Positions 1 to 64,000 of a DNA stretch of 64,000 bases are shown here, one piece after another. Under the pieces are notes generated by a model. The model was not told the DNA's origin and ran no database searches. It was given only the letters and a program-made list of their open reading frames with translations. Source of the DNA: an uncultured virus (IMG/VR IMGVR_UViG_2061766007_000883) (lineage: Duplodnaviria > Heunggongvirae > Uroviricota > Caudoviricetes); the IMG/VR virus record IMGVR_UViG_2061766007_000883, one strand, 5' to 3'. Position numbers and translations under genes: made by a program. Within the stretch, counting starts at the first letter, position 1. Each line of letters begins with the position of its first letter.

Positions 1-1
1 C

Positions 2-280
2 CTGCCGCTCCTGCAGGCGGCGCTGGAGGCCTTCGAGGGGATGCTTCAGCTATACCGTACGGACAAGGACGTGCAGGCGGCCGTGCAGGAATACCCGATG
101 GCGCTTCCGCCCGCGCTTGAGGAGACCGTGGACTCCCTCAGGGTGCGCATCAAGGCCACCGAGCAGCTGATAGCGAAGGCGCAGGAGACTCCTGTGCAGG
201 ATGTGAAACCAAAAAGGAAAAAAAAAGGAGCAGTAAGACATGGCAGCCAGAAGACCGAAGATCTATTCCATCGACTTTGA
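2..280 (+). CDS. Partial hypothetical protein (5' truncated by window edge)
   Basis: Open frame from the window start to the stop at 280; helical/coiled-coil-like with a basic C-terminus. Confidence 0.55.
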   Translation: MPLLQAALEAFEGMLQLYRTDKDVQAAVQEYPMALPPALEETVDSLRVRIKATEQLIAKAQETPVQDVKPKRKKKGAVRHGSQKTEDLFHRL

Positions 281-1201
281 CAACACCATCGTCCGTGGAG
301 GGAAGTTCCCTGAGATAGGCGAGCCAGTGGAGNNNNNNNNNNNNNNNNNNNNNNNNNNNNNNNNGGAGACCAGTGGCTTCTGTGGACGAACCGCGAAGGG
401 GAGCCCTTGGCCATGGCGCTCAAATGGCTTGAGGAACATGGCCTGCATCCAACGGAGGTGAACGACAACCTTCCGCAGATGAAGGCGTTTTTCCACGGCA
501 ATCCGCGCAAGCCGTTCGCCAACGTATGCATCGACGACCTGAACGCGGGCGGCTTGTACCTCCCGCCGCTGGACGGCGGCATGGACTTCGGAAGCGCCAT
601 CCGCCATCTGAAGCTGGGGTTCAAGGTTGCGCGAAAAGACTGGCCAGGCACGTACATCTGGCTGTTGCCTGAGGCCCAGGTGCAGCGCGAGTGGTGCCGT
701 GACCGCTATCTGCTGGACGCAATGGGCACGTCGGACACGCTCAAGTGCAACGGCTGCATCCGCATGTACTGCGAGGACGGCTCCGTGACGTCCGGCTGGG
801 CTCCCTCGCAGCGGGACATGCTGGCGGAGGACTGGATGCTCGTGGAAGGCGCATCCAACATNNNNNNNNNNNNNNNNNNNNACGATTCCGGCAAGAACAC
901 CATCACGCCTCCGCCCGCCGACGACCGCACCACGAAGATGAACTGGAAGACGGCGCTTGTCGTCATGCAGGAAGGCGGCCATGTCCGATTGGCCGCATGG
1001 CCTCCTGACAAGTACCACTGCATGCTTCGCAAGGAAGGCGTCCCGCAGGGCGGATGCCTTGTCGACCAGCTGACGGCCGAGGCCACAGACCTCACGAAGG
1101 AAGGCGAGAAGACGCTGTGCTGTGTCATCAACGGTGTCGTGGTTCCCGGATGGAGCATGCTGAACGACCCGCTGGAGGTTGTCTGGCTGAGAGCCGACTG
1201 A
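240..1201 (+). CDS. HAD-superfamily hydrolase fused to two DUF2829 (Tad2-like) domains; joined across N-gaps
   Basis: HAD motif I 'SIDFDNTIV', motif II 'LWTNREG', motif III/IV 'RKPFANVCIDD'; then 'MDFGSAIRHLKLGFKVARKDW...GWAPSQRDMLAEDW' (DUF2829 signature) and a degenerate second copy 'MNWKTALVVMQEGGHVRLAAW...PGWSMLND'. Confidence 0.75.
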
Positions 1202-1341
1202 TGCTGTTTCATACTTGAAACACAGCCGGAGCCGCAAATGGGCGCCCGCGTACGCGCACGCATGTGCACACGCGAGGCGTCCTTTTCACGCTCTGTCATG
1301 GGTGAAGGGCGGACAGGGTTTTTCTTTTATGGAGCAGCAGA

Positions 1342-1572
1342 ATGAAAATAGACTGGACGGTGATTATCAAACTTGTCGTGACCGTGCTGGTGGGTGTCCT
1401 CGGATGGATTGCGTCGCAGACGCTCATCACCCTGACCAGCATCCGGACGGAGCTGAACAGCATAAAACTGGAGCTGGTGAAAGTGCAGGCATCCATGATG
1501 ACGGAGGACACCGTCAGGCTCATCACAAGGGACGAGCTGCACAGGGTGCAATCCCTCGAAATCTCCAAGTGA
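1342..1572 (+). CDS. Small membrane protein (one TM helix plus coiled coil; holin/antiholin-like)
   Basis: GGAG RBS upstream; hydrophobic 'VIIKLVVTVLVGVLGWIA' followed by a heptad-rich C-terminus. Confidence 0.6.
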   Translation: MKIDWTVIIKLVVTVLVGVLGWIASQTLITLTSIRTELNSIKLELVKVQASMMTEDTVRLITRDELHRVQSLEISK

Positions 1573-1577
1573 CGGAT

Positions 1578-1596
1578 TTTATACTCGGAGTATAAA
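1578..1596. promoter_or_regulatory. 19-bp palindromic site TTTATACTC-G-GAGTATAAA (copy 1 of 5)
   Basis: Perfect inverted repeat in AT-rich intergenic DNA; recurs at 9338, 21479, 45202 (inverted) and 50040. Confidence 0.8.
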
Positions 1597-1673
1597 TTTC
1601 AAAGCCGCGTATTGTATGGGAGAAGCCGGGCGTTCCGGCACGAACATCAAACCCATACAAGGAAACAACACAC

Positions 1674-1877
1674 ATGGCGAACCAGACAATCAAGTTCTAC
1701 GACATGAAGGCCAAGCATCCCGTCGAAATTCCTGCCAAGGACTGCGTGAAGACGAAGCATGTCAACGGTAACCGCACCACCTACGCGGTCACGGGCACGA
1801 GCAAGACCGGCACGAAGCTCCACAAGTTCGTGAAGGAAGCCGACTGGAAGGCTCTCGACTGCAAGGAAGGCAAGTAA
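1674..1877 (+). CDS. Small basic putative DNA-binding protein, CC1/DUF5679-like
   Basis: AAGGA RBS; 67 aa, Lys-rich; 'IKFYDMKAK...YAVTGTSKTGTKLHKF' recalls crenarchaeal chromatin protein CC1 ('LKFYDIKAK...FAVAKSPYTGIKVYR', from memory). Confidence 0.6.
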   Translation: MANQTIKFYDMKAKHPVEIPAKDCVKTKHVNGNRTTYAVTGTSKTGTKLHKFVKEADWKALDCKEGK

Positions 1878-1949
1878 GGCGAGTCGTAAGCCGTTTGAAC
1901 GCTGGCTGTCCTGTGAAACCGTCGTATTTACAACAAGGAGTATTCCTTC

Positions 1950-3214
1950 ATGGACATAATCAAGATAGCCAGCGTTGCGAAATTCGCAACCTTCATCAAA
2001 AGGGCTGACACGCCCGGCTACCAGCCTGGCGGCAACAAGCGGCCGACATACCAGGGCAGATACACGTCGGTGCCGGGCGGCGTTGTCAAATACCAGCCGA
2101 AAACCATCGGCTACCACAATNNNNNNNNNNNNNNNNNNNNNNNNNNNNNNNNNNNNNNNNNNNNNNNNNNNNGCAGGGCACCGCCATATCCAATCAGAAC
2201 AACATCACGCAGGTGCGCAACGAGGCGGCGGCCAAGGCCACGCGGAACACGGCCAAGCAGCAGAACGCCTCCCTGCCACGCGGCAATGTTTCGTGGAACC
2301 AGTACAAGGGACCGAACAACGAGCCTGACCGCAACAACATGGGCATCCAGCTCGGCCGCGTTGTGGACAACGCGGCGGCCAGCGCCCGCAGGAACGCCGC
2401 GAACAACTACAACGACGAGAAGATGCAGGCCAACCCGGAGTGGGGATGGATCGAACGCCTGACGTATAACCACGCGACGGGCGGCAACAACATGGCGTAT
2501 GTCACGTCGCAGAACCCCGACCAGAAAAGGCTCGACGGAGCCAACAAGGAAATCATGGTTGACATGCGTACGCCGGAGCAGCTGAAGAACGTGGCAAGGG
2601 GTGCTTTCCTTCCCGCCGTATGGGCTGGAGTAAAAGGTGCGTTCACTCGTGGAGTCACGGCAGAGGAAGCGTTCGACCAGCGTCTGCAGGAGGAGCTTGC
2701 CAAGGCAGGCGACAAATACAGGACGAAAATCCAGCAGTTCGGCGTGAATGTCAGCGAAGACGACAAGCCCGGCACAATGGGCAACGAACCAAACGCCATC
2801 TTCACGGACATTAATGGAAACGAACGCTACGGGTATATTCCAAAGAAGCATTACAGGGATGAGAACGGATACATCAATCCGACGTTCAACGATTACAATC
2901 ATGACGTGACGACACGCGGAGACGGCATCCTGCAGTATCTCGGAGTAGGCGCGTCTCCAAACGCACGCAACACGGACTTGCAGGCCAAGAGCCACACGTT
3001 GTTGAACGGCATAGCCGAAATGCGGTCCGACCCGAACATGTTCAACCAGTCCACGGGATGGTCCCAGCAGGCCATCGACGCTGTTGTCCGCAATCCTGAC
3101 TTCCAGTCCATCTACCAGGCGGCCATCGCCATGCCGAAGAACAGGAGCTTGGACGCCCGTCGTCTCGCCCAGTTGTTCCTCATGAACGGAGCCAGCCTGC
3201 TTTGGACAAAGTGA
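1950..3214 (+). CDS. Hypothetical, likely virion protein; joined across N-gap
   Basis: AAGGAG RBS; N-terminal KIAS/KRAD (K-x-A) motifs; Asn/Gln-rich ORF 2213..3214 continues after the gap. Confidence 0.6.
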
Positions 3215-3344
3215 CGCAAACCAGTATTTGGAAGGCCCGCAACGACATGCTGCGGGCCTTTCTGCGTATATGGTACAGGAAGGCTGCGGTTTCCAGCGCG
3301 AACTCTGCGCGACCGCAAGCCATGGCGTTCCATCAGGAGACAAG

Positions 3345-3578
3345 ATGTTCGTAAAACTGGACGATGTGTTCGAGTTCGGGGGACGGCAACTGCGTGTCAG
3401 ACGCGCCCCGAAGAAGGGCTGGCCATGCCAGATGTGCGCTTTGTCGGAGCACTGCAACGACAGCACCTACCAGGGAGAGGACTTCCCGCAGTGCCGTGGC
3501 ATGGACAGGGAGGACAAGATGTCCGTCGTGTTCGTGGACGTTCCCAAAGCGGAGCCACGGAAAGGAGGCCGCAGATGA
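3345..3578 (+). CDS. Small Cys-rich phage protein
   Basis: AGGAG RBS before ATG 3345; CxxC...C...C and 'REDKMSVVF' pattern. Confidence 0.6.
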   Translation: MFVKLDDVFEFGGRQLRVRRAPKKGWPCQMCALSEHCNDSTYQGEDFPQCRGMDREDKMSVVFVDVPKAEPRKGGRR

Positions 3579-4042
3579 TTAAGCGCTCCATATTGTCGGA
3601 CGGCAGGCCTCCGCGTGCCCCGTACACGGCGGATGAAATCGCGCAGGACCTGAAGGCGCACCAGAAGGCGGTCGGCAATCTGTTGTATGAACTGGCCGGC
3701 AGGCTGAGGAACAAGGCGCAGAACCATGACCGGACGCTCACGGAGCTGTTCAGCGACCTGCAGAAGGGCGTGAACGAAGTCCACAGGAACGGCGGCAGGG
3801 CGTACAGCTACATCCCTGCGGAGCACGCGAAAGCGGAGAAGCACCACTGGGACATGGAGTCGCCGGGGTCTCCCGACCTTGTCGACTTCCTTGAGTACCT
3901 GGTCGACCGCGCTGTCCGTGCGTACGCCAACGAGGGCGTCCCGCCTGAGACGCTGGTGATATCCGTCGAGGACTTGCAGCGGATGGTCATCAACACCACG
4001 CAGACGATAGACGAGATGGTGGAGGTGATGCAGGATGCCTGA
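3575..4042 (+). CDS. HD-like protein (DUF5662-like)
   Basis: AGGAGG RBS, ATGA overlap; H...HD...'EHAKAEKHHW'...'DLVDFLEYLVD' pattern. Confidence 0.5.
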   Translation: MIKRSILSDGRPPRAPYTADEIAQDLKAHQKAVGNLLYELAGRLRNKAQNHDRTLTELFSDLQKGVNEVHRNGGRAYSYIPAEHAKAEKHHWDMESPGSPDLVDFLEYLVDRAVRAYANEGVPPETLVISVEDLQRMVINTTQTIDEMVEVMQDA

Positions 4043-5354
4043 AGATGCGGAGACCACAGCACCCGCGACGCCGTTCAAGCCGAACGACGACGGGTTCGTG
4101 TTCCCGACATACGAGCCCACGCAGACGACGGACATCCATGTGAGGTACGATTTCAATTTCGGCGCGCGCATCCAGGTGGACAGGGACGCCCACGACCCGG
4201 TGCACATCGCGCTGTTCGACGCGGATACGGGCAACGTGCTCCACTCGTCGGTTGTCAAGCCGGGGTACGGCGTCGGCTGCTCCAAGAAATACTACATCAG
4301 ATACAGACTGGAGGCAAGGACGCCGAACGGCACGCTGCTCGACACGCACGAGATGTCGCTGGAGGGCAAGGACGTCCTTGTGCAGATGCCCTACAAGGGG
4401 GCGCTTGGAGACAGTATCGCGTGGTTCGCGGCGGCCGTGGCGTTCCAGCAGCGGATGAAGGCCAAGGTGCACATCCTGATGCCGCCTTTTGTGCAGGACA
4501 TCTTCCAGGCGCAGTACCCCGAACTGGTGTTCGAGACGCTGGAGTCGGCCAAGGCGGGGCGCTATTACGCCACGTACTACTTGGGATTGTACTTCCATGG
4601 AGACCTGGACTGGCAGCCGCACGACTTCCGCCTGCTGTCGCTTCCCGGAACAGCGGGCTCCATCCTCGGCATGGACGACTTCGAGCCAGTCCCTCCAAAG
4701 ACACGCGCCCGCACCAGCCCCGTCAAGGGGCGCTATGTCGTGGTGGCCACGCAGGCGAGCAACCACGCGAAGCACTGGTGCAACCCGCAGGGATGGCGGC
4801 TTGTCATCGCCAATCTGCTCGCAAGGGGATACAGAGTGCTGTGCATCGACCGCGACCACGAGGTTGGAGTGGACGACGTGTGGCACCACATGCCGTGGGG
4901 CGTGGAAGACTGGACAGGCAACCGTCCGCTGCAGGAGCGCGTGGACATCATTTCAGGCGCGGATTTCTTCATCGGGCTGTCCAGCGGACTGTCGTGGCTC
5001 GCCTGGTGCTGCCATGTGCCGGTTGTCCTCATCAGCGGCATCTGCATGCCGTTCGGAGAGTTCCAGACGCCCTACCGTGTCCAGAACCGCAACGTGTGCC
5101 ACGGCTGCTGGAACGACACGCGGCGGGAATTCAGCCACACGGACTTCATGTGGTGCCCCGTCCACAAGGGGACGCCAAGGGCGTACGAATGCACGAAGGC
5201 CATATCCGCCCGCATGGTGCTGAACGCCATCGAGCGTATTCCGGGCGTCCTTCCTGTCAACGCTGCGCCTTCAATGACGGCTAAACCGACGGATACAGGC
5301 GATGACACAGAAGATATGGCTAAACAGCGAAGGGAAAGTCCTGGTCAACAGTGA
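4035..5354 (+). CDS. aah: Autotransporter strand-loop-strand O-heptosyltransferase (Aah/TibC family)
   Basis: 'YDFNFGARI', 'GALGDSIAWF', 'YATYYLGLYF', 'ATQASNHAKHWCNPQGW', 'FFIGLSSGLSWLAW', and iron-finger Cys set 'CHGCWND...WCP.HKGT...ECT'. Confidence 0.92.
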   Translation: MPEDAETTAPATPFKPNDDGFVFPTYEPTQTTDIHVRYDFNFGARIQVDRDAHDPVHIALFDADTGNVLHSSVVKPGYGVGCSKKYYIRYRLEARTPNGTLLDTHEMSLEGKDVLVQMPYKGALGDSIAWFAAAVAFQQRMKAKVHILMPPFVQDIFQAQYPELVFETLESAKAGRYYATYYLGLYFHGDLDWQPHDFRLLSLPGTAGSILGMDDFEPVPPKTRARTSPVKGRYVVVATQASNHAKHWCNPQGWRLVIANLLARGYRVLCIDRDHEVGVDDVWHHMPWGVEDWTGNRPLQERVDIISGADFFIGLSSGLSWLAWCCHVPVVLISGICMPFGEFQTPYRVQNRNVCHGCWNDTRREFSHTDFMWCPVHKGTPRAYECTKAISARMVLNAIERIPGVLPVNAAPSMTAKPTDTGDDTEDMAKQRRESPGQQ

Positions 5355-8300
5355 CGGGAAACCCTACTACACGGAGGAGTGCTGCTGCCTCAGCTCGAAA
5401 TTGTTCTGCTGGGTGCAGTACGAGGCACGCTGCATCGACGCCGACGGATCGGACGTGTACGGGCAGTCGGGCACGCACAACTCCGACACGGAGCAATGGA
5501 CGCAGCCCTACAAGGTAGGGTGGAGCTGCGCGGCGGAATGGCCGACGAACCTCGGAGTCGTCAGCGAATGGACGCTGGCGGCCGCAGGCACGGCCAGAAT
5601 ATGGCTCAACGCGGGTTCCGACTGCGACTCGGCCACGTGCTCGGAAGCGACCGNNNNNNNNNNNNNNNNNNNNNNNNNNTTCCCTGCAGCTGCAATCCGA
5701 TATGGGGGAACGTGGCGTTCGAGCTTCCCTATTACGACTACGGAGTGACGACTATCAGCGGAGCTCCCGTATGGCAGGTCAACGGCCAGTCAGGCGCATC
5801 CCGCACACGCGTTGCTCGCAAGTATCTGGCCAACTACGGAACGGGGGATTTGCTCACACCCGCTGCGGCCCAGCACCCGTCCAGCAACTACGGGTCGTAC
5901 AAGGTCATGCAGGGAAACGGCTGGACGTTCTACGAGATTCCCGGCGCGGGCATATTCGTCCCGGCGGACGGCGGTAAGCTGTGGGTGGAGAACGGCACCA
6001 TCAAAAGTCTTGGCGAAGGCAACCTTCCCGTGTCCGTAGGACAGGCGTCATCCGCCTTCGTATCGTTTTTGTCCGTGTTCGAGCCGGGCTGGACGGCGGA
6101 TTTCGCGTCGAACAAATGGGGCGTCATCGAGATAGCCAAGCTGGACAACCGTGGCGCGGGCGAAATCAACATGAACTACGTCATGGAAGCCCGTGGCGGA
6201 TTTGTCGAGGCGTCGTCCGTCTATACGGAGCACGGCGTCCTTGGAGCGTCCATGGCGGGAGCCCCTATGTACCACTACAGATGCTACATCACGACGGTCG
6301 TACCCATTGCGGACATCAATTCAGGCAATCTGGCGTGGGCGCTTGGCCAGTCAAGCGCGGAGCATTCCCTTGCCACATGCTGGGCGCAGGCCGCCGCCCT
6401 TCAATGCGAGGAGTACAGGCATCTGTACATCGCGGCGGCGTGGGGGAACTGCCAGGACGACCCTGCCAAGCCTGTTCCGTTCAGTGTCAATTCCACCGGG
6501 AGCAACCTGTCCGGCGCGTTCTGCACGCCGCCGAACATGACGGCGTTCATGGCTCCCTGCGACGAGGCATACCCGCTGCCGTACTACGCCAACGGGAACA
6601 TGCCGTGGGACTGGCCGACAACGACCTACTGGCTGCATGAGGACGACGAGGCGGTAGGACCGGGCGGACAGCCCTTGGCGATTCCAGCCTTGCGCCGCGC
6701 CAACGTGTCCAGCGACGGCCACGCCTACAAGGTCATCCAGCTGTCCATCGACAATTATCCGTCGTGGTTCGTCAGCGACCTTTGCTCAGGCATTCCTGGC
6801 AACCCTGAGGTTCCCGCCCTGGATTTCTCGGACAGCGCGTACTACTGCAACCTGTGCGGAAGCGGAACATCCTGCCAATGGCCTCATCTGAGCGCCTCCT
6901 TGCCGGTCATGACGAAGTCCGACTCCTATCCGTCCTCGTGGGGGCCAGTATATGGCGTGTCGCCAATCGGTCTTGGCGGATCGTCCAAGGCGGACTGCGG
7001 CATCAACGAGCTCATGTGGCAGTCAGGTGGGCTCACGCCTGCAGTAAGCGGCAACACGACCACATGGATGGCCAATCTGGCATCCGTGTACGCGATGTCG
7101 GGATGCCCGGAATATGGCTGGTCAGTGTGGAAATGGGTGCGCAGCACCGTGAAGAAGGAGTGCCTGGCCACGTCAGGCTCCACGTCCAAGTGGCGTGACG
7201 ACGGACAGGACGTGAATGTGACCGTCGGGCCGCTGTACTATGTGGAGAACGCCGACGGATATTACGACACGCGCTACATAGGCGGAAACATGACCTGGCA
7301 GGGCAACGTGGTGACTCCTGCCAGCTGCGGAAGCGCCATACCGGGGCCTGTCAGCGTCTTCACGGGAAGCATCAGCGGGCAGGGCGCCATGCAGTCCAGC
7401 GGCAACTACAGGAGCCAGGTGACCGTGGAGGCCGGGCTGTTCATGTACCAGTATCCGCTGGCCGTCTGCAATGAGACCGACCATTTGAGGTACGACGTAG
7501 GCGGGCCTCCTCCGTACTCCCTGTCCTACTACATGTCCTGCATGCTTTCCGGCGGCAGTCCGTCAGAGTGCTGCGCCGGAAGCGCCAACAGCGACTGCGC
7601 CGAATACTACGAGCTGGGTTCGGGCACGGTCATCACGTTTGTCGCATCGGCTTCCATCATTGCGAGAAGCAACCGTGGACAGTCTGCGGTGAACGACGGC
7701 ACATGGGCGGAGTCCAACTACGGAAGCATAGACACATCGGAATGGCACAACACGTCCAACCAGGATTGGCCGTATACGGCCGTGGCCAATGTGACCGTCA
7801 GTGTCACGACGACATTGTCGTCAGACGTGACAATAGGGAACATGACGCTGGCAGCAAGCGGACTTGCGTCTGCCGCCATAGCGNNNNNNNNNNNNNNNNN
7901 NNNNNNNNNTACTCCCGTCTGGAAGTATGGGAGAACATGTTCGACGAAGCGACGACGACGCTCGTGTCCACGGCCGACAACAGTTACTGGGCGGTCGAAA
8001 GCGTCCTGCCGACAGGCTCCACGACCAGTTACATGCAATGGCTGTCCGCAGGGCTGTACCGGGAACGCAACGCCGCCGGATGCTACCAGTTCAAGCTCTA
8101 CGCGCCTGCCGGTTTCGTCATGCCAGGCATAGACCAGCACGAGGGTCCGACGGTTCCGGGGCTGTTCAGCCGTTCCCGTTACGGGACTTCGTGGTCCAAC
8201 TATTCGTATTGGAGCAAGTACGGAAGCAGCGGAGTGAACGCAGGCTCCAACAGTTATGTCTACTCCTATTATGAATACCAGGGGGACGACTACCAGTACG

Positions 8301-8617
8301 GTTCCTCAAGGTTCCCTATACCGTATTCAGATTATGTCTACCCGTTGTTCGACCCGATTGACATAGTGCGTTGTGGCTTGGATGCCGCCCAGTATTCGTG
8401 GACAAACCACTCGGTCTGCGAATCATCCAACGGCGCGAACGGAGCATGGGCACGATGCGTCGTGTCGTACAAGGCCAGCGGGAGCAACTATTCAACCAAC
8501 GCTGTGAACCCCATGGGGGAGCCTACGGAGATTTGGGATACATGGGACGTCGACTGCTACGCGGTGACAGAGGCGTCCGTGACGATTCAGCGTGTCGCAC
8601 CGCAGAATCCATGGTGA
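5302..8617 (+). CDS. Large Cys/Ser/Thr/Gly/Trp-rich protein (~1100 aa), putative tail fibre or receptor-binding appendage; joined across two N-gaps
   Basis: ORF pieces 5302-, 5379- and 7568- chain across the gaps with similar composition; N-terminal 'EECCC'; beta-rich, many Cys. Confidence 0.55.
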
Positions 8618-8621
8618 TGAT

Positions 8622-9335
8622 ATGGCATGTTCATGCAAAAACACGGGAACTGTGCGTTCCTACAAGGGTATGGTGCAGAACACCATCCCGCATTCGGTGC
8701 TTCCAGGCGAGTCCTGCATCTACTGCGCGGACAAGCATGTGTCCACGGCGTACGCCATGTGGTGCTCAGGGGACGCCCTGGGAGCTGTCATAGGCGAACT
8801 GGAGCTTGCTCGCCGGCACACCATACTGGAGTTCCCTACCGAGTCCCGGCAGATAGCGGAAGTCATCCTGATGGTCTCGGCAAGAGGAAAAACGGAGATT
8901 CCGGCCAGTCTTGAGGTTCTGCAGGACGAAATATCCAGGACGGCGGCATCCCAGGCGGACAAGGCTGACAAGGCGAGGGACGGTCAGGTGTGGAACCAGC
9001 CGTCGCGCCCTCATCAGTCCGTCAACATCCTCGTAGGCGAACTGCATGTCTGCGCCGCATGGCGTCTCGCGTCGGAGCTCGGCTACATGGTTCCCAATCG
9101 CGGGATGATAATCGGCGACCTGTCATTGGCCGCAGAACAGCTTGCACGGTACGACTACAATCTCGGAATACGTTTGCGGGACATGCGCCACAGGGTGCAG
9201 ACCACACGCGCCGCAGACCTTGACCGTTCATGGGCGGAGACATGGGAGATGACGGACGCCGTCGTGCGGCGTAATCTTAAGGAAATAAAGGAATCGCAGC
9301 TGAAAGGGTTCAAGGACTGGCTTGGACTTCAATAG
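8622..9335 (+). CDS. Hypothetical protein with internal two-fold helical repeat
   Basis: 'KHVSTAYAMW...VIGELELARRH' and 'LHVCAAWRLA...IIGDLSLAAEQ'; N-terminal 'MACSC'. Confidence 0.65.
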   Translation: MACSCKNTGTVRSYKGMVQNTIPHSVLPGESCIYCADKHVSTAYAMWCSGDALGAVIGELELARRHTILEFPTESRQIAEVILMVSARGKTEIPASLEVLQDEISRTAASQADKADKARDGQVWNQPSRPHQSVNILVGELHVCAAWRLASELGYMVPNRGMIIGDLSLAAEQLARYDYNLGIRLRDMRHRVQTTRAADLDRSWAETWEMTDAVVRRNLKEIKESQLKGFKDWLGLQ

Positions 9336-9337
9336 AA

Positions 9338-9356
9338 TTTATATTCGGAGTATAAA
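9338..9356. promoter_or_regulatory. Palindromic site copy 2 (TTTATATTCGGAGTATAAA), directly abutting ATG 9357
   Basis: One mismatch from copy 1; its GGAG could double as the RBS. Confidence 0.75.
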
Positions 9357-9863
9357 ATGGACGAAAACAAGATAAGGGCGAACGCCAACAGCACATGTCC
9401 CGCCATGGAGAAGCGCAACGGGAAGCTGCGCTGTCCGATATGCGGCGCGGAGGGCGTCATAGGACAGAACATCCAGCACAAGGACGGATGCAAGCTGGGC
9501 GAGGCCATCGAGGACGCGCTCTCCATGCTGGACAAGGGGCCGAAGGACATGGCCAAGGCCATCCAGGTGTCGCTCGCGTCCATCCCCGTGGAGACGCGCA
9601 TCAGGGCGGACGCCCTTGTGAACGTCATCCTGTGCGCCGACACTTTGCCGAAGCGCCAGGAGGCCATTGACGCGATGGCCAAGGCCTGTCCGGGAATCGA
9701 CAGGCGCCTTATCGAGAGCATGCGTTCGCAGCCCATCACGCCGAAGCAGACGCAGGTCATCCGGATGATGGCCATGTTCGAGCTCGGCATACAGGATAAG
9801 GAGCGGATGCTGCTGGAGCGGATGAAACAGCTGAAAGGCAATGTTACGTCCGCGCTTAAATGA
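9357..9863 (+). CDS. Hypothetical protein (N-terminal CPIC...H...C possible Zn site)
   Basis: ORF with genome-typical codon bias, immediately upstream of the putative portal. Confidence 0.7.
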   Translation: MDENKIRANANSTCPAMEKRNGKLRCPICGAEGVIGQNIQHKDGCKLGEAIEDALSMLDKGPKDMAKAIQVSLASIPVETRIRADALVNVILCADTLPKRQEAIDAMAKACPGIDRRLIESMRSQPITPKQTQVIRMMAMFELGIQDKERMLLERMKQLKGNVTSALK

Positions 9864-9887
9864 CAGACAACACCAGGGAGTCCTTGA

Positions 9888-11804
9888 ATGGCACTGCAAA
9901 ACGACATACTCAGCACACGGAAGACGCCGCCGAGCGCCATGCCGAACCCGTTCCGCACGTTTGCGGAATGGATATATCCGCGTTCCATGACCGACGTGTT
10001 CATCTGGGCGGCGTTCCTGTGGGAGCGCAACCCGAAGTACCGCACGTGCATCCAGCGCGTCGTGTCCTACTTCCTAGCAGGCGTGAAGGTGAGACAGGAC
10101 GGCGGGACGGACAAGGTGGACTCCAAGACGCAGGACGAGTTCTCCGACCTGCTGGACGATACATACGACCTCATCGAAATCTGCCAGCAGTTCGGAGAGG
10201 AGCTTGCGGGAATGGGAAACGTGTTCGTGTCCGTCGACCGCATCTTCTCGCGTGAGTTGCTATGCCCCACGGAGGGCTGTGGCTGGCAGATGCACTTGAA
10301 AGGCCTGCGCAAAGGCGTGGAGTATGACTGGGACGGGGCGCACTTCACGGGCGTATGCCCCAGATGCGGCCATAAAGTCCAGTGGAAGATAAAGGACGTC
10401 AAGGCGGACGATCCGGACGGCACGAAACTGAGGTTCGTGTTCCGCTCGGCCGAGGACATGCGTGTCCAGTACAACCGTCTGACCAACACGTACAAGTACC
10501 TGTACAAGGTGCCGTCCGACGTGATGGACGCCATCAAGCGCGGCGACTCTGTCTATCTGGAAGATTCGCCTCAGGTGTTCCTTGACGCGGCCGCCACGAA
10601 CGAGCCGTTCGTCGAGTTCCCGGAGGAGAACTTCTTCGCCATGCGGACGCACACCCTGTCGGCTCTGGACAAATACTATAAGGGCTGGGGAGCCCCCCTG
10701 TTCCTCGTGGCGTTCGACAACATCGTCCGCCTTCAGCACCTCAACAAGTTCAACGAGGTTGTGCTGTTCAACTACATCATCCCGACGCAGATCATCAGTC
10801 CGCGTCCTGAGAACCTGCAGGCAGGGCTCACCGACCCGAACCGCATGTCGCTCAGCGGTTTCGCGTTCCGGTCGTTCATGTCGCAGGCGTTCCGCCATGT
10901 CAAGACGAACCCGTCCCAGACCATCATCTCCCCTGTGTCCGTGGAGTACACCCGTGTCGGCGGCGACAAGGACTGCATCCCGGCAGACCTCATGGAATAC
11001 GAAATGACGCAGTTCCTGGCGGACACGGGCATCCCGCAGGAGTTCAAGTCCACGACCTTTCAGGCGGTCGCCCCGTCCATGGGGCTCCGCATGTTCGAGA
11101 AGGAGTGGATTCGCTTTGCCAAGAGCATGAACAAGTTCGTCAAGTGGGCATCCATGCATATCGCACGGGCGCACAACTACGAGAACATGGTGGCGTCCCT
11201 CGACACGACGTCGTTTGTCGAGGACGACATGAACAAGCAAATCCAGCTGACGTTGATGCAGGGCCAGCTCATCGCCAAGACCCCCGTGCTCAAGCGCTAC
11301 GGCGTGGACTTCGACGAGGACCTCAAGCAGCGCATGCAGGAACAGCAGGCAGAGCAGGATGCCGGTATCAACCTCCAGCAGACGCAGGAGAACGCCGAGA
11401 TGGTCGGCTCCGTCGTGCCGCCCGGCGCGGCTCCCGGTATCGGGCAGGCGCAGGCCAACATCGACGCCATGCAACAGCAGGCGCAAGGCCAGCCCGCCCA
11501 GCCCGGCATGCCCGCACAGCCCGCCATGCCTGCTCCTCCCGCAGGAGCCGCTGGCGCTCCGCAGATGGCTATGCCGTTCAACGAGAGCAACTCGCCGTCG
11601 GCGGCGGGAGAACAGCTGTTCGAGCAGGCGAACCAGATTGCGCAGCAGCTGTATAACGCGCCTGAGGCTGTCCGCAGGAGCGAGCTCGCCAAGCTGAAGT
11701 CCTCCAACTGGCAGCTGCACGCGCAGGTGACGCAGATGCTGAAAGACATGCGCCAGCAGGTGGCGTCGGAGGCCGTCATGCAGTCGCAGCAACCGCAGGG
11801 GTGA
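9888..11804 (+). CDS. Probable portal protein
   Basis: 638 aa, helical; 'YYKGWGAPL' clip/stem-like segment, inserted CxxxxC/CxxC Zn ribbon, Q/P/A-rich C-terminal tail; starts the structural block. Confidence 0.6.
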   Translation: MALQNDILSTRKTPPSAMPNPFRTFAEWIYPRSMTDVFIWAAFLWERNPKYRTCIQRVVSYFLAGVKVRQDGGTDKVDSKTQDEFSDLLDDTYDLIEICQQFGEELAGMGNVFVSVDRIFSRELLCPTEGCGWQMHLKGLRKGVEYDWDGAHFTGVCPRCGHKVQWKIKDVKADDPDGTKLRFVFRSAEDMRVQYNRLTNTYKYLYKVPSDVMDAIKRGDSVYLEDSPQVFLDAAATNEPFVEFPEENFFAMRTHTLSALDKYYKGWGAPLFLVAFDNIVRLQHLNKFNEVVLFNYIIPTQIISPRPENLQAGLTDPNRMSLSGFAFRSFMSQAFRHVKTNPSQTIISPVSVEYTRVGGDKDCIPADLMEYEMTQFLADTGIPQEFKSTTFQAVAPSMGLRMFEKEWIRFAKSMNKFVKWASMHIARAHNYENMVASLDTTSFVEDDMNKQIQLTLMQGQLIAKTPVLKRYGVDFDEDLKQRMQEQQAEQDAGINLQQTQENAEMVGSVVPPGAAPGIGQAQANIDAMQQQAQGQPAQPGMPAQPAMPAPPAGAAGAPQMAMPFNESNSPSAAGEQLFEQANQIAQQLYNAPEAVRRSELAKLKSSNWQLHAQVTQMLKDMRQQVASEAVMQSQQPQG

Positions 11805-11808
11805 CACC

Positions 11809-14657
11809 ATGGGACTATACAAGACAGCGTTAGGCGAATACATGTCCAACATGGGGCGCAACAAGCCGCCGACCATGGCCAAGGAGTTCCCTGTGCTTGA
11901 GAGCCTTGGCGCGTCCAAGGAGCAGGCGGACAGCTACTGGAACCAGCGTCACAAGGAGCTGTCCAGCATGGCCGACAAGGCCTCGCAGGGCGGCGGCGGT
12001 GACGATTTCCGCCAGCAGTACATGCAACGGCACCAGAAGCTGGAGCCGTGGAAGTACGACCGTGCCTATTCGGAGTCCGTGGCGCAGGAAGGCGCACAGC
12101 AGGCGCAGAGAGACATCGCAAACCATACCGGGTGGAAGGCAGGCATGCGTGCAGGCTACCATTCCAGCAGAGGTGTATTCGGCAAGCAATTGCTGAATCT
12201 GCCAGGCGCCCTGGGGTATATGACAAGGTTCGGCGGTCCCATCGCGGATTTGCGCGACATGTGGCTTGCACGGCACTACGTGGACACGGACTGGCTGAAC
12301 AAGGTGCAGAACATCCAGTCGAACGATCCGCTGGAGGTCATCCGTCGTGCCGGCTACCGTCAGGCGGCCAACGAAGGAACACGCGATGAACTCAACACGC
12401 TTACGCGGCAGGAAGCAGGTGCCGCCCATCTGGAAGGCCAGCTGTTCGACAGTACGCTGGGCGTGGTCGTGAACCCTGTCCTGCGGCATCTGCCCGGAAA
12501 CATGAAACGCCAGGATTTCGCCCAGTGGATGACAGGACGCTCCACGGACGAGCAAGCCATGGACTACACGCAGATGGCCGTTGAGGACTTTGGCGAGGAA
12601 GCAGGCCGCAGGGCCGCCCAATGGCTGCGTGCGGCAGGGCTTGTAACGTATGTGGCAGGCGCTGTCGGTTCATCCATTCTCGGAGGCATGGCGCTAAAGG
12701 CTGTCGGCGGTGGCCTGCAGGTGCTGAATGCCGCGCATGGCGCGACCACCGCGCTGGCTCCTGTGTCAAGGGGCATGCAGATAGCCAATGGCGTGTACAA
12801 CGGCGTACGCATGGCGCAGCCAATGTCACGAGGCGCTGCCGCGATGCATGTGCTGGGCAACGGACTATGGAATGCTGCCAAGGCCGTGCCGTCCGCACAG
12901 CGACTGGCGGGTGGATTGCATGCCACGTCGCAGTTGGTGACCGAGGGCGGGATGACGAACAACAAGTGGCGACAAGGCGCGGGCAACATCCTGGACATGG
13001 CCAGCGACATCGCGGCGTATGGGCCTGCGTTCGAGGCAGGCGNNNNNNNNNNNNNNNNNNNNNNNNNNNNNNNNNNNNNNNCACGGTGCCGGGCATGCGT
13101 TGGGCGTCATCGGTGACGGACATCACAGGCCGACCTGTCACGGGATTCATGGAAGCAGCTGCAAAGCTGGCCTACAGAGGCGTGGTCAAGGACATCGGCT
13201 ACGGCATCAAGAACGGCATCATCAGCGACGGCGTGGCATTGACGGAAGGACGTAAACCGTATGGGCATATATACCAAAGGTATGCTCCATTCATGACGTG
13301 GCATCTTCCTTCCATGATTGGCGCACCCATCCTGAGCAAGAACGACAACATGGCCACCATGATTAATGCAGGCAAGGCCATGGAAATGCAGCAGCAGGTC
13401 ATGGACCAGTACATGGCAGATCCCGACTTCGTGGCGCAAATGAAGATGCAGATGGGCGATCCGAACATGCCTGATTCCAAAGTCCGCGAAATCCTGCCAG
13501 AGATACTGGCCGGCGAGCGGTATGAGAACACGATGATGGCTGTCTGCCAGAAGCTGGACGACAAGTTCGACTGGGCGAAAGCCACGCCTGAGGAATACAA
13601 GGCGAAGTGGGATTCGTTCACGCCTGAACAGAAGGCGGACGCGACCTACAGCGTGTACCGTGGCGAGGCGGTCATGGGCGGCTACGTGTCGCCCGTCATG
13701 TTCTCGGACAAGAACCTGTCGCAGGAGCAGCGCAAGAATCTGCTCAAACTCTACATCCAGTCGGAAGACAACGCCAATGGCGGCACGATTGTCGGTCAGG
13801 CGTTCCGTGGCGGCCAGCGAGTGGCGCTCGACGCCATGAAGAACCTGCCGCAGACCCGCAAGGCGGTCATCAGCTATGCGCAGGGCGTCGTGCGCGACAT
13901 GCTGGAAGACCCGACCAAGATGGGCGGCATGGACATGGACGACGATACGAAGCAGATTTTAGAGGCTCTGAGCGCAACGGAACGGCAGGAAATCATGCAG
14001 CCGCTCATGACGGCGACTCCTGAGCAGATAATGGCGCTGCAGCGCAGCATGAAGACGTCACCCGGAAGCCCGCTTGCACGTGCAGGCGAGGAGGTCATCA
14101 TGGACCGCATCCGGACGGACGGCAACTTCGCGGCCGAGTTCCTGCCGGAGTATGCCAAAGGCGTGCAGAACGGCGACGGCATCAGCCCAGAGGACTCGGC
14201 AAGGATGCTGGAGTTCGCCAAGAGCATGGACCCCGACACGCTGTTCGCGTCCATGGACGACGACAAGTTCCGCTCGTTCACACGATGGGCGCTGGACGGT
14301 TCCAAAGGCGGGATGCTGGACGACATGCCGGAGGACGAGCGCGCGGAATTCATGGCCAAGTTCACGGATGCGGCGAAGACCCGCGTGTGGGACATGGTCA
14401 AGAAAGACCCGTTGAGGAACATGCCTGTCGCCGCGTCCATGTGGGCGGCCTCCAAGGGCTGGACTTCTGTCGGAGCGGCTTTGGACAACCCGATGGTGTT
14501 CTACGGCACGCTGGCGCTGCTTTTGACAGGGCTGGCATGGCTCGGCGGAGGCCTGTTCAGCGACACGGACGAGGGAGACGCCGTTGTGGACAACCGCCAG
14601 GCCGTTGCGCTGTCCGACAGGCAGCGTGAACTTCTGATGAAGGATTTGAGACTATGA
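11809..14657 (+). CDS. Large putative internal virion/ejection protein with hydrophobic segments; joined across N-gap
   Basis: Leader 'MGLYKTA'; Gly/Ala-rich hydrophobic middle; C-terminal TM 'VFYGTLALLLTGLAWLGGGLF'. Confidence 0.55.
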
Positions 14658-15463
14658 GCAAGGACAATCCCATATCGACAGCATACAACTGGTATACGCA
14701 GCACGGGCCGTCGCCCTTGGCCACGGCAGGCATTGTAGCTCTATTGGCCTACGCCAAGAACAGGGCGCTATGGGGACCGTCCGTGGAAACGCTGCGCTCC
14801 CTCGGCCGCCCGTTCGGCCGGGGCGTGTACGGCGGAGGCGCACAAGGCGATGCGGAATGGAACGCCGCCATGGACGACTTGAAGAACAATTCACGCGCCA
14901 GGCAGATTGTTCCTGCGGCATTCGCCCTGATGGCCGGCGGAGGGTTGCTCGGACTGATGGCCGACCCCGGCAAGAAGAACTGGGGGCTCCTCAGCTGGAA
15001 CGCGCCGTCCAAGCCTATAGNNNNNNNNNNNNNNNNNNNNNNGCCTGCCACGACGTTGTTCAAGACCGCGTCTTATCTTACGGATAGCTATGTCGACAAC
15101 CTCGACTGGTCCAAGTCCATCAACGGCACGGATGCGCGTCGGCTGTTCAGCAACGACCCGTGGCTGGCGAACGAACCGTACATCCGTCATCTTGGCGGCT
15201 CCATCGTGGCGGGCGCGTCCCTTGAATCAGGTTCTAGAAACCCCACGCTGGGCAACATCTTCGACAATGCTGTCCGCAAGATGGAGAACAAGCTGACGTG
15301 GAGCGGCGTGACGGATTTGGCGGTCAAGTCCGCCGTGGCCAACNNNNNNNNNNNNNNNNNNNNNGGGGCGCTGGACGCGATGGTCGGCCTCGACCCGCGC
15401 ATGCGCCAGAGCCTCGTGGACGCTGGGACTTGGGCAGGAGCTATAACATCCATTTTAGACTAG
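14654..15463 (+). CDS. Putative virion membrane-active protein
   Basis: ATGA overlap; hydrophobic Gly-rich helices; internal KTAS motif. Confidence 0.6.
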   Translation: MSKDNPISTAYNWYTQHGPSPLATAGIVALLAYAKNRALWGPSVETLRSLGRPFGRGVYGGGAQGDAEWNAAMDDLKNNSRARQIVPAAFALMAGGGLLGLMADPGKKNWGLLSWNAPSKPIXXXXXXXXPATTLFKTASYLTDSYVDNLDWSKSINGTDARRLFSNDPWLANEPYIRHLGGSIVAGASLESGSRNPTLGNIFDNAVRKMENKLTWSGVTDLAVKSAVANXXXXXXXGALDAMVGLDPRMRQSLVDAGTWAGAITSILD

Positions 15464-15472
15464 GAAGACACT

Positions 15473-15829
15473 ATGAGCATTCGTGAATCCATATACGGCA
15501 TGGGCGAACCTCCGGCGGCTCCGATGCAGAAACAGGCCGGAATGTCCGACTTGCTTCCCACATGGGGAGACATCCATCGGACGATTTCCGACTTGGGAGC
15601 CACCTTCTCGACTTATCTTCTGGCTGCGGCCATGGGACTTGGCGGCACGGCAGGATATCTTGGCGCCAAGATGACGGCGCACGGCGACCGTGACATCGAC
15701 ACGGCCCGCAAATCGTACGACAACCAGCGTCTGCGTGCCGACCTCGGCTATCTGAGCGGAAAAGTCCGCCAGGAGTTCGACGCGCAACAGCGCCAGCAGG
15801 CACCTAAGCCGGCGAGGGTCATCGCATGA
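15473..15829 (+). CDS. Small glycine-zipper virion protein
   Basis: 'KQAG' motif; 'LLAAAMGLGGTAGYLGA'. Confidence 0.65.
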   Translation: MSIRESIYGMGEPPAAPMQKQAGMSDLLPTWGDIHRTISDLGATFSTYLLAAAMGLGGTAGYLGAKMTAHGDRDIDTARKSYDNQRLRADLGYLSGKVRQEFDAQQRQQAPKPARVIA

Positions 15830-16305
15830 CGAAGAAGCCCCCGAAAGTCCAGTTCCCGACATCGCGCTTCGGCCAGGTGCTGTCCGCAGACGACGCGACT
15901 GTTGCGTCCATGCCGAACATCCTCCAGCAGGATGACATGCTGCCGAAAGCAGGCATCGACGACACAGGCAACGCCCTGTGGAGCTACCGCAACGAGCACA
16001 AAATCAACGGCTATGTCGTGGACGAGCCGTACCGTGACCTCAAGATAGACCGTGACGATATGCTCTCCGTTGCGTTCCGTCCGGAAATCAAGCCGCACTC
16101 CGTCCTGTTCAGGCTCTGTCCTGAGAACAAGGAGGACAACGAGGCTTATGAAAAACTGCTGCAAGGCACGACGGACGGCACCATCGACATCGTGGACGAG
16201 ACGTGCCAGTTCGACGCGGCCAAGTCCTGCTACCTGGTCTGGGTGCGCTACAAGGAAGTCAAGTATGTCCTCCATCCGAGGTTCAATTATCTACTAGAGG
16301 AATGA
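15826..16305 (+). CDS. Hypothetical protein
   Basis: ATGA-coupled ORF with typical codon usage. Confidence 0.7.
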   Translation: MTKKPPKVQFPTSRFGQVLSADDATVASMPNILQQDDMLPKAGIDDTGNALWSYRNEHKINGYVVDEPYRDLKIDRDDMLSVAFRPEIKPHSVLFRLCPENKEDNEAYEKLLQGTTDGTIDIVDETCQFDAAKSCYLVWVRYKEVKYVLHPRFNYLLEE

Positions 16306-17260
16306 CCATGATGAACAAACAAGCGGCTCCGCTGGNNNNNNNNNNNNNNNNNNTGTCGCCTCTGATGGGCGGCGGCGACAAGTATCCTGAGTTCATGGCC
16401 AATATGTTCCCTACGTCGCCCAAGGCGGCGTGGCTGACATCCAAGGTCGGAGCCATCGGGTTGCTTGCCGCCGGCTTGTTCGGCGCGGCGCGTCTGGCGC
16501 AGCACGCCAACCGCATGGCCGACCTGCGGGATGCGGACGACCCTGCCGAAAAGCTGACATCGCAGATTGGCACCACGTTTGAAGTCCCGCTCGGCAAGCA
16601 TGCCGCGTTCAACGGCATTCCCACGCAGTCCATCGCCCTGCCTGATGCGCTCAGCACGCAGAACATCACCAACGCGGCGTTGCCGATTGGCGCGGCGTTG
16701 CTGGCGGCGGNNNNNNNNNNNNNNNNNNNNNNNNNNNNNNNNNGACGCAACAAGGCGCTTGGAAAGGCCATCCAGGGCAAGAGCAACACCATCCGCGACC
16801 TGATGCGCGTCCGCGCCCGTATCGCGAAAGGCCTGGCAACGAAAGCTGAAGTCGACAAGGTGCTGTCCAATGTGGTAGCCGAAGACAACTACGTGAAGAC
16901 AGCGTCAGGCGAAGGNNNNNNNNNNNNNNNNNNNNNNNGTCCAATCCGGACAAGGAGCACAACGTGATCCGCGCAGGCTGGACAGGCCTTGGACTGCTGG
17001 TGCTGGCCTTGGCGGGAGCCACGGGTGTCGGTGCCTACAAGTATTTCAAGGCGGCAGACCCAGGCAACATCAAGTACGACGCTGTCAAGCGCGGCCTGAA
17101 CGACTATGCGCGGAACAAGACGCACATGACCCCCATCACGACCATTCCGACAGACGCCGGCGCATACTTCCAGAGTATCGACGACGGCGCGAAGAAGCCA
17201 TCTCCGCGTGACATGCCCGAACAGGAGCACAAGCTGACACCCATTACCGTGACCGTCTAA
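16302..17260 (+). CDS. Putative virion membrane protein with K-x-A-delimited modules; joined across N-gaps
   Basis: KQAA, KHAA and KTAS each precede a Gly/Ala-rich TM-like segment. Confidence 0.55.
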
Positions 17261-17261
17261 C

Positions 17262-18047
17262 ATGACACAGCAGATAAAGCCAAATCCTATGCAGACGCCC
17301 GCCGTGCCCGTGCCGAAGAAGCCCACGGCGGAGCAGACGACTGGGGCCCTTGCGAACATGGCGAGGGCGCAGCAGCAGTTCATCGCGGACGTCTTGACCA
17401 AGAAGCCCACGCACATCTACCGGCTGGACGACTACAACGCCATCCGCCAGTCTTTGTTCGATAACGTCAAGGATGCAGTCCAGCGGCGTTTTCCGTTATA
17501 CAACGACAGATTCTCGCTGGGTGTGGAAAATGTGGACTACGATGACCCTGACGACTACGACGTGGACGTGCAGAAGGACGCCCTGCTTGAAGGGCGTTCC
17601 ATCACGCGTCGGCTTCGCGGCGAGTGGGTGCTGCGCAACGCGGACGGCAAGGAGGTTTCCCGCACACGGCGCATGACGCTGATGCGTGTACCGTTCATGA
17701 CAGGACGCGGCACGTTCATCCGCAACGGCCGTGAATACGCGTTCACGAACATCATGCGACTTGAGCCTGGTGTCTACACGAAGCGCAAGAACGACGAGAT
17801 TTCAGCCCAGTTCAACATCAAGCAGGGCACAGGACCCGGTTTCAGCATGCTGTTGAACCCCAACACAGGTGTCTTCCAGATACGTCGCGGCACGGCTAAC
17901 GCCCCCGCTTATGTAGTGTTCCATGACATGGGAATAACAGACGAGCAGATGGAGAAGGCCTGGGGCAAGGAACTGTTTCAGAAGAACAAGGAAGCGGGTG
18001 CGGGAGACAAGGCGAGACAAGCCGCGTCACGCATCTACAACATGTAA
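17262..18047 (+). CDS. rpoB: DNA-directed RNA polymerase beta subunit, N-terminal fragment
   Basis: 'MRVPFMTGRGTFIRNGREYAFTNIMRLEPGVY' matches RpoB 'IPLMT..GTF.ING.ERV.VSQL.RSPGV'; own stop at 18047. Confidence 0.85.
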   Translation: MTQQIKPNPMQTPAVPVPKKPTAEQTTGALANMARAQQQFIADVLTKKPTHIYRLDDYNAIRQSLFDNVKDAVQRRFPLYNDRFSLGVENVDYDDPDDYDVDVQKDALLEGRSITRRLRGEWVLRNADGKEVSRTRRMTLMRVPFMTGRGTFIRNGREYAFTNIMRLEPGVYTKRKNDEISAQFNIKQGTGPGFSMLLNPNTGVFQIRRGTANAPAYVVFHDMGITDEQMEKAWGKELFQKNKEAGAGDKARQAASRIYNM

Positions 18048-18058
18048 GGAAAAGAACG

Positions 18059-18389
18059 ATGAGCGAACAGAATCAATGGAATCCGAAGACTTTGCAGGAC
18101 CGTCTTCTGTGCCGTACGCTTGGCATTGTCACGCCGGGCATGGCGAAGACCGCATCCGAGAAACCCATCAATCCGGTTCTCGTGAACGCCGCGTTGCGTA
18201 TCAACGCCGTCCGTAGCTCCTACGGGTTGAAAAAGACAGCTGGCGCACGTCTGATGGCCGGTCTTGTCATGGGCGACGAGCTGATGGTCAAGGTGGCCGC
18301 GCTCGGCTTGCAGATGAAGCAGGCTCGTGAGGCCGCCGAAAAGGCCAANNNNNNNNNNNNNNNNNNNNNNNGAACAACCTGCCAAATAA
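18059..18389 (+). CDS. Small K-x-A-rich virion protein (end inferred across gap)
   Basis: KTAS, KTAG, KVAA and KQAR motifs. Confidence 0.5.
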
Positions 18390-18401
18390 TGGAGGTGCGG
18401 T

Positions 18402-19181
18402 ATGCGAATCACTTATAAACAGGCTGTTGGACTTGTAAAACAGGCCGGCATCTACGGTGACATTGCACGCTCCATGGCGGGCAACGTGGGTGCTGGCATG
18501 GTTGTCCCTTATGGTTCCGGGCTGGCCAGTCTAGGCGGAACCATCCACGGTATCGCCACGGAAGACCCTGAGACGGCAAAAGTCAATTCAGGCATGAACT
18601 GGATTCCAGCCTACGGCACCAGCCAGGTTGTCCAGCAGAGACGTAACCTGTCCAGACAGATGGGTAACTACGATGACAAGCTGACGGCGGCTTCCGAGCA
18701 GTTCGGTGGCCTTACGGCCAATATTCTTCCTGCGCTCCTGCTCGCCGGTCTAGGCGGATATGCTGGCTGGAAGTTCGGTGAAAAGCCTGCAAGGACAGCA
18801 GCCACGGAAATGGCGAAAGATCCGCACTCCGGTGTCACGAAAGCTGACATAGACAACATGACTAACGCCGGTCGGGTCGGCTCCGCTGGACTTGGTGCGG
18901 GCGTTGGTGCTATGGTTGGCGGGCTTGCCGGGCCGACGATGGGAACGCTGCTTGCGTTGCTACGCAGACGGCGTACGCCAGAGGAACAAAAGGCGTATGA
19001 ACAAGGCGGCAAGGCCATGAACTGGCTGATGCCAGGTGCGGCTGAGTACAACAAGTACAAGGCGCAGGGCTTCATCCACGGACAGCAAGTCGAAGCCGAC
19101 CGAAAGAACAAGGAAGGCGGCGACAACAAGGAAGACGATAAGAAAAAGAAGCCGGAAGACAAGAAGGAAGAAAAGAAATGA
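18402..19181 (+). CDS. Leader-bearing glycine-zipper membrane protein
   Basis: GGAGG RBS; 'MRITYKQAVGLVKQAG'; 'GSAGLGAGVGAMVGGLAG'. Confidence 0.75.
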   Translation: MRITYKQAVGLVKQAGIYGDIARSMAGNVGAGMVVPYGSGLASLGGTIHGIATEDPETAKVNSGMNWIPAYGTSQVVQQRRNLSRQMGNYDDKLTAASEQFGGLTANILPALLLAGLGGYAGWKFGEKPARTAATEMAKDPHSGVTKADIDNMTNAGRVGSAGLGAGVGAMVGGLAGPTMGTLLALLRRRRTPEEQKAYEQGGKAMNWLMPGAAEYNKYKAQGFIHGQQVEADRKNKEGGDNKEDDKKKKPEDKKEEKK

Positions 19182-19563
19182 CGTACAAAGAAGCGGTGGC
19201 ACTTGTAAAGCAGGCGGCTGTCATGGAGTCGCCTGTGGCCGAAGGCTTGCGGGAGCTGGCGTCGTCCTATGACAATGCTGGCAAATGGGGGATTGGCGAC
19301 CGGCTGATGTCCATGGAACCAGGTCTTACCAATATCTACAACCGAATGGCCAGNNNNNNNNNNNNNNNNNNNGCGGTGTGACAGCTGCTTCCATATACGG
19401 GCTGACGGGTTTGATTCCGAAGTTGAAGAAGTCGCGGCTGTTGCGGCTCATGCTCGCAGGCCTGGGCGGAGGGCTCGGATACACGGCAGGCAAGCTGGGC
19501 ATGGCGTACGCGATGCATCCGTACGATCCGAACTTCAACTACAAGGCATTGCCCGTTCGGTAA
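19178..19563 (+). CDS. Leader-bearing small membrane protein; joined across gap
   Basis: 'MTYKEAVALVKQAA'; 'LAGLGGGLGYTAG'. Confidence 0.6.
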
Positions 19564-19650
19564 CAACGATAATCGCCACACTGTTCCGACGGCGGACAAG
19601 CAAAGGGCAGGCGGATATCCGCATGCCCTTCATTTTAGGAGACAACGACC

Positions 19651-20045
19651 ATGATGAAATATGCAGAAGCAGTTGACCTGTACAAGAAATACTATGACGA
19701 GTACATGAACGACCCTAAACGAGTAAAACAGCGCAAGACTCTGTTTCGGTATGCGCAATTCCTGCCCATGCTTGGGTTAGGTGGCGTTGGTACGGGTATC
19801 GGCAGCGTCGTCGGCGGNNNNNNNNNNNNNNNNNNNNNGAGATTATAGACGGCAAAGCCGGTGACGATGCACGAGTTGGTGCCGCTGTAGGCGGTATCGG
19901 TGGCGGCTTGCTTGGCCTCATCATGGGTATCCATATGAAAAACAAGGCACGTGAAGCTCTTGAAATCCAACACCGAGACGAAGCCTGGCGTTATGCGGCA
20001 GCATTATCCGGTCGTGTCCGTATGAATGGTACGACACTGTTGTAG
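19651..20045 (+). CDS. Leader-like glycine-zipper protein; joined across gap
   Basis: AGGAG RBS; 'MMKYAEAVDLYKK'; post-gap frame reads 'VGAAVGGIGGGLLGLIMG' to TAG at 20045. Confidence 0.6.
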
Positions 20046-20056
20046 GGAGATGTCTG

Positions 20057-20797
20057 ATGGGCAAATACAACTTCAAAGACGCGATCAGAGAACTTAAAAA
20101 TATGTTCTCCACGCCTGAGTTCAAATCGCATATCGCGCAGATGCCTCTTGTTTACATCGCCAACGGTGCGTCCATGTTGGCGGCCGCCATGCAAGGGCTT
20201 GGGGCAGCCAAGCTAGCCAGGTTCCGCTGGCTGGACAAGCAGCCTGTGTTCCGTAAGCAAGTGCAGGAAGCCTTGCGGATAAATGCCAACCGCATCCCTA
20301 AGACGACGGTCATTGCAACGTCGCCCGACGAAGTGTTAGACTTGGCTTCCAGGTACAATCTTAACTTTGGTGATCCAAAGGAAGCGTGGATGACGCATAC
20401 GCCGAAGATTGTGAAAGTGCCTGGAAGTGAGAACAGTGCAACGCTGAGGCGGTTGGAGCGACATCTGCAGGAGCAAGTAAAGACTGACTTGGTGAACGTA
20501 CCAAGAGATGAAAACAACACGGTTAATCTCCCGGCGATGCAGCATGAGCTTGGTCATGTGCAGGATTTTGGCGAGGGCAAAGCACAGCAAGACATGATGC
20601 AACCTCCAGCCAAACATGTGAAGGAATTATTCACAGGTATCGCAACGCCGGATGACACGGCGCTTGGGCGTATGGAAGTCCGTGCGTGGGAGAACGCAAG
20701 GGTTCCCGCAGGTCATCCTATGCGCGAGGCCGCGTTGGACACCTACAGGCACGTCCATCGGTACAGGCTTGCCCAGATGATAGCACAAGCGTTCTAG
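20057..20797 (+). CDS. Zincin-like metallopeptidase (HExxH)
   Basis: 'AMQHELGH' plus downstream 'MEVRAW' third-ligand motif. Confidence 0.7.
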   Translation: MGKYNFKDAIRELKNMFSTPEFKSHIAQMPLVYIANGASMLAAAMQGLGAAKLARFRWLDKQPVFRKQVQEALRINANRIPKTTVIATSPDEVLDLASRYNLNFGDPKEAWMTHTPKIVKVPGSENSATLRRLERHLQEQVKTDLVNVPRDENNTVNLPAMQHELGHVQDFGEGKAQQDMMQPPAKHVKELFTGIATPDDTALGRMEVRAWENARVPAGHPMREAALDTYRHVHRYRLAQMIAQAF

Positions 20798-20808
20798 CAT
20801 GAGTCGTC

Positions 20809-21476
20809 ATGCAATACAAGGAAGCAGTCAGAATGATTAAGCAGGCGGCGGACTTGCCGGATTGGGCAGGCCCGCTTATCGCGGGCGGCATAGGACTTGG
20901 TTCCCTCGGCATACTCGGTTTGGGGCATTACGTGGCAAAGAAGCGTAACGCGAAAGCCACGGAAGCCACGGCACGGCTTGAACGNNNNNNNNNNNNNNNN
21001 NNNNNNNNNNNNNNNNNNNNNNNNNNNNNNNNNNNNNNNNNNNNNNNNNGACGCCTGCCGAGCTGACGCGTTACAGCCGCAAGTTCAATTTGGACAGCGA
21101 CTGGCTGGATTCGCCGCATGACTACTGGATGATACCGCTGGTGTACGACGGCACCTACAGAGGAGCCATTGTGAACGCACCAAGGGATTCCAAGGGCACC
21201 GTAAGCCTGCCTGCGCTCCTGCATGAGGTAGGCCATGCCGTGGACTACGACAAGGGCGAGGGCATGAGGGCCGACGAATCGGGCTTCTTCCGGCGTATTG
21301 GCGACCGTTTCATCGGTGTCGTGTTCCCACGGCATACGGCGCTTGGCGGCAAGGAATACAGGGCGTGGGACTATTCAGGCATTCCTGAGGGCGACCCCGT
21401 GCGCGATTCGTCGTTGGACACCTACAACTGGGAGCTACGGACACGCCTGCTGCGTGACATCGCCCAGTGGATATGA
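20809..21476 (+). CDS. Leader-bearing TM-anchored zincin-like metallopeptidase; joined across gap
   Basis: 'MQYKEAVRMIKQAA', a TM helix, then 'ALLHEVGH...KEYRAW'; paralogous to 20057..20797. Confidence 0.6.
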
Positions 21477-21478
21477 TT

Positions 21479-21497
21479 TTTATACTCGGAGTATAAT
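21479..21497. promoter_or_regulatory. Palindromic site copy 3 (TTTATACTCGGAGTATAAT)
   Basis: Intergenic, just upstream of the ligase gene. Confidence 0.8.
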
Positions 21498-21518
21498 TTT
21501 GTAAATAGGATTTCAGAC

Positions 21519-22883
21519 ATGTTGTACAAGGATGCGCTCAAGCAGTTACAGGAGCAAATGCTACAGGAAAAGACTGCCGCAGCCATACCAGGTCTTCCTG
21601 ACAGACGAGATATGGGCGATTTGTCTATGCTCCACGAGGACGACATCGCCACGCTTATCCGCCAGCTCCACCGTGCAAGACGCGCAGGCGTGCACGAGGA
21701 CCTTCGGCTCGGAGGCCCTGGAGGGCTTCTGTCTTGGGCGGTTCCGAAACAGCTTCCCACAGATGACGCAAAGCGCCTGGCCATACGCCAGCCTGTGCAT
21801 GATTGGAGCTACAAGGACTTCCATGGACGGCTACGTCAAGGCTACGGCAAGGGCACTGTCGAGAAGATGGAGGAATCCCCTGTCGTCATCCTCAAGAACT
21901 CAGGTGACCACATCATGTTCACCAGAGGAGACATGCGGGACGCGCCCATTTACAATCTACGGAAGACAAAGGACGACAACTGGTTGCTGTTCATCTCACG
22001 GAAAGGGCAGCCTGATGTCGTTCGCATGTACCCGAAAGAGCACTTCAAGTCCGTGCCGATGGACAAGGTGCCTGCACTCATAGCGAGCGGCGCGGCGGTT
22101 ACGCGCAAGATAGACGGTGCAGGTGCGTTGCTGTATCTTGGCGACCATGGAGCGGAGGCCTACGGCATACGGACTAATTCAAAGGGCGAGAAGCCGTCCT
22201 ACACGGACGCCATCGGCGGTCTGCGGTCGTTGAACATCCCGAAGGACTTGCGCGGGACGCTGTTGCGTGCGGAAGTGTTCGGCCAGCGTGCGGGACAATC
22301 CATCGGACCGAACGAGCTTGGCGGCATCCTGAACGCCACGACACGCAATGCGGTGTACAAGAAGCGCGGAGACGGCATACGCATGTTGCTGGCCGCGCTG
22401 GCTGTGCATCGGAATGGCGTGGACGACTATGACCCGAAGGCCGTGGAGGACATTGTGCGCCGTTTGGGCGCGGCGAACGTCATTCCTGTGACGCGGTACA
22501 CTGGCAAGGACGCGCTGGAGGCCATCGAGCGCATGCGCAACGGTGACGACACGCTCACGAACGAAGGCGTCGTCATCCATCAACCGGGACAGCGGCCACT
22601 GAAGGCGAAGTTCAAGGAGGACGCCGATGTTGTTATCCGCGATGTTTTCAAGGCAGGCGTTGGACCTGGCGTTCGCCCTAGGGCTGGCGGCTTTTCTTAT
22701 TCTCTACCTGGGTCGGACAAGGTGATTGGACGTGTAGGCACGGGATTCGACCACGCCATGTTGGAGGACATGCTTGCCAATCCTGACAGGTACGTCGGCA
22801 GGACTGCCCGCATCCAGTCACAGCAGCAGTACCCTAGCGGAGCGTACCGTGCTCCGAGTTTCATAGCGTTGAAGGAGGATTAA
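21519..22883 (+). CDS. LigD-type 3'-phosphoesterase domain fused to ATP-dependent DNA ligase
   Basis: PE motifs 'QLHRARRAGVHEDLRL', 'SWAVPK', 'KRLAI', 'GYGKGTV'; ligase motifs 'RKIDG', 'LRAEVF', 'NEGVVI', 'KAKF', OB-fold 'GRVGTGF...YRAPSF'. Confidence 0.85.
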   Translation: MLYKDALKQLQEQMLQEKTAAAIPGLPDRRDMGDLSMLHEDDIATLIRQLHRARRAGVHEDLRLGGPGGLLSWAVPKQLPTDDAKRLAIRQPVHDWSYKDFHGRLRQGYGKGTVEKMEESPVVILKNSGDHIMFTRGDMRDAPIYNLRKTKDDNWLLFISRKGQPDVVRMYPKEHFKSVPMDKVPALIASGAAVTRKIDGAGALLYLGDHGAEAYGIRTNSKGEKPSYTDAIGGLRSLNIPKDLRGTLLRAEVFGQRAGQSIGPNELGGILNATTRNAVYKKRGDGIRMLLAALAVHRNGVDDYDPKAVEDIVRRLGAANVIPVTRYTGKDALEAIERMRNGDDTLTNEGVVIHQPGQRPLKAKFKEDADVVIRDVFKAGVGPGVRPRAGGFSYSLPGSDKVIGRVGTGFDHAMLEDMLANPDRYVGRTARIQSQQQYPSGAYRAPSFIALKED

Positions 22884-24461
22884 ATGAAATACGCGGAAGC
22901 AGTGCGGATGATAAAGACCGCAGGAAGGTGGGATGGCGGTATGCGTGCTCTTATCGGTAAGCAGTTATGGTCGAATTTACGAGCCAAATTCCCTGCGTTG
23001 CCTAAAGACCCGTTGAAGGGACAAGGTAACAAGACCATTCTGCCTGTGCGGTTTACAAACGGGGTTGGATACTCTGACGCAATGAATCAAAGCCGCTCAC
23101 TTGTTCAACGCAACGGAAATAACTATGCGAATATAAAAGGAGTCATGAGACCAAGGTTCGGGGCCGGAGCCTACAGACCTGTTTATAATGGCTTTGATTA
23201 TATAAACAAAGCTGGACGACAATTTTACATAGATGTGGCGAACACGCCGATAAATAGAAACGCTGTGAACATGGTGGATCAAAATGGTATGTCCATATAC
23301 AGACAGCTTGTTGGAAACCCAGGCGGTGAACGGTTTGCCATGGTAGCAACGGAAGCTGCGCCTGACTTGACAGGTGATCCAAACTGGTGGGCGAAACGTG
23401 TTCCATGGCGAGACAAAGTAGGACGGCACATGTACCATGCAGCACCACCGGAGTATAATCTGGCAACACGCAAACCTACCATCGTAGCGAATGCCCCGGT
23501 ACGTATCGGGAACGATATTGTGAATAACACCAATGTATATGACCACAGAAGTGATGTTGTGGGTTTATGGCCCACTATAGACAGGACAAGTCAAGAAGTA
23601 TTGGATGACTTGCGGCGAGGTGCAGGCAATCGTGGATTCACTATCTATAGACATGGTATTGCTTCTCAACCATCCCAACGGTTCTCACATACTTACAAAG
23701 GCCAAAACAGCACATCTCAGATAGACGCGTCATCATTGGACCATACAGCATATGGAATGGATATGCCACCTGCCACAATGCAACATGAATTGACACATGC
23801 TATGCAAAATGGTCAGCCTGGACCCGATTTTCAATTATTCTCATATAGGCCAGATGCTACAGCATCCATCATGGGTATTGACACCTACGCGGTTTCGCCT
23901 GCAGAGGCACAACAGGCAGGTCTTGCCTATAAGATGGCAGTGCAAGCCGCTAGGCAATTATCGGACGAAGAACGTGTCAAGCTGTTTGGCGAGCAGGCGG
24001 CTCGTGTCAAGGCCATGAGCCCGTTCGCCACAGGAGACCGTAAATTCTACAGGGATTTGGAATTCCTTCGTCAGCATCCTGAAGTCGCCATGCAGTTAGG
24101 AAGTGAGACAGCGCGCCTAGTGTCCCGTTATGCTCACTTGAAGCAGCTTAAATGGGATATCAACAGACGTCTCGGTCTTATGAAGAAAGTCAACGGACCC
24201 ACAGCGGAAGCCATAGACAAGGCAAATGATTTTGTTCTTAGTGTACTGCTGGATGACGGCTCCTACGAGAGTATGAAAGCGGCCGATGCATTGGGAAAAC
24301 CGGATGCCGGATCGCTCCGGTATTTAAACAAGATACTTGAATCAAAAGGTAGAGCTTTACAGCACGGCTATGATGCCCTGGAAAAGGAAAAACAGGCAAT
24401 TGACCGCTTATATCCATTATTTTTCAGCCAGCACAAGCTGGCGTCAGGCAAGGCGAACTAG
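22884..24461 (+). CDS. Leader-bearing protein with HExxH zincin motif
   Basis: 'MKYAEAVRMIKTAG'; 'TMQHELTHAMQ...PAEAQQ'; noticeably more AT-rich than its neighbours. Confidence 0.7.
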   Translation: MKYAEAVRMIKTAGRWDGGMRALIGKQLWSNLRAKFPALPKDPLKGQGNKTILPVRFTNGVGYSDAMNQSRSLVQRNGNNYANIKGVMRPRFGAGAYRPVYNGFDYINKAGRQFYIDVANTPINRNAVNMVDQNGMSIYRQLVGNPGGERFAMVATEAAPDLTGDPNWWAKRVPWRDKVGRHMYHAAPPEYNLATRKPTIVANAPVRIGNDIVNNTNVYDHRSDVVGLWPTIDRTSQEVLDDLRRGAGNRGFTIYRHGIASQPSQRFSHTYKGQNSTSQIDASSLDHTAYGMDMPPATMQHELTHAMQNGQPGPDFQLFSYRPDATASIMGIDTYAVSPAEAQQAGLAYKMAVQAARQLSDEERVKLFGEQAARVKAMSPFATGDRKFYRDLEFLRQHPEVAMQLGSETARLVSRYAHLKQLKWDINRRLGLMKKVNGPTAEAIDKANDFVLSVLLDDGSYESMKAADALGKPDAGSLRYLNKILESKGRALQHGYDALEKEKQAIDRLYPLFFSQHKLASGKAN

Positions 24462-24484
24462 CAAACCAGTTACCAGACTGCAGG

Positions 24485-24517
24485 AACCCCGTGGAGCGCT
24501 CCACGGGGTTTTATTTT
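24485..24517 (+). terminator. Intrinsic terminator
   Basis: AACCCCGTGGAG/CTCCACGGGGTT stem followed by a T-rich tail. Confidence 0.8.
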
Positions 24518-24660
24518 CATGCAAGCCATGGTACTTGCATACGCTCAAAAGCAAGCCAAATCCATGGCATAATAACTTGGATACGTAAGTTCATTCCGCC
24601 CGATAAGCACGCATGGTCAGCGTGACACGGGCTAAAGTCTGTGCAACAAGGAGGTCTAAA

Positions 24661-25611
24661 ATGAACATGAATCGTATTAACAAAATGCTGGTCAGCATCC
24701 CGACAGTCAAGTTGCAATCCATGAATAAAGTGCTGGAGGTAAGCTATATGTCCTCCAACATAGGACTCATGAAGAAGGTAGACCCAGAAACTGGGCTGTC
24801 CATACAAGTCGCACTTGTAAATCTGGCCATGTGCCTCGCCACGTCCTCCAACGCCGTCGACACGGCAAAGGCGTTTGTGGAATTCCTGCGCAACGACGTG
24901 TTCCGTCGTTACGTACTGGTAACACAGCTACGCGAGACCTCGCAGGCGCCAAAGCTGCAGGCCGCCTGTGAGAAACTCCACTGGCCAGATGACATGGTGT
25001 ACGCCATGACACAGGCCAGCGCGGACTTGTTGACAGCCATTCCAACGGACGATGCCGAGGCACCTATTCGGTACGACACCATAGCAAATGCCCATTTCAG
25101 CATGGAGGTCGGCCAGAAAGTGCCGTTGGACTTGGCCGCACGGCTGGAACTGGTGCAGGACGCCCTGGCGAAATTCATGCCGCCAGCACCCGAACCGGAG
25201 CCGGAACCGTTGCCAGAGCCTGAACCGGAGCCTGTAGTTGAACCCGAACCAGCGGAGCCTGAGGTTGAGCTTCATCAAACGCTCGACAACGGGCAGAAGC
25301 TCGTGCGCGTCCGTACTCGCGCCGGAAATGTTCACTACATCGTAGTGGATGCTGACGTCGACATCCACACCGCCCCGGAGGTGTGGGATTTGATCGACAG
25401 GGATGAACTCCACCTGTCGGTCAATGTCACGACGGACAGGCTGCGCCGAACGACGGCTCTCAACAAGTACCTGGCCGAGGGCTGGTCGCCGGCCGATGTG
25501 GCGGAGCTCATGGGTGTGCCTAAGCACATCGTGACTAGCGACATCGCGCTACTGCGTAAGCTGGATCGGCTTGGGCCGACACCGGGCATACGACGCAGAC
25601 AGCACCGATAG
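24661..25611 (+). CDS. Protein with (PE)n linker and C-terminal HTH DNA-binding domain
   Basis: AAGGAGG RBS before ATG 24661; 'GWSPADVAELMGVPKHIVTSDIALL' HTH. Confidence 0.7.
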   Translation: MNMNRINKMLVSIPTVKLQSMNKVLEVSYMSSNIGLMKKVDPETGLSIQVALVNLAMCLATSSNAVDTAKAFVEFLRNDVFRRYVLVTQLRETSQAPKLQAACEKLHWPDDMVYAMTQASADLLTAIPTDDAEAPIRYDTIANAHFSMEVGQKVPLDLAARLELVQDALAKFMPPAPEPEPEPLPEPEPEPVVEPEPAEPEVELHQTLDNGQKLVRVRTRAGNVHYIVVDADVDIHTAPEVWDLIDRDELHLSVNVTTDRLRRTTALNKYLAEGWSPADVAELMGVPKHIVTSDIALLRKLDRLGPTPGIRRRQHR

Positions 25612-25618
25612 TCGGGAG

Positions 25619-25653
25619 AAGGCCCTGTGGAGTAATCCACGGGGCTTTCTTTT
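25619..25653 (+). terminator. Intrinsic terminator
   Basis: GGCCCTGTGGA/TCCACGGGGCT stem plus TTCTTTT. Confidence 0.75.
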
Positions 25654-25655
25654 AG

Positions 25656-25696
25656 TGCTTAAAAATACGTGTGATTACGGCAGTATACCATGAAGG
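25656..25696 (+). promoter_or_regulatory. Conserved phage promoter motif, copy 1
   Basis: TGCTTAA-N14-A(C/T)GGCARTATAMCATGAMGG with identical spacing in four copies. Confidence 0.75.
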
Positions 25697-25781
25697 TGAG
25701 TCTACAGCCTTCAACCCGTATCCCCTTACCATGGTCGAGTAAGGAAACGGTTCAGCCTAATAACAACAAGGAGGGCAAAAA

Positions 25782-26267
25782 ATGGACAACAATATGATTA
25801 AAGACCTGTTCGAGCTTATCAGCAAGAAATCACGTGAACAGGCGTGGCGCAAGCGCCACTTCGTCCATACGCGGTCGAAGCAACTGCTAATTGGACTGCT
25901 GTATGACGCCATCAACGACGTGTCCGACAACACGGTCGAAGCACGTATTGGACTATGGACGGCGTCGTTGACTAAAGTCGATATCAACACATACCGTGTT
26001 GAGTTCGGCAACGAGGGGAGAAACGGCACCCAGGCCGAGTTGCTCGACTGGATGACCGAAAGGTTGACGGAATACGAACACACGCTGAAGAAGTCGCATA
26101 TAGCAACTGTATTGGCGTTGACCTCCAGCCAGCTGTATGCTGATGTTGTGAACGTGAAGCTGGACGGCGTTCGGTACGAACTCTCCATGACAGATTGGAA
26201 ACAGCTCAAGGCCATGGCCGAGGAGGCTGACCGTCAGGCAGATGCCGAAATGGAGGCCGCCGACTAG
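25782..26267 (+). CDS. Hypothetical protein (single-gene cassette)
   Basis: AAGGAGG RBS; own promoter and terminator. Confidence 0.75.
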   Translation: MDNNMIKDLFELISKKSREQAWRKRHFVHTRSKQLLIGLLYDAINDVSDNTVEARIGLWTASLTKVDINTYRVEFGNEGRNGTQAELLDWMTERLTEYEHTLKKSHIATVLALTSSQLYADVVNVKLDGVRYELSMTDWKQLKAMAEEADRQADAEMEAAD

Positions 26268-26280
26268 CCTGAGCTAGCGG

Positions 26281-26313
26281 AAAGAAAGCTGGGAGAAATC
26301 CTAGCTTTCTTTT
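26281..26313 (+). terminator. Intrinsic terminator
   Basis: AAAGAAAGCTGGGA/TCCTAGCTTTCTTT stem. Confidence 0.75.
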
Positions 26314-26315
26314 AC

Positions 26316-26356
26316 TGCTTAAAAGAAAACGTTTTGATGGCAGTATACCATGAAGG
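26316..26356 (+). promoter_or_regulatory. Conserved phage promoter motif, copy 2
   Basis: TGCTTAAAAGAAAACGTTTTGATGGCAGTATACCATGAAGG. Confidence 0.75.
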
Positions 26357-26425
26357 ACAAATGTCTGTTCTTCCGGCCTAGTCAGCCGAGTAATAGCCAA
26401 ACAACAACAACAACAAGGAGTAACT

Positions 26426-26716
26426 ATGTTTGGAGCACCGACAATTGAAGAAATCTGTAATCAACCAGTTTTCAATCCACATAATGTGGAATGGTTGCAA
26501 ACGGATTCTGTTCTTCACTTGAACAAGAAATATGGGCACCTTCCAGTATCGACGTTCTTGCTGAAGCTCAAACTGACGGGGCTGGACGTCAGCTGCTGGA
26601 ATAAGATGACATCTGTTCCTCAGATTCTTGCAAGCCAGATGGACAATCCGTACCAAGGTGCGGATGAGAAAATCCAGAAAGTCCTGGATTGGTTTGAGGT
26701 GCAAGCCTTGAACTAA
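26426..26716 (+). CDS. Hypothetical protein (single-gene cassette)
   Basis: AAGGAG RBS after a CAA-repeat leader; own promoter and terminator. Confidence 0.7.
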   Translation: MFGAPTIEEICNQPVFNPHNVEWLQTDSVLHLNKKYGHLPVSTFLLKLKLTGLDVSCWNKMTSVPQILASQMDNPYQGADEKIQKVLDWFEVQALN

Positions 26717-26724
26717 TCCAAGAG

Positions 26725-26760
26725 AAGAAGGCGTCAGGGGCAACCCTGGCGTCTTCTTTT
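26725..26760 (+). terminator. Intrinsic terminator
   Basis: AAGAAGGCGTCAGGG-GCAA-CCCTGGCGTCTTCTTTT (GNRA loop). Confidence 0.8.
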
Positions 26761-26785
26761 AGTGTCTAAAAGAGGCTGTGAAAAG

Positions 26786-26826
26786 TGCTTAAAAACACCT
26801 TGTTTTATGGCAATATAACATGACGG
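26786..26826 (+). promoter_or_regulatory. Conserved phage promoter motif, copy 3 (upstream of the non-coding RNA)
   Basis: TGCTTAAAAACACCTTGTTTTATGGCAATATAACATGACGG. Confidence 0.75.
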
Positions 26827-27660
26827 GATTAATCTCCTGTCTCAAACCTGGAATGGTGTCTGTATCTCCACTATTTCCAGTACCAAGGTCCAACCAGCCT
26901 TGGTCAGTTGCTACCGGGTGTTACGGCGCATACAGGCGCTAGTATGCATGGCAGGGGTGTCTTCACATGAAGGCGTCCTAATCGGAGGTTTCTTCTGCCA
27001 TGAACCGGGACCTTATAGGAAAAATGCGTGCAAGGACTGCAAGAGCCTACACGCGGCCTTTGGGTGGTTCCCAGAGGTAAACCCTGACAGAGGGCGACAG
27101 TGTTTGCAGGCACTGTCAACATGCGCGTGGTCATATTCCGCTGCGCGCATGGTATGCCCCAATGGATGGAATACATGCAGGCGCTTTGCGCCCGTCGCAG
27201 TCGGTCAAGCACCTAACCGCTGCGACGTAGTATGGGGTGCCGGGCGTGAGGACAAGTGTGCCGGAACGCTGACGCGGTACTGGCCGGAAACGGTAAAGGC
27301 CGCACTGCCCTGTTAGCGCTTCTTGGGAGGTAATAGAAGCGCAACCTCCGTATGCAAGCGTGCCTCAGGCATGCGGAGTAGAGATGCACGCAACCCCACA
27401 GATTCTCCGGGGAATAGAGAGAATCATCCCGCATGTGCGCGTGCCTCAGGCATGCGGGAGCAGAGAAGCACGCAACCCAGTTATAGGCTCTGGGGAATCA
27501 AAAGCCATCCAGACAGCGTCAAGCGGCAGCGCGACAAGTCTGGTAGGAGCATCGAGGTCTGCCGGCCACGATGCCCCGCTTCAATCCCGCATACGAGACT
27601 TCGGTCCGTATGCGGTTTACATATATCAAAAGACGAACAGTATTGCACTGTTCTCTTTTA
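26820..27660 (+). ncRNA. Large (~800 nt) highly structured, pseudoknot-rich non-coding RNA of unknown class
   Basis: Promoter at the 5' end; no RBS-led ORF with phage codon bias; many long stems and loop-to-downstream pairings; cUUCGg-capped 3' hairpin (27587-27615); lies next to a tRNA. Confidence 0.65.
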
Positions 27661-27733
27661 GGTATAGTATGTGTGGACATGGATTTTCCTTGTTGCGTTC
27701 ATGTCCACAGCCGTCTGACCAACGGCATCCGAC

Positions 27734-27770
27734 AAGGGCTGCGTCTGGCGACAGACCAGCCCTTCTTTTT
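27734..27770 (+). terminator. Intrinsic terminator
   Basis: AAGGGCTG...CAGCCCTT stem plus CTTTTT. Confidence 0.65.
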
Positions 27771-27777
27771 ATTTTCT

Positions 27778-27851
27778 GCCCGGATAATTCAGTTGGAAAG
27801 AATGTCGACCCCCTAAGTCGAACGTCGCGGGTTCGAGCCCCGCTCCGGGTA
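27778..27851 (+). tRNA. trnR: tRNA-Arg (anticodon CCT), no encoded CCA
   Basis: Acceptor GCCCGGA/TCCGGGT, D arm ATTC/GAAT with GG and A20, anticodon stem TCGAC/GTCGA with loop CCCCTAA, T arm GCGGG-TTCGAGC-CCCGC, discriminator A. Confidence 0.9.
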
Positions 27852-27871
27852 CTATCAGGCTTTTCTTTTAC

Positions 27872-27912
27872 TGCTTAATTACAGCGGATATCATGGCAAT
27901 ATAACATGAAGG
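27872..27912 (+). promoter_or_regulatory. Conserved phage promoter motif, copy 4
   Basis: TGCTTAATTACAGCGGATATCATGGCAATATAACATGAAGG. Confidence 0.75.
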
Positions 27913-27973
27913 ATAATGTTTATTCTTCCGGCTAGGTCGGCCGTACGCAATGCCTAACAACAAGGAGACAACC

Positions 27974-28372
27974 ATGGCAAGTAAAAAGTACCATATCCCG
28001 CATGTCGGAAGCGTCTATCGTCCGTCCAAAAAACAGGCTATCTGTTTTGGTACCTACATCATCGACGGTGAAGAATGGACCGGCAATGTGTCCGTTCGTA
28101 TCGACACGCGTATCATGCGCAAGCAGGGCGTGTTCGAGGCGGCCCGCAGTGCGTTGGCGATTCGCATGCCCATGAAGGGCGACGCACTCGTAAACCTCGC
28201 CGAGGTCACATATGTGACGGACATGCCAGTCCGTTACTGGTTCACACGTCGTATGCGTAAAGCGGTGCGCATGCGCCGTAAGCATTGGACCAATCTTGAC
28301 GCGGACGACAAACAGCTAATCGCCAAAGGAGCTTCCATGGAAGCTACCGTTAGCCACTACGGTATTTACTAG
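27974..28372 (+). CDS. Hypothetical basic protein (single-gene cassette)
   Basis: AAGGAG RBS before ATG 27974; own promoter and terminator. Confidence 0.7.
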   Translation: MASKKYHIPHVGSVYRPSKKQAICFGTYIIDGEEWTGNVSVRIDTRIMRKQGVFEAARSALAIRMPMKGDALVNLAEVTYVTDMPVRYWFTRRMRKAVRMRRKHWTNLDADDKQLIAKGASMEATVSHYGIY

Positions 28373-28375
28373 GCG

Positions 28376-28415
28376 AAAAGAAAGGCGTGGGGCGAAAGCC
28401 CTGCGTCTTTCTTTT
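28376..28415 (+). terminator. Intrinsic terminator
   Basis: AAAAGAAAGGCGTGGGGC-GAAA-GCCCTGCGTCTTTCTTTT. Confidence 0.8.
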
Positions 28416-28496
28416 ACTGTGCAGTGGGTATCGTATCAGTTGTAGTAACGCCTGTGCTTACATAGAATGTAAGACACGCATCATGGTGTAAAGACA

Positions 28497-31400
28497 ATGA
28501 CCGAAAGCATAGAACCAACGGGTGTCGATACGAGCCCGGCGTCCAACGAGACGGTACAGCACTTGGCGCAACCTCCTGCCAAGCCCACGAAAAACGTGCA
28601 TGACTGGCTCCGCGACCTGCGGATGTCGGCCGATGTCAACCAGACGACAGTCGGCGTGGCGGCCGACAGGGTCACACCTGAGCTCATGCTGGCCACGGCC
28701 AACAAGCTGCTCGGCATAAGCCGCCGTCAGGTCGAGCCTGACCCGAAGGACTCCCTGCAGTTCCAGCGGGTGTACGGACCTAACGAATATTTTTCGGAAC
28801 ACATACTGCGTGACGCAGGAAGGCTTGGCCGCCAGCTTCTGTGGAAGGCCACCAACAAGGGAAACCTGGACTTCATGCAGACGGCTGCCTTGGACGGCCA
28901 TGTGTCGGACGTGTTCAATTCCAGCAGGCTGTCCAACATGATTGACGGAAGCTCGCCTTTGGAGACCGTGGACGCGGCGTTCAAGGTCACGCGCATCGGT
29001 GAAGGCGGTGTCGGCGACGTATCGTCGGCCCCTGATGAGATGCGACTTGTCCAGCCGTCGTTCCTCGGATATGTGGACAGTGTCCGCAGTCCGGAAAGCA
29101 TGAAGGTAGGATTGGACACATACCTCACCAAATACTGCATGAAGGGCTCCGACGGCAAGCTGTATCAGAAATTCATCAATGCGCATACAGGAAAGCCTGA
29201 ACTGGTGGACTCCGTGACGGCTGCCAAGTCCGTGGTCACGACGCCTGACATGATGAACGCCAAAACGAATTTCATCTATGCGCTTGGCGGGAAGACAGGC
29301 GTCCGTATCGTCCCCAAGAAGTCCGTGGACTACTATCTACCGAAAATGGACCAGGCCTTCTCCACGGCGGCCAACCTTGTCACCGGCTTGTCTGGTGTCA
29401 AGGAGATGCNNNNNNNNNNNNNNNNNNNNNNNNNGGCCACGCTGATGACCATCGGCAAGGACAACATGGTGTCCATCGACTATGCGAAGGACGTCAGCTC
29501 GGACAATTGGTCGCTGCCGGGCGCGGACAAGGAGGCCATGTCGAACTGCCGCCATCGCATCCGTGCCACGATTGCCAAATTTCCTCCCGGACGTGCATGG
29601 TTCAGGAAAATCGTTTTGTACTCAGGCCGTGCGCTGACCACGTCCAAAGACCACCGCTGGGCTGTGCTGCGTGACGACAAGATAGAACTGGTGGATGCTG
29701 TGAAGCTCAAGCCAGGCGACAAGATTTTCCGCCGGATGTTCAACGATTTCGCAGGTCGCCGTACGTTCGTGCTGGGCGTGCAGGTTGACGCCGCTCTTGC
29801 GGCTTTGCTTGGCTATATGGCGCGTGGCGGATCGCTTCCCGCGAAGGACACCGTTCGCGTTCCCTACGAACAGAAGCACAGGACGGACATAGACAAGGCC
29901 TTGTGCCGCCTGCATCTACGCACGGTGACGTATCATGGTTCCAAGACGGAGCCTGTGCTGTCCATACACGACAAGCAGTTCGCGGACTGGTTTGCCGCCA
30001 ACATGGGGCAGACGCCCGATACGCGGCGCATACCGTCTGAAATCCTCAGCGCCAAGTCCGTCATCGTGGCGTCGTTCCTTGATGCGTACACGGCGGACAC
30101 CACCAAGATAGCGCAGGATGCGCAGGACTACACATGGATTCTCAGCATCGGCAACTTTGTCGAACGTGACGGAATCGCGTTCCTGCTTTCCCGCATTGGC
30201 ACGGACACGTACTATAGGGACGCCTACCAGGGCAACGGCGAGACACAGCTGGCGCTAAAGTTGACGGAATGTACGGCCATGCACGGTTCGCTCCTGCTGG
30301 ACGCTGTCAAGTCCAATCTGCCCGTGCAGGGCGCGTCCATCATGATTGATGTGGACGCGGACGACAACCTGTACGCGTCCGCTAGCGGTATCATCACTCA
30401 CAACTCCAAGTATCCGCTGCAGGCCATCTCCATCGAGGGACGCGAAGCACCGTACGTCCGCAATATCGACAGCGAGACTGGCAAGGATATCCATTCGGCT
30501 ATCGGCAAGTATTTAGGAGCACGATTTGCGGACAAGCCTGGCGTGGTCACCGCCGTCCGTCAAAATCGCATCGACGTCCAGTACGACGATGGCACGAAAG
30601 GCCAGATTGCCCTGTATAACAACTTCCCGATGAACGCCAAGGGCTATATCACGAACACGCCGCGTGTGAAGGCGGGCGACCGTTTCGGCAAAGGCGGTCT
30701 GCTGGCATCGTCCAACTACACGGACGACAAGGGCGTCATGGCAACGGGAACAAACTTGCGTGTTGGCTGGCTGTCATGGAAGGGCGGCACATACGAGGAT
30801 GCTGTCGTTCTGTCCGAATCCGCCGCCCGCAAGCTGACTGGCTCCGTCATGTATTCCGCAGACCTAGACCTTGACAAGACCGTTACGCTCGGCAAGCGCA
30901 ACTACCGTTCGTGGAAGCCGGGCGAGTACACCAAGGAACAGCTGTCCGTGTTGAATGACGACGGCATTGTCATGCCTGGCACGATTCTGCACAAGGGTGA
31001 CCCGATGGTGCTTGCCGTCCGTACGACCGAGCCTTCTCCAGGCACGATGGGCAAGCGCATCCTGACGGACGTGTCCCAGGTGTGGGAGCACGACAATCCC
31101 GGCAAGGTGACGGACGTTGTCCGCACGCGTGGCGGAGTCAAAGTGCTCGCCACGGTGACTACGCCTGTGGAAGTCGGTGACAAGGTGTCAGGCTTGTACG
31201 GCAATAAGGGCGTCTGCAGTATGATACTGCCGGACGACCAGATGCCCGTGGACAAGGACGGCAAGCCGCTGGACATGATTCTGTCACCTCTTGGCCTGAT
31301 TTCCAGGACGAATCCGACGCAGCTCATGGAGACGCTGCTTGGCAAGATTGCGCACAAGACGGGCAAGACGGAACTTATCGACGCGTTCCCTGAGAACGAC

Positions 31401-34381
31401 ATGCACCAGTACGTCATCGACAAGCTGAAGCAGAACAAGCTGAACGCGGAGGATGATTTCTTCGACCCTGAGACTGGACGCAAAATACAGGGCGTCGTCA
31501 ACGGATACTCCTACATACACAGATTGAAGCACTTGGCGGAGTCCAAGGAATCCGCGCGTGGAACGGACGCCTACTCAACGGACGAGACTCCGGGAGGATC
31601 TGGTTACGCAGGATGCTTCCCGGCCGCACAGAACATCATGACAGCCCACGGTGAACGCTCCATAGCCACGCTATGCGAAAAGCACATACATGAGAATGTG
31701 CTTACATGGAACGGCAAGGAGTGGTGCTACAGACCCATAACGGACTGGTTCACATACAGAGCCAGAACCGAGGACATCCTGGATATATTCACGGAATACA
31801 ACACAAGCGACACTGGCAATAAACTTGTAAGGCACACCACATGTCTGCATCCGACGAAAAACCACAAAATGTACATGGCGGACATGACGGTGAAGCTGGC
31901 AGGCGAGCTCAAGATAGGCGACCTATTGGCAAGTATGGGACCGGTGGCGACGGCCGACCAGAAGCGCGTGCTGCTTGGCACGCTCATGGGCGATTCGTGC
32001 TTCTCCACCGACGGCTCGCTGCAATGTGAGCATTCGTACAAGCAAGTGGCTTGGTGCGACTACAAGCAACGTGCGTTAAGTGGATTAGGAGCCACGCTGT
32101 GCACAGGTGTGTACAAAGTGCACGACAGCATCATCAACGGACGTGTAGTCAGGGGCACAAAGGCCAGACTGATACGCGTGCCACGTTCGTACATGCTGGA
32201 CGAGCTACGTGCTAGCATAGTTGTCAATGGAAAACGCATGCTCACGCAAGATACTTTGGACAAATTAGGTGAGCTAGGCTTCTGCGTGTGGTATCTGGAT
32301 GACGGGTCGATGCACAACCACATTAAAGAGAAAGGCAAACCTTCGCCGGAAGCCGTGTTGTCCACATGCGGTTTCACCCCGGATGAAGTTGCTTTGTTCA
32401 GGCCCTGGGTGGAAAAACTGTTGGGCGAACCGGACAGCACAACCATAGCGCCGCAGATGACGAACGACGGCGAACGTCATAACGTGCGTTTCAACAGGCA
32501 GGCATCCTGGCGTATAGCTGAAATGGTCGCCCGCAACATCCCGTGGCAGTTTATTCCACCCTCAAAACACTGGTTGCGCGCATGGTGCAAGGAGCAACAG
32601 AGCAAGACTCCTGCACTGCAGCATGACTTCATATCCCGACTGGGCATAACACCTGTACGCATAGTCGAAATACGGCCATACAAGCACGATAAGCCCGGAG
32701 TCACCGAGATACCTGTGTACGACTTCACAGTCGAAGACACGCACAAGTACACGCTTGCTGGATACGTAATTGTCTCAAATTCAAAGCGTTTCGGCACCCT
32801 GGAGCAGAGTGCGATGGCTGGGCATGCTGCGTTCGACAATTTGCTGGACAACAAGCTCATCCGTGGACAGTCCAACGCAGACTTCTGGCGGTCTATCCGC
32901 ACAGGCGGAATCCCGACGATTCCGGGTGAACCCTTGGTGCAGAAGAAGTTCTTCGCCCATCTGCAGGGTTCAGGTGTCAATGTCCGCAAGACTCAGAAGG
33001 GCATCAGCGTGTTCGCCTTGTCGAACTCAGATGTTGAAAAGTTGGCAGGCCCGCGTGAACTGAAGTCGCGTGACACCTACGAGGCCCGTACGTTCCGGCC
33101 CATCGACGGCGGGCTGTTCGGGCAGGACGTGTTCGGTCAGAATGGCGACCAGTGGGGATACATCCNNNNNNNNNNNNNNNNNNNNNNNNNNNNNNNNNNN
33201 NNNNNNNNNNNNNNNNNNNNNNNNNNNNNNNNNNNNNNNNNNNNNNNNNNNNNNNNNNNNNNNNNNNNNNNNNNCTGAAGCAGGCGTTGTCGAAGATAGA
33301 CCTCGACATGGAAGCCAAACGCGCCATGCAGGAGTTCAAGGACGCGCCTGCGTCCAAGCGCGACAATGCGCTCAAGCGGTACGTGGATGTCGAGAACATG
33401 CGCAGGGCAGGGCTCAACCCGTCAGAATACATGCTCGACCGCATTCCTGTCCTTCCCGCGCAGTTCCGCCCGGTCACGTCCCACAACGGCCTGACGATGG
33501 TGGCGGACGCCAACTATCTGTATGCACAGCTGCTGGACGCAAGGGACGACCTGAGGGACTCGAAAGATTTGCCAGTGGAATATCAGGACAAGGCGCGTGC
33601 CAACCTGTACAAGAAGTGGCAGGAGCTCACAGGGCTGTACGACCCGGAGGATGTCAAGCTAAGGAACAAGAACGTCGGCGGTCTGCTTAAGTGGGCGCTC
33701 GGCACGTCACCGAAGTTCTCGGCGTTCCAGCGCAAGGTTCTAGGTGGTTCCGTCGACACGGTCGGACGCGGCGCCATCGTGCCGAACTCCAAACTTACCA
33801 TGGACCAGATTGGCATTCCGATTGGAATGGCGTTCGACATCATGGCTCCGTTCGTGGAGCGCGGGCTTGTCAAGCGCGGGTATACGCCCGTGGATGCCAT
33901 GAAGATGGTAAAGCAGCGCGACAAGCAGGCGGCAGACGTCCTGAACGAAGTCATCAAGACACATCCCGTGGAGATGAACCGTGCTCCGACGTTGCACAAG
34001 TTCAACATCATGGCGTTCGAGCCAGTTCTTGTCCAAGGGCACGCAATCCAGGTTCATCCGTCTGTCTGCCCAGGTTTCAATGCGGACTTTGACGGTGATA
34101 CGGTTAACGTTCACGTACCAGTGTCGGACAATGCGCGGAAGGAGGCTATGGAAAGGATGCGTCCGTCGCGCAACCTCATCGCCCCCAGCGACCGTAAAAT
34201 CATGTACAAGCCTGAGAAGGAATACATGCAGGGCCTGTATTTCGCCACACGGCTAGGACAGCCCAAGAATGGACGCGTACAGATATTCAGGACCATGGAC
34301 GAGGCTCAGGAAGCATACGAGCACGATATTATCGACGTGGATACACCGATACGGATACTTGAGCTAGAACAGAAACAATAA
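28497..34381 (+). CDS. rpoB: RNA polymerase beta (C-terminal part) fused to beta' (N-terminal/catalytic part), with two inteins; joined across N-gaps
   Basis: RpoB motifs 'EMRLVQPSFLGYVDSVRSPE', 'GGTYEDAVVLSE', 'GDKVSGLYGNKGV', 'HRLKHL', 'KRFGTLE'; RpoC motifs 'RTFRPIDGGLF', 'IPVLPAQFRP', 'NRAPTLH', catalytic 'FNADFDGD'. Confidence 0.92.
29410..30404 (+). mobile_element. Intein 1 in RNAP beta (degenerate LAGLIDADG domain); N-terminus hidden in the N-gap
   Basis: Block B 'LTTSKDHRW', C-terminal 'LYASASGIITHN/S'; interrupts the equivalent of RpoB 'RALMG.NMQRQAVP'. Confidence 0.8.
31614..32780 (+). mobile_element. Intein 2 in RNAP beta with LAGLIDADG homing endonuclease (389 aa)
   Basis: Starts 'CFPAAQNIMT', block B 'HPTKNHKM', EN motifs 'LLGTLMGDS' and 'VWYLDDGS', ends 'VYDFTVEDTHKY...IVSN/S'. 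Confidence 0.92.
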
Positions 34382-34392
34382 GAGGAACAAAC

Positions 34393-34656
34393 ATGATGAA
34401 CGCCAGAGAAGTGTATGGCATGGGGCCCGCCCCGACGACCAACAAAGCAGAGTTCATGAACAAGGCCGCCGCTTTCATGGACGGTCTCATGGCAGGTGCG
34501 GTNNNNNNNNNNNNNNNNNNNNNNNNNNNNNNNNNNNNNNNNNNNNNNNNNNNNNNNNNNNNNNNNNNNNNNAAACTGGCCACGGACAAGGACGCGCAGC
34601 ACAAGAAAGGGCTTGAGACCATGTCCAAGGTGCTGGATAACATCTTCAACAAGTAA
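34393..34656 (+). CDS. Small hypothetical virion protein (contains N-gap)
   Basis: GAGGA RBS; N-terminus 'REVYGMG' resembles 'RESIYGMG' of 15473; KAAA and KLAT motifs. Confidence 0.55.
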   Translation: MMNAREVYGMGPAPTTNKAEFMNKAAAFMDGLMAGAXXXXXXXXXXXXXXXXXXXXXXXXKLATDKDAQHKKGLETMSKVLDNIFNK

Positions 34657-34669
34657 GAGGTGCGAAACT

Positions 34670-35835
34670 ATGATGAATCTTGACCTCGTCAGACAAGCCG
34701 CCCTGCGCAAGTCAGCGGCTGNNNNNNNNNNNNNNNNNNNNNNNNNNNNNNNNNNNNNNNNNNNNNNNNNNNNNNNNNNNNNNNNNNNNNNNNNNNNNNN
34801 NNNNNNNNNNNNNGTGCGATGCCACCCGGTGGCGCAATGCCGCCCGATGCAGGCATGATGCCTCCCGGTGGGGCGATGCCACCTGCGGGCGGCGCCATGC
34901 CACCTGCGGGCGGGATGCCGCCTGCCGGCGGNNNNNNNNNNNNNNNNNNNNNNNNNNNNNNNGTTCATCCAGTGGATGGGACAGAACGGCGCACAGTTTG
35001 ACCCGGCGTCGGGTTCATTCGTCGACATGGCGACAGGCCAGCCAATTCCGCCTGAGATGGTGATGCAGGCCTACCAGGTGTATACGCAGGAAATGCAAGG
35101 CGGAGCTCCAGCTGGTGGCGCGATGCCTCCAGCCGGCGGGATGCCACCTGCAGGTGGTGCCATGCCGCCAGATGCTGGCGCAATGCCTCCGGGTGGCGCG
35201 ATGCCTCCTGACGCTGGTGCGCAGCCTCCGGCCGGAGGGGCTCCTGCAGGCGATATGACGCAGGACCAGGAGTTCCTGGCGTTCATGCAACAGGCCATGG
35301 GATGCACGTTCGACCCCGCTTCCGGTATGTTTATCGACCCCAGCGGACAGCCGCTCGACCCGGCCATGGCGCAAAGCGCCTACGAGCAGTTCAAGGCCGC
35401 GCAGGGGCAGCAACCCGGCGGACAGGGCGGCGCACCAGGCGGAGAGCCGGGAGGCGAAGCCCCGAAAGGCGAGGGTGGCAAGCTGACGCCAGAGATAATG
35501 GAGCAGCTGCAGTCGGTTGTCGACGCGTCCCTGCAGGCCGCCACGGCCAATCTCGAAAAGCAGATGCAGGCGTACACGGACAAGCTGGACAAGATGCTCA
35601 TGATGCTTCAGGCCATGCAGGACACGGACGACCAGCGGGACAAGGAGACACGCCAGCGCGACAAGACGATACAGGACGAGCTGAACGAGGAACTGAACCC
35701 CAAGGTCGCCAGTGCGAAGCCGCCAGTGGCGCTTGCCNNNNNNNNNNNNCCAAGCCGCAGGAACAGGCTCAACCGACGAAGGAAGAACCAAGATTGCTGG
35801 ATGTAACGGATTTATTGTTTGGAGGTAACAAATGA
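34670..35835 (+). CDS. Low-complexity (A/D)GG(A)MPP-repeat protein with duplicated small domain and coiled coil; joined across gaps
   Basis: Leader ending 'RKSAA'; two MPP-repeat tracts, each followed by 'F..DPASG.F.D..GQP'. Confidence 0.6.
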
Positions 35836-36342
35836 CATACGCTGAATGGTTGACCAAGCAGGCTTCTTTTACACATGAGGGAACAGGTCTGCGTATCGAC
35901 GTCCGTCCAGTGGACAAGTCGGACAGAATTCGCCAGATGATTGAAGGCGCGAATCATCCGTATGACGTGTCCAAATGGCTGCCGGCATGCGAACTAAGCA
36001 AACAGGCTGGCTGGTTACCGAAGATGCCGGAGGCTTTCGATGTGGACACGATTGGCAAGTGGGTGAAAAGCAACTACGGAGCATCCAGCCTCGGCCTCAT
36101 CGGGCTGCTTCTTGGTGCTGGCTTTGGTCGTAAGATGATGAACCCGAAGTACAAGAACCTCGGCATGCTGCTAGGCGGTGCCGCAGGTCTTGGTTTCGGC
36201 GGCATCGGCGGCAATTGGCTGCAGAACAACGGCTGGATTGATGCCGGCATCAACGCCTNNNNNNNNNNNNNNNTTCAAGCCGAAAGGCGCTGTGGCCGAC
36301 ACGGTCGTCAACGGTGCCAAGCCTGAGACTCCCGCCAACTGA
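35832..36342 (+). CDS. Leader-bearing glycine-zipper protein; end inferred across gap
   Basis: 'MTYAEWLTKQAS', 'KQAG', 'LGMLLGGAAGLGFGGIGG'. Confidence 0.6.
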
Positions 36343-36356
36343 CATGAGGTGAAAAC

Positions 36357-37259
36357 ATGGACAATGGAATGAATAAGAAAGCAGCAGATCCAACATACAC
36401 TGACCTGCTCAACCAGCTGAAGGATACCAAGGAAGGCCAGGACGCCTTGACAAGGTTGTCCCCAGGTGAAATCGGCTGGGGCGTCGCAGGCGCCGCAGGC
36501 GGCGGTGCGCTTGGCTATCTCTTGTCACGCCTTGTCCATCGCAAGGCGTCGGCGCGCACCAAGCTGCTGTACACGATGCTTGGCGCTCTGGCCGGCGGTG
36601 GCGGTTCACAGTATCTGCTGGCGCACATGAAAGGCTCCGACGGCTTCAATGGAACGAAGAAGGAGGAAATGCGCCTCAGCGGACTGTCGGCTTCGCCGTC
36701 GGCCAATACGGAGGACATCAAGACGGACAGCAAAGGCGAGCCTAAACCAGGCAATTTCGTATGGCATCCAGGCGTTACGGCAGGCTTAGGCGCTGTCGGT
36801 GGCTTTGTCAGGGGCGCCAAACTAGGTGATAAACGGAGTCTTGTCAATGCCCTCACAGGCGCTCCCAATGTATATGAATGGTACCAGGACAGGCGCGTAG
36901 GACGGCGAGAGGACACCGAACGTACCATGAAAGCGTGGTTGCGCAATAACCGCAATCAAATGCAGCAGGGAAGACCGTTTGAAAACGGCGCCGAGTACAG
37001 GGGAAGATGGACGATAACACATGACGGAAGCAATCCGACGACCTTGAAACTCGTGCCGATACAGCATGATACCAATTATGTCAGGGACGCTGTGAACGGC
37101 ACGACAGCCGCCCTTACGCACGGAACAGCCGCTTACCTGCTGCATCTTGGCGCCAACGCCCTTAACAACCACTACGGTTTCTCGGACCCGAACCGCGCCT
37201 ATGTCACAAAGGAAGACATCATCCGGGCGGCCGAACAGATGAAGAAGGGGGATAAATGA
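36357..37259 (+). CDS. Glycine-zipper virion protein
   Basis: 'NKKAA'; 'GVAGAAGGGALGYLL', 'LGALAGGGG'. Confidence 0.7.
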   Translation: MDNGMNKKAADPTYTDLLNQLKDTKEGQDALTRLSPGEIGWGVAGAAGGGALGYLLSRLVHRKASARTKLLYTMLGALAGGGGSQYLLAHMKGSDGFNGTKKEEMRLSGLSASPSANTEDIKTDSKGEPKPGNFVWHPGVTAGLGAVGGFVRGAKLGDKRSLVNALTGAPNVYEWYQDRRVGRREDTERTMKAWLRNNRNQMQQGRPFENGAEYRGRWTITHDGSNPTTLKLVPIQHDTNYVRDAVNGTTAALTHGTAAYLLHLGANALNNHYGFSDPNRAYVTKEDIIRAAEQMKKGDK

Positions 37260-39516
37260 GCGTTACAACGCTTGGTCGTGAAATGGTCAGAAAAGCCCTG
37301 CCCGACAAATACAAGGGCTGGGCTGACAAGACGCTGGACAAGAAGACCATCGTGGCTTTGACGACGCAGATGGCCAAGGAGGACCCGGATGCATATGTGC
37401 AGGTCCTGCAGGGATTGAACAACGTCGGCGAGCGCGTCGTGTCCATCTATGGGCGTGACGCCGCTCTGTCGTTTACTGACTCCATTCCCGGAAAGTCGAC
37501 CATGGAGCTTAACCGAAAGCTGCGCCAGCTGGTCGACCAAGTGCTCGACGACCCGAAGCTCACCGAGGAGCAGAAGGAGGAGCGCATCAAGGAAATCGGC
37601 TACAAGTACACGCAGAAAGTCCAGGACGTCGTGTTTGAGGACCAGGATTCCCGACATACGGCGCTCGCGTCCCAGATTAATTCCGGGTCACGTGGCAACA
37701 AGACGCAGCTCATGCAGCTGATGTTCGGCAACATGATGATGAAGGACGCGCTCGGACGCGATATCCCGTACCTTCACATGGACCCGTATGTGTTCGGCAC
37801 CAGCCCGTTCGGTTACTGGGTGTCATCCTCGTCCGGACGAAAAGGATTCTACGACGTGCAGGCCGCCACTGGCCAGGCCGGGTATCTGGGCAAGCAGGTC
37901 ACGGCTGTCACGCATGACGTGGTCATCGAAAAGGATGACTGCGGGACAAAGGACACAGGCGTGCCGTTCAAGGCCGCAGACCAGTCCAATATCGGGCGCG
38001 TCCTGCTCCGGCCGTTCCACAAGCATCCGGCAGGCTCCATCGTCACACCTGAGATGGTAAGTGAAGCGGACGACGATGAGGAAATGATACTCAGGAGCCC
38101 TGTCACATGCAAGTGCCGTCATGGCGTGTGCGCCAAATGCAACGGACTGGATGAGAACGGGCGCTTCCCGGGCGTCGGTAGCTATGTGTCGCTTAATTCC
38201 GCCCGTTCGTTTGTTGAGAAAATTACGCAGGCAGGCATCTCCTGCCTGTACGAAGACACTTTGGTACGCATGGCAGACGGCTCTGCCAAGCGTATCGCGG
38301 ATATCACCGTGGGCGACACCGTCCTAGGCGCCAACGCATTTGGTGAATTCGCTCCCGCAAAGGTGACGGCCGTTATGAACAACGGTGTGCAGCCCGTCTG
38401 GAGAACAACGCTGGAGAACGGCGTCGAGGTTGTCAGTACCGAGCGGCACAAGATTCTGAAGGAGTTCATGGCGGACTACGTCGAGGAGCCCGTCGGAAAG
38501 CATCCTGAAGGCGAATACTGGCCCGTCATGATCGAGCAGAACGAGTTCCCTGAGGAGGCCGTCGTGGATACGCATGAGTATGTCGGCATGGCGCAGGTCA
38601 ACGACATCGAGGTCGACAACGACGACCATCTGTATGTTCTTGCCAACGGACTTATCGTCAGCAATTCAAAGCACCAGGGTGGCGTTGGCGGCAAGAAGGT
38701 TGTCGACCCGGATGGCGAAGACCAGCCGACTGGATTCAAGGCCATCGAACGCATGTTCATGGCTCCGGACAATTTCCCTGGCGGTGCGGTCATCGCTCCT
38801 GAGGACGGCGTGGTCAGCGCGATCCGCCCGGCTCCGCAGGGCGGCAACTACATCACGGTCGGGTTGAAAACACTGTACTGCGCCCCTGAGCGTACGTTCA
38901 ACGTCCATGTCGGAGACAAGGTGTCCGCAGGCGACGTGCTGACGAACGGTGTGCCCAATCCTGCGCAGATTGTGCAATACAAGGGGCTGGGACAAGGCCG
39001 CCGCTACTACATCAGCAAACTAGGCGACGTGTTCGCCAAAGCCGGATTCGGCGTGGACCGCAACAACCTCGAATCTTTCACACGCGCCATGATTAACAAG
39101 GTGCAGATAACAGCAGACGACGGCTACCGTGGATATCTTCCAGGCGACATCGTCAGCTACAGCGAAGTNNNNNNNNNNNNNNNNNNNNNNNNNCCATGAA
39201 AGCATCAAAGGCAGGCGGCAAGTACCTTGAACAGCCTGTCCTGCACTACAGCATCGGCACGCGCATCACGCCGGACGTGTCGAAAACGCTGGACAAGTAC
39301 GGTTTCAACGACGTGCTGGTGAATGACAATCCGCCACCGTTTACATCTGAGTTCATGCGGCCTGCCGCCGCACTACAGAACGACGAACACTGGCTTCCCA
39401 GACTTGCAGGCGAACGCCTGCGGGACAGCTTGTTCGACTCGGCAAGGCGCGGATTGACCGACCCGTATGACTCTACCAGTTATGTTGACAGAATAGTGAC
39501 AGCGCCGTTCAAGTAA
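37256..39516 (+). CDS. rpoC: RNA polymerase beta' C-terminal fragment with mini-intein; joined across N-gap
   Basis: 'NSGSRGN', bridge helix 'GRKGFYDVQAATGQAGYL', 'DDCGT', Zn site 'RSPVTC...GVCAKC', trigger loop 'EKITQAGIS/SKHQGGV'. Confidence 0.9.
38243..38665 (+). mobile_element. Intein 3 (141-aa mini-intein) in the beta' trigger loop
   Basis: 'CLYEDTLVRMADGSAKRIADITVGDTV'...'STERHKI'...'VNDIEVDNDDHLYVLANGLIVSN/S'. Confidence 0.93.
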
Positions 39517-39529
39517 GGAAAACGCAACA

Positions 39530-41739
39530 ATGTCAAGCCTAATCATTCGCAGGGGTATCATCAAACAGGCGGCCGCAGAGGATGGTCCGTCTTTCGAGCA
39601 GCAGCTGGGCATACTGACCAACGCCCTGATTGCCGACAAGTACCCTAAACTGGACCGCATGAAGCTGGCGTTCCAGATTATCGAGCTCAACGACGAACAT
39701 ACGGAGGCATGCGGCGCGGCCGTGTACCTTGTGGGGCGCAACGTCATCATGATTCCGTCGTTCTACAAGAACAGCAAAATCAACACGGGCGACATGATGT
39801 TCCTAGTGCAGACTCAGCAGTTCCTGCCGCTGTCCGACCCGTGGCTCGCATGGGTGCAGGACAAGGAGCTCCTGCCCGCAGGCAAGAACGTGGACACGGA
39901 GCAGGCCGGCACGGACATCCGCAACGATGCCATGACCGTGAAGGACAACACGGACCCGATTATCAAGACGGCCTGCGTGTACCTGCGTGGTCTGCTCCAC
40001 AGCGACCCAGACCTGACGAAGCAGGCTGAAAACGCCAGTTTGCTGGATACCGTGACAGGCATCGGCAAAACGGCGTCCTGCGCATTGCTGGACAAGCTAG
40101 TGGACAGTCCCGATTTCCTGAACGCCGCCCTGCGGTTCTACAAGCCAGATGAGCTGGACACCTTCGCCAAGAAGGCCGCCGCCATGGCTGAAGTCTCGCC
40201 TGAGGTTGAGGTCGTCATGCCGTTCACCAAGGAAGCCTCCCAGCTTACGGAAGAAGAACAGGACATCCTGCGCAAGGACGGATATTTCATCAAGAAGGCG
40301 TCCAAGGACAATCTGCCAGACGTCATCGAAGTGAAAAAGTCCCGCAACCTGTTCACGGCGCTGTCCCGCCCTGGCAAGATGCAGCTTTTGTGCATGGACG
40401 GCACGGTGCACACGTGCTTGGTCATGCGTTGCGGAAACCTCGACTTCTACGAGCATGGGTGCTGCGAAGGCGGCCCGATATGCTGCAGCGACATGCCTGA
40501 TTCCACACCCTATCCGATGGGGCGTACATCCTACGGCGAACCTGGCCCTGCCCATAAGGGCATGACGCATACGCCGCATGTGTACAACAAAGGCTTTTAC
40601 GCCATCACGACGAACAACGCCCGCGAGCCCATGAAGCTGGCTCCGTCCACGATGATCCTGGCGGACGCGGGCAACAAGGAGTTCACACCCTCCATGCTTG
40701 TTGACTACGGCGTGGCGCTTACGCCAGCGACGGTTGACAAGCTGGACAGCGGTTCCCATGTCCTCTGCCCCGATGGAACGGCGTACCGCATTTGCGGAAC
40801 GGCCTATGCGCACAACAAGGGATGGTTCACGACGGACAATCTATCCATCGTACTGTCCGAGAGCGCCGAGCAGAAGACGCCCGTCATCACAAGCAACATG
40901 ATTATCCTGCCGAAGAACAGCCGGTTGCTGAAGAAGCCTGAGAAGAACTTCGACGACGAGCGCTCCTACGAGGAACGCCAGCGGGACGAGGTGAAAGGCA
41001 TGCACGCCTTCCCGTTCGTCCAGTTCAACGCGCTGGAGGCCTTCATGACGGAGTACGTGAACAAGAACTACCGCAAGCTGAAGATTACATCTAACGGCTC
41101 CNNNNNNNNNNNNNNNNNNNNNNNNNNNNNNNNNNNNNNNNNNAGGAAGCGTCTCTGCATCTGGTGAAGGACTACGGAATCGCCCCTGAGGCCGCACGTG
41201 TCATGATGCACATGGTGTTCGACGGCGCGTCCGCCGGACGCACGAAGTCCGAGAGCTTCTTGATTACCAAGACGGCGGCCGAAAAGGACCCGTGGGAGGA
41301 TGCCAACATCCCGGCCCACAAGTTCACCAATCGCGGCGACATCCGCGAGTTCGTCGAAATGCCGACCGTGATTGAGGACCCGGTCAAGCTCCAGCAAGCC
41401 GTCACCACGGCGGCCGAGAATGGCATCAAGGAAGTGTTCGACGTGACGGCGTTCAAGCTGCTAATACATCAGAACCGCTTCCTGGAGGAAATCCACGACG
41501 ACATCCCGATGTTCATGAACTGTCTCGACAGCCTGTGCCGAAAGCTGTTCCTGTTCTACTGGCACACGAAGGACTTCGAGGAACAGTATGGGATGATTAA
41601 GATGAAGGCGCTCGAAGACAGCATCAAGAACGCCATCGACACGCTGTCCGAACTGACTATCTTCTTCAAGCGTCGCTCAGTTGATGACGGCGGCATTGGA
41701 CAGGATGGCGGCGACCTCATGAAAGGACATGACCTGTGA
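39530..41739 (+). CDS. Large K-x-A-rich putative inner-head protein; joined across N-gap
   Basis: KQAA, KTAC, KQAE, KTAS, KAAA, KEAS, KKAS, KTAA motifs; long ORF with typical codon use. Confidence 0.6.
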
Positions 41740-42668
41740 CGGAGCAGACAGCCATAGAGGAATCAGTTGACTTGACGATGGACGGTGCGCCTGCGCCGTC
41801 CACGCTGGAGCCTCTGTGCACGAGGGAACGACTTGTAAGACCTCCTGACTGGCGCTACCAGGCCGCCCGCCAGTATCTGAAGGACGAGCGCGAAGGACAC
41901 TCCCCCGTGGTGCCTGACGACGCGGTCATCCAGTATGCCATCCGTGCGTTGCGCGCTAACAGCCGGGGCGCGGCGAACAGGCTGTTCCTGTTCAATCTAT
42001 GGCCCGTCATGGAGGAGGTCATGTACTACGGCGTCACGGCGCGAAAGTCAGCGCTGGCGGCCGAGCTGGACACCTGCCTGATAAAGGGATGGACGCACGA
42101 GGAAGCCCTCATAGCGGGATGCCCTGTAAGAAAGGACGTGTACGACTTGTACGCCAAGTTGTTCTTCGACTTGTCTGGTGTCCGCGCACTGCATTCGTGG
42201 GTGCACGACTTCCTGTTCGAGCCCGAACGCTACGGAAGCAACACGAACCTCATGCGGGCGCACATACTGGCGTACTACGGCACAGGAGGAGCCGGAAGGA
42301 CGATGGCCGTGTCCGGCATGCTGCGTGATGATGAGAACTCCCTCATGAAGTCTCTGGCCAAGAGCGAACGGATGAAGAGCCTGTTCGACTACGTCATGCG
42401 TCATACAAGCGTAGACCCTGAAACCTACATGAACATCATGGAGGCCGCGTCGAAGACCATGTCAGACCGGGAGTTCCAGGAGCGTATGCGCGACAGGGAC
42501 GACGCTGGCTCAGGCTCTCTTGAGGAGCTTGCGGAAGGCATGGAGGAAGGCATCCGTGCATACAGCCAGCATGAGCTCGCCAATCCGGACAAGTTGGGCC
42601 TTGATTTTGTCAATCAGTTTACACAAACCATTATAGGAACTACGGACGATGGAAAAAAGGATATCTAA
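41736..42668 (+). CDS. Hypothetical protein (head module)
   Basis: GTGA-coupled 310-aa ORF. Confidence 0.7.
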   Translation: MTEQTAIEESVDLTMDGAPAPSTLEPLCTRERLVRPPDWRYQAARQYLKDEREGHSPVVPDDAVIQYAIRALRANSRGAANRLFLFNLWPVMEEVMYYGVTARKSALAAELDTCLIKGWTHEEALIAGCPVRKDVYDLYAKLFFDLSGVRALHSWVHDFLFEPERYGSNTNLMRAHILAYYGTGGAGRTMAVSGMLRDDENSLMKSLAKSERMKSLFDYVMRHTSVDPETYMNIMEAASKTMSDREFQERMRDRDDAGSGSLEELAEGMEEGIRAYSQHELANPDKLGLDFVNQFTQTIIGTTDDGKKDI

Positions 42669-44274
42669 AACAGATGAGCGCAACATGACGACCGCCATCG
42701 AGAAAGCGGCGTCCGCCGCAGTGCTTGACCCGTCCAAGGACAGGAACAAGCTGCTTGCGGACAGTCTGCTTGAGAACGGTGTCGACAGCAGGTTCGCCAA
42801 ACGGGCGTCCCAGGCGTTCAACAAACGACTGACAGTCATGACATTCGACCGTACGCCTGAGGAGAAGCGCGGCGACAGCTTCGCCTTGTCCGATCCGGAC
42901 ACGGTGTTCTCCATGACGGGCGGTGTCGAGAACGGTCAGATGAAGACTGCGTCCGCCACGTCGAAGACCCCGTACGGAATTTCCATGGCGGAACCGCCCA
43001 TGGAGAAAACGGCGGCCACATCCGAAAAACCTGTCAAGCGTCGGCCGTTGTGGGAGGAGCGCATCAGCGCGGACGGCTGCATCACCTTTCTTGGTGGTCT
43101 GCTCACGAAACACGCGGCATGCTTCAAGCATGACTGTGATGTACTTGAGACAGAGAAGCTCAAGCTCGAAAGACGCCGTAAGCGCCTGGTAGGTGACCTT
43201 AAGAAAGTCGCCAGTTTCTATCTGGACAACCTGTACTCCCTTTTCGGTGACAAGTTCGAGCAGCTGTTCGGCAAGGATGTCGGCAGAAAGATGACCAAGC
43301 AGGCGTCCGTTGTGCGCCCCGACGACCGAATCACGAACGAAGTCGCGTCCATCATCAATGGATTCGACCAATGTGACAAACTGAACGACTGTCTGTGCGA
43401 CTACAAGGACGGTCTGTGCGAGCTCAACAAGTCCGCTAGCGACTTGGCGCAGGACTTCGTGAAAATTGCCGCGCCTAGTATTGGCACGGCTGCCGGNNNN
43501 NNNNNNNNNNNNNTCATGCCGACCATTCAGGCGCTGGACGCCATTCGTCGTGCCACGAACGATTCACTGGCTGCAGGCTTCAGCAATGCGTCCGCGTTGG
43601 CCGCCGCAGGCAACGACAGCGGTGTCGCCCCGGGCAAGGTGCTGGATGCTGAATTCCTTGTCAAAGACCGTTTCCGCGACCGTCTCATGGGATGGTCGGA
43701 CATGGCGGCAGACCCGTTGTTCTCCATGTTCCCTGCCGAGCAGGTGTTCAGCGCCACGCAGAGGGCCATGGATGTGGACCCATCCCTTGAGCGCCCGGAC
43801 AAACGTGAGCTTTTGCGCTCCCATGTCGGCAAGCTGCTCGCGCAGAACAATCGGGAAGGCGAAGCGGATTTGTCCGCTCTTGGCACCACGCTGAGACAAT
43901 TTGCAGGTGCCGACATGGGTGCGGCAGAAGCCGCGTCCGCTCCTGTTCTGGCACTGGACAAAAAAGAGCCGCCGGAACGCCCGGAACTCATCAATATCTT
44001 CGATCTTCTCAACAAGCAACCGCTGTCCATGGCTACACGCGACTACGCGGCGGAAGCGGCCAAGGCCAACGCCAAGGCGCTTGAGGAAGACAAGTCCAGC
44101 AAGAGCTCTGACAAGGACGACAAGCACGCGTTTTCGGACTTCATACACAACACAGGCGTGCGCATTCGTCCGTTGCCTAATGGAACGGTTCAATATCTTG
44201 TCGGGCGTACGCCGCTTACCATGGACCAGTTGCGTTCCGCCTTCAATGCGTACAAAGCCGCGAACAACATCTAA
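42649..44274 (+). CDS. K-x-A-rich putative inner-head protein
   Basis: Nine K-x-A-[AS] motifs in the first ~280 aa. Confidence 0.65.
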   Translation: MEKRISKTDERNMTTAIEKAASAAVLDPSKDRNKLLADSLLENGVDSRFAKRASQAFNKRLTVMTFDRTPEEKRGDSFALSDPDTVFSMTGGVENGQMKTASATSKTPYGISMAEPPMEKTAATSEKPVKRRPLWEERISADGCITFLGGLLTKHAACFKHDCDVLETEKLKLERRRKRLVGDLKKVASFYLDNLYSLFGDKFEQLFGKDVGRKMTKQASVVRPDDRITNEVASIINGFDQCDKLNDCLCDYKDGLCELNKSASDLAQDFVKIAAPSIGTAAXXXXXXXMPTIQALDAIRRATNDSLAAGFSNASALAAAGNDSGVAPGKVLDAEFLVKDRFRDRLMGWSDMAADPLFSMFPAEQVFSATQRAMDVDPSLERPDKRELLRSHVGKLLAQNNREGEADLSALGTTLRQFAGADMGAAEAASAPVLALDKKEPPERPELINIFDLLNKQPLSMATRDYAAEAAKANAKALEEDKSSKSSDKDDKHAFSDFIHNTGVRIRPLPNGTVQYLVGRTPLTMDQLRSAFNAYKAANNI

Positions 44275-44286
44275 GGAGGGACACCG

Positions 44287-45717
44287 ATGCTGGACAAGAG
44301 AATTCTGCCTGAATCATTCGACTTCGGCGTGCCGTCCGTGGACATCATCGACGCAAGCCGAGCCCTCGGCCTGGACAAGAAGGCCATGGTCAAGCGAGCC
44401 AGCGCGTTCGACGACGTGCTGGACACGCTTGAGGTCAAACCCAACCGCACGTATCTCCATGTCATTACCACGGGCGCCATGGAGAAGTATGGCGCGAACC
44501 GCAACGCGGACGCCTTCAACGAGACGGCCTGCGAGCATACATGCCCGCACCCGGAGCGCGGGGCCCAGAAGACAATCAAACTGGCGGGCGGGTTGAAAGA
44601 ATACCACGACAAGTCCTATATGGACAAGAAGGCCGGCGTCTATCAGGAGCATAACACGAAGGACACGGCGCCGTCCGGCGAAATCATCGCCGCCAAGTAT
44701 AACGACGACATGCACAGGGGCGAGCTTCTGATTGCCGTCGACACGGAGAAATGGGCCCAGCGACTGCAGAAGAAGGCCAGCGGGGAGAACATCTACCTCA
44801 GCATGGGGTGTGTAGTTCCGCATGACATCTGCAGCGTATGCCACCGCATGGCTAAGACCGCAAAGGAGCACTGCGACCACTTCAAGTACATGCGAGCCAC
44901 GACACTGGACGACGGCACGCAGGTAAGCGTCATCAACGACCAGCCGTCGTTCTATGACATATCGGGCGTCGACGTCCCGGCGGACCGCATCGCGTACGTC
45001 CTTCGCAAGGTCGCGTCAGGCGACATGGCGAAAACGGCGGCCGCCNNNNNNNNNNNNNNNNNNNNNNNNNNNNNNNNCAAGGCGGCCACGCTGCTGTCCA
45101 AGCTGGCCGAGATGGAAAAGCAGATAGAGGTCATGGTCGAAGGCGGCAAGGACAAGGACAACGACGACATCTTCACGGACGATGAAGACAAAGAGAAAGA
45201 TTTTATACTCCGAGTAGAAAATTACCCGGCGGACGAGGTCATCGACCTCAGCAGTCGCAAGGGCATCCTCCTGTCTCCCAGCATGCTGTTCAAGCTGATG
45301 GGCAAGGAATGCGAAGACGACGATGACAAGAAGACGCTGGAATCCTGCGACGACGACAGCTGTGGCGATTGCTCCGCCATGATGCGCGAACTGGACGACG
45401 ACTCCAACCGTAACTCCATGTTGCTGGACGGCACGTTCGACCAGCGTATGCCCGTGGATTTGAGCCTTGCAAACATTCTGGAATCGTTCATCCCTGACTT
45501 CGGCATGACCACTCCGGCAGTAGGTTCCCGCGCCATCCACATAGTCATCATCGGCTCCAAGCCACGCGACCGCCAGAAGAAGGAGGCGTCGTTCAGGCAC
45601 GAGGCCGAGACCGCTTTGCGCAGGACGTACGCCAGGTACTTCCTGTCATTCGCGGAACGGAATGACGACGCCACGTGCAGAAATGCTTTGAGAAAGATAG
45701 CAAGATACGGAAAATAA
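44287..45717 (+). CDS. Probable prohead (capsid maturation) serine protease
   Basis: AAGGAGG RBS; 'NRNADAF', 'VYQEHN' (His), 'LSMGC..HD.CSVC' (Ser), 'FYDISGVDVPAD'; directly upstream of scaffold and capsid genes. Confidence 0.75.
   Translation: MLDKRILPESFDFGVPSVDIIDASRALGLDKKAMVKRASAFDDVLDTLEVKPNRTYLHVITTGAMEKYGANRNADAFNETACEHTCPHPERGAQKTIKLAGGLKEYHDKSYMDKKAGVYQEHNTKDTAPSGEIIAAKYNDDMHRGELLIAVDTEKWAQRLQKKASGENIYLSMGCVVPHDICSVCHRMAKTAKEHCDHFKYMRATTLDDGTQVSVINDQPSFYDISGVDVPADRIAYVLRKVASGDMAKTAAAXXXXXXXXXXXKAATLLSKLAEMEKQIEVMVEGGKDKDNDDIFTDDEDKEKDFILRVENYPADEVIDLSSRKGILLSPSMLFKLMGKECEDDDDKKTLESCDDDSCGDCSAMMRELDDDSNRNSMLLDGTFDQRMPVDLSLANILESFIPDFGMTTPAVGSRAIHIVIIGSKPRDRQKKEASFRHEAETALRRTYARYFLSFAERNDDATCRNALRKIARYGK
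45202..45220. promoter_or_regulatory. Palindromic site copy 4 (inverted, one mismatch, inside the protease CDS)
   Basis: TTTATACTC-C-GAGTAGAAA, an AT-rich patch within a GC3-rich gene. Confidence 0.55.
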
Positions 45718-45783
45718 CCGTTTTCGTTGACGGAATCCTGTTTTTCAGGGAGTACGCGTAAACACCCAACAAAGAGGAACAAC

Positions 45784-47014
45784 ATGAGCACCACTAAAAT
45801 TGAAACCCAGGCCAAGGCTCTTGCCCAGATTCTGCAGGCAAACGGGCTGCTCAAGACCGGTAGTCAGGAAATCAAGCATACGACTACCACTGCCCAGAAC
45901 AACCTCGGTGCCGAACAGCAGCAGGAAATCAAGGAAAACATCGAAGGCACGATTGCTTCCACGCCCGCTGCTGAGAACAACGACAAGGCCAAGGTCGACA
46001 CCCCGCCCAACAACCAGGACCTGAACAAGGAGCCGGCGGCCGCCATGGCAGCCACNNNNNNNNNNNNNNNNNNNNNNNNNNNNNNNNNNNNGGTTCTCCT
46101 GCCACTCTTGAAAAGTCCGCTGCCGACTATCGAAACGAGCTTGCCGGCATCCTCGCACTCCAGCGTAAGCAGGGTGAACTCAAGAAACAGGCCGCCGCCC
46201 AGTATGCTGCTGATTTCCGCACTGGTACGGAAGTCATGCAGAAACTTGCTTCCCTGACTGAAAAGTCCACGGAAGCGGAACGCAAGGCCGTCGAGGAAGA
46301 ACTTGTCAAACTCGCTGCCACGAACCCCGTCTTCGGCATCTGCCGCGACCGCATCCTCATGCGCAAGATGGCGGAAGACGCCGCTGCCCTCGCCGCCGCA
46401 CAGGGCATTCCGATTGAAGAAGCCGCCGACCAGATGGACGCTGCCGCCGCGCAGGACCCGTCCATCATCCAGAACGCCGAAGATGAAGCCAACGGTGAAG
46501 CCGTCGCACAGCTTGCGGACGCCGAAGGCGCTACTGGCGAACTGATGGCCGGCATCCAGGAACTTGCCGACAACGCGTCCGCCGTCACCGGTCAGCCCGT
46601 CAGCCCCGACCAGATTCTGGACGCCATCGACGAAGTCGAAGCCCAGGCCGAGGCCATGGGTGTTCCGCCCGAAGCCCTCATCCAGGCCGCCGCGCAGGAA
46701 ATGGGCGGCGAAGGTGCCGATGTGACGGAAGAAGACCTTGCCACGGCTGAACAGCTGCTGCAGCAAGCGGAAGCCCAGGGCGTGTCCCCGGATGAATTCA
46801 TCCAGATGGCCGCCGAGAAGCTGGCTGGNNNNNNNNNNNNNNNNNNNNNNNNNNNNNNNNNNNNNNNNNNNNNNNNNNNNNNNNNNNNNNNNNNNNNNNN
46901 NAAAAGAAAGAGGACAAGCCTGCTGACGATGGCGAAAAGAAGGAAGCCACCATCCAGCTTCCTCCCCGTGCCGCTTACGTCTACAGCCTCCTGCACCCCA
47001 CCGAAAAGAAATAA
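45784..47014 (+). CDS. Probable scaffolding/core protein; joined across gaps
   Basis: Very acidic, Ala/Glu-rich helical protein between the protease and capsid genes; K-x-A motifs. Confidence 0.55.
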
Positions 47015-47026
47015 GGAGGGTTAGCC

Positions 47027-47481
47027 ATGAACGATATGGTCGAATCCCTGACCAAACTGGCCAGCGAACTTACCGACCGCGTCGAGCGCCTTGAGAAAGC
47101 CAACTCCGACCTGACGGCGGAGAACACGGCCCTCAAGGCCAAACTCGATGAAGCAGGCCAGACCAAGCAGGCCGCCGTGCAGGCGGTCGACGAGGCCACG
47201 GTCAACGCTTCCATCGACGCGCTTATCAAGGTCGGCGCAATCACGGAGGAACAGCGGCAGGNNNNNNNNNNNNNNNNNNNNNNNNNNNNNNNNNNNNNGC
47301 GGCGCACCGCGTACTGGTCCGCGTGCTTGACGCGCACAGTCAGACGAAGACCGCCAAAGCGGCTGACGCTGACGATTTGCGTGGTGGCCGACTGGTGTCG
47401 GCGCCTGCGACGCAGCCAGGCATGACGAATGCCGAGGACGAATGCAGGAAACGCATGCATAAAATCCTAGGTCTTCCTTGA
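47027..47481 (+). CDS. Coiled-coil head-assembly protein; joined across gap
   Basis: AAGGAGG RBS; heptad repeats; KLAS, KQAA, KTAK. Confidence 0.55.
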
Positions 47482-47521
47482 ACACAACTTCCCAGCAGAC
47501 AATCATAACAAGGAGTAAATA

Positions 47522-48141
47522 ATGGACAAAATTACTCGTTCCGCAACTGACAGCCAATCTGAACATGTTGCCAACATCCGCCACGGCGTTCAGACCGGCC
47601 CGTGGCGCGTGGAATTCCCCGCCAAGGTCAAAGTCGCAGCCACCTCGTACAAAATCCGCCAGGGTTCCGTCGTGAGCCTTGACGCGAATGGCCAGTACGT
47701 CATCGGCTGNNNNNNNNNNNNNNNNNNNNNNNNNNNNNNNNNNNNNNCATCATCGACCCCGACGTCCAGACCGGCAAGGAAGGCAAGACGATGAAAGACT
47801 CCACGTACAGCGCGGTCGGCGGCATCATCACCGCCATCCCGGCCACCGCTGGCTACGAAATGGAATCGACGGAATTCGTTGCAGGCACCTATCATCAGAA
47901 CGATGCTCTCACTCCGGCCACGGGTGACAACATCGGTAAAATCACGGCCGCCACGCAGGCTCCCGGCGCTGGCCAGCCCGTCCTGGGCTTCGTCACCGAA
48001 CCGAGCCGTGTTGACTGGTTCAACAACACGCGTATCGGCTTCCTTCTCCATTTCATCCCGACAGGCATCATCCCGGACTACAGCGAAGTCACCACGGCCA
48101 AGGCCCTCACGGCCACCGACGGCGCTCTGAGCTGGGAATAA
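47522..48141 (+). CDS. Probable head decoration/cement protein; joined across gap
   Basis: Beta-rich ~200-aa protein immediately upstream of the major capsid gene. Confidence 0.5.
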
Positions 48142-48159
48142 TCAAGGAGGCACACAATA

Positions 48160-49123
48160 ATGTACGACGAAGATAAATTCATTGCCGCGTCCGAAGACAT
48201 CAAGGCAAAGATGCTGTCAGGCGACCGCGACCTAATCAAGACCGCCAGTCTTGCCGCCGATGACTACTTCCGCACGGAANNNNNNNNNNNNNNNNNNNNN
48301 NNNNCGTAATATCACGCCGCCTGTCCAGGTGTCCGATGATATGCTCGACTATGTCGAAGACACGGACTTCCCCGTCATGCTGGCCGAAATCGCTCCGCGT
48401 TCCGCCGGTGCCGTTCTGGTCTCCTTCGAGACTGGCCCCGGAAACGAAGTGATTCATGGCAAAAAGACACGCATTGAGTTCAATCGTGTCATGACGCCGA
48501 AGTATTCCATCGACAAAATCCGCCTCAAGGGCTACCACATGCCTTTGCTCGACATCCTGTACGACCTGATGCTGAAAGACATCATGGATCGTGAGGACTA
48601 CATCACGATGGCCGTCGACGACTACATCTGCGGCACGGTGAACACCGACAACACGGAACTCGGCCTGCGCCGTTTCGTCACCGCTGGCCCTGTCAGCCGT
48701 GAAGCTGTCGTCCACATGAAGAAGGGCATGTACGAGACTCCCGGACACCTTCAGCCCGCGAAGTACCTCATGAACTACTCCACGTTCTGCGACTTCGGCG
48801 TCCTCTCCCGTGATGAAGTCGGTGGCGACCTCGCCCAGGACATGTTCGTCAACGGTGTCACGCTCACCAAGCTGGGCGGCATCGAGACGGTTGTCACGAC
48901 CAAGTACGAACTGGTCCCGAACAACATCGTGTACATCTACACGACTCCGAAATACTACGGCGGCTTCTACACCCTCGAAGACGTCTCCATGGTCACGGAC
49001 GAGCAGGACGACATCTGGCTGTCCTTCTTCGCCCATGAAACCATCGGCGCCTCCGTTGTGAACGCTGCCGGTGTCGCCAAGGTCTCCTTGACCGGTGACA
49101 TCGTTCCGTGGCAGAACGACTAA
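48160..49123 (+). CDS. Major capsid protein (HK97-like fold); joined across gap
   Basis: AAGGAGG RBS, strongly biased codons, ~320 aa ending 'FFAHETIGASVVNAAGVAKV'; N-terminal KTAS; strong terminator follows. Confidence 0.75.
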
Positions 49124-49160
49124 GCAAACGGAGCATCCTAGCAGGTCTTGGTACCTGGAT

Positions 49161-49204
49161 TTGGGAGCTAAGGCTGTAAAGTAGCCTTAGCTCCCTAATT
49201 TTTT
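49161..49204 (+). terminator. Intrinsic terminator after the capsid gene
   Basis: GGGAGCTAAGGCT/AGCCTTAGCTCCC 13-bp stem plus T-run. Confidence 0.85.
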
Positions 49205-49229
49205 GTCCGTCAACAACAAAGGAAACACT

Positions 49230-49965
49230 ATGAGCAACCCAATCTACACCACCATCAAGAACAACACGCCGGTAGGGCGCACCATCCGCTGGAGCAAGAC
49301 ACCAGTATGGCTTCCGCCGAANNNNNNNNNNNNNNNNNNNNNNNNNNNNNNNNNNNNNNNNNNNNNNNNNNNNNNCCGCAGCCAGCGCACGGTCATGCTG
49401 GCCTCCCTGCGCAACGGCACCGTGTCCCTTGTCCTGCATCTGATGCAGACAGACGGCTCCGTCGTGGACGTTCCGTACGACCCGTCGGCGGGCGNNNNNN
49501 NNNNNNNNNNNNNNNNNNNNNNNNNNNNNNNNNNNNNNNNNNNNNNNNNNNNNNCCCAAGGTCGTCAAACAGGACGAAAGCGACCACATCGTCCGTGTCG
49601 GTTCCGAGAATGTCGCTGCCGCAGGGCTTGGATTGAAGACGGAGGAGGTAAAGCCCCCAGCGTCTGACCACAATATCCCGAAGGGCGATGAAACGTTCGC
49701 TTCCCAGACCGTTGCCGCTGACAAGGCTGTGGTCGTCAAGGACGAGCTCAAGAAGGCGGCCGCAGCCAAGGAAGAAGCTGCAGCCGCTCCTGCCGATGAG
49801 GGNNNNNNNNNNNNNNNNNNNNAAATGGTTGCAGACAAGCGCTGGGAAGACGCACTCAAGCTGCTGGTAACGACCTACGGCGAAGACAAGGTTACGTTCT
49901 CGGTGCGCTCCATCATGGCCATCAAGGACTATGATGCTGTCGTCGTCAAGTACAAGCTCAAATAA
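49230..49965 (+). CDS. Hypothetical protein; joined across gaps
   Basis: AAGGA RBS; ORF pieces chain across three gaps. Confidence 0.5.
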
Positions 49966-49984
49966 GGCGTCCTCCTGTCGCCCA

Positions 49985-50015
49985 GCCCGTCGCCCGCAAG
50001 GACGGCGGGCTTTTT
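49985..50015 (+). terminator. Intrinsic terminator
   Basis: GCCCGTCG...GCAA...CGGCGGGC plus TTTTT. Confidence 0.8.
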
Positions 50016-50039
50016 GTTACCCGCATGTTTATATAGGAA

Positions 50040-50058
50040 ATTATACTCGGAGTATAAA
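50040..50058. promoter_or_regulatory. Palindromic site copy 5 (ATTATACTCGGAGTATAAA), abutting ATG 50059
   Basis: Follows a terminator and starts the neck/tail block. Confidence 0.8.
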
Positions 50059-50649
50059 ATGAGCCAGGAACAAAACCAGAGCTTCAGCGTGATCGTTAAG
50101 CAGCACGACACAGGCGTGACGGTTACTATCAAGGATGTGAACAACCCTGCAGGCCAGGTGTTCGACATCAAGCATGGCATCACGCCAAAGTTCGACATCG
50201 GCACGGTCATGACGTTGCCCGCCGACCAGCCAGCCACCGTGGCGTTGAAAGGCACGGAGGGGAAGCTGACGTTCGAGTTCGGCATACCGAAAGGCAGGGA
50301 CGGGGACAACGTGTTCACGTTCGTACATCCGCTGTCCCGTGATGGAGTGGTTGTGTCCATGACTGCATTTACGCCATATCTGAATATGGAACAGGCACTT
50401 AGCATCGTGACGGTGGAGCCCGGAGGCGTATATGAAGTAAAGAGTCAGGTGAGCAACCTGACCATAAACGCCAAAGGCAAGCAAGGCAAGTACGGGGAGG
50501 CCACTCTGGTTGTTCCGTTCGGCACGAACCCGGACATAGACGGAGACAACGTGACGTTGCTGGACAAAGTGTACTCCTGTGAAACGCATATCCTGAAAGT
50601 GCTGTTCGTCGGCACGGCTGTGCTGGTGAAGGTACTCGCACACTGGTAG
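50059..50649 (+). CDS. Structural protein with fibre-like 'FEFGIPKG' motif
   Basis: 'IGTVMTLPADQPATV...TFEFGIPKGRDG' resembles linkers of collagen-like phage fibres. Confidence 0.55.
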   Translation: MSQEQNQSFSVIVKQHDTGVTVTIKDVNNPAGQVFDIKHGITPKFDIGTVMTLPADQPATVALKGTEGKLTFEFGIPKGRDGDNVFTFVHPLSRDGVVVSMTAFTPYLNMEQALSIVTVEPGGVYEVKSQVSNLTINAKGKQGKYGEATLVVPFGTNPDIDGDNVTLLDKVYSCETHILKVLFVGTAVLVKVLAHW

Positions 50650-50656
50650 GTGAACC

Positions 50657-51541
50657 ATGACGATTTGCATAGCTGAGAACTACGGCGGTAAAGGCGGAAT
50701 AGGCGGCGGCGCTGGCGCCCAGGGACAAGCGTCACAGAACGCGACTGGCGGTGCCGCGCATGGATATGGCTATCCCATCATCGAGATGGTGACAGGCATG
50801 ACGCGGACGTTCGACATCCAGCTGACGAAGGACTTCGACGCAGTCATTCCATCGGATTTGTCCACCATAGACCATGTCGTGTTCGTTGCACGGCCCACCA
50901 TGCGCGGAAGTGAGAATCGTGAAATCAGGGTTCCTTGCGAGTTCACGGCAGACGGCAAGGTGACGCTTACGCTGACACCGAAAGAGGTGAACTTCAATGA
51001 AGGCACCTGGTATGCCGAATTCCTGTGCTACGAGCCCGACGGGCGGCTGACGCATGACTACCGCTCCTATCTGTGCATCCGGAAAGGTACTCGCGGCGCA
51101 CGGGGCATGAAACATCCGCCGACAGTGCTGGATGTGCGCATGGCGCTGTGCGACACGTCGCCTGCCTGCAACGAGCTTCTGGACGACTTGGAGTTCAGCG
51201 ACGTCATGATTCTGAATGCGCTGGAACGCGCAATCGACGAGTGGGAGGAAACGCCACCTCGTCTATCTCAGCACTTCGATTCGACCACGTTTCCGTTCCG
51301 TGAACACCTCATCAAGGGCGCTGTCGGCTATCTCATTGAGTCGATCATGTACAAGTACATGCGCAACCGCATGCAGTATTCGGCCAGCGGCCTGACGTTC
51401 GACAAGAACGACAAAGGCCAAGTGTACCTGCAACTGGCTGGCATGGCGCGGCATGAATGGAAGTCCTTTGTGGCGGCCATGAAAACCAGCATGAACATGG
51501 AGGAATGCTTCGGCGTCATCGAGATGCCGTGGTACAACTGA
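50657..51541 (+). CDS. Probable head-tail adaptor (neck) protein
   Basis: N-terminal Ig-like part; C-terminal 'LLDDLEFSD...RNRMQYSASGLTFDKNDK'; position after capsid. Confidence 0.6.
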   Translation: MTICIAENYGGKGGIGGGAGAQGQASQNATGGAAHGYGYPIIEMVTGMTRTFDIQLTKDFDAVIPSDLSTIDHVVFVARPTMRGSENREIRVPCEFTADGKVTLTLTPKEVNFNEGTWYAEFLCYEPDGRLTHDYRSYLCIRKGTRGARGMKHPPTVLDVRMALCDTSPACNELLDDLEFSDVMILNALERAIDEWEETPPRLSQHFDSTTFPFREHLIKGAVGYLIESIMYKYMRNRMQYSASGLTFDKNDKGQVYLQLAGMARHEWKSFVAAMKTSMNMEECFGVIEMPWYN

Positions 51542-51542
51542 T

Positions 51543-52430
51543 ATGGGCAATCCGTTTACATCCATAAGCTGCTCCATACGGCACGACAACGCACGTGTCA
51601 TCGCGTGGACGATGCTGCAGGGGGCGACCTACCCGGAGGACTTCCAGATACAGATAGAGAACTCAAGGGCAGGTGCGCCGTGGGAGATACTGGCCACGGG
51701 GCTGCAGAATTCCTGTGTGTTCGTGGACAGCCGCAGGCGCAATTACAACAAGCGTCTTAACGAGTGCTATCGACTTAGACTGACTATCCCGTGCCAGAAC
51801 GAGGAATGGCTGTCCGATATCGTGGATGCGGGAAACTGCAAGGCCTACCCGTACAGCCCGGATGCGGAAAACGTACTGAAGCAGGTGAACGAATCCATGA
51901 AGATATCGGGAACGCCTGGTGTCCTGCTCAAGAAAAAGCTATGGGGATTGCGGTGTCCGGATTGCGTGGACTTCGACGGTCAGCAGACGGTGAACGAGCA
52001 CTGTCCGCGCTGTCTCGGCACAGGCATCGACGGCGGCTACTTTCCTGGCATATCACTGACAGTTCTGAAGGACAATATAACGACGACCGAGTCGCCGTCT
52101 CAGGCAGGCTACCTGCAAGGCGAATCCGTGAGAGGGCGCTGTATCGCGTATCCGTGGGTGTCCGTCGGTGACGTGTGGTGCGAGGATGAGAGCAACAACC
52201 GTTATGTCATCCAACAAGCGACGCCGTCCGCCAGCTACAAGCATACGCACCTGGTGTATACGCTGACCATGAACAAGGTCGAACTGTCGGATGTCCTGCA
52301 TTCGCATCATGCGGATGACAAGGTTATTACAAAGGATTTATGGACAGGCAGCACACCCGCGCTACTGCCTGACGACACGGCTCCCGTACATAGACGGAAC
52401 GCATGGGACGACTTGCTGGCACAACCATGA
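51543..52430 (+). CDS. Probable head-closure/neck protein with Zn finger
   Basis: 'RCPDC...CPRCLGTGIDGGY'; position in the neck region. Confidence 0.6.
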   Translation: MGNPFTSISCSIRHDNARVIAWTMLQGATYPEDFQIQIENSRAGAPWEILATGLQNSCVFVDSRRRNYNKRLNECYRLRLTIPCQNEEWLSDIVDAGNCKAYPYSPDAENVLKQVNESMKISGTPGVLLKKKLWGLRCPDCVDFDGQQTVNEHCPRCLGTGIDGGYFPGISLTVLKDNITTTESPSQAGYLQGESVRGRCIAYPWVSVGDVWCEDESNNRYVIQQATPSASYKHTHLVYTLTMNKVELSDVLHSHHADDKVITKDLWTGSTPALLPDDTAPVHRRNAWDDLLAQP

Positions 52431-53104
52431 GCACGATAAGAACAGACTATACGGAAGAAGCGACCAGGGACACGCTGAAAGGCGCAAAACTGGATAAATA
52501 CAGATTGTCACACTGGCTGTGCGACATCCTGCGTAATTTTTTCAGCTCACCCATAAACATCCATGACGAACGGCTAGTCCGGTTGTTGTTCAAGCAGGAT
52601 GGCCATACGCCTGACACATGCTGCGCACACTTCCAGGTGGCGCTACCCATGTCCAAGGACACGCGGAAAGCAGGTATCACGCCGGCCGTGCTGGTAAGCG
52701 CAGGAGAGTGCACGTACCCGGTGCAGACATTCAACAATGGTCTGGAATCTATTAATGGTCAAATTGAAGCCAAGGCAATGTATCAGCGTTACGCTTTCCG
52801 GAAAATAAACATGAAGGTGGCGGTTCTTACAGAATCGCTGGATGGAACGGAACTCCTATCGGGCATCATCGAGGATTTCCTTGTCATAAACACATTGCAT
52901 TTGCAGGCGGACAACGGCGCTGTATCACAGTTCAATGTACTTGGAAGCTCGGAAGCCCAGCAAATTGCCATAGCAGAGGCCATGAACGCCAAGGAGCTGT
53001 ACCAAGAAGTGATAAATCTGTCCGTGGCAGGCAGCGTTGTCTGGACAGCGGATACGCAAGGCCCTGTGTATCGCGGCTTGACGCAACAGTTACACGCAGA
53101 GTGA
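52427..53104 (+). CDS. Probable tail terminator/completion protein
   Basis: Position immediately before the sheath; alpha/beta pattern. Confidence 0.45.
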   Translation: MSTIRTDYTEEATRDTLKGAKLDKYRLSHWLCDILRNFFSSPINIHDERLVRLLFKQDGHTPDTCCAHFQVALPMSKDTRKAGITPAVLVSAGECTYPVQTFNNGLESINGQIEAKAMYQRYAFRKINMKVAVLTESLDGTELLSGIIEDFLVINTLHLQADNGAVSQFNVLGSSEAQQIAIAEAMNAKELYQEVINLSVAGSVVWTADTQGPVYRGLTQQLHAE

Positions 53105-53214
53105 ACTTTCGCGTTTACGCGTTTGCTTTTATGACATGAAAGTCACATGGACGGACAGTTAAGCTGACGCCTGCTCCGGCCGAACCAGTCAGCAACATAA
53201 GCGAGGAAAAAGAC

Positions 53215-55171
53215 ATGCCCTTGAATAACTTCGATTTTCCGGGCGTCACCTTTAACCAGGTGTTCGACTCGAATGCCGTGAGCACACCGAGCACGCTGTC
53301 CGTGTTGTGCGTCGGCACCCAGTATTCTCTTCACAAGGCAGGCACCAAAGACGAAGTCGAAGTGCCCAACGACGCCAGCTACAGCGCTGCAAACGGTCTG
53401 ACGGCCACTATCACGTCCCCAATCGGCGGAACCATCGACGATACGCCTTCCACCCACCATCTTGTAGTCAAAAACGGCGCGTTCCTGTACTACACGGACA
53501 CAGACATCGACGCCACCGCCACCACGGCGGCAGCGCTGGCCAATCGCACCATTACGTTCTCGTCCCCTATCAAGGACGGCGGTGGTTTTGAAGCTGCCAC
53601 AGGCTTCGGTTCACGTGGCGCACGTGTCGGTGACACGGTCATTCTCACGGGCACCGGAAGCGATACGCCTATTGTTACCACCATCCTGAAAATCATCAAC
53701 GTCTCCGGCAAAGGCGCCGTCCAGATGATTGTCGGCAATACGGATGAACTCACGGCGTTGACATCGGTTGGTTTCTGCGCCATCAAGGATGTGACGTTCG
53801 AGGAAAGTGCCTCCACGTTCACGTTGGCAAGCGGCACGCTGAGCATCAGCGGAAACATCCAAGTCATCATCGACGACGTTTCGGCTGAGACGTACGGTGT
53901 CCTGCAGTCCGGTGACTTCTACATCGAGTACCGCGAAGCCGTTCAGCAGCATGTCGGCAAGCTCGGTGTTGTATCCAGCTTCAACGACTTGCAAGAGCAG
54001 CTTGGCCCCTGGTGCGCAGACAACCCGTTGTCCCTGGCTTGCTACTTCGCGTTGGCCGGTGGCCGCACGGTGTACTTCACAGGTGTCGCGGACGAAACAG
54101 GCGAATCCTATGTGACCGCTCTTGACAGCCTGGCCAAGTACATGGAATTGTACAGCATCGTGCCGGCTACAGAAGACCGCGCCATCATCGAAGCCTGCAT
54201 GGCCTATGTCAAAAGCATCTCCAACGACGATGAAGACGTTGTCCGTCGCGCTTTGTGGTACGGCGTTACGGCTGACAAGAATATTCAGCTGTGGGCTGGT
54301 GAAGCCACCATCAGCACGACCACGGTGACGGTGGACAGTGAATCCGACGACGTTTATCTGGACACGAACCTTCAGCATGGCGATGTCATCGCTCTGGCGT
54401 CCGACACCAGCAAGCGTTGGACTATAGCAAGCGTCGACGGGCCGAAGGCCATGACCATTGTGGCTGGAACAGCTATCACAGCAGGCAAGCAAAAGTATGT
54501 CATCCTGCGTACGGAGCCTGTTGCGGCTGATATCGTGGACAACATTGTCGCAAAACGCTGCACGCAATCCGAACGCGCCATGTGCGTCTGGGCTGACGGT
54601 TTGCAGTTCGGCGGCGAAGACCTTCCGAACTACCCGCTGGCGGCCGCTGCGGCCGGNNNNNNNNNNNNNNNNNNNNNNNNNNNNNCGCCCGATTTCCAAC
54701 CTTGGCTACAGTTTCTTCTCGCTGGCGAACACCAATGCCTTCACCCGTGACCAACTGAAACTCATCGGCCGCAACGGTATCTGGATTATCGCCAACAACC
54801 AGGATGGCACACCCATCAACATGAAGCAGATCACAACGGCTGTTGCCAACGACATCAATAAGGACGAAGAAAGCATCATCGCCAACATGGACACGATTGC
54901 GATGGATGTCAGCCGTGCCGGAAAGGAGCGCACAGGTAACTCCAATATCAGTCCGGACCTCATCGACGCTCTTGAGGATGATGTGACCATCCGCATGGAC
55001 AGGTACAAAGTCAACGAGTCCGGCAGCGCCTACATCGGACCACAGTTGCTTGATTGGGAACTTGAACGCATCTGGCAGGACCCCGTGAATCTGGACCACG
55101 TCTATGCAAGTCTCTGGTGCCAGCCTCCGAAACCGTTCAACAAGTTCCATATCACGGTTCGTGTCATCTAA
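53215..55171 (+). CDS. Tail sheath protein; joined across gap
   Basis: N-terminal 'FPGVTFNQ'; C-terminal 'INMKQITT...EESII...PPKPFNKFHITVRV'; ~650 aa. Confidence 0.8.
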
Positions 55172-55188
55172 CATAGGAGTCTGAACTA

Positions 55189-55674
55189 ATGGCTACACGT
55201 ATATTCTCACACGGAATCCAAAAAACTGAAAACTTCACTGCGAACGGTGCTTTGATTCAGTGGGCGGCAGAAGGTGTCACGAGCACGAACTTCCCCATTT
55301 TGATGACGAATCTGCAAGCGCAGTTCAGCCGCAATATCAATCCGATTACTCCCATTAACACGGATGCCGACGGTAATTCCGTGAAGGTGAATATCATTGG
55401 CATGCCGTCTGGCGTGCTGCAATGTGACGGATTGATTACGAACACGTCCAAAAGCCTGCAGGCGTTCCTGCTTGCCGTAGGCGAGTCCTGCGCCAACAAA
55501 GGCGTACGCATGACGATTCGGCCTTTCCGTGCCAACGGTTGTGAAAGCGACCTTAAGTACACCATCACAGGCCTGACGCTGCAAACGTTCATTCTGCAGA
55601 TTCAAACCGCAGAAGTCACCATTGTGCGCCAGCCCTTGAGCTTCGTGTTCACGGACATGTACATCGAACCTTAA
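55189..55674 (+). CDS. Tail tube protein
   Basis: 161 aa, beta-rich, directly after the sheath. Confidence 0.65.
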   Translation: MATRIFSHGIQKTENFTANGALIQWAAEGVTSTNFPILMTNLQAQFSRNINPITPINTDADGNSVKVNIIGMPSGVLQCDGLITNTSKSLQAFLLAVGESCANKGVRMTIRPFRANGCESDLKYTITGLTLQTFILQIQTAEVTIVRQPLSFVFTDMYIEP

Positions 55675-55693
55675 GCCCAACAGATGGCTGTAA

Positions 55694-55735
55694 TAAGCAA
55701 GCCACTTCTGCGTCTATCGTAGGAGTGGCTTGTTT
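55694..55735 (+). terminator. Terminator-like hairpin
   Basis: AAGCAAGCCACTTCTGCG/CGTAGGAGTGGCTTGTTT. Confidence 0.6.
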
Positions 55736-55752
55736 CATATCAGGATACACGC

Positions 55753-58316
55753 ATGTTATACAACAACACATTTACAGCGACTGTCATAGTAGCAGCGCCT
55801 GAGCTGGGCTTGGCGCTGGTACAGGAGACAAAAGGGCCGAAGAACATAGGCGCCATCTACATAGCCTATCCGCCGATGTCCGATTGCGGCATAGGCGCAA
55901 CACCCATGCCCGCATACACGTCCGGTACCACTGTCGTATGCGCACGCGGCTACAGCAACAACATGAACATCGTATGGATTCTAGGGCCGTTCAACAACAG
56001 GAACGACCAGTTGAACTCCAACTACGGACATCGTAAGCTATACAACGCAGAGCCGTTTACACAGTCGTCTGAGGAGGCCTTGGCGGTTCTGCATGCGCTT
56101 GAACGAACTCTGCCTGCAGGTCGTCATACGTGGGTTCGCAATCACGCCAACGGCATACCTGGCGACGCTTTGCCTGGAGACTACTACATTCTGGACAAGG
56201 CAGGCGTGTCAGGCCTCATGGTAAGCCGTCTGCTTGCACAATTGAAAGGCTCCGCCATGGCGTTCGTGGACGCATCCGTGGAGGACAGCAAGGTGCGAAC
56301 CGTTGGCGATATCATCACGCACGACACGTTGACGCAGGAGCACGTCATTCATGAGCTATATTCAGTTGACAACGAAGCCATGTCCGTATCCGAGGCCTTC
56401 GGCCTGCAAACGGGGCCAGTCGTCACAGAAGACAGTGCCGAGGAGACGCTCAAGCTCGTGGACGAGATGGCCATCCCGCTGTACAGATACCAGGCGGTAG
56501 GTGGCGCCTTGGCGCAGGGCAAGGAAGAGCTTATCATCGGTCTGCCAGATGACAATCACAAGCATGATTCTCAGCATGAACCTCCTGCGTTGGCACGTAA
56601 GCGCGCGTCCATGTCGGGCGAGTTGACGGATGCCAGTGCGCATAGCATCATGTCCGTGAAGGCTCCGTATATCCCGGTGATACATCAGCTAGGCTACGGC
56701 GGACGTGCTCAGAACGGCATGCTGTTTGACGACCTGCGTTCGCCTTTGAAGGAGATGGTGGCAACACCCGACACGTCTGACCCTGTGCCGGAACGTGCGC
56801 CATCTATCGCAGCGGAGGACAGGGACGCGGAGATAACGGATGCGGCCATCAACAAGCTGGTTGATACCATTCTTACAGGAGACTACAAGGAGGCCATGCT
56901 GCAGGCGCTTGCACGGCACGGGTTCACCATATCGAATCCGAAAGCCGCCGTGATGGATGTGTCAAAAGTGAAACAGCCTGGTGGTGTCGTCTACGACCAG
57001 CATTATCCGCTGCCTGACTACATCGAACTTATGGACCCGGTCACCAAGGAGACGCACCGCTATTACGGAACCATGTCGTTCATCTCGCAAGAGCGTGATG
57101 GAAGTATATGCATCCGAGATGGTTACGGTAGCGAAATCCGTATGTCCAGAGGAAACATCTACATCAGTGCGGCACTGGATGTGTTCGTACGACCCGGCCG
57201 TGATTTCAGCGCCATGGTTCCGGGCAACCTGTCGCTGAACTCCCAGCGAACGTTCACCATCAACAGTTCCAAGGACTTGTACGTACGGGCGGTCACAGAC
57301 CTCAAAGTGGCAGGCGCAACGGGCGGGAAGGGTGTCGTCACAGTCGAAAGCTGGGCGACAAGCAACTCTGCAGGTATCCCTGGCATGGTTATCAGAAGCG
57401 ACAGCAATCTATCTGTTACAGCTGTCAATGACCTTTATATCGGACGGAATACGAATACAGCAAAGACAAGAGGTGAAGCGACTTCACCCATCGCTCAGGG
57501 CTCCATTATCGTGGACGCCGGACAGAACGGAGCTGTGTACACAAAAGGCAACCACTACACGGTGGATACGTACGAGTTGGTGCTTGGCGCGTTCAACCAG
57601 ACAGGTTCGTCCGTGAAGGGCTCTGCAATCGTTGTGTCGCCGTCCAGCATCGGCGTGTATGCAAGGTCTGTGCAGATGCCGACCAGCGTCAGCATGCAGA
57701 TAATGGAAAGCCCTGTCAACATATCCGTTGTGCGCAAAGGCAAGAAGGCAACGGCGGTGGCTGTAACAGNNNNNNNNNNNNNNNNNNNNNNNNNNNNNNN
57801 NNNGGCAATTTAGTTGTCAATGGCACGGGCAAGTTCAACGCTCACAATAAGGACAACAGTGCGGCGCTCGTGGCGCGTGGCATCATATCGACATCGCCTG
57901 AGAACGCTGTCATCGACCCGAAGGTTCCACGCAACAGGAATTTCTTCAAGGACACCGAATTGCAATTGCAAAGCGCTCCTCAGCACGTAGGGGAATCCGC
58001 CACGAACATTGTCGTCAACGCGACAGATAAAGCGTACCAGGACTGGTACATAGCCAGCGGACGGTTCAGCTTCCCGCAGGACTACAACGTGACCGTAGAC
58101 GTTGTGCCAGGCATGGCATGGCAGGACTTGTCGCGTGACAGCGGCTACACAGGCGTACCGTGGAAGGAGCAATATGTGCTTGACATTGATAACCAACCGA
58201 CGGCCACATATCCTGGATATAGTATATGGAGCCAGGCAACAGTGTCAACTAGAGGAAACCACAGGGGAGCGAAGCTAGACCATGGCGGCTACGCAACCAA
58301 CACACCAAAGGAATAA
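55753..58316 (+). CDS. Probable baseplate central spike (gp5/VgrG-like); joined across gap
   Basis: N-terminal OB-like region, 'ALPGD', and beta-helix-like 'DGSICIRDGYGSEIRMSRGNIYISA...NLSLNS'. Confidence 0.55.
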
Positions 58317-58320
58317 CGAC

Positions 58321-58944
58321 ATGTCAGAAGAACAGAAAACCGAACAGAACAATGCACCGCAGGAGCAGCAGAAGGAACGTCACATCATGTGTCCGTGCTG
58401 CCACCAGATGACGCTGCCAGAAGTGCCGAACAAGCTGAACCCCAAGCTGGTTGACCATTATATGGCCTGTGTGCTATCAGGCGTGCCATTCAATCATGAA
58501 TACCCTTTGTTCGACGGGCGAATCCTTGTAACGGCATCCGCACCGTCGCCTGAGCAGAAGCAGGCGGCTGACCAGCTTGTGTCCATCTTGAACGGCTGCC
58601 AGTCGCAGCTCATCATTGAACGCGACAATATGCGCGGCATGATCCGCATCATGATGGGCATCATGGAAATCAAGCTGAACCCTGGACGGGACGACATGCG
58701 TGTGTATCACCCGGCGACAGCTCTCACGGAAATGCTGGGTCAACTGAAAGAGTACATGCATAGCTACCCGGAGGAACAGGACGGCGTGGCCCAGAAGTTG
58801 AAACAGCTGACAGGCCCTGACATGGCATCCGGCGTACCGCCGCATGTATTGCTTGCCGTCACCAACGCACATACCAGCATTACGGCTATTTTGAACAACA
58901 TTGGGTTCGACCGAAATTTCTGGAAGGGTATCGAGCTAGCCTGA
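58321..58944 (+). CDS. Probable tail assembly chaperone (G-like)
   Basis: Position before the tape measure; ends in an in-phase slippery heptamer A AAT TTC. Confidence 0.6.
   Translation: MSEEQKTEQNNAPQEQQKERHIMCPCCHQMTLPEVPNKLNPKLVDHYMACVLSGVPFNHEYPLFDGRILVTASAPSPEQKQAADQLVSILNGCQSQLIIERDNMRGMIRIMMGIMEIKLNPGRDDMRVYHPATALTEMLGQLKEYMHSYPEEQDGVAQKLKQLTGPDMASGVPPHVLLAVTNAHTSITAILNNIGFDRNFWKGIELA
58914..58920 (+). other. Putative programmed -1 ribosomal frameshift site (A AAT TTC)
   Basis: X XXY YYZ in the correct phase; the -1 frame is open into ORF 58944..59312. Confidence 0.65.
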
Positions 58945-59312
58945 TGCTGGCGCTGCCGCAGTTCGATACCTGTGGAGCATTGAGGCAGTATGCGCTTTAC
59001 CCGAATGACCCGAATGCGGTGGTCGGCTTTCACATGTTAAAGGAACGCGCAGCCAGAACTTACCTTTGGGACGCCTTCGGCGTATGTCGCAACCCGGACA
59101 ACCTGCAAAATCTTATGTATTTGCGTTTAGGGGCCGCCATGGAAGCCACGCATCAATCAGGCACGCCTAGCATACAGCAAGGCAAAGGCAAACCGATGTC
59201 CGAGATAACGGACGAGGAGGCCGCCCAGATGTACAAGGCCGCCTGTAAGCAGATAGGTATAGAAATTGACCTTCCTGCTTCTGTGAAGACAGAAGCTGGT
59301 GAATCCAAATGA
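58944..59312 (+). CDS. Tail assembly chaperone T-like ORF (probably made as a G-T fusion)
   Basis: -1 frame relative to the upstream gene; precedes the tape measure. Confidence 0.55.
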   Translation: MLALPQFDTCGALRQYALYPNDPNAVVGFHMLKERAARTYLWDAFGVCRNPDNLQNLMYLRLGAAMEATHQSGTPSIQQGKGKPMSEITDEEAAQMYKAACKQIGIEIDLPASVKTEAGESK

Positions 59313-62300
59313 CAGAGAATATAAATACAAACAGCGGGTTGTCCCCGAATATGACCGTCGCTGACGAGCTTGTGCAGCGTCTCGTGGCGTCTTTCTTTCG
59401 TATGATGGCGCCGGGCTCCAGCTCCAACATGTTCGCCGCCATGGCGATGCCGTTGCTCAAGAAGATTACAGGCAACGATGTCGCGTGGGATGCTGTTATG
59501 ACTACCGACACGACTGCGGAGGGAATATACCAGTTGTCCATGCGCAGGCGCAAGGCTCGGCTTGAATCCCTGATGACGGACGAATTCACGACACAGATGA
59601 CGCGTGATGCCATGCGTGATTGGGAGATGACAAAGTTGGCTGAGGCAGACTGGCGTAAGAACCAGGAAGATGCCGGGATACGTGTACTGCCTGGGGACTA
59701 TGAACGCTATATATCCAGGCGTGTCGACAGCGACATGGCCAACAAGTTCTTCACAATAGCATACGGCAAAGCCAATCAGTGGCTGAACCTCGACGGTACA
59801 GGACAGGCCGCCACATATCTCGGTATGATGGCCTCCAATTTTGCGCAGACAGGCATGTTCAGGAACGACCGGAACGCGTTTACTTATGCACGGTTTCTTA
59901 CGGAAGACCTGTTCAACGAGGCCCAGAGCCTGTACGACCAGGATACTGGCGAATGGCTTGGCTGGGATTTCGAGGAGCGAGGCAAGGACGAATACGGAAA
60001 CGTCGTTCCAGGCAAGATAAAGACCAGGTACAAGCCGTTCGACCGCGAAGACTGGGGAGGGTTCTCGAAGGAATCCGTCACAGGCCTCGGAGCCAATCTG
60101 TCCGCGACCACAGATTTGCTTCGTGCCATCAATCCTGAAGATCCGTATCAGCTTTCCATGGCATCCGAAAGATTCAAGGACACGCTTCATCAGTATTTGG
60201 AAGCCTTGCGCCCGTTGCGGGACGCCTTTGGCGATGACATGCCTAGAATCATCGACACCATTCAGAAATTGTCACAAATGTCACTGTCGCAGATGGGTAC
60301 ACAGAGAACGGCGATTGTCGCGCAACAGCTGTCCGCCGCGTTGCTGGCTGGTAAATACAGTAAGGAAGAACTGCAGCAGGGGGCTGTTGCGATAAAAGCA
60401 AAATTGGACACTATAGAAGGTTTGTCCAATCTTAATTATATAAACGCGCCAGGCATGTCCAAGCTGGGTCTTGACTTTGCACATGGCGGGTCAGGCATGC
60501 CTAACAACATGACACCAGCGGATTGGACTAAGCAGTCATTGGAGATGGCAGTTAATGTCGCGAACTCCGAAGCCGCTGACCAGTTCGATATGGCGTATTC
60601 GATATGGGCGAACAACCTGGAGAACAACACACCTTATAACGAACGGGCGACATTGGATACAAGCACGGCACGGTTCATGCGCGAAGTGAACGCCGTGGCC
60701 AGAGAGCAGAATGTGGACTTGCGCGAGGCCGCACGGCAACTGGCTGGTGTCAATACGTATACTGAATTGTACTCAGGAATCGCATACGGCTATTACGACA
60801 TTGCGAAAACCTCGCAGATGGGTGCCGAGCTGGCGCTACGGGGCCTGAAAGACCAGAGCATGAACCAGGCCGTGCAGATGGCAGCCGTGGATGAGTCCTT
60901 GCAGATAGCTATGCAAGGTGTTCATGTGAATATGCCAAGCGACGTTGAGTCCATGTCGAATTTTGTCGAAGCGGTTAAGAACAACGCACAAGTCCTGTAC
61001 ATGAGCAATCCGGATGCGGCAGCCTATCTGGTGAATGCCGGAATAAGGGACGCGGAAGGCAACATCATAAAAGACCGGCAGTCGTTGCAGGGTCTCGTTG
61101 AGCTCATGCGAATGGATGCCAGCACATATCTGGCGGACAAAGCCACGACGGACGAGGTGGTCAGGCAACTATACCAGAACAAAGAGAACATGCCGGTAAA
61201 TGCCGAAGCCATGATAGCCATGGTGGATGCGTATCGTGCCAATCCTGGTGCGTTCACGTTGAACGAGGATGACGCATTTGCTCAAATCATAGCATACGGC
61301 GATATCAGCAGAATGGCGGCAGAACCGGAACTGCGTAAAGTGTTCAACGTATTGCGCGCCAATATGGGCAGTTTCATGGTCAAATCAAGTGACCTTGCAA
61401 AGGTCATGTCTGATAACTACCAGAAGCAGGATGAAGGTCAGCTTACGCCTGAATGGGCTATGCAGAAGGCTCTGAGCCTGGTGGAGCAACGTCCGGAGCT
61501 TTGGGGCATGGACGAGCAGGCTGCACTGGCTCAGATTATGTATACACCAGATCCGGACAACGGTCAATATCTCGATGCCAAGGATGCAAAAGCAGTCGTT
61601 GCCGCGATGTCCTTCGCCAAGAACGGTCGGAAAGGCAACATATATCAGATTGCCTTCGAGACTGCTGTCATGGAGAAAAACAGAGCCGACATGGAGAACT
61701 TCGAGGCGGAGGCCCAGCGTCGCCGTACAGTGTACCGGGAATACGAGAACGCCATGTTCACAGGTAAAGGCGGTCTGTTCCAGGTGTTCCATAACGGGTT
61801 CAGCTTGGAGCGTGTCAAGCAGGCTCTAACGAGTACCAATTTTATCATGAACGCCGAGAACGACGGGATGCTGGACTTGCTGACGGCGGGAGCCATGATT
61901 GCGGACGANNNNNNNNNNNNNNNNNNNNNNNNNNNNNNGCCAGACGTCGCGTGTGCGGTTTGTCAAGGAGCTTGTCACATTCGCCAACGATGTGCAAGGC
62001 CTGAGCAGCCTAGGCTTCAACAGGGCCAAGAAGGATTTCCAAACAGCGCGTGAAAAAAGCAACAAAGAAGAAATGATGCTGCAGGCATCATTGATGGCTA
62101 CTTATAAGGAATTTGACAGCGCGACAGTTGATAGATATCTGTCCCAGAACGTGTTCGATGACAACGGCGAGCTTGTGACAAATCCGGAAGAAGCACGCCA
62201 TATAAGGCTTGAGCGTCTGCTTGAAGCCCGACGCTCCGGTGCTTCGATAGCGGAGTTGTTCGCCCGTGAATCAGCGGACGCGCAGGTGTTTTCGCTGGAC

Positions 62301-62739
62301 GACGAAAGAAGCGTAATAGCCAATGACTTGTACAACAAGTTCAGAAGCGGGCAAACAGACCTCGATAAAAGTGGAACCATAGAGAACTACGAGGGCTGGG
62401 AGGCTTTCTATGAGGCTGAAAAGAAACGTATAAGCGATACAGAGCATGATGGAACCGAATTGAACGCCTTGGATGCGCTCAATCAAATCATGCAGACGGC
62501 GCATCAGGGCATAAAAACAAACCCGCAGACTGGCGACATACTGCAAACGGTGACAGAGACCGCAGAAAAGACAGCCGCCAGCGGCGGTNNNNNNNNNNNN
62601 NNNNNNNNNNNNNNNNCTGGCACCCATCATGTCCAAGCAACTGGAAGTTCTAGGTAAATTAAGCGATACGCTGGACAAGCGTGCAACGGACAACAACGAC
62701 ACGTTGTACGGACGGCCTGACATGGCGACGCAGGATTGA
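59309..62739 (+). CDS. Probable tape measure protein (~1140 aa); joined across two gaps
   Basis: Long all-helical Ala/Met/Gln-rich ORF after the chaperones; the post-gap frame ends at TGA 62739. Confidence 0.7.
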
Positions 62740-62744
62740 CAACA

Positions 62745-63239
62745 ATGAGTGAGAAAAGCATATTCAAACTTCAGGGCGGCTACAGCAAGGAAACGCTGGG
62801 GCCCGGCACTGCGTTCATAACGTTATGGGCGGAAGGCGGCGAGGCTTTGAACAACATGTTGAACACGACTGCGCCGGCCGAGAAGATAACCATAGACGAG
62901 AACGTCGACATATTGCTCAACAAGGCGCTCGGCGGCGACTTTTTGGTTGAGACGTTTGGGCACAAGCCTGTTACAATTGTCATAGAAGGCCTGGACTTAT
63001 ACTCGATGGAGTGCGATGACATCCGCAACGGCACGATACAGGATTTCTATGACAAGTGGAACGTGCATGACAACAAAAAGGCACGTGTGCGCATGGGGAT
63101 AGCAAATCCGCTGTCCAGCGGAAAAGCATTCTACTGCGTCATCACAGGACTACGCCGTATGGCCAACAGTACGATAAAGGCAGACGGTGTCGGACGCTAC
63201 ACCATGACGCTAGTAGGCGTAAAGACAGAGGGCGTATGA
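62745..63239 (+). CDS. Probable tail tube-initiator/baseplate protein
   Basis: 'ALGGDFLVETFGHKPVTIVIEG'; position after the tape measure. Confidence 0.5.
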   Translation: MSEKSIFKLQGGYSKETLGPGTAFITLWAEGGEALNNMLNTTAPAEKITIDENVDILLNKALGGDFLVETFGHKPVTIVIEGLDLYSMECDDIRNGTIQDFYDKWNVHDNKKARVRMGIANPLSSGKAFYCVITGLRRMANSTIKADGVGRYTMTLVGVKTEGV

Positions 63240-63670
63240 ACAAACTATACGGAATATTGACATACGGCATGACGCAAGCCGACATGACCGGAAACTATTA
63301 CGCCAAGAAGCACTATCCTGTCATGATGACTGACAAGGGGCGCAAGTTGCTGAACATGTTGCTGGCGACGTTGAACACGGCCAACCGTCCAATGCTGGCA
63401 TGCGCCTTGTGCCGTATATCCGTTACATCCATATTCAAGCACGATGTATTGGAACTCGATCCGGAAAACACCTACAACGAAGTGGGACGCCCGCCTACAG
63501 CGACAGCTGATGACGCTGCATACTGCCTGTACAACGTCACGGCTCCACGCGACATGTTGAACCAGTTGCTGGCCCAGCTTGATGCGGACATACGGGAACG
63601 GCTTATAGCGTCACCGTGGTTCGACATCATGGCAGGAGCCTGCCTCCAGCTTCTGAGGTACTGCAAATGA
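63236..63670 (+). CDS. Hypothetical protein (baseplate region)
   Basis: ATGA-coupled ORF. Confidence 0.6.
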   Translation: MNKLYGILTYGMTQADMTGNYYAKKHYPVMMTDKGRKLLNMLLATLNTANRPMLACALCRISVTSIFKHDVLELDPENTYNEVGRPPTATADDAAYCLYNVTAPRDMLNQLLAQLDADIRERLIASPWFDIMAGACLQLLRYCK

Positions 63671-64000
63671 CGACGGCTAAAAAGAATGTCAACATAGTGG
63701 CTGGGGGNNNNNNNNNNNNNNNNNNNNGTGACGACAAGACCTACAAGTTCCCGTGCGCCGCCGTTGACTACACGATGGCCCAGAACAGCATGCCATCGCT
63801 TACGGCATATGTCGGCACAGGCATGCCGCTTGTCGGCAAGCCTGAGGATTACACGACACCTGAAATCGTCATGCAGTGGCTGACAGACTCGAAATATGAA
63901 GATACCCTGGTCAACGGCATGATTCCATGCACATTCTGGGAAGAGGCATGCGACGGCGGTTTCCCATGCGACTGGCAGATATTCAAAGGGTACGTGGCAT
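63667..64000 (+). CDS. Partial probable baseplate hub protein (3' truncated)
   Basis: ATGA overlap; post-gap frame 'VDYTMAQNSMPSLTAYVGTG...IFKGYV'. Confidence 0.45.
   Translation, partial: MTTAKKNVNIVAGXXXXXXXXDDKTYKFPCAAVDYTMAQNSMPSLTAYVGTGMPLVGKPEDYTTPEIVMQWLTDSKYEDTLVNGMIPCTFWEEACDGGFPCDWQIFKGYVA

Follow-up and report, generated by a model that had tools for sequence, protein, structure and literature searches.

To our knowledge, only a handful of bacterial and phage RNAs are longer than 500 nt and heavily structured. GOLLD and ROOL, which we take to be Rfam families RF01998 and RF03087, have recently been shown to form RNA-only cages whose purpose is mysterious. Consecutive H-type pseudoknots are found in the pseudoknot string of tmRNA and in the upstream pseudoknot domain of tobamoviruses, which adjoins the tRNA-like end. 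Many members of GOLLD exceed 800 nt; their genes lie in phages and prophages, in many cases next to tRNAs or around them, and they are described as having two domains, many pseudoknots and, in that account, no known protein partner (bioRxiv 10.1101/2024.12.08.627333). ROOL is reported to have been discovered in metagenomes of the cow rumen, to reside in phages and prophages close to tRNAs, and to be an ornate RNA with multistem junctions and pseudoknots (PMC5737381). In T4-type phages, the motifs of PeSL cassettes (promoter-early stem-loop) are described as mediating modular shuffling (PMC2839356, PMC4122927).

Here, we have analyzed a window of 64 kb from an uncultured bovine-gut phage that carries genes for a multisubunit RNA polymerase. 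Positions 26820-27660 of this window hold no credible gene, and their folding lies far above that of shuffled sequences. We consider it likely that this stretch, together with its flanking terminators, is the gene for a large, highly structured, non-coding phage RNA. This call is based on the missing coding signal and the frame-breaking indels in strains, on a cassette promoter and terminators, a G+C content that exceeds that of the spacers around it and extreme predicted folding, as well as on compensatory changes in paralogous modules and on the retention of the element where its neighbors are lost. Its length is about 850 nt (841-956 nt depending on the terminator used, with ~840 nt to the first, T1, and ~950 nt to the second, T2). 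The element is like GOLLD, as far as described in the source cited, in its size, its phage setting by a tRNA, its two parts and its pseudoknots, and like ROOL, with the same proviso, in its cattle-gut phage habitat, the nearby tRNA and the predicted junctions and pseudoknots. It does not match the Rfam model of GOLLD even at E <= 10 and, in contrast to GOLLD, its carrier is an uncultured phage of the rumen, roughly 170-200 kb in size, that has an RNA polymerase of its own; unlike ROOL, it combines, within ~840-950 nt and likewise with no Rfam match, one large junction domain with a chain of about six pseudoknots. As in tmRNA and the tobamoviruses, consecutive predicted H-type pseudoknots adjoin a tRNA. 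However, the element has neither a tRNA-like domain nor a tag reading frame, and its tRNA is a complete gene of its own and can be dispensed with. Most likely, the locus would represent large phage ncRNA of an orphan class, akin to GOLLD and ROOL in its context and not in its sequence.

All features described in the following lie on the + strand. The element shares its promoter-like box (26785-26823; GTGCTTAAAA, about 12 nt, ATGGCAATATAACATGA) with three protein-coding cassettes. The 17-mer ATGGCAATATAACATGA is present in four copies at <=3 mismatches where 0.09 are expected, and none of 100 shuffles gave four. A similar two-box motif occurs in the related phage G4, whose RNA polymerase is 67% identical. 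The sequence-only reading had singled out copy 3 as the only promoter not followed by a ribosome-binding site and an ORF, and an alignment of the four copies agrees: cassettes 1, 2 and 4 continue into AACAACAAGGAG and an ATG, while copy 3 (26807) does not. The stretch follows the plan of its three neighbors (promoter, 5' hairpin, terminator) without ribosome-binding site or ORF. The 5' stem-loop GACGGGA/TCCTGTC (26822-26841) would mark the start of the transcript; a stem-loop of differing sequence is found at the same place in all four cassettes, with a third pair that is A-T in cassettes 1, 2 and 4 and C-G in that of the element. At the other end, the terminator scan revealed a terminator-like hairpin, T1 (27628-27659; GAACAGT-ATTGC-ACTGTTC followed by TCTTTT, with an A-tract upstream), which is flagged on both strands (hairpin at 27635-27659). 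A 3' extension (27672-27775) is predicted to fold into a 13-bp hairpin (27672-27709), a small hairpin and T2, a strong hairpin that is rich in G+C, has a GCGA loop (27734-27764) and is followed by CTTTTTATTTT up to 27775. T2 was not flagged by the terminator scan, which may be because its predicted stem is interrupted by one unpaired base. The extension is retained in the strains X3 and X7 and could either form the genuine 3' end or be a spacer that is read through ahead of the tRNA. This tRNA-Arg(CCU) at 27778-27852 (Rfam 57.4 bits, ARAGORN), which bears out the earlier claim that the RNA lies beside a tRNA, starts 118 nt downstream of T1 and 2 nt past the T2 tail. It has no promoter box of its own and is probably co-transcribed with the RNA. 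Transcription would start at the cassette promoter and 5' stem-loop and end at either of the two hairpin/U-tract terminators, and read-through would supply the tRNA.

The element is carried by contigs of four sequencing runs from three studies, besides the possible source, and no RNA run is among the runs listed as carrying it. Apart from frame-breaking indels, the strains keep the stretch 97-99% identical. X3 and X7 are devoid of cassettes 1-2 (joints 25660/25664 to 26770/26776) and retain the RNA. X3 is also without cassette 4, and RNA and tRNA are located there directly before the polymerase gene. The tRNA is dispensable, as it is missing in X7 (joint 27775 to 27845), where RNA and T2 are kept. 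The junctions of cassette gain and loss fall at the terminator/promoter motifs. In the terms of the PeSL reports cited above, the similarity is that a conserved composite terminator/promoter motif borders the small neighboring genes and that strains differ by gain or loss of whole cassettes with junctions at the motif; the differences are another motif sequence, an unrelated phage and one cassette that holds a giant ncRNA and a tRNA instead of a small ORF. Divergence from the window was compared between the RNA and the polymerase gene in X3, X6 and X7, with X8 left out. The RNA differs less in X3 (11/1018 for RNA and tRNA vs 29/993) and X6 (12/835 vs 20/919), while in X7 it is no better conserved (22/681 vs 13/523).

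The proximity of the tRNA raises the question of a role in cis. The stretch could be a structured 5' leader or processing scaffold that delivers or regulates tRNA-Arg(CCU), or that regulates transcription into the polymerase gene, with the pseudoknots acting as nuclease blocks or anti-termination elements. The tRNA that follows 2 nt past the T2 tail without a promoter box, the arrangement in X3 immediately upstream of the polymerase gene and the view that GOLLD and ROOL are co-transcribed with tRNAs as well, as stated in the ROOL report (PMC5737381), all speak for this. We nevertheless think it unlikely, since X7 keeps the RNA and T2 though it has lost the tRNA, two terminator-like hairpins lie between RNA and tRNA, a whole ORF cassette separates the RNA from the polymerase gene in the window, and an ornate structure of ~850 nt is far beyond the need of any known tRNA leader.

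Membership in a described family was addressed with covariance models. Searching the whole window with Rfam 15 (cmscan, gathering threshold) identified only the adjacent tRNA-Arg(CCU) in this region. With permissive filters and E <= 10, GOLLD, ROOL, tmRNA and RNase P were unmatched in 26600-27900 (1.3 kb). None of the seven matches at this level lies inside 26832-27724; they are the tRNA and chance matches in the flanks. The cmscan run that the sequence-only reading had proposed produced no match to a large-RNA family. Its author had also seen no resemblance by eye to tmRNA, RNase P or group I/II introns. The ROOL model (six multistem junctions, three pseudoknots, ~581 nt) found no counterpart, and the predicted architecture differs. 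The GOLLD model, with its conserved 3' core, was unmatched in the whole window and in 26600-27900; the GOLLD type of setting, a phage location with a tRNA nearby and a length around 800 nt (841-956 nt), is present. ARAGORN detected no tmRNA, and neither a tRNA-like domain nor a tag reading frame was found. Known ribozymes, RNase P RNA and group I/II introns gave no covariance-model match at E <= 10. Of the earlier interpretation, the structured ncRNA is supported by several independent lines, while membership in GOLLD or ROOL is not; because these models are unmatched, the branch of a new class is what is left of it. A very divergent GOLLD, ROOL, tmRNA-like or RNase P-like member that escapes the Rfam models would fit the cattle gut habitat (cow rumen data were the source of the first ROOL RNAs) as well as the length and the nearby tRNA, and the pseudoknot string recalls tmRNA. 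We regard this as very improbable in view of the models unmatched even at E <= 10 with permissive filters, the negative ARAGORN result and the finding that Rfam, applied to the whole of the related phage G3 and to 100 kb from the start of G4, gives tRNAs only, without GOLLD or ROOL.

Homologues outside the same phage species cluster were not found in IMG/VR, JGI metagenomes, GTDB genomes, GenBank phages or two complete related genomes. A blastn search of GenBank phages with 1021 nt gave no match, and a 19-mer common to both modules of the 3' half (see below) had no match in IMG/VR. Six degenerate patterns from the translation of the 138-aa ORF gave two matches in IMG/VR, none confirmed; patterns from the translations of 5' and 3' ORFs gave 44 and 139 matches in JGI metagenome contigs, again with none confirmed. 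Among 33 pattern matches in GTDB genome contigs one was formally confirmed (L050), but it is ordinary-looking coding sequence of a Lachnospiraceae MAG and otherwise unlike the RNA, and we therefore judged it a chance match. Relatives of the polymerase gene (26-72% identity) led to 23 IMG/VR loci, which gave neither a tRNA nor a blastn or nhmmer match within 5 kb upstream. Five whole related records gave only noise (best E 0.13), and nhmmer searches with the whole RNA and a module profile found nothing in loci totaling 626 kb, two complete relatives among them. ORF-free regions of 345-590 nt beside tRNA-Met in G3 and G4 were considered as an analogue and rejected (z -1.3, equaled by 12 of 100 shuffles, dissimilar). 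A keyword search of the open-access literature returned papers on GOLLD, ROOL and OLE and no described class that fits the RNA.

The predicted folding of the stretch is strong. On the + strand it reaches -357.4 kcal/mol (z -5.7), a value that none of 20 shuffles equaled. None of 100 shuffles equaled the 3' half (27300-27780, z -8.3) or the 5' half (z -4.6), and the three cassette ORFs used as comparison gave z values of -2.9 to -3.2. Local uninterrupted helices of at least 6 bp number 31, compared to 13.4 +/- 3.7 in 300 shuffles (maximum 27) and 11-20 in eight coding controls. The stretch has 12 candidate pseudoknots in which a loop pairs with downstream sequence; shuffles have 3.0 +/- 2.0 and the coding controls 1-8, and at least one of the 300 shuffles reached 12 as well. 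Two neighboring 400-nt windows with cassette ORFs and terminators have z values of -7.7 and -6.7 (15 shuffles each), so that a low z is not peculiar to the stretch. The earlier description of some 800 nt as highly structured thus holds for the z value and the helix excess; the minus strand, with z -5.9, is nearly equal to the + strand. The 5' domain distinguishes the strands (-213.8 vs -183.0 kcal/mol, z -4.6 vs -2.9, 25 G-U pairs vs 16), while the 3' half has equal energies on both (-204.8 vs -203.9 kcal/mol). The G+C content is 0.55-0.60 inside and 0.42-0.48 in the flanks (26250-26999 and 27600-28049, spacers and small ORFs). If inverted repeats mattered as DNA, be it as an origin of replication, for packaging or as a hot spot at which the cassette region recombines, this would explain the folding of both strands, and the equal energies of the 3' half, the location in a cassette-shuffling zone with junctions at terminator/promoter motifs and the tandem repeat would be in accordance. 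We give such a DNA element very little credit, because the stretch lies above the neighboring spacers in G+C and is not AT-rich, the GC skew shows no inflection at 26-28 kb, the short helices are interleaved as pseudoknots and do not form long palindromes or iterons, the 5' domain favors the + strand by 31 kcal/mol with 25 G-U pairs, and a promoter precedes and terminators follow.

The RNA would consist of two parts, a 5' domain around a multi-helix junction and a 3' chain of some six H-type pseudoknots. The eight arm pairs given in the sequence-only reading are all located where it placed them and are complementary (G-U pairs and one bulge allowed). Two hairpins, CTGGAATGGTG/CACTATTTCCAG and ACCAAGGT/GCCTTGGT, occupy 26848-26904 (arm check, helix scan and fold). 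The second of these places is that of ACCAAGG/CCTTGGT, whose arms stand, while the CAAC/GTTG pseudoknot proposed for its loop has 4 bp and is too short to carry meaning. For the 5' domain (26905-27310), the predicted minimum-free-energy and centroid structures agree. They contain an arm CATGGCA/TGCCATG (26947-27002) enclosed by long-range helices, and a multi-helix junction (27005-27243) closed by CCGG.ACCUUAUA / UAUGGGGU.CCGG, with about eight predicted hairpins including 27056-27078, 27096-27117, 27120-27151 and 27193-27227. The GCACCT/GGGTGC pseudoknot proposed earlier rivals the long-range helix ACCUUAUA/UAUGGGGU of the minimum-free-energy fold. The 3' string would begin with a candidate pseudoknot A from the helix scan (27316-27349; GCGCTTCT/AGAAGCGC, loop GGAGGT with ACCTCC), followed by module 1 (27346-27426), a double H-type pseudoknot predicted from the helix scan. 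Its first pseudoknot would have a 10-bp stem (27346-55/27369-78) and a loop GCGTGC pairing with GCACGC (27386-91), its second a stem CCCC/GGGG and a loop GATTCTC pairing with GAGAATC. Module 2 (27427-27508) is a tandem paralogue of predicted identical topology, and pseudoknot F (27509-27574) would combine CCAGAC/GTCTGG with a loop CGGCAG that pairs with CTGCCG within the hairpin GCATCG/CGATGC. A palindrome CGCG in pseudoknot F (27530-33) is CATG in X3 and X6. It stays palindromic, as about one in three such double changes would by chance, and its conservation as a palindrome in these two strains is the sole hint of oligomerization. The cUUCGg-capped hairpin described earlier is indeed present at 27587-27615 (9 + 3 bp; arm check, helix scan, fold).

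The 82-nt double-pseudoknot module is thus present twice in tandem in the 3' half. Between the two paralogues, which are the only ones available for this comparison, the outer stem shows two double compensatory changes (C-G to U-A and U-A to C-G) and two wobble changes. The topology of the second pseudoknot is held despite other letters in module 2 (CCCAG/CTGGG, GGCT/AGCC). In X3, 27385 is joined to 27468 via the repeated GCACGCAACCC, an 82-nt deletion that leaves one intact hybrid module. Among 40 of 139 differences listed, eight are substitutions in the stretch: two are unpaired, two pair-compatible (G27565A, U-G to U-A; A27629G, A-U to G-U) and four at predicted pairs, namely a closing pair (27064) and weak 3-bp helices (27531, 27532, 27619). 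No double compensatory change is found among these eight. We count the module compensation, the precise fusion in X3 and the pair-compatible strain changes in favor of selection on base-pair structure, which they would be consistent with.

Coding signal was absent. For the 11 ORFs of the stretch, codon scores range from -0.28 to +0.10 bits per codon and the G+C is flat across codon positions, while 22 long genes score +0.22 to +0.71 and the three small cassette genes +0.29 to +0.52. None of six ORF translations is present in a collection of 15 billion proteins, in which three of four flanking-ORF forms are found. The 138-aa ORF has no relative at E <= 0.001 (five word-sharing candidates), the 112-aa ORF none among 1.84 billion representatives, and no ORF of the stretch matches Pfam; for the neighbors PHROGs gives no function. 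A homologue conserving the frame of ORF 26900-27316 would have spoken against an RNA, and all three runs covering it contain frame-breaking 1-nt indels: a deletion at 27091 in X3 and X6, and deletions at 27020, 27085 and 27089 plus an inserted G in X7. The 82-nt deletion in X3 is ORF-breaking as well. Decayed or unconventional coding, in which remnants of a former cassette gene or small proteins owe their structure to G+C and local hairpins, can appeal to mechanical + strand ORFs of 138, 112 and 172 aa and to neighboring cassettes that encode small orphan proteins likewise without family matches, but is hardly credible given the negative codon scores, the lack of a ribosome-binding site after the promoter and of protein relatives, the broken frames in strains otherwise 97-99% identical over the stretch and, for decay, a conservation at least that of the polymerase gene in two of the three runs compared (X3, X6).

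For a non-coding RNA of this architecture, with its duplicated 82-nt module, we infer a function by analogy. It would most likely be a stable, architectural RNA that acts in trans during infection, as proposed for GOLLD and ROOL, in an RNA-only or RNA-dominated assembly tied to phage tRNAs and translation, and would be neither an mRNA, a riboswitch nor a DNA site. A bolder version, which we find doubtful, would add a third class of giant phage RNA to GOLLD and ROOL, evolved independently and, like them, self-assembling into a multimer of RNA only, on a different plan with a junction domain and a modular pseudoknot chain of variable copy number. An intermolecular kissing contact would be made by the loop at 27530-33, which is self-complementary (CGCG, and CATG in two strains), and the RNA would be expressed with the tRNA from a cassette promoter of the phage polymerase. 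An additional giant RNA, unrelated to GOLLD and ROOL and in the same setting, a cattle-gut phage and beside a tRNA, would suggest repeated invention by phages and point to a general need tied to tRNAs or translation during infection. A functional test should be easier to design than for GOLLD and ROOL, owing to the clear predicted promoter and terminators, the natural pair of one- and two-module forms and the natural variants with and without the tRNA.

The stretch at 26820-27660 (plus strand) is likely an independently transcribed orphan large structured non-coding RNA, and a dispensable tRNA would be co-transcribed with it. It is a well-supported candidate rather than a demonstrated RNA. The stretch forms the third of four cassettes, units with a common promoter-like box of which the other three carry small ORFs. 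Exact copies of the 17-mer ATGGCAATATAACATGA lie at 26807 and 27893, and copies with two to three mismatches at 25677 and 26337 (four matches against 0.09 expected; four were reached in 0 of 100 shuffles). Alignment of the four copies reveals a longer common box, GTGCTTAAAA, about 12 nt and ATGGCARTATAMCATGA. The stem-loop 3' of the box varies in sequence by cassette with its pairing retained, the third pair being C-G in cassette 3 and A-T in cassettes 1, 2 and 4. In the latter three, AACAACAAGGAG and an ATG follow the stem-loop; neither follows it in cassette 3, and the claim that promoter copy 3 alone is without ribosome-binding site and ORF is thereby borne out. Because genes of a related phage (G4, also G004; polymerase N-terminus 67% identical) have a similar two-box motif in front of them, the shared box can be read as a probable real promoter of this phage family. 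In this relative (L045, ~18462-18725, minus strand) the promoter-like box leads into ~260 nt of leader ahead of the first ATG that has a ribosome-binding site, and such cassettes may commonly have long structured leaders.

The stretch is not a protein gene, and its ORFs fail all coding tests run. The long ORFs of the window are on the plus strand, and the stretch holds mechanical ORFs of 138, 112, 172 aa and shorter. Codon log-odds of 11 stretch ORFs range from -0.28 to +0.10 bits per codon, with G+C flat over the codon positions, against +0.22 to +0.71 in 22 long window genes and +0.29 to +0.52 in the three small cassette genes; GC3 is well above GC2 in all control genes except a 525-aa gene. 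None of six stretch ORF translations is found in a collection of 15 billion proteins, in which three flanking small proteins are present. The 138-aa translation has zero relatives at E <= 0.001 in a protein search, the 112-aa translation zero among 1.84 billion representatives, and the stretch ORFs have zero Pfam matches.

Related strains bear on the same question. Cattle-gut metagenome contigs from 18 run rows in 11 studies contain at least part of the sampled words of the stretch (two are possibly the source), with no RNA runs among these rows. Four runs from three other studies, holding related strains of the same phage (X3, X6, X7 and X8), were aligned to 25600-29400. The candidate RNA is present in all four, at 96-99% identity. 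Cassettes 1-2 are absent from X3 and X7 (joints 25660/25664 to 26770/26776), cassette 4 from X3 (27852 to 28408, with 33 other letters between) and the tRNA from X7 (27775 to 27845). Among these shuffled neighbours the candidate RNA is the constant part in the four runs. The cassette-loss junctions fall at the terminator/promoter motif, a composite of terminator tail, promoter and 5' stem-loop common to the four cassettes (25630-28400); analogous shuffling with junctions at such a motif is described for PeSL cassettes in T4-type phages (PMC2839356, PMC4122927). Within the RNA, X3 and X6 share a 1-nt deletion at 27091, X7 has lost single nucleotides at 27020, 27085 and 27089 and gained a G, and X3 has an 82-nt deletion (27385 to 27468, 11 letters common to both sides). 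All of these indels disrupt the mechanical ORFs, and a conserved reading frame, such as the ORF at 26900..27316, is thus contradicted. The strain data count strongly against coding and for retention.

Unusually strong structure is also predicted for the stretch. The eight helix arm pairs quoted in the sequence-only reading are all complementary and lie where it placed them, the cUUCGg-capped hairpin is found at 27587-27615, and its observation of a structured stretch without a protein gene is confirmed. On the plus strand the whole stretch folds at -357.4 kcal/mol (z -5.7), the 5' half at z -4.6 and the 3' half (27300-27780) at z -8.3, where none of 100 shuffles did as well and the minimum-free-energy and centroid structures are almost the same. 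Three neighbouring cassette ORFs fold at z -2.9 to -3.2 and 400-nt windows elsewhere at a mean z of -1.1 +/- 1.5; two adjacent 400-nt windows with cassette ORFs, terminators and 5' hairpins reach z -7.7 and -6.7 (15 shuffles each). The stretch contains 31 uninterrupted helices of at least 6 bp, against 13.4 +/- 3.7 in shuffles (maximum 27 in 300) and 11-20 in eight coding controls, and 12 hairpin loops pairing just downstream, against 3.0 +/- 2.0 (maximum 12) and 1-8, respectively. Its G+C of 0.55-0.60, compared to 0.42-0.48 in flanking windows holding spacers and small ORFs, is the reverse of ordinary intergenic DNA. Since both strands fold nearly equally overall (minus strand z -5.9), the plus strand was chosen because of the promoter orientation, the U-tracts after hairpins and the energies of the 5' domain (-213.8 versus -183.0 kcal/mol, 31 better; z -4.6 versus -2.9). 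This domain has 25 G-U pairs on the plus strand versus 16 on the minus strand.

The predicted fold, with all elements on the plus strand, begins with a 5' stem-loop (26822-26841) and two hairpins (26848-26904), followed by a 5' domain of long-range helices around a large junction (27005-27243) with about eight hairpins. From 27316 on the predicted helices interleave as H-type pseudoknots. The first is GCGCTTCT/AGAAGCGC with loop GGAGGT to ACCTCC; module 1 combines a 10-bp stem (27346-55/27369-78) with loop GCGTGC to GCACGC and CCCC/GGGG with loop GATTCTC to GAGAATC, and both recur in a second copy at 27427-27508. 3' of this module 2, CCAGAC/GTCTGG is predicted with loop CGGCAG to CTGCCG inside GCATCG/CGATGC, and the UUCG hairpin comes last. 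The terminator scan gives a terminator-like hairpin with TCTTTT (T1, 27635-27653), and a stronger GC-rich hairpin with GCGA loop and CTTTTTATTTT is predicted at 27734-27764 (T2). The sole tRNA found, tRNA-Arg(CCU) at 27778-27852 (ARAGORN and Rfam), begins 2 nt past the T2 tail. As it has no promoter box of its own, it would be produced by read-through.

The modules are tandem duplicates that repeat at 81-82 nt (27346-27426 and 27427-27508), and their joint profile matches only these two copies in the window. Between copies, outer pairs of the 10-bp stem change from C-G to U-A and from U-A to C-G, and two more pairs swap wobble and Watson-Crick. As read from the sequence, the second pseudoknot of copy 2 has different letters (CCCAG/CTGGG, GGCT/AGCC) in unchanged topology. 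Such differences read as covariation, limited to two paralogues. The 82-nt deletion of X3 fuses the modules at the repeated GCACGCAACCC and leaves a single intact predicted double pseudoknot. The small strain indels cost one 4-bp hairpin its U-A pair and leave its three G-C pairs. Eight substitutions in the stretch, among the 40 of 139 differences listed, were classed against the predicted fold. Two are unpaired, two preserve pairing (U-G to U-A at 27565, A-U to G-U at 27629) and four strike predicted pairs, namely a closing pair (27064) and weak 3-bp helices (27531, 27532, 27619). Since the listed substitutions strike pairs too, with zero double compensatory changes among the eight, the strain data are neutral on the fold. 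RNA plus tRNA differ at 11/1018 positions versus 29/993 in the polymerase gene in X3 and at 12/835 versus 20/919 in X6; this trend is absent in X7 (22/681 versus 13/523).

The sequence-only reading had suggested either a known class, such as GOLLD or ROOL, or a new giant class. Structured non-coding RNA stands as a candidate; membership in GOLLD or ROOL does not. A 1.3-kb search of Rfam 15 with permissive filters left GOLLD, ROOL, OLE, tmRNA, RNase P, introns and ribozymes unmatched even at E <= 10, in agreement with the earlier failure to place the RNA as tmRNA, RNase P or intron, and the candidate appears to belong to none of these families. Its context is very like that of GOLLD and ROOL, large ornate RNAs that phages and prophages encode near tRNAs. 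ROOL was discovered in data from cow rumen (PMC5737381), GOLLD members are often >800 nt with a conserved 3' and a variable 5' region, and both assemble into RNA-only cages whose function is unknown (bioRxiv 10.1101/2024.12.08.627333). The predicted plan of the candidate, one junction domain and a modular pseudoknot chain, is unlike theirs. By analogy, it would probably act in trans as an architectural RNA, as proposed for GOLLD and ROOL. The self-complementary CGCG at 27530-27533 becomes the likewise palindromic CATG in X3 and X6 (double change 27531-32) and may be an intermolecular kissing contact for self-association. Because about 1/3 of such double changes keep a palindrome by chance, this is a lead, not evidence. 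The candidate should be of interest to specialists in large RNAs.

Phages of the large uncultured group to which this one belongs have a fused beta/beta-prime polymerase that inteins often interrupt. Of 180 polymerase relatives at E <= 1e-5, those 78-97% identical come from Logan and ENA only; the nearest cultured phages share 24-27% identity across the polymerase N-terminus. No RNA homologue was found in GenBank phages, IMG/VR, JGI metagenome contigs, the 5-kb regions before the polymerase gene of 23 IMG/VR relatives, five whole related records or 626 kb of loci including two complete relatives, and the single match in GTDB genomes lies within a real gene and is due to chance. Neither GOLLD nor ROOL was found in the related phage G3 (G003) or in the first 100 kb of G4. 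At 16624-17215 of a G003 locus (L032) and in the matching G004 stretch, a six-tRNA cluster has 345-590 nt without ORF after tRNA-Met, ~250 nt more in G003. This was rejected as an analogue, having no Rfam match, a z of -1.3 (no better than shuffles) and no similarity to the RNA of the window.

At 28497-34381, the domains of the RNA polymerase beta and beta-prime subunits (Pfam families RNA_pol_Rpb2/Rpb1) appear to be one fused gene split by inteins, whose reading is broken by masked N runs (29410-29434, 33166-33274); the length of relatives varies between 1565 and 2755 aa with intein and homing-endonuclease content. Another protein similar to the RNA polymerase beta subunit is encoded separately at 37256-39199 (PHROG 3015, 2962). 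Phages of the phiKZ type have two polymerase sets, and by analogy this phage may encode two as well. About 4 kb upstream of the RNA/tRNA cassette, next to the 525-aa protein, which has zero family matches, a 454-aa protein (21519-22883) with a LigD 3'-phosphoesterase domain (E 5.5e-11) may be an end-healing enzyme.

Follow-up and report, generated by a model that had tools for sequence, protein, structure and literature searches.

A chain of five H-type pseudoknot motifs in a candidate non-coding RNA gene of a bovine-gut phage

Stacked pseudoknots seldom occur in runs in nature; the main examples known to us are tmRNA and the 3' ends of plant viruses, and what such runs are for is still debated. 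A run of pseudoknots is a hallmark of tmRNA, where the knot units are about 30-50 nt long with short linkers, and in the UPD of the tobamovirus TMV the knots stack into a rod. tmRNA is described in PMC1168896 as having tRNA-like and mRNA-like parts joined through a variable number of pseudoknots, and the TMV UPD as consecutive pseudoknots that form a stalk on the 5' side of a tRNA-shaped element (PMC4683447). Pseudoknot-forming tandem units of tens of nucleotides are also reported for ToxI, CptI, TenpI and pseudo-ToxI (PMC3401426, PMC3594212). The type III antitoxins are recognised by near-identical short tandem repeats that Tandem Repeats Finder can detect, 36 nt x 5.5 in ToxI (PMC3401426), and in the pseudo-ToxI of phage TE phage-borne pseudoknot repeats neutralise a host toxin via copy-number expansion (PMC3594212). 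ROOL and GOLLD, which come from phages or prophages, exceed 500 nt, contain pseudoknots, often lie near tRNA islands and are given in PMC12286853 as RNAs of unknown function; the first sighting of ROOL was in rumen data, and a variable internal part is described (PMC12286853).

The sequence considered here is a window of 64 kb, the whole stretch of DNA that was analysed (IMG/VR IMGVR_UViG_2061766007_000883), from a large phage with its own multisubunit RNA polymerase. A chain of five H-type pseudoknot motifs sits in a non-coding gap of about 1 kb. On the 5' side the preceding gene (26426-26716) ends in an intrinsic terminator at 26727..26760 (+; a 13-bp hairpin with a GCAA loop and a T run), and alignment of five upstream regions gave a promoter-like motif, GTGCTTAAAAA...TGGCAATATAACATG, at 26785..26822 (+) with TATAAC at 26814-26819. 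Matches to the motif TGGCARTATAACATG (26808-26822) at no more than 3 mismatches number 11 where 1.8 are expected; the best four (0-2 mismatches; 25678, 26338, 26808 and 27894) are all on the + strand, each just upstream of a unit, and the motif is common to four neighbouring genes in a cluster of small genes of unknown function. Transcription probably starts near 26826, and the proposed non-coding RNA gene of about 793 nt would run from there to 27618 (+), its ends being set by the promoter motif and by a probable terminator, T1, at 27587..27618 (+; CCGCATACG...CGTATGCGG then TTT). T1 does not appear in the output of the terminator consensus scan; its stem resembles stem 1 of the B units described below. 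Further downstream on the + strand lie the terminator-like hairpin T2 (27635-27659, from the consensus scan), a hairpin at 27672-27709 and the terminator-like hairpin T3 (27734-27775), both from folding, followed by tRNA-Arg(CCT) at 27778..27852, 160 nt past T1, and an ORF of 132-140 aa with no Pfam, PHROG or PADLOC match. The chain noticed in the first-pass annotation of this DNA is therefore set in a non-coding stretch that has promoter-like and terminator signals on the + strand.

No credible ORF was found in 26826..27618, where long ORFs arise only by running through terminators and the tRNA. Natural variants carry 1-nt indels at 27019/27020, 27085, 27089 and 27091 as well as a deletion of 82 nt, and the interval is therefore non-coding. 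Its local fold is far more stable than that of shuffled sequence (z -5.6, 0/100 shuffles); a window-wide scan of local-fold z (15 shuffles per window, to 60 kb) was noisy and is given little weight. The 5' part (26842..27303, +) is rich in hairpins, for example 26882-26904, 27056-27078, 27096-27117, 27120-27151 and 27193-27227, and 26842-27300 folds at -179.0 kcal/mol on the + strand vs -145.2 on the - strand, a preference of 34 kcal/mol due to G-U pairs (25/146 pairs on the + strand). Two further hairpins, CCAGAC/GTCTGG (27509-27543, +) and GCATCG/CGATGC (27549-27574, +), follow the chain.

In its setting the locus resembles ROOL and GOLLD: it is encoded by a bovine-gut phage with RNA polymerase genes, is about 0.8 kb long (theirs being 0.5-0.8 kb or more) and has a tRNA gene close by, at 27778. 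Nevertheless, cmscan of 26720-27780 at E<=10 matched no Rfam family apart from three weak terminator-like hits and gave no match to the ROOL or GOLLD covariance models, both of which the Rfam library includes (PMC12286853). The architectures set out for those RNAs in PMC12286853 are multi-stem (P1-P19, P1-P27), unlike the linear run of H-type knots seen here; a homo-oligomeric RNA-only cage is a further mark of the ROOL/GOLLD class.

The proximity of the tRNA raises the possibility, which we consider improbable, that the chain is a cis-acting element of the tRNA-Arg transcript, a long structured 5' leader that would stabilise or time the tRNA or enable terminator read-through. Such a role would suit a tRNA that lacks the promoter motif, the nearest upstream copy being that at 26808, and the TMV UPD is a plant-virus example of a pseudoknot domain upstream of a tRNA-like end (PMC4683447). 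Against it, three terminator-like hairpins separate the chain from the tRNA, the following gene is served by a separate promoter motif at 27894, and one variant without the tRNA (joint 27775>27845, run X9) still keeps 27587-27775. The likeness to the UPD is limited; the UPD belongs to the genome end of a eukaryotic RNA virus whereas this is a gene of a DNA phage, and here a real tRNA gene lies 270 nt away, past three terminators, and is dispensable in a variant.

The ten helices listed by the first-pass annotation were all present in the sequence where it had placed them, both on reading and on re-extraction by script. On the + strand they form A1 (27308..27342; CCC tgtta GCGCTTCT t GGG aggtaat AGAAGCGC), B1 (27346..27391; CTCCGTATGC aa GCGTGC ctcag GCATGCGGAG tagagat GCACGC), A2 (27394..27425; CCCC aca GATTCTC c GGGG aataga GAGAATC), B2 (27427..27473; TCCCGCATGT gc GCGTGC ctcag GCATGCGGGA gcagagaa GCACGC) and A3 (27476..27506; CCCAG ttata GGCT CTGGG gaatcaaa AGCC). 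The units are joined by AAC, AA, A and AA, in that order, in agreement with the linkers of 1-3 nt described earlier. The stems of the five units are 3-10 bp and 4-8 bp long, the hairpin stem of B1 being 10 bp and crossed by GCGTGC/GCACGC, and only 3/78 pairs in the chain are G-U, the rest being Watson-Crick. In 5/5 units the 5' strand of the second helix lies inside the loop of the first and the loops are long enough for an H-type fold: loop 1 (2-5 nt) spans 4-8 bp, loop 2 is 0-5 nt, and loop 3 (6-8 nt) spans 3-10 bp, lengths which fit Pleij's rules for H-type geometry. Loop 3 is also rich in A (19/36 vs 26% in the region; p 6e-4), on the + strand only. Estimated with pseudoknot penalties entered by hand rather than taken from a folding tool, the energy of the pseudoknot is better than that of the best nested fold in 5/5 units, by 1.5 to 7.1 kcal/mol. 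By the same estimate the margin is about 7 kcal/mol for B1, the A units favour the pseudoknot form only marginally, and A1, which had already been singled out as the weakest unit, gains only 1.5 kcal/mol. The two helices within a unit are inferred to form simultaneously.

Five H-type knots in a row recall PK2-PK4 of tmRNA, which are likewise consecutive and vary in number between lineages (PMC1168896). That the locus encodes a degenerate or novel tmRNA-like RNA is nonetheless highly improbable and has been largely refuted: ARAGORN made no call at default, 90% or 80% thresholds and only spurious permuted calls at 70%, no tmRNA family of Rfam matched at E<=10, and a T-arm, acceptor pairing and an alanine-ending tag frame were looked for and none was found. 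The tRNA-like domain and tag reading frame that mark a tmRNA are both missing from the region.

The interleaved complementarity is genuine and cannot plausibly be put down to chance. An H-type scanner, which was ad hoc and post hoc with loop and stem ranges set to include the units already proposed, scored the five-unit chain at 168, with the next best locus in the window at 121-122 on either strand; nothing of the kind in the 64 kb, on either strand, is stronger than the chain. Among 1000 dinucleotide shuffles of 27250-27560, 0 gave a chain of five, 2 a chain of four and 21 a chain of three. A two-layer test, independent of the scanner ranges, was also applied, in which the sequence is folded with a pair span of <=50, the paired bases are frozen and the remainder is folded. 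For 27300-27510 the second layer was -31.0 kcal/mol with 30 crossing pairs, a value reached by 0/300 shuffles (-1.3±1.5 kcal/mol, 3.4 pairs), and the next unrelated value in the window was -8.5 (+) or -8.6 (-) over 912 windows per strand. The crossing helix was recovered in 5/5 units, that of B2 only in part. The nested-only fold of the chain region is unremarkable (z -1.24 on +, -1.19 on -), as would be expected if half of the pairing is crossing. The same two-layer test found no significant crossing helices in the 5' domain (26842..27303), and extra upstream pseudoknot candidates, such as one at 27193-27240, were not recovered by it.

The same complementarity could instead give alternative, mutually exclusive hairpins, as a co-transcriptional folding path or a switch, or could act in the DNA as overlapping palindromes (protein-binding sites, an origin or a packaging signal), with no simultaneous pseudoknots; we regard this as unlikely. 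A competing local hairpin, GCGUGCC/GGCAUGC, is possible within each B unit and is present in the global MFE, yet the loop lengths fit simultaneous H-type folding in 5/5 units and the estimated energies favour it. With so few G-U pairs, the reverse strand or duplex DNA could form nearly the same helices, and a five-unit chain on the - strand scores 145 against 168. On the other hand, the A-richness of loop 3 is confined to the + strand, the surrounding RNA favours that strand in its folding energy, and promoter and terminator signals are found at the locus as at its neighbours. In a relative, GC-rich hairpins are clustered within a divergent intergenic gap, a point in favour of this reading, but their pairing is nested only (second-layer z 0.1).

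Homologues were sought widely, and no divergent homologue of the RNA was found in the searches made. Nothing matched 26700-27900 in a blastn search of 50,697 phage records. An exact 19-mer of B occurred 0 times in viral_contigs and 10 times in metagenome_contigs, none of these in a similar context; a looser B pattern had 0 matches in genome_contigs and in viral_contigs, and a 22-mer from a 5' hairpin had 0 in both collections searched. One short motif from the loose ends of variants gave 0 matches, and a second gave 1, which was a chance match in a high-GC contig. Relatives were collected via RNA polymerase beta (72 proteins; 21 IMG/VR loci at 30-59% identity); these showed no upstream genes in common and no nucleotide similarity, and no tRNA was found in the 17 scanned of the 21 loci. 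Single-protein locus searches found nothing, and in 5 whole relative records the best blastn E for the RNA was 0.13. A comparable chain was absent from three complete relatives (RNA polymerase beta 55-56% identical); a candidate chain in relative G002 (112170-112420, -, score 140) proved to consist of nested hairpins only. Of the 14 runs listed as carrying the sequence none was an RNA run, and no such element was found described in open-access papers or bioRxiv. Since no homologue was found, the crossing helices are supported by statistics, geometry and conservation rather than by covariation.

The internal copies of the units nevertheless allow a comparison. The array consists of A1 plus two copies of a B-A unit of about 82 nt (duplication period 81-83), with B2 a copy of B1 at a spacing of 81-82; the B parts are alike at 86-91% identity and are the sole repeating parts, and CTC[CT]GGGGAAT is common to A2 and A3 at a spacing of 83. 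Compensatory changes between copies had been proposed. In stem 1 of B this holds in part: both bases differ in two of the pairs (C-G to U-A, U-A to C-G), and only one base differs in two more (U-G to C-G, C-G to U-G). The six differences are without exception transitions and leave pairing intact; six random changes would spare the whole ten-pair stem with a probability of 0.15% to 8.6%, according to the share of transitions assumed. It does not hold for the B crossing helix, which is identical in B1 and B2; together with loop 2 it has 0/17 positions changed, vs 8/22 in stem 1 and loop 1 (p 0.006). The A units share topology and not sequence, as had been noted: the hairpin stem is wholly different between copies, A2 and A3 included, while the crossing C-run/G-run is conserved. 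The crossing helices show no variation among the internal copies.

These features do not fit a type III antitoxin, one of the roles suggested by the first-pass annotation, whose interpretation is supported as regards the interleaved complementarity and the signs of constraint. Tandem Repeats Finder at a minimum score of 30 returned 0 rows for 26500-28500, the A units are unlike one another, and no ToxN/AbiQ-like gene is adjacent by Pfam or PADLOC; in place of the antitoxin's own terminator and a toxin gene of ToxN/AbiQ/CptN/TenpN type there are the terminators, the tRNA-Arg and the unmatched ORF.

Our best guess, to which we give slightly less than an even chance, is that 26826-27618 (+) is a gene transcribed on its own into a highly folded non-coding RNA, which acts in trans in the manner of ROOL/GOLLD and has the chain as a rigid, nuclease-resistant rod domain. 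The gene would be one of a series of small promoter-to-terminator units that immediately precede the RNA polymerase genes, and the 3'-central 200 nt of its transcript would fold into the five knots. The array itself is made up of A1 and a tandem duplication of the B-A unit. Stacking of the knots may give a stiff rod that contains about 63 base pairs and, if coaxial, measures roughly 17 nm; it would serve as a stable, exonuclease-resistant strut or spacer of the trans-acting RNA, and the number of units could be changed via recombination between the repeats with viability kept. If so, the RNA would join the small set of large ornate phage RNAs beside tRNA genes. As forms with 3 and with 5 units are both in circulation, a phage RNA gene that stands alone and contains a five-unit run would also offer a small natural system in which to study the role of such rods.

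The shorter form is seen in a variant lineage in which 82 nt (27386..27467, +) are absent, with the junction in an 11-nt repeat, GCACGCAACCC, leaving the three-knot form A1-B1-A3. It was found in one contig each in runs X3 and X5, which belong to different studies; the shorter side of the junction spans 150 and 255 nt in these contigs. The variants from other bovine-gut samples are otherwise about 99% identical in the RNA, with flanking genes 4-9% different: in run X3 6/694 nt of the RNA differ vs 42/670 nt in the flanks (p 2e-8), and in run X8 4/302 nt vs 29/563 nt (p 0.005), so that in these two samples the RNA is 4-7 times better conserved than the flanking genes. Together with the pairing kept between B1 and B2, the invariant B crossing helix and loop 2 and the A-rich loop 3, this is a sign of constraint, in keeping with the structure under selection that had been suggested earlier; the high conservation of the RNA could, however, reflect recent cassette exchange instead of purifying selection. 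Contigs branch at 27586-27587 and at 26826-26841, with an alternative continuation beyond the latter in runs X3, X5 and X9. In X8 and X9 the 118-213 nt that precede 27587 show less than 80% likeness to the window, against 95-98% on either side of them. A central part that differs between strains is a further likeness to ROOL and GOLLD.

Such variation is also what might be seen if the RNA were a multivalent decoy or sponge, each knot binding a host protein (a ribonuclease, a type III toxin, ribosomal protein S1 or another RNA binder) that the phage titrates early in infection, with an arms race altering the number and sequence of units. We think this rather unlikely. The pseudo-ToxI of phage TE provides the precedent, and phage pseudo-ToxI copies vary in number (PMC3594212) as the units do here, 5 vs 3; the sharply divergent stretch in X8 and X9, the drift of stem 1 beside an invariant crossing helix and loop 2, as a sequence-specific contact would predict, and a promoter motif common to a cluster of small genes are all in keeping with it. 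However, the units are not near-identical repeats, the three A units differing throughout, no toxin gene or known partner lies nearby, no Rfam family matches, and the 3-unit lineage persists in two studies. The knots are, moreover, GC-rich and by the energy estimate stable alone; ToxI folds in complex with its protein. A more elaborate version, a doubtful conjecture by analogy, would be a modular anti-defence decoy in which each knot mimics an RNA ligand of a different host ribonuclease or toxin, acting like pseudo-ToxI but as a mixed cassette. If this were true, rumen phage populations in an arms race would reshuffle their units, gaining some by duplication and losing others by deletion, which would explain the sharp differences of the central part between strains that are otherwise 95-98% identical.

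Single substitutions among the variants have mixed effects on the helices outside the chain, and those that break pairs count against the reading favoured here. In the hairpin after the chain, 27565 G>A replaces a U-G pair by U-A. By contrast, a small helix is disrupted by 27531 G>A, and 27145 G>A places a C·A within a 12-bp stem, breaking the pair.

The 1 kb from 26900 to 27900 was read and the units re-extracted by script, and every helix placed there by the first-pass annotation, which had described a chain of five H-type pseudoknots, was found at its coordinates on the + strand. With stems in capitals and loops in lower case, these are A1 (27308-27342), CCC tgtta GCGCTTCT t GGG aggtaat AGAAGCGC; B1 (27346-27391), CTCCGTATGC aa GCGTGC ctcag GCATGCGGAG tagagat GCACGC; A2 (27394-27425), CCCC aca GATTCTC c GGGG aataga GAGAATC; B2 (27427-27473), TCCCGCATGT gc GCGTGC ctcag GCATGCGGGA gcagagaa GCACGC; and A3 (27476-27506), CCCAG ttata GGCT CTGGG gaatcaaa AGCC, joined in order by the linkers AAC, AA, A and AA. 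By an estimate with Dirks-Pierce-type penalties, each of the five is favoured as a knot over its own best nested fold, by 1.5 (A1), 7.1 (B1), 2.6 (A2), 6.1 (B2) and 1.7 (A3) kcal/mol. Loop 3 of an H-type knot has to span the minor groove of stem 1 and is usually A-rich; here A makes up 19 of its 36 positions, compared to 26% of the region (p 6e-4).

The chain was scored with an ad hoc H-type scanner (stems of 3-10 and 4-8 bp; loops of 1-6, 0-6 and 3-9 nt; linkers of 0-3 nt; G-C 3, A-U 2, G-U 1), whose ranges were picked post hoc so as to take in the annotated units. The five-unit chain at 27308 scores 168, the runner-up locus in the 64 kb 121 (+) or 122 (-), and dinucleotide shuffles of 27250-27560 gave chains of five, four and three units in 0, 2 and 21 of 1000 cases. 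Looser rules yield five-unit chains elsewhere too, for example at 21823 (-), and so the argument rests on the quality of the chain and not on its length alone. Further, B2-A3 copies B1-A2, so that the independent evidence is nearer three units than five; the best three-unit chain in the locus scores 113, where the shuffle maximum is at most 77.

A two-layer test, independent of the scanner ranges, was also used: the sequence is folded at a pair span of up to 50, the paired bases are frozen and the remainder is folded. For 27300-27510 this second layer reaches -31.0 kcal/mol with 30 crossing pairs, against -1.3±1.5 kcal/mol and 3.4±3.3 pairs in shuffles, none of 300 of which matched it. The crossing helix, interleaved with the hairpin stem, was recovered in all five units, although that of B2 in part only. 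Across the window (912 sliding windows per strand) the next unrelated values are -8.5 (+) and -8.6 (-), and within 26842-27620 crossing helices are limited to 27300-27510. A strongly structured hairpin cluster of a relative phage has a second-layer z of 0.1, and the test therefore does not merely reward structure; the nested-only fold of the chain region is itself unremarkable (z -1.24 and -1.19). With its helices present and unmatched by shuffles in either test, the five-pseudoknot pattern holds.

The repeat search found B1 and B2 to be copies at a spacing of 81-82 (29 nt at 86%, 22 nt at 91%) and CTC[CT]GGGGAAT to be common to A2 and A3 at a spacing of 83; the array therefore consists of A1 and a tandem duplication of a B-A unit of ~82 nt. 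Stem 1 differs between B1 and B2 at six positions, all transitions and all with pairing kept; two pairs are altered on both sides (C-G to U-A, U-A to C-G) and two on one. When six changes are placed at random, all ten pairs survive in 0.15% of trials at a transition share of 1/3, in 1.0% at 2/3 and in 8.6% at 1, so the observed changes lend modest support to a helix about which there was little doubt. In B, 0 of 17 positions changed in the crossing helix and loop 2, compared to 8 of 22 in stem 1 and loop 1 (Fisher p 0.006), an invariance that is conservation and not covariation. In the A units it is the other way round: the crossing C-run and G-run are kept, and the hairpin stems (GCGCTTCT, GATTCTC, GGCT) are wholly unlike. 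In each unit, then, one helix is backed by change with pairing, and the crossing helix by conservation, geometry and statistics only. The compensatory changes claimed between copies are thus borne out for B stem 1 but not for the B crossing helix. That the structure is under selection, as was proposed, is a reasonable reading, supported by the statistics, the geometry of the loops, the internal copies and the conservation, but not by covariation in the crossing helices.

The stem of the putative terminator hairpin T1 (CCGCATACG/CGTATGCGG, 27587-27615) resembles stem 1 of the B units (CCCGCATGT/GCATGCGGG, 27427-27459), and GCATGC/GTATGC-type stems recur at 26928, 27120 and 27152; all these hairpins may have a common origin.

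The chain lies in ~1 kb devoid of a credible ORF, between a gene at 26426-26716 and tRNA-Arg(CCT) at 27778-27852. Long frames here start with TTG or GTG, one of them crossing three terminator-like hairpins and the tRNA, and natural variants carry one-base indels at 27019/27020, 27085, 27089 and 27091; these indels argue against coding. A promoter-like motif, TGGCA[AG]TATA[AC]CATG (TGGCA[AG]TATA[AC]CATGAAGG) with GCTTAAAAA upstream, has four + strand copies with 0-2 mismatches, at 25678, 26338, 26808 and 27894, and one with 3, at 24565; at up to 3 mismatches there are 11 matches where 1.8 are expected. When aligned, each of these sites directly follows a terminator and directly precedes a unit. 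The copy at 26808 stands at the head of the non-coding stretch and would place the RNA start near 26826. Downstream of the chain are two hairpins, then T1, a 9-bp hairpin with UUU (27587-27618), then two further terminator-like hairpins. The local fold of 26842-27620 has a z of -5.6 (0 of 100 shuffles as good), and the + strand is favoured over 26842-27300 (-179.0 vs -145.2 kcal/mol; 25 of 146 pairs G-U). The stretch is read as a putative RNA gene of about 793 nt. In its 5' domain a 6-bp long-range crossing helix, CTGTAT/ATACAG (26860-26865/26930-26935), is possible between a single-stranded stretch and a hairpin loop.

Fourteen public runs from seven studies, nearly all labelled bovine gut and none recorded as RNA, cover part of 26400-28400; contigs of four (X3, X5, X8 and X9), from four studies, were compared with the window. 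In X3, 6 of 694 positions differ over 26842-27385 and 27468-27617, plus two one-base indels, compared to 42 of 670 in the flanking genes (p 2e-8); in X8, 4 of 302 and 29 of 563 positions differ, respectively (p 0.005). X3 and X5 have in common a joint of 27385 to 27468, inside the repeat GCACGCAACCC, by which 82 nt are gone and exactly A1-B1-A3 remains. Apart from the missing stretch it is identical to the window, so the deletion is recent, and a three-unit lineage is in circulation, found in two studies. The units of both are free of substitutions, and these variants are therefore uninformative on pairing. In X8 and X9, 118-213 nt upstream of 27587 are less than 80% like the window, with 95-98% likeness on both sides; the 30 letters shown of this stretch look homologous but much changed. 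Branching of contigs is also seen after 26826-26841. The RNA centre, chain included, may be the most changeable part of the RNA; alternatively, it may be exchanged as a cassette. Among the variant changes, 27145 G>A and 27531 G>A break a pair in flanking hairpins and 27565 G>A betters one (U-G to U-A).

On the most likely reading the locus encodes a stand-alone phage ncRNA, and its central domain would be a rod of stacked pseudoknots that arose by duplication and tolerates loss of units; a structural or nuclease-resistant role is ranked first. A decoy role is ranked second. Type III antitoxins, suggested in the first-pass annotation, are defined in the available part of PMC3401426 by tandem repeats followed by a terminator and a toxin gene; TRF finds no repeats here and there is no ToxN-like neighbour, and the idea is not supported. 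Copy-number change in pseudo-ToxI is a phage precedent (PMC3594212, in the part available) that leaves room for a decoy mode of action, though not for family membership. Alternative folds or DNA-level palindromes are ranked third; a competing hairpin, GCGUGCC/GGCAUGC, exists within each B unit and is present in the global MFE. A tRNA leader comes fourth. An X9 contig lacks tRNA-Arg(CCT), with a joint of 27775 to 27845 and 5 letters in its place, and the tRNA is thus an accessory insertion in the phage population. A tmRNA-like role is placed last; a pseudoknot run in a phage RNA recalls tmRNA, but ARAGORN finds no tRNA-like domain at thresholds of 100, 90 or 80%, and there is neither an Rfam match nor a tag frame.

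Rfam gave no family at E<=1 over 7 kb; for the 1 kb by itself, a threshold of E<=10 brought up just three weak matches, all terminator-like. Closest in kind to the stand-alone ncRNA are ROOL and GOLLD, which the available part of PMC12286853 describes as phage or prophage RNAs of unknown function that have numerous stems and pseudoknots, frequently lie close to tRNA islands and build RNA-only cages; setting and size are alike, but their family models and the architecture described there are not matched. In local architecture the nearest, from the part of PMC4683447 available, is the TMV upstream pseudoknot domain.

The window belongs to a large phage. Pfam and PHROGs place an RNA polymerase beta-like gene at 28497-33278 (+), with an intein bearing a LAGLIDADG endonuclease (residues ~1116-1426), and more polymerase pieces downstream; relatives' polymerases have inteins elsewhere or lack them, and a fused beta-beta' protein of 1560-1860 aa is found in many. 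The distant relatives, phages or phage contigs, measure about 165-190 kb, and a comparable pseudoknot chain is absent from three complete relatives. A complete relative of 176 kb (G002, IMGVR_UViG_3300045988_174965) has a GC-rich cluster of long nested hairpins at 112170-112700 (-), corresponding to 12170-12700 of L045, where a gap of 1.5 kb separates divergent genes. This cluster has a local fold z of -4.7, lacks crossing helices and matches no Rfam family above threshold; it may be another ncRNA or an origin-like region. In the window, five small units, each running from promoter to terminator, follow one another over 24565-27908 (+) and carry the common motif, and the units upstream of 26426 and 27975 also have a conserved 5' leader in common; their proteins match no Pfam or PHROG family, and the row resembles a cluster of early or host-takeover genes. 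A protein of 454 aa, encoded at 21519-22883 (+), has a LigD 3'-phosphoesterase domain; a relative of this protein is found downstream of the polymerase gene in another polymerase-bearing relative (L018).
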